From: an uncultured Deferribacteres bacterium
GTDB taxonomy: Bacteria; Zhuqueibacterota; Zhuqueibacteria; Zhuqueibacterales; Geothermadaptataceae
Direction of reading: 5' to 3'
NCBI GenBank assembly: GCA_964014485.1
Contig: CAXHAT010000220.1
Location: forward strand, 1-11,771
DNA: 11,771 bases
In this document: one piece after another, positions 1 through 11,771 of the stretch
Numbering within the stretch: position 1 is the first letter of the stretch
Layout of the letters: every line of letters begins with the position of its first letter
Made by a program: the position numbers and the translations under genes
Notes under the pieces: generated by a model
The model's database searches: none
Told to the model about the DNA's origin: nothing
Seen by the model: the letters and a program-made list of their open reading frames with translations, nothing else

Positions 1-1
1 C

Positions 2-1234
2 GTGAGTCGCTATGACGGCCAAAGCTGGACCACTTTTACCAGAGCTGATGGTTTGTCTTACAACAACGTCACCGCTATTATAGAAGACAGCAATGGCGCG
101 ATCTGGTTTGGTACAACTAAAGGGGTGAGCCGCTATAACGGCCAAAGCTGGACCTCTTTCACCATGCCTGATGTTGACTGGGAAAATTCCAATGTTGTTA
201 TTTCCATGGCGGAAGACGGTAACGGCGCGCTCTGGTTTGGCGCCTATAGCGGCGTGAGTCGCTATGATGGCCAAAGCTGGACCCGCTTTACCGTGGTTAA
301 CGGCTTGTATAACATCTTTGTTCACGCCATTATCGAAGACAGCAACGGCGCGCTTTGGTTTGGTATGATGGGCGGCGCGAGACGCTACGACGGTCAAAGT
401 TGGACCACCTTTACCGAAGCTGACGGCCTGGCTGACAACGACGTTAACGCCATTTTCAAAGACAGCAATGGAGGACTCTGGTTTGGAACAGACAACGGCA
501 TGAGTCGCTATGATGGCCGAAGCTGGACCACTTTTACAACAGCAGACGGTTTGGCTAGTAATTTAGTTCTGGCTATTGTCGAGGATCGTACTAGCGCAAT
601 CTGGTTTGGAACTGGGGGGGGCGGCGTGAGTCGCTATGACGGTCAAAACTGGACCACCTTTACTAAAGCTGACGGTTTGGTTAGCAACTCAGTTCGTGCT
701 ATTGTCGAAGATAGCAACGATGCTCTCTGGTTTGGTACAAACGACGGCGTAAGTCGTTATAACGAGCAAAGTTGGACCACTTTTACCATAGATAACGGTC
801 TGACTCACAACGACGTTAACGCCATTTTCAAAGACAGCAATGGAAGACTCTGGTTTGGAACAGATGACGGTGTAAGTCGCTATGACGGGCAAAGCTGGAC
901 CACCTTTACCGAATCTGACGGTTTGGCTGATAACAATGTTTTGGCCATTGCAGAAGACGGCAACGGTGCGCTCTGGTTTGGTACATTTGGTAGCGTGAGT
1001 CGCTATGACGGCCAAAGCTGGACTACCTTTATCCAAGCTCCCTTTTTGTTCGATCCTCTCACCATTACTAAAGACAGCAACGGCGCGCTTTGGTTTGGTA
1101 CACATGCTAGCGTAAGCCGTTATGACGGCCAGAGCTTGACTACCATTATCGAAGATCATGATTTAGCTGGCAGCATGGTGCACGCCATTGCAGAAGACGG
1201 CGAAGGCGCGCTTTGGATTGGTACATCCGGTGGG
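2..1234 (+). repeat. Intragenic tandem array of ten ~123-bp propeller-blade repeats
   Basis: Units with consensus gtgagtcgctatgacggccaaagctggacc start at 2, 125, 254, 377, 500, 626, 749, 872, 995 and 1112. Unit lengths are 117-129 bp, all multiples of 3. Confidence 0.95.
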
Positions 1235-2611
1235 GTGTCGCGGTTATCAGACATTGTCTCGCCACGAGTGAGTTTTCTCATTACACCTGGTGCATTGACC
1301 GGGAACATTTCGCCCTTATTCAACTACGTCGGTAATGACAATCTTGCTCCTGCAAGCAAACTTTTTTTTGCTTGGGAACTCGAGGGAGAAGGCGGTTTGG
1401 CGGCTTCTGGAGATTGGTCATTGGCAACTAGCGTGACACTCCCGCCTTTACAGGACGGTGAGTACACTTTCACTGTAAAGGCGAAAGACTTTTTTAATAA
1501 TGTCACTGGCAAACCGCCACGCTACTCCTTCCGAGTTGACGCTACGCAACCTACGGTTATATTTAACTCCCACAAAAGCAAAGACCAGATCGCCGATTCA
1601 GCCGCAATCATTGGTAATGCGTTTGATTCATCCCCGATTCAGGATTTTATTCGCTACGATCTGCACTACGGCTTTGGCCGAGATACATCCCAAGTCGTCT
1701 GGCAGTCTGAGCATCTTTCTCGCCTGCGCCCAACAGAAGAAATCTTCAACGATACGCTCGCTGTCTGGCATACTGACGAGCTTCCCAACGGCCCGTATTG
1801 GCTTCGCCTGAGCGCCATCGATAGCCTCGGCCACACGAGCACGGTCTATCTCGATGTCGAAGTGGTCGAATCCGCTGTCGACGTTAACCGCGAAAAAGGC
1901 GTAAAACAAACAACCGCTGACATCGACATCTTCCTGCCGCCCAACGCTATCTCAGAAGACGCTCGTCTCATCGTCCGCACCTGTCAAATGGATGAGATCA
2001 CGCTCTTCGATTCAACCGGCGTCACCTTCGCCAACTATTGCTTTGCCGTCGAGTTCGATGAGTTGGTATCATCATCCTTCATTCAGGAATTCAACAAACC
2101 GGCCACGCTCAGTCTGAGCTATAAAGATTCTATTCCTGCTGGCATCGATGAAAGCAAGCTCGCTCTCTACTACTCCGAAGACGGCATGAGCAATTGGCAG
2201 CGGTTGGGCGGGTTGGTGAATCAAACTGAAAAGAAAATCACCGCCGTGTTCAAAAAGCCTGGCTATTTCGGCCTGTATAAAGACCTAAGCGAAGGCACGG
2301 AAACCGGCCTTTTCGATCTCGATATTCAGCCGCGCGTGTTCTCGCCTAACAGTTCCGGTCTGCGTTCTTCCGTGGATATTTCCTACACGCTCGGTAAGGC
2401 GAGCAATGTCACTTGCAAAATCTACAACGCCGCAGGTCGACTCATCGCCATACTCGGTGAAAACGAACCTAGAAACCGCGGCGTCAACGTCGAGCAATGG
2501 AACGGCCTCGACCTGCGACAACAAACCTGCCCCAGCGGGTTATATGTCGTCACAGTTCAAGCAGACGGCAAGACAAAGATAAAGACGGTAGCTGTGATGG
2601 CTACGAAGTAG
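2..2611 (+). CDS. 5'-truncated beta-propeller (Reg_prop-type repeats) surface protein with Ig-like, ZU5-like and C-terminal FlgD-Ig domains
   Basis: Ten ~41-aa repeats (VSRYDGQSWTTFT..DGL..N.V.AI.EDSNGALWFGT). These are followed by an Ig/Y_Y_Y-like region (LQDGEYTFTVKAKD), a second beta-sandwich (LPNGPYWLRLSAID), a ZU5-like region (FLPPNAI...FNKPATLSLSY...WQRLGG) and an FlgD-Ig-like tail (PRVFSPN...KIYNAAGRLI...WNGLD...PSGLYVV). The frame is open at the window edge and the GTG at 2 is a Val within a repeat. Confidence 0.9.
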   Translation: MSRYDGQSWTTFTRADGLSYNNVTAIIEDSNGAIWFGTTKGVSRYNGQSWTSFTMPDVDWENSNVVISMAEDGNGALWFGAYSGVSRYDGQSWTRFTVVNGLYNIFVHAIIEDSNGALWFGMMGGARRYDGQSWTTFTEADGLADNDVNAIFKDSNGGLWFGTDNGMSRYDGRSWTTFTTADGLASNLVLAIVEDRTSAIWFGTGGGGVSRYDGQNWTTFTKADGLVSNSVRAIVEDSNDALWFGTNDGVSRYNEQSWTTFTIDNGLTHNDVNAIFKDSNGRLWFGTDDGVSRYDGQSWTTFTESDGLADNNVLAIAEDGNGALWFGTFGSVSRYDGQSWTTFIQAPFLFDPLTITKDSNGALWFGTHASVSRYDGQSLTTIIEDHDLAGSMVHAIAEDGEGALWIGTSGGVSRLSDIVSPRVSFLITPGALTGNISPLFNYVGNDNLAPASKLFFAWELEGEGGLAASGDWSLATSVTLPPLQDGEYTFTVKAKDFFNNVTGKPPRYSFRVDATQPTVIFNSHKSKDQIADSAAIIGNAFDSSPIQDFIRYDLHYGFGRDTSQVVWQSEHLSRLRPTEEIFNDTLAVWHTDELPNGPYWLRLSAIDSLGHTSTVYLDVEVVESAVDVNREKGVKQTTADIDIFLPPNAISEDARLIVRTCQMDEITLFDSTGVTFANYCFAVEFDELVSSSFIQEFNKPATLSLSYKDSIPAGIDESKLALYYSEDGMSNWQRLGGLVNQTEKKITAVFKKPGYFGLYKDLSEGTETGLFDLDIQPRVFSPNSSGLRSSVDISYTLGKASNVTCKIYNAAGRLIAILGENEPRNRGVNVEQWNGLDLRQQTCPSGLYVVTVQADGKTKIKTVAVMATK

Positions 2612-2682
2612 TTCTGTAGAAAGTCTGTTCATCTTGATCAAGCTTCAAAAGTTTATCTAATAATCTCCAATGGAGGGATAAA

Positions 2683-3678
2683 ATGGAAAACAAATACTCG
2701 ATTGCTCTTGTTGGCGGCCTGAGTATCTCTGTTATTATTATTGTTCTAATTTGGACGAATCTGCAAAAGCCGCCTGAGCCTCAAAATGTTGTTGGATCAG
2801 AAATAGAAATTGTCAATATAATCGTCAATGATTCGCTTTATGGTAACAATGATGGAGTTTTGAACCCGAACGAGACCGTCGGCTTGCGATTTGTGATCAG
2901 AAATCTCAGCGACGCGCCTATTCCGGCAAGCGAAGGCATTATTGAGTCCAACCAACAAGGCATTGTTATCTTAGACTCTACTGCTTTATTCCCCGCCATA
3001 CCAGCAGGTTCAATAGTCACGGCGGAGGAAGAGTTTATGTGCTTTGTTGAGAGCTCAGCCGCGCAGGGAAATGCGATATTCTTCCTAAAATTAGATGCTG
3101 GTGATCTTGTATTTACTGCGTTCAGAGCATTGGATGTACTCCACAACATTTTTGCCTGCATCGCGAGGACGCGACTTTTTCCTGCTAGCCGATCCGGCGC
3201 AAGAGATACCCTTAAGATTCGCCTTTCAATATGTAACCAATTGACATTGCCCACCCAACCTTACAACCCGGTTCAATATGTGAGCATAGATGATGTAGCA
3301 GTTGTAATTCCTGCGGATACAATTCGGAGTTGTGTCGCCGACACGGCGATCGATGCCCGACCGCTCTTCATGACTGTGCCGTGCGGCTTCCCGAATACGA
3401 TTCCCTTGAACGAAATTTTCTATGGCACTATTGCCAAAAGATACTGTCAGGATCCAGCATTCCCCTGTCGAAACATGACATCGAGCGGATGTCCGCTGCT
3501 GCCAGTTCATATCTATGATTTTGAATTTAGCGTCAAACCTGGAGAGCTAACGCAGAATTCGTGCATCAGGTTCATTGCTGAAATATGGTCCAATTCAATT
3601 GTAGATTCTTCAACTTGTCGCATTTCTCGAAATAATCACGAATATACGATAGACGTATTTAGTCGAATATCAAATTAG
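2683..3678 (+). CDS. Membrane-anchored hypothetical protein with an Ig-like domain and a Cys-rich C-terminal domain
   Basis: RBS GGAGG at 2672-2676. N-terminal hydrophobic helix (IALVGGLSISVIIIVLIW). Motif DSLYGNNDGVLNPNETVGLRFVIRN resembles a Ca-binding loop preceding an Ig-like fold. 10 Cys, 9 of them after residue ~155. Confidence 0.8.
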   Translation: MENKYSIALVGGLSISVIIIVLIWTNLQKPPEPQNVVGSEIEIVNIIVNDSLYGNNDGVLNPNETVGLRFVIRNLSDAPIPASEGIIESNQQGIVILDSTALFPAIPAGSIVTAEEEFMCFVESSAAQGNAIFFLKLDAGDLVFTAFRALDVLHNIFACIARTRLFPASRSGARDTLKIRLSICNQLTLPTQPYNPVQYVSIDDVAVVIPADTIRSCVADTAIDARPLFMTVPCGFPNTIPLNEIFYGTIAKRYCQDPAFPCRNMTSSGCPLLPVHIYDFEFSVKPGELTQNSCIRFIAEIWSNSIVDSSTCRISRNNHEYTIDVFSRISN

Positions 3679-3683
3679 CATAT

Positions 3684-6023
3684 ATGAGAGTACGGATTTT
3701 ATCACTTGTTGTATTGTTACCAGCTTTTTACGACTGTCAAAAAGTGATAGCACAAGAATATTGGGCGCGCTTGGTTGAGCCGGAATTAGCCTCGAATTTT
3801 GTCTGGACCATAATAGACTCCGCCGATGTCATGTGGTTTGGGACAGAAAAGGGCATAAGTCGATATTATAACGGTCAAATCACTAATAATTTTCAGCCAG
3901 GGACTGATGTTCGCTCTAGTCTTCATGCAAAAGACAATAGCCTGTGGTTCGGTACCTTTGGGAACGGTGCATACCGTTACAAAAATGGAATTTGGGATCC
4001 CTTCACAGTTGCAAGCACGGATAGCGGTCTTGCTAACGATAGCGTTTTAGCCATCACCCAACTAGACTCTTCGGTTTTATGCTTCGGGACAAAAGGCGGG
4101 GGGATATCCTGTTTAAAGGATGGTAGATGGTGGCAATATTCGCGACAAAACGGGCTTATTAGTGATACAATATTGGCGCTCGAAGCATCAAAAGACGGTT
4201 CACTTTGGGCTGGAACTTTGGGCTATGGGCTTAGTCGGATGTCAGACGGCCAGTGGACGACTTATACGAACGCTGAAGGTTTATTAAGTGATACTGTTCC
4301 AATCATTCATGAATCTCAAGACGGCTATATTTGGGCCGGAACGAGTGCGGGAGCAAGCCGATTCAAACATGGAAAATGGGAAAATTTTACTGTTAATCAT
4401 GGCCTTGTCTCGAACTATATTATAGCTATAGAAGAAACCAGGGATGACGCACTTTGGCTCGGCACGTTCGGCGGAGGCATAAGTCGTTTTCAAGATGGCG
4501 AGTGGTTAAACTTTACAATTTCTAAAAATCCTGGGCTCCGAGACAGTATTATCTATGCAATCGGGGAATCCGCTGATGGGGGAATTTGGTTTGGAACACA
4601 GAAAGGGGTCCATAGATTAGAACCAGACACGACTCCTCCATCAAAGACGATGATTATTGAGAAACCGCCCGCCATATCAGGTACTTCAACGCCTCTTTTT
4701 CGTTTCTCGGGCGAGGATAATCGTACCGAACAAGCAAAGCTGCGTTATTTATGGCGAGTTTCGAAGATAGGAGCAGACATCACATTTTCCGGAGAAACAA
4801 GCTTTACGGCAATCAGTCCGTTTGAAGAGATTCAAGATAGCCTTGAAAGTGTCATTAATGGGGATTATAAGTTTTTTGTCAATACAAAAGACGCTTGGAG
4901 AAACGTGGACATAAGCGGTGATAGTAGTATTTTTAAAATCGATACTACGCCTCCTACAGTCACGATAAATTCCTTTAAATCGGAAGACAGGATTGCCGGT
5001 TCCGTGCAAATCGTTGGCAACGCTTATGACGATTCGCCTATTCACGATTTTAAATCTTATAAATTACATTATGGTTTTGGCGAGGACAGCTCGCTCGTCG
5101 ACTGGAAAGACGACAATCTTATCGACTTGCGTCCAAATACAGAAGTTCGCGATGATGTTTTAGCCGTTTGGAACACCACTGGCCTCCGGAACGGTCCGTA
5201 TTGGCTTCGTTTAAGCGCAGTGGACGCACTCAATCATGGAAGCGTCGTCGCTCTCAAAGTAGAGGTTGTTGAGTCAAGCGTTCAACTCAATAGCGATCGG
5301 GACACTACATTCACGGCTGCTAACGATTCAATTAAACTGTTCGTGCCTGCAAAAGCGCTGTCTCAAGACGTTGAATTGATCGTACGCTCATGTAAAAACC
5401 ATGAGTTAAGCGCAGACACTTTACAAGGCGCATCTTATCTAGGCTTTTGCATTGCAATCAAGACTTTAAAGAATAATCGGGAGCAAGAATATCTGAAATT
5501 CAACAAACCAATAACATTAGATTTGACATACCCCGACTTGCCGTTTACTGAATCTGACGAAATGAATCTCACCATATTTTACTCGCCAACCGGGGAAGAA
5601 GACACGTGGCAACGATTGGGGGGAACTGTGAAGAATGACTCAAATCAAATAACTCTTGCCGTTAAATGGACGGGCCATTTTGCCTTACTTAAGGACCGAC
5701 TAATTCCCCACAAAGCAGATATTTTGGATCTTGAGATCCAGCCAAGGATATTCTCGCCCAAAAGTACTCGTGCTCGAAGTTATATCGATATCTCGTACTG
5801 GCTTGTCAATGCAAGCAACGTTACTTGCAAAATCTATAACACCGCTGGTCGGCTCATCGCCATTCTCGGCGAAAACGAACCCAGAAACCGCGGCATCAAC
5901 GTCGAACAATGGAACGGCCTCGATCTGCGCCAACAAACCTGCCCCAGCGGGTTGTACGTAGTCACGGTTCAAGCTGACGGCAAAACTGAAATGAAGACGG
6001 TGGCGGTTATGCGGGATCAATAG
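3684..6023 (+). CDS. Secreted beta-propeller protein, paralogue of 2..2611 (about 7 blades, Ig-like, ZU5-like, FlgD-Ig)
   Basis: Signal-peptide-like N-terminus (MRVRILSLVVLLPAF...), about seven diverged WFGT/WAGT blades, same domain order as ORF 2..2611, shared NGPYWLRLSA and WQRLGG motifs, near-identical C-terminal 67 aa. Starts 5 bp after the previous stop. Confidence 0.9.
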   Translation: MRVRILSLVVLLPAFYDCQKVIAQEYWARLVEPELASNFVWTIIDSADVMWFGTEKGISRYYNGQITNNFQPGTDVRSSLHAKDNSLWFGTFGNGAYRYKNGIWDPFTVASTDSGLANDSVLAITQLDSSVLCFGTKGGGISCLKDGRWWQYSRQNGLISDTILALEASKDGSLWAGTLGYGLSRMSDGQWTTYTNAEGLLSDTVPIIHESQDGYIWAGTSAGASRFKHGKWENFTVNHGLVSNYIIAIEETRDDALWLGTFGGGISRFQDGEWLNFTISKNPGLRDSIIYAIGESADGGIWFGTQKGVHRLEPDTTPPSKTMIIEKPPAISGTSTPLFRFSGEDNRTEQAKLRYLWRVSKIGADITFSGETSFTAISPFEEIQDSLESVINGDYKFFVNTKDAWRNVDISGDSSIFKIDTTPPTVTINSFKSEDRIAGSVQIVGNAYDDSPIHDFKSYKLHYGFGEDSSLVDWKDDNLIDLRPNTEVRDDVLAVWNTTGLRNGPYWLRLSAVDALNHGSVVALKVEVVESSVQLNSDRDTTFTAANDSIKLFVPAKALSQDVELIVRSCKNHELSADTLQGASYLGFCIAIKTLKNNREQEYLKFNKPITLDLTYPDLPFTESDEMNLTIFYSPTGEEDTWQRLGGTVKNDSNQITLAVKWTGHFALLKDRLIPHKADILDLEIQPRIFSPKSTRARSYIDISYWLVNASNVTCKIYNTAGRLIAILGENEPRNRGINVEQWNGLDLRQQTCPSGLYVVTVQADGKTEMKTVAVMRDQ

Positions 6024-6089
6024 ACATTGGTTCGTCTCCTATACCATCGCTGAAAACTCAGGTAGAAAATAATGAAACATATTACGATA

Positions 6090-6112
6090 AAAAGCGGAGT
6101 CGTATCGCTTTT
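6090..6112 (+). terminator. Weak possible hairpin downstream of the propeller cluster
   Basis: AAAAGCG-N9-CGCTTTT. The GC stem is very short. Confidence 0.25.
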
Positions 6113-6168
6113 GTAGTTTGTATCCGCGTTCTTAATTCGCATTTATTAGTAGTCGCGGTCGAATAATC

Positions 6169-6311
6169 GTGAGCGTCCGGTGAACCCCGTCTTGCATTTT
6201 TCGTTTTGAATCGACTTCAGTTGACGAGATTTTTTTCCGGGAATGATCGGCGATACAGGCGAACATGTCACGAAACCAAGCGAAGGGTTCGGGATCATTG
6301 ATCTTGGAGTG
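6169..6311 (-). mobile_element. IS66-family remnant: TnpC C-terminal fragment plus degenerate right terminal repeat
   Basis: Minus-strand peptide KINDPEPFAWFRDMFACIADHSRKK (6305 to 6231) fits the IS66 TnpC C-terminal pattern K.NG..P..WL.DVL.RI.DH. GTGAGCGTCCGGTGAAC at 6169-6185 resembles the GTAAGCGTCCGG-type IS66 end and lies just downstream of that fragment. Confidence 0.7.
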
Positions 6312-6444
6312 GGAAGAATTAAAAAAAGTGGAAGGCGACACCGATACTCAAATCTCGACGATGGATGGGTACTATAGAAAGGGTTTATTAGCGTCATTTT
6401 AGCGTTAAAATCTGTCTATTCCTGTCCACATTTGTCCCTGCCCT

Positions 6445-6476
6445 AAAATAAAAAGGGAATCAAAGCTGATTCCCTT
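6445..6476 (-). terminator. Rho-independent terminator downstream of the tRNA fragment
   Basis: Perfect 10-bp stem AAGGGAATCA (6453-6462) / TGATTCCCTT (6467-6476) with a 4-nt loop, followed on the minus strand by a T-rich run. It lies about 30 nt past the tRNA 3' end. Confidence 0.7.
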
Positions 6477-6503
6477 GTGTCGTAAAAACAAGTATTTACG
6501 CAA

Positions 6504-6546
6504 GTAGCGGGGGGCGGATTTGAACCACCGACCTTCGGGTTATGAG
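6504..6546 (-). pseudogene. 3' half of initiator tRNA-Met(CAT); att core, not a complete tRNA
   Basis: Minus strand reads CTCATAA CCCGA AGGTC GGTGG TTCAAAT CCGCC CCCCGCT AC: anticodon loop, 3' anticodon stem, variable loop, T arm and 3' acceptor strand of tRNA-fMet. Upstream (GAAATATCGTTGGT) there is no D arm or 5' acceptor strand. Confidence 0.92.
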
Positions 6547-6707
6547 ACCAACGATATTTCGAAAAAACGAACGTAAGTCATTGTTTTTTAGTACGGCTTT
6601 GAAAATCATGCGTCATTTTAGCGTTATTTTTTGAAATGTTCTCCAGTGGATTTAAATCTCGTGCTCCGACCGGACTGATACGCTTGGAACATTATCCGGT
6701 TTTCTGA

Positions 6708-6748
6708 TTGCATTGTTCTGTTTTTCTACATATAATTATTTGTGTAGA
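6708..6748 (+). promoter_or_regulatory. sigma70 promoter of abiE with overlapping palindromic operator
   Basis: TTGCAT (6708-6713), 17-bp spacer, TATAAT (6731-6736). Inverted repeat TCTACATA-N8-TGTGTAGA (6725-6748, 7 of 8 match) straddles the -10. Confidence 0.75.
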
Positions 6749-6767
6749 CTAAAGTGCGATACTCACG

Positions 6768-7364
6768 ATGAATGAAGCCCTCAAACAATTCCGAAAACAC
6801 GACGGCTACGCTTTTCTCAAAGAGCTAAAGCAAAACAACGTCCACACCAGTTCCATCCGGCGCTGGCTTGAAGAAGGGGTTATCGAAAAGGTCAAGCCCG
6901 GACTGTACAAGCTATCCGACATGCCGGTTCTTGCCCATCAGGGCATGATCGACGTCTGTATGGCCATGCCCGGCGCCGTCGTCTGCCTGCATTCCGCTCT
7001 CGCCTTCTACGAACTAACGACAACCGTCCCGTCGTCAATCATGATTGCGCTGCCGCGGGCGAGCAAGCCGGTCAAGCTAAATTACCCGCCGATGCAGGTC
7101 TTTCATTTTTCCGAAGCCAACTATCGCACCGGCATTGAGAACGTCCGTGCGGAAACCGGCGGCTTCAAAATTTATTCGCGCGAAAAAACGATTGCGGATT
7201 GCTTTCGTTATCGCAACAAGCTCGGCCTGGATGTGGCGATTGAAGGCCTAAGGAACTATCTGAACTCACCGGGGAGCGATGTCAACAGACTTGCTGAAAT
7301 CGCCAAAAGCGGCAGAATGTACCGCGTCATGAAACCGTATCTGGAAGCGCTGCTGCAGCGATAA
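6768..7364 (+). CDS. abiEi: Type IV TA / abortive infection antitoxin, AbiEi family
   Basis: N-terminal wHTH-like region (GVIEKVKPGLYKL), VVCLHSALAFYELTT..P, IYSREKTIADCFRYRNKLGLDVAIEGL, MKPYLEAL. Coupled to the next gene by a TAATG overlap. Confidence 0.92.
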   Translation: MNEALKQFRKHDGYAFLKELKQNNVHTSSIRRWLEEGVIEKVKPGLYKLSDMPVLAHQGMIDVCMAMPGAVVCLHSALAFYELTTTVPSSIMIALPRASKPVKLNYPPMQVFHFSEANYRTGIENVRAETGGFKIYSREKTIADCFRYRNKLGLDVAIEGLRNYLNSPGSDVNRLAEIAKSGRMYRVMKPYLEALLQR

Positions 7365-8215
7365 TGAAGAGACGAATTAAGAACATTGGCGCATCCGTTC
7401 GACGCCGTTTGCTGGAGAAAGCGAAAAAACAGGGCGTCGACTTTAATCGTTTACTTCTGTTGTATGTCCAGGAACGATTTCTCTATCGACTCACGCACTC
7501 TCAGTACAGAAACGCCTTTGTCTTGAAGGGCGGCGCTCTTTTCTATGCCGCGCATCATTTGCAGGCGAGACCCACCAGAGACCTGGACTTTCTCGCCGGA
7601 AAAATCCCCAGCCAGCCGGAAGCCTTTGGAAAAGTGCTCCGGGACGTTGTCGCAGTTGAAGTCGCGGATGGGGTTGTTTTCGATGCGGATTCGATCTCGT
7701 GTCAAGCGATCACGGAAGGCGCAATGTATGAAGGCGTACGCGCGAAAGTAACGGCGCATCTCGAAGCCGCGCGGCAAACGCTCCAAATAGACGCAGGCTT
7801 TGGCGACGTCGTAACGCCGAAGCCAGTGCATTTTGAATTCCCGTCTCTTCTTGACGACAAGGACTTTGCGATACAAGCATATTCGTGGGAATCAGTAATC
7901 GCGGAGAAGTTTGAAGCGATTGTCAAACTGGGGGATGTGAACAGCCGCATGAAGGATTTTTATGATATTTGGTTCCTGCTCGCCAATCATGAATTCGAAC
8001 AGGAAATACTAAATGAGGCCATTACTGCGACTTTCAAGCATCGCAAAACGAATTTGGGTGATGCGTGGTACATTTTCAAAGCATCGTTCTACAATGATCC
8101 GGATAAAGAAAAAATGTGGGCGGCGTTTTTTCGAAAAAACGGTATGATCAAGACGAGATCATTCTCGGAAATCGTGCTCGAAATCATGAGCCGTTTGAAA
8201 GCGCTTAAGGGATAG
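7364..8215 (+). CDS. abiEii: AbiEii-family nucleotidyltransferase toxin
   Basis: Motifs ERFLYRL, FVLKGG, RPTRDLD, IDAGFGD, IAEKF, NSRMKDFYD. Confidence 0.93.
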   Translation: MKRRIKNIGASVRRRLLEKAKKQGVDFNRLLLLYVQERFLYRLTHSQYRNAFVLKGGALFYAAHHLQARPTRDLDFLAGKIPSQPEAFGKVLRDVVAVEVADGVVFDADSISCQAITEGAMYEGVRAKVTAHLEAARQTLQIDAGFGDVVTPKPVHFEFPSLLDDKDFAIQAYSWESVIAEKFEAIVKLGDVNSRMKDFYDIWFLLANHEFEQEILNEAITATFKHRKTNLGDAWYIFKASFYNDPDKEKMWAAFFRKNGMIKTRSFSEIVLEIMSRLKALKG

Positions 8216-8452
8216 ACCGACCACTCCCGCAGCTTGAGCCGTTCGTCCCAATGATCTTCCTCCCGCCAACTTCTAGTTTCTTCTTCTCGACGATTCGCCA
8301 CGTGCAATTCCCAGCATTACATGGTCTCGCCATAAGCCCCAAAATATTCGGTTTAGCCAGATCAAAGATGAATCTTCGGTCAGCTGCATTCCCATTAGCC
8401 AGTTCGCTTCCGTTTATGTCGTTTGTTCTTGAGATTACACGCAACCGCTTAC
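8211..8452 (-). mobile_element. Possible IS66 left end with degraded tnpA start
   Basis: Minus strand starts GTAAGCGGTTGCGTG at 8452. A GTG at 8301 reads MANRREEETRSWREEDHWDERLKLR and then, after a frameshift, SGRSI, which resembles the W-x7/8-SGLS opening of IS66 TnpA. The match is weak. Confidence 0.35.
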
Positions 8453-8742
8453 AAAATCCAACCGAGATAAAAACCTGCTGAAAAAGTCGCCGGATGAAAA
8501 ATTCTTGAGCGCGGCGGAAATCAGGCGTTTCAGACGATAGATTTTTCTATTGGAAAACCAAAGATTGAGAAAGCTCGTAAAAAATCAGTGGACTCATTGC
8601 TCCCCTTTGTATTTCATATTTACCATGATGGGGCTGCTCTCTTCCTGACTCTGAGCTGACAAGACCGCCTGAAGGCCTTTCTTGATAAGTCCCGTATATT
8701 TCCGATGTGTACAGAGAACTTTCCCAAAAGCGAGACCATGTT

Positions 8743-10047
8743 ATGAAGCGCTTCATTACGAAGATTTTCGTCTTGACGTCAGTCGTGAGTTCCTTTGCTC
8801 AGACGCTGCGAATTTACCACATCGACGTCGATCAAGCGGACGCCACTCTATTCGTATCGCCAAGCGGACAAACGCTTTTGGTTGACAGCGGCCGAAACGG
8901 TCATGGAGACCGGATTCGCGCAGTGATGCAGGAAGCCGGCGTCGCTCAAATCGACCATTTTGTTGCAACGCATTATCATGAAGATCATTACGGCGGCGTC
9001 GACGATCTTCTTGACGTCCCGGCTGTCACGATTGTTAACGCCTATGATCGCGGGGATAAAGCCGCGATAGACTCGACCCGACTCAACTCAGACACGTACA
9101 GAGACTATGATGCGGCCGTGGGACATAGAGCGGAACAGCTGACGCGCGGAGAGATGATCCCGCTTGATCCGCTCATGCGAGTCACCTGCATCTCTTCCGG
9201 CGGGGTCGTCCTGTCTGAACAAGACCCGGTGCAGCACGGGGAAGATGAAAATGACATGAGCGTTTCACTGCTCATTCAGTTTGGCGACTTCCGTTACTTC
9301 ACTGGCGGCGATATAGAAACGGCGACCGAACAGAAAATCGCTGATCGCAATTTGGTGACGGATGTAGACGTTTACCAGGCAAATCATCACGGGGCGGACA
9401 ATGGCTCGTCTCTACCGTTTATAGAAGACATGCAGCCAAGAGTGATCGTTATTTCGAACGGGACAAATCGGAGATTTCGACATCCTCGCGAGACTGTATT
9501 GGCTCGCATGTCCGGTCTGAATTCAAATCCTGCCATATTTCAAACCAATAAGTACCTAAACGCTGCAAACGATAATGGCGGTAACGTCCCTGACCAATTT
9601 ATCGGCGATTTAGAATCTTCAGATGCAGACGGCACTATTCTTTTGACGGTGAATCAAACGACTCGCAGCTATACAGTCGCCTATCGGACGGAGTCGAGAA
9701 CGTTTGCTATTAAGAATCGCTCGTCAATCATTATTGAGAGCCTTTTGCCAGACCCTGTCGACGGATCAGATCGATTATTCGAAGAAGTGACGCTTAGAAA
9801 CAATGGCGCTGCAGTTATCGGGATGCAAGGATGGTTTTTGCAGGACGAAAGCGGCAGGGTCTGGATTTTGAACGAAATGGGAGCTATTGCTCCGGGAGAG
9901 TCGGCGACCATTCGGCGGAACGGCATGCCGATGAGCCTCAACAACCGAGGCGACGTCATACGTTTGATCGGCGCGGACGCCAGGGAAATGGACTCTTTTC
10001 AGTACAACTCGTCTCAACCAGGCGTCAGGATTCAAACAGGGCATTGA
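8743..10047 (+). CDS. Secreted ComEC/Rec2-like metallo-beta-lactamase-fold hydrolase with C-terminal lamin-tail domain
   Basis: ATG at 8743 gives a signal peptide (MKRFITKIFVLTSVVSSFA-QTL). Motifs IDVDQADA, LVDSG, THYHEDHYGG (HxHxDH), ENDMS, FTGGD, NHHG, RHP. Tail IIESLLPDP...EEVTLRN...GWFLQD...LNNRGDVIRL is lamin-tail-like. No Competence membrane domain. Confidence 0.88.
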   Translation: MKRFITKIFVLTSVVSSFAQTLRIYHIDVDQADATLFVSPSGQTLLVDSGRNGHGDRIRAVMQEAGVAQIDHFVATHYHEDHYGGVDDLLDVPAVTIVNAYDRGDKAAIDSTRLNSDTYRDYDAAVGHRAEQLTRGEMIPLDPLMRVTCISSGGVVLSEQDPVQHGEDENDMSVSLLIQFGDFRYFTGGDIETATEQKIADRNLVTDVDVYQANHHGADNGSSLPFIEDMQPRVIVISNGTNRRFRHPRETVLARMSGLNSNPAIFQTNKYLNAANDNGGNVPDQFIGDLESSDADGTILLTVNQTTRSYTVAYRTESRTFAIKNRSSIIIESLLPDPVDGSDRLFEEVTLRNNGAAVIGMQGWFLQDESGRVWILNEMGAIAPGESATIRRNGMPMSLNNRGDVIRLIGADAREMDSFQYNSSQPGVRIQTGH

Positions 10048-10207
10048 TTTTTGCAGGTACATCCCCAATGAGAGCCGCCAATCTTGTTTTCGCAAACAGC
10101 CAATCTTGCTGAGCGGCGTTTTTATGACCAGCATCGAATAAAACAATGTCTAAAAATACCGAACCGCTTCTTTATTGGTGTCAGTTACGATTTAATTGAG
10201 AGTATAC

Positions 10208-10990
10208 ATGCGCAAATTCTTATTGCTTCTGATCAGCCTGGTTCTTTCAGCGTGCTCGGCAACATCTTCAAAAAATAACCGGAAGAGTCCCGAGCAGCTT
10301 ACAGTTCTTGCCTACAACATTCGGCATGGGGAAGGCATGGATAACAAGATTGATTTACAAAGGATTGCCGATGTGATTTCAAAGGTGAATCCTGACCTCG
10401 TTGCGCTGCAGGAGGTGGATAAATTCTGCAAGAGAAGCGGTCAGCGCGATCTTGCCCGGGAACTCGGCGAAATGTTGGGAATGCAGCATCGGTTTGGCAA
10501 GTTCATGGACTATCAGGGCGGAGAATACGGCATGGCCGTTCTCTCCAGGTTTCCAATCATCCATACGATTCGTCACGCCTTGCCCGACGGAGCGGAACCT
10601 CGTTGCGCCCTTGAAGTGCAAGTACAAGCGCCTGATCTGCCGTCGCCTTTATCCTTTATAAGCATTCATAACGATTGGACAAATGAAGACATTCGCGTAC
10701 GGCAAGTAGAAGCCCTTTTAAAGGCTTTGGAAAAACGTGACAACCCAATCATTATGGCGGGTGATTTCAATGGCGAGCGCTCGGATAAGTCCATGCAGAA
10801 GATCAAATATCAGGGCTGGAATATTTTGAATAAGAAGCAAAAGACTTTTCCAGCCGACAAACCCAGAGTCGAAATCGATTTTATCGTGTTAAAGAACTTC
10901 CCGGAATTTTTATTTGAGCAGCAAGTTGTCGATGAGCGAATCGCATCAGACCACAGACCTGTTCTCGCAGCAATAGCCGTTTCAAAATAG
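10208..10990 (+). CDS. Endonuclease/exonuclease/phosphatase (EEP) family lipoprotein
   Basis: ATG at 10208 gives MRKFLLLLISLVLSA-C (lipobox LSAC). Motifs YNIRHG, LQEVD, GDFN, IDFI, SDHRPV. Confidence 0.92.
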   Translation: MRKFLLLLISLVLSACSATSSKNNRKSPEQLTVLAYNIRHGEGMDNKIDLQRIADVISKVNPDLVALQEVDKFCKRSGQRDLARELGEMLGMQHRFGKFMDYQGGEYGMAVLSRFPIIHTIRHALPDGAEPRCALEVQVQAPDLPSPLSFISIHNDWTNEDIRVRQVEALLKALEKRDNPIIMAGDFNGERSDKSMQKIKYQGWNILNKKQKTFPADKPRVEIDFIVLKNFPEFLFEQQVVDERIASDHRPVLAAIAVSK

Positions 10991-11192
10991 GTCTAAAAAG
11001 ACATGACCATTAAGTCGAAAGAAACGGTCCGGCATTTTAGACATTGCTCTCAGTGACGATCGTTAGCTAGGGGAGTTTGTAAAAATCGCGGATTGCTTCC
11101 CCACACCTTCTTCTCCGTATGACGTCCGCTTCGTCATTCAGTCTCAGAGCCTCTATTTCAGAAAAAATCACGGTTCCGCAACAAGTTTTCGC

Positions 11193-11221
11193 TTGTCCTG
11201 TGAACGTGCGTACAGTATATT
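11193..11221 (+). promoter_or_regulatory. sigma70 promoter with a LexA-like box in the spacer
   Basis: TTGTCC (11193-11198), 17-bp spacer, TATATT (11216-11221). The spacer holds TGAAC-GTGC-GTACA (11201-11214), one base from GAAC-N4-GTTC. Confidence 0.6.
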
Positions 11222-11376
11222 GTCGCGCTTTTGCCCGAAACCATTCCCTTGCAACCGTGAACAGGACGTGAACGAGAAGCTTATGCGGAGACGAACGAGC
11301 ACAACTTTAGACCGGGGAAACGACGAAAACGCGCGCGCCAAATCTTCAAACGACTCGCACTGCAGCAGGAGAAAAG

Positions 11377-11634
11377 ATGACTTATCAGGACGTTAACGAA
11401 CCGGTCTCCGTCATCGCGCTTTATGAACGCGGCCGCATCGAACCGATTCGCATCAAATGGCGGGAACGCGTCTATCATATCGCCGAAACTCACCGCATCT
11501 GGACTGAACCTATCGGCGGCGTCAAGTATATGCATATTGCCGTGTCAGCCAAAGAATCCGGCGACGCCTTTGAGTTGGTGATCGATCCTTGCGACCTGTC
11601 CTGGCGCTTGGCTCGCGTCAGCCTGCCGGGATAG
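11377..11634 (+). CDS. Small DUF6504-like protein upstream of a Y-family polymerase-like gene
   Basis: RBS AGGAG at 11367-11371. Pattern P.RIKWRERVYHI....RIW...FELVID...WRLARV. Confidence 0.75.
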   Translation: MTYQDVNEPVSVIALYERGRIEPIRIKWRERVYHIAETHRIWTEPIGGVKYMHIAVSAKESGDAFELVIDPCDLSWRLARVSLPG

Positions 11635-11637
11635 AGT

Positions 11638-11771
11638 ATGGAACGTCAGATTGCTCATTTTCGCGTACGCGCTTTCCCGGTGCAAATGGAAGTGCTGCGC
11701 TGCCCGCGCCTAAAAACCCGCCCGGTGGCCATCGCTCCGGCTGTCGGCGAACGGGCGGTGGTGCAATCTAT
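11638..11771 (+). CDS. Y-family DNA polymerase-like protein (ImuB/DinB-like), 3'-truncated; absent from the ORF track
   Basis: MERQIAHFRVRAFPVQMEVLRCPRLKTRPVAIAPAVGERAVVQS aligns with the IMS domain start (R.I.HID.DAF..VE....P.L..KPVAV). Starts 3 bp after the previous stop. Confidence 0.8.
   Translation, partial: MERQIAHFRVRAFPVQMEVLRCPRLKTRPVAIAPAVGERAVVQS

What the first reader, a model, noticed from the sequence alone, without database searches (positions are those of the whole stretch)
6391..6626. Two-armed attP-like site around a half tRNA-fMet, with no integrase in view
Seen: the 43-bp tRNA 3' fragment is flanked on both sides by the same 17-mer (6391-6407 and 6610-6626, itself a doublet GCGTCA/GCGTTA spaced 11 bp). 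It is also flanked by an inverted pair AAAAACAA-N4-TTACG (13/17 identical) resembling the IHF consensus WATCAA-N4-TTR. Known: tyrosine integrases targeting tRNAs use arm-type repeats and IHF sites, and attL or attR normally carry only one arm. Inference: this is attP-like, so it is a junction between tandem islands, an excised circle, or a non-autonomous element mobilised in trans. DNA on both sides could then be element cargo. Both neighbours of the site are non-integrase sequences.
Basis: partly seen in the sequence, partly recalled or inferred. Interest (0 to 1): 0.75.

Follow-up and report, generated by a model that had tools for sequence, protein, structure and literature searches.

The report
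Orphan two-armed att site at half tRNA-fMet
A leftover half of an initiator tRNA gene is flanked on both sides by the same 17-base repeat, as in the docking site of an integrating mobile element, but no integrase lies nearby, so it is most likely an ordinary scar where such elements piled up or decayed.

Summary
The core observation holds. On the minus strand, 6546->6504 is an exact copy of an initiator tRNA-Met gene from the anticodon loop to C74. It matches 30 intact genes in public genomes. The 5' half is absent and ARAGORN finds no tRNA in the window. The 17-mer occurs exactly twice, at 6391-6407 and 6610-6626. None of 1000 shuffles of the flanks gave a shared exact match of 17. The IHF-like inverted pair exists (6484-6500, 6572-6588) but is barely above chance (43 of 1000 shuffles). 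The 236-bp layout matches published attP sites: a tRNA-derived core, a terminator, and a pair of 11-bp units on each arm (PMC3203893). None of the 41 ORFs of at least 60 aa has a recombinase domain. To the right lies a complete AbiEi/AbiEii pair. To the left lie about 280 bp without a supported gene, then secreted-protein genes. My best reading (0.55) is an internal, attP-like junction of accreted or decayed islands at tRNA-fMet, which is a known kind. The window's genome is not in the searchable collection, so the decisive tests could not be run.

The parts
6391..6407 (+). Left copy of the exact 17-mer (11-bp units GCGTCATTTTA + GCGTTA...). Candidate arm-type integrase site on the arm downstream of the tRNA piece (P'-like).
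   Evidence: Protein binding is inferred, not tested.
6443..6476 (-). Terminator-like hairpin (10 pairs, 4-nt loop) followed by a T-run. It lies 28 nt past the discriminator base of the tRNA piece.
   Evidence: All 30 intact tRNA-fMet genes compared also have a hairpin plus T-run after the gene. CrimD attP has a terminator between core and arm pair (PMC3203893 passage).
6484..6500 (+). Left member of the inverted pair AAAAACAA-N4-TTACG. It matches the IHF consensus with 1 mismatch.
   Evidence: Only marginally above chance (43 of 1000 shuffles).
6504..6546 (-). Core: 43 nt identical to initiator tRNA-Met(CAT) genes, from the first base of the anticodon loop to C74. It is followed by TT instead of CA, so no CCA is encoded.
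6547..6554 (-). Imperfect continuation of the tRNA likeness (6 of 8 bases) into the 5' strand of the anticodon stem. Beyond it there is no tRNA sequence.
   Evidence: 51-nt alignments at 96.1%.
6572..6588 (-). Right member of the inverted pair AAAAACAA-N4-TTACG.
6610..6626 (+). Right copy of the exact 17-mer. Here the second 11-bp unit reads GCGTTATTTTT. Candidate arm-type site on the arm upstream of the tRNA piece (P-like).
6113..6390 (.). Stretch without a supported gene, between the terminator of gene 3684-6023 and the left 17-mer. An integrase gene would be expected here in a phage-like attP. It holds a weak IS66 transposase C-terminal-like motif (ORF 6132-6341, minus strand).
   Evidence: (PF13817, E 7.5e-4, 20.1 bits, below the cut-off of 30). 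The motif was not confirmed.
6768..8215 (+). abiEi (6768-7364) and abiEii (7364-8215): a complete type IV toxin-antitoxin / abortive-infection pair, the first genes to the right of the site. Typical island cargo.
   Evidence: AbiEii E 1.1e-46; AbiEi E 1.3e-63, AbiEii E 1.1e-94.

Best explanation
6391-6626 is an attP-type, two-armed attachment site of a tyrosine-integrase element that targets the initiator tRNA-Met gene at its anticodon loop. In its present place it is an orphan: an internal junction of the kind the literature calls a chimerical 'attI'. It lies between the distal end of an island on the right (which starts with abiEi/abiEii) and what remains of an earlier, related element on the left.

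In tRNA orientation (minus strand), the right flank is the P arm of the tRNA-proximal island. The 43-nt core plus terminator plus left 17-mer is the P' arm that the earlier element once supplied to rebuild the tRNA gene. The earlier element has lost its integrase module. About 280 bp with no supported gene (6113-6390) lie where that module would be expected.

The paired 11-bp units in the 17-mer would bind the N-terminal arm-binding domain of an integrase made elsewhere. The site could still recombine only if such an enzyme is supplied in trans.

Shown: the tRNA-derived core, its sharp limits, the exact 17-mer on both flanks, the terminator-like hairpin, the absence of any recombinase gene in 11.8 kb, and the AbiE pair.
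Inferred: that the 17-mer is an arm-type site, that the left flank is element-derived, and the order of events.
For: - The core is exact and starts at the anticodon loop, one of the two classes of tRNA crossover site tabulated by Islander (Table 1 of PMC4383910, read as a passage, counts 2083 anticodon-centred sites among 3919 islands).
- The right flank cannot be native, because the 5' half of the tRNA is missing.
- An exact 17-mer is shared by the two flanks: 0 of 1000 shuffles reach it, and there are only 2 copies in 11.8 kb.
- It sits 96 and 63 bp from the core within a 236-bp span. It is built of two units 11 bp apart, with a terminator between the core and one pair. Passages in PMC3203893 describe this for CrimD, with direct pairs in L5 and Giles.
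- The gene next to the right arm is a complete AbiE defence/TA pair.
- Tandem accretion with decayed, integrase-less elements and a chimerical internal att site is described as frequent (PMC5704250 passage). Islander counted 125 tandems among 3919 islands.
- In one fetched locus an integrase-less 2.4-kb islet lies between an intact tRNA-fMet gene and a degenerate copy of its 3' part (L025).
Against: - No integrase, excisionase or any other mobility gene lies within 6.4 kb to the left or 5.1 kb to the right.
- Only one repeat pair is statistically solid. The inverted IHF-like pair (43 of 1000 shuffles) and the 11-bp substructure (26 of 200) are not.
- The two 17-mers are 100% identical, spacer included, with sharp edges. 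That looks as much like a duplication as like two protein sites that have drifted apart.
- The left genes are surface or secreted proteins with T9SS sorting domains. These are ordinary chromosomal genes, and base composition does not separate left from right.
- A terminator after the tRNA end is also what a native flank has (30 of 30 loci).
- The missing CCA does not help. All 30 species with this exact 3' half encode CCA. However, Bacteroidetes/Chlorobi-type lineages, to which T9SS points, mostly do not (PMC5143459 passage).
- The 17-mer is in 0 of the 30 fetched loci, so no independent example of it beside an att site exists.
- The IS66-like relic is unconfirmed.
Confidence: 0.55

Rival explanations
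1. This is a plain distal end of a single island (P arm - core - native flank). The DNA left of 6504 is the original downstream flank of the tRNA-fMet gene with its own terminator. The left 17-mer is native or arose for an unrelated reason. The integrase sits at the far end of the island, beyond 11771, next to the rebuilt tRNA.
For: - The fragment is followed by a terminator, as in all 30 intact genes.
- The left genes look chromosomal.
- An integrase beside the rebuilt tRNA at the far end is the layout implied by CrimD, where the core lies to the 5' side of int (PMC3203893 passage).
- No CCA would be normal for a T9SS-bearing lineage.
- 11-bp doublets just past the terminator also occur in 4 of the 30 fetched loci. 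One of them (L012) is followed by a convergent FtsY-like gene.
Against: It gives no reason for an exact 17-mer shared with the element-side flank (0 of 1000 shuffles).
Confidence: 0.2
2. The 17-mer is a regulatory operator: two 7-bp direct repeats with a 4-bp A/T spacer. In my recollection this is the layout bound by winged-helix regulators of the OmpR/PhoB type. Alternatively it is a site for AbiEi. Either way it would control transcription around the site and have nothing to do with recombination.
For: - The right copy lies 142 bp upstream of the abiEi start.
- The tandem direct-repeat form is visible in the sequence.
Against: - The left copy, in the same orientation, points into the antisense of a terminator and a dead tRNA piece. 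No supported gene lies nearby.
- No further copies or half-sites lie in the abiE promoter region 6627-6767.
- AbiEi operators are inverted repeats next to the promoter (recalled, not checked in a paper).
Confidence: 0.1
3. The attP arrangement is real sequence but not the chromosomal state. The assembler either captured an excised circular form or joined the two ends of one island through the repeated 43-nt core.
For: - A 43-nt repeat is shorter than the word lengths assemblers commonly use (recalled, not checked here).
- The window seems to come from an uncultured organism: there is no match in plasmids and its genome is not among 185,579 species representatives.
Against: In that case the integrase-proximal end of the same island should lie left of the site. 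No integrase or other mobility gene is seen there in 6.4 kb.
Confidence: 0.08
4. The two 17-mers are a duplication made by another event: the att core or target duplication of a second element, now reduced to the 202 bp between them. They are not protein-binding arm sites.
For: Identity is 100% over exactly 17 nt with abrupt edges and no flanking similarity.
Against: - The 202-bp insert has no terminal inverted repeats (sequence read) and no gene.
- It would be a coincidence that it is centred on a tRNA half at attP-like distances.
- Target duplications as long as 17 bp are unusual (recalled).
Confidence: 0.07

Closest known systems
attP sites of tRNA/tmRNA-targeting heterobivalent tyrosine integrases of mycobacteriophages (CrimD and other Cluster K1 phages; L5; Giles)
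   Same: - The common core is the 3' part of a tRNA-type gene.
- Pairs of 11-bp repeats flank the core, in direct orientation in L5 and Giles.
- A stem-loop terminator lies between the core and one pair.
(All from PMC3203893 passages.)
- From my recollection, not read here: L5 has a 43-bp core and an attP of about 250 bp.
   Different: - In those phages the integrase gene lies directly beside attP. Here no recombinase gene is found in 11.8 kb.
- There is no sequence similarity to any phage record beyond the tRNA part.
- Binding of the 17-mer by an integrase is untested.
Internal 'attI' junctions of accreted islands, and cis-mobilizable elements (CIMEs) of the ICESt1/ICESt3 type
   Same: - The elements have lost integration and transfer genes but kept their att sites.
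- A newcomer integrates in tandem at the same tRNA gene end.
- The result is a chimerical internal att site with element DNA on both sides.
(PMC5704250 passage.)
   Different: - Those cases are defined from whole genomes with both outer att sites and a helper element identified. Here only the internal site is visible.
- The outer sites, the intact tRNA and a helper integrase are outside the window.
Islander/TIGER-type genomic islands in tRNA genes with an anticodon-centred crossover site
   Same: - A displaced 3' tRNA fragment marks an island end.
- The identity block begins at the anticodon loop.
- Tandem arrays are recognised (PMC4383910 passages and Table 1).
   Different: Islander requires an integrase gene and the intact tRNA in the same replicon. 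Neither can be shown here.

Membership tests
attP-type site of a heterobivalent tyrosine integrase | Core identical to the target tRNA gene over the segment from the crossover to the 3' end | tested here: met
   43 nt (6504-6546) are identical to 30 public tRNA-Met(CAT) genes (28 called intact by ARAGORN, 2 cut by a contig end) and begin at the anticodon loop. The host's own tRNA gene was not available.
attP-type site of a heterobivalent tyrosine integrase | Repeated arm-type sites on both arms, tens of bp from the core | tested here: inconclusive
   An exact 17-mer with two units 11 bp apart lies on both flanks, 96 and 63 bp from the core. There is only one repeat family with two copies, and its internal doublet is not significant alone. 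Protein binding could not be tested.
attP-type site of a heterobivalent tyrosine integrase | Cognate tyrosine integrase gene adjacent to the site | tested here: not met
   0 of 41 ORFs of at least 60 aa has a recombinase domain. NCBIfam (15 ORFs) and PHROGs (14 ORFs) gave no integrase match either.
attP-type site of a heterobivalent tyrosine integrase | Sites for a DNA-bending accessory protein (IHF or similar) between core and arms | tested here: inconclusive
   Two consensus matches with 1 mismatch flank the core. Such matches are as common as chance in the window (12 found, 12.70 expected), and the inverted pair is reached in 43 of 1000 shuffles.
Tandem (accreted) islands with internal attI / CIME | Intact target tRNA gene plus further copies of the core that delimit each element in the same replicon | not testable with these tools
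   The window has no intact tRNA and no second core. The genome is not in genome contigs.
Tandem (accreted) islands with internal attI / CIME | Element DNA on both sides of the internal site | tested here: inconclusive
   Right: an AbiEi/AbiEii pair. Left: about 280 bp without a supported gene, with an unconfirmed IS66-like motif, then T9SS-sorted proteins. Composition does not discriminate.
IS66-family insertion sequence (relic at 6132-6341) | Recognisable transposase sequence | tested here: not met
   Only PF13817 at 20.1 bits (cut-off 30) over 26 residues. There was no tblastn match in plasmids and no hit among 1.84 billion representative proteins at E up to 0.001.

The most novel reading that the evidence does not exclude
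The site is a working attP kept by an integrase-less element: a CIME- or satellite-like unit in an uncultured bacterium with T9SS cargo. That unit would be excised, moved and re-inserted at tRNA-fMet by an integrase supplied in trans. The exact conservation of both 17-mers would reflect selection for that hijacking. A bolder variant is a recent cross-phylum origin. The core is letter-for-letter the tRNA-fMet of Desulfobacterota/Nitrospirota-type genomes, while the neighbouring genes carry sorting domains typical of the Bacteroidota relatives. The element would then have crossed phyla recently.
Probability: 0.1. Interest if true: 0.5.

Novelty: new member of a known kind. Interest (0 to 1): 0.27.

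Why it matters
If the reading is right, the window shows how islands at a tRNA gene build up and decay. An att site with both arms survives after its integrase is gone, and it can still serve as a landing pad or be mobilised in trans. This helps to draw island borders correctly. The AbiE pair would then be cargo at the end of an island. It does not open a new question, because tandem accretion, decayed integrase-less elements and internal att sites are well described. The practical value is as an annotation and as a candidate arm-site motif for an uncharacterised integrase that targets tRNA-fMet.

Tried and rejected
- Genome of origin and relatives. I scanned genome contigs with the 42-mer 6505-6546 at 10-kb flanks. 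It returned 30 loci, all tRNA genes of other organisms (28 called intact, 2 cut by a contig end). None has the 17-mer. None shares other DNA with the window beyond a few short, weak blastn matches. tblastn with 14 window ORFs found no shared protein at E 1e-3. I scanned 52 of the 53 ORFs of at least 180 aa within 5 kb downstream; one antisense-overlapping ORF of L014 was left out. None had a recombinase domain at E 1e-5.\n- Phage and plasmid collections. Only the tRNA part matched (68 and 392 records, none covering 80% of the query). The whole window has no near match in plasmids. Two phage hits that looked like possible attP fragments (H9, H20) are intact tRNA genes.\n- IS66 relic. Not confirmed.\n- Missing CCA as proof that the left flank is element DNA. 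Rejected, because the likely host group often lacks encoded CCA.\n- Composition (GC3, trinucleotide profiles). No clear left/right break.\n- Rfam. No family reaches its gathering score in the window.\n- ESM Atlas, for the unexplained 331-aa protein. Only leads below 0.9.\n- listing of cluster members did not complete because the shared database is off.

Full report
**What is there.** Read on the minus strand, 6546->6505 runs from the anticodon loop (CTCATAA) through the variable region, the T arm and the 3' acceptor strand to the discriminator A of an initiator tRNA-Met. ARAGORN finds no tRNA in the window. Rfam gives only a sub-threshold tRNA match (17.9 bits, cut-off 29). The piece is therefore a gene fragment.

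I scanned 185,579 species genomes with the 42-mer 6505-6546 and got 30 loci. In 28 the match lies inside an intact 77-nt tRNA-Met(CAT) gene. In the other 2 (L015, L021) the gene is cut by a contig end. Against these genes the window is identical over 6504-6546 (43 nt). It then matches 6 of 8 bases up to 6554 and nothing further. After the discriminator, all 30 genes read CCA, whereas the window reads CTT.

**The repeats.**
- The 17-mer lies at 6391-6407 and 6610-6626, on the same strand and 219 bp apart. The window holds no other copy even with 3 mismatches.
- In 1000 dinucleotide-preserving shuffles of the two 158-nt flanks, the longest shared exact match was 13, never 17.
- The identity stops abruptly at both edges.
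- Inside the 17-mer two units lie 11 bp apart (GCGTCATTTTA, GCGTTA...). That substructure is not significant alone (26 of 200 shuffles).
- The inverted pair AAAAACAA-N4-TTACG is real (6484-6500 +, 6572-6588 -). An inverted 14-of-17 match between such flanks arises in 43 of 1000 shuffles.
- One-mismatch matches to the IHF consensus are at the chance level in the window (12 found, 12.70 expected). I give this pair little weight.
- A terminator-like hairpin with a T-run lies on the minus strand at 6476->6443, just past the tRNA end.

**Surroundings.**
- Left: two long proteins with Reg_prop beta-propeller repeats and T9SS type A sorting domains (2-2611 and 3684-6023). An Ig-like protein of unknown function lies between them.
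- Then a + strand terminator at 6090-6112.
- Then about 280 bp without a supported gene. The only lead there is an IS66 transposase C-terminal motif (20.1 bits, below the Pfam cut-off). Neither tblastn against plasmids nor HMMER against 1.84 billion representative proteins confirmed it.
- Right: a complete AbiEi/AbiEii pair, then an MBL/ComEC-like protein with a lamin-tail domain, then an endonuclease/exonuclease/phosphatase protein.
- All 41 ORFs of at least 60 aa were scanned with Pfam and none has a recombinase domain.
- PHROGs, scanned for 14 ORFs, gave one structural label (a tail-protein family) for the MBL/LTD protein 8707-10047 and otherwise only families of unknown function.

**How I read it.** The right flank cannot be the native neighbour of the tRNA, because the 5' half of the gene is missing. 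This is therefore a site-specific recombination junction at the anticodon loop. Islander lists that subsite for 2083 of its 3919 islands (Table 1 of PMC4383910, passage read).

An ordinary island end has one element arm and one native flank. Here the same exact 17-mer sits on both flanks, 96 and 63 bp from the core, and a terminator lies between the core and one copy. The whole is 236 bp long. The CrimD attP is described the same way: two pairs of 11-bp repeats flank the core, with a terminator between the core and one pair. The same passage reports direct pairs in L5 and Giles (PMC3203893).

The simplest account is that both flanks derive from elements served by one kind of integrase. That makes this an internal attP-like junction. 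Reviews describe such junctions as arising when a newcomer integrates beside a resident element that has decayed and lost its integrase. This 'accretion' with a 'CIME' gives a chimerical attI (PMC5704250 passage). The gene-poor 280 bp left of the site lie where the resident's integrase would have been. I put this reading at 0.55.

**What weakens it.**
- Only one repeat pair is solid. Its perfect identity, spacer included, with sharp edges, would also suit a duplication.
- The left genes look chromosomal, and composition does not split the window.
- A terminator after the tRNA end is also the native state (30 of 30 loci).
- The missing CCA looked at first like proof that the left flank is not native. 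However, Bacteroidetes/Chlorobi-type lineages mostly do not template CCA (PMC5143459 passage), and the T9SS domains point that way.
- The exact 42-mer was found only in MAGs titled as Deltaproteobacteria/Desulfobacterales-type, Nitrospirae/Thermodesulfovibrio-type, Thermodesulfobacteriota-type or Deferribacteres bacteria, plus one titled only 'Bacterium'. The host lineage, and with it this argument, stays open.
- The 17-mer occurs in none of the 30 loci.
- None of the 52 scanned ORFs downstream of their tRNA-fMet genes is an integrase. I therefore have no independent example of this att system.

**Rivals.**
- A plain island end with a native left flank (0.2).
- A regulatory operator unrelated to recombination (0.1).
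- An assembly join or captured circle (0.08).
- A 17-bp duplication from another event (0.07).
Each is set out with its own test in the Rival explanations section.

**What could not be done.** The shared protein database is switched off.

**Verdict.** The attP-like interpretation is reasonable and is the best available, but it is unproven. It belongs to a well-known kind of structure (internal att sites of accreted or decayed islands), so the interest is modest.

Noticed in passing
window 6132-6341 (-): A short stretch (SKINDPEPFAWFRDMFACIADH...) resembles the C-terminal element of IS66 transposases (PF13817, E 7.5e-4, below the cut-off). tblastn on plasmids and HMMER on 1.84 billion representative proteins found nothing. 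It is either a very decayed relic or chance.
   Followed up: yes
window 2-2611 and 3684-6023 (+): Two paralogous surface proteins with Reg_prop propeller repeats (123-bp periodic DNA repeats at 1-1275). Their C-terminal T9SS type A sorting domains are 80% identical at the DNA level (2310-2599 against 5722-6011).
   Followed up: partly
window 8707-10047 and 10196-10990 (+): An MBL-fold/ComEC-like protein fused to a lamin-tail domain, followed by an endonuclease/exonuclease/phosphatase protein. There are weak PADLOC matches to candidate defence nucleases (PDC-M48B, LmuA). They may be secreted or defence nucleases next to AbiE.
   Followed up: partly
L025 4838-7345: A 2.4-kb integrase-less islet lies between an intact tRNA-Met(CAT) gene and a degenerate 46-nt copy of its 3' part (87% identity). 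It holds an AAA_14/DUF4143 ATPase and two small ORFs.
   Followed up: partly
L001 555-633: The last 24 nt of the tRNA-fMet gene are repeated exactly, right after the gene. This may be a scar of recombination at the T-loop subsite.
   Followed up: no
L012, L023, L024, L025, 48-50 nt after the discriminator: 11-bp tandem doublets sharing TTGGT start just past the tRNA-fMet terminator at the same offset in four loci. Each is reached in 4 to 26 of 200 shuffles. In L012 a convergent FtsY-like gene follows. They may be arm sites of old elements or a native signal.
   Followed up: partly
window 6504-6546 against 2-6023: The exact 42-mer of the tRNA piece occurs only in 30 of 185,579 species genomes. 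Most are titled as Deltaproteobacteria/Desulfobacterales-type or Nitrospirae/Thermodesulfovibrio-type MAGs, and all encode CCA. The window's neighbouring genes carry T9SS sorting domains, which are typical of Bacteroidota relatives. The host lineage is unresolved.
   Followed up: partly
window 8124-8141: A perfect 18-bp palindrome (CGTTTTTTCGAAAAAACG) lies inside the 3' end of abiEii. It matches 6552-6569, next to the tRNA piece, at 16 of 18 bases. By my rough estimate about three such pairs are expected by chance in the window.
   Followed up: no
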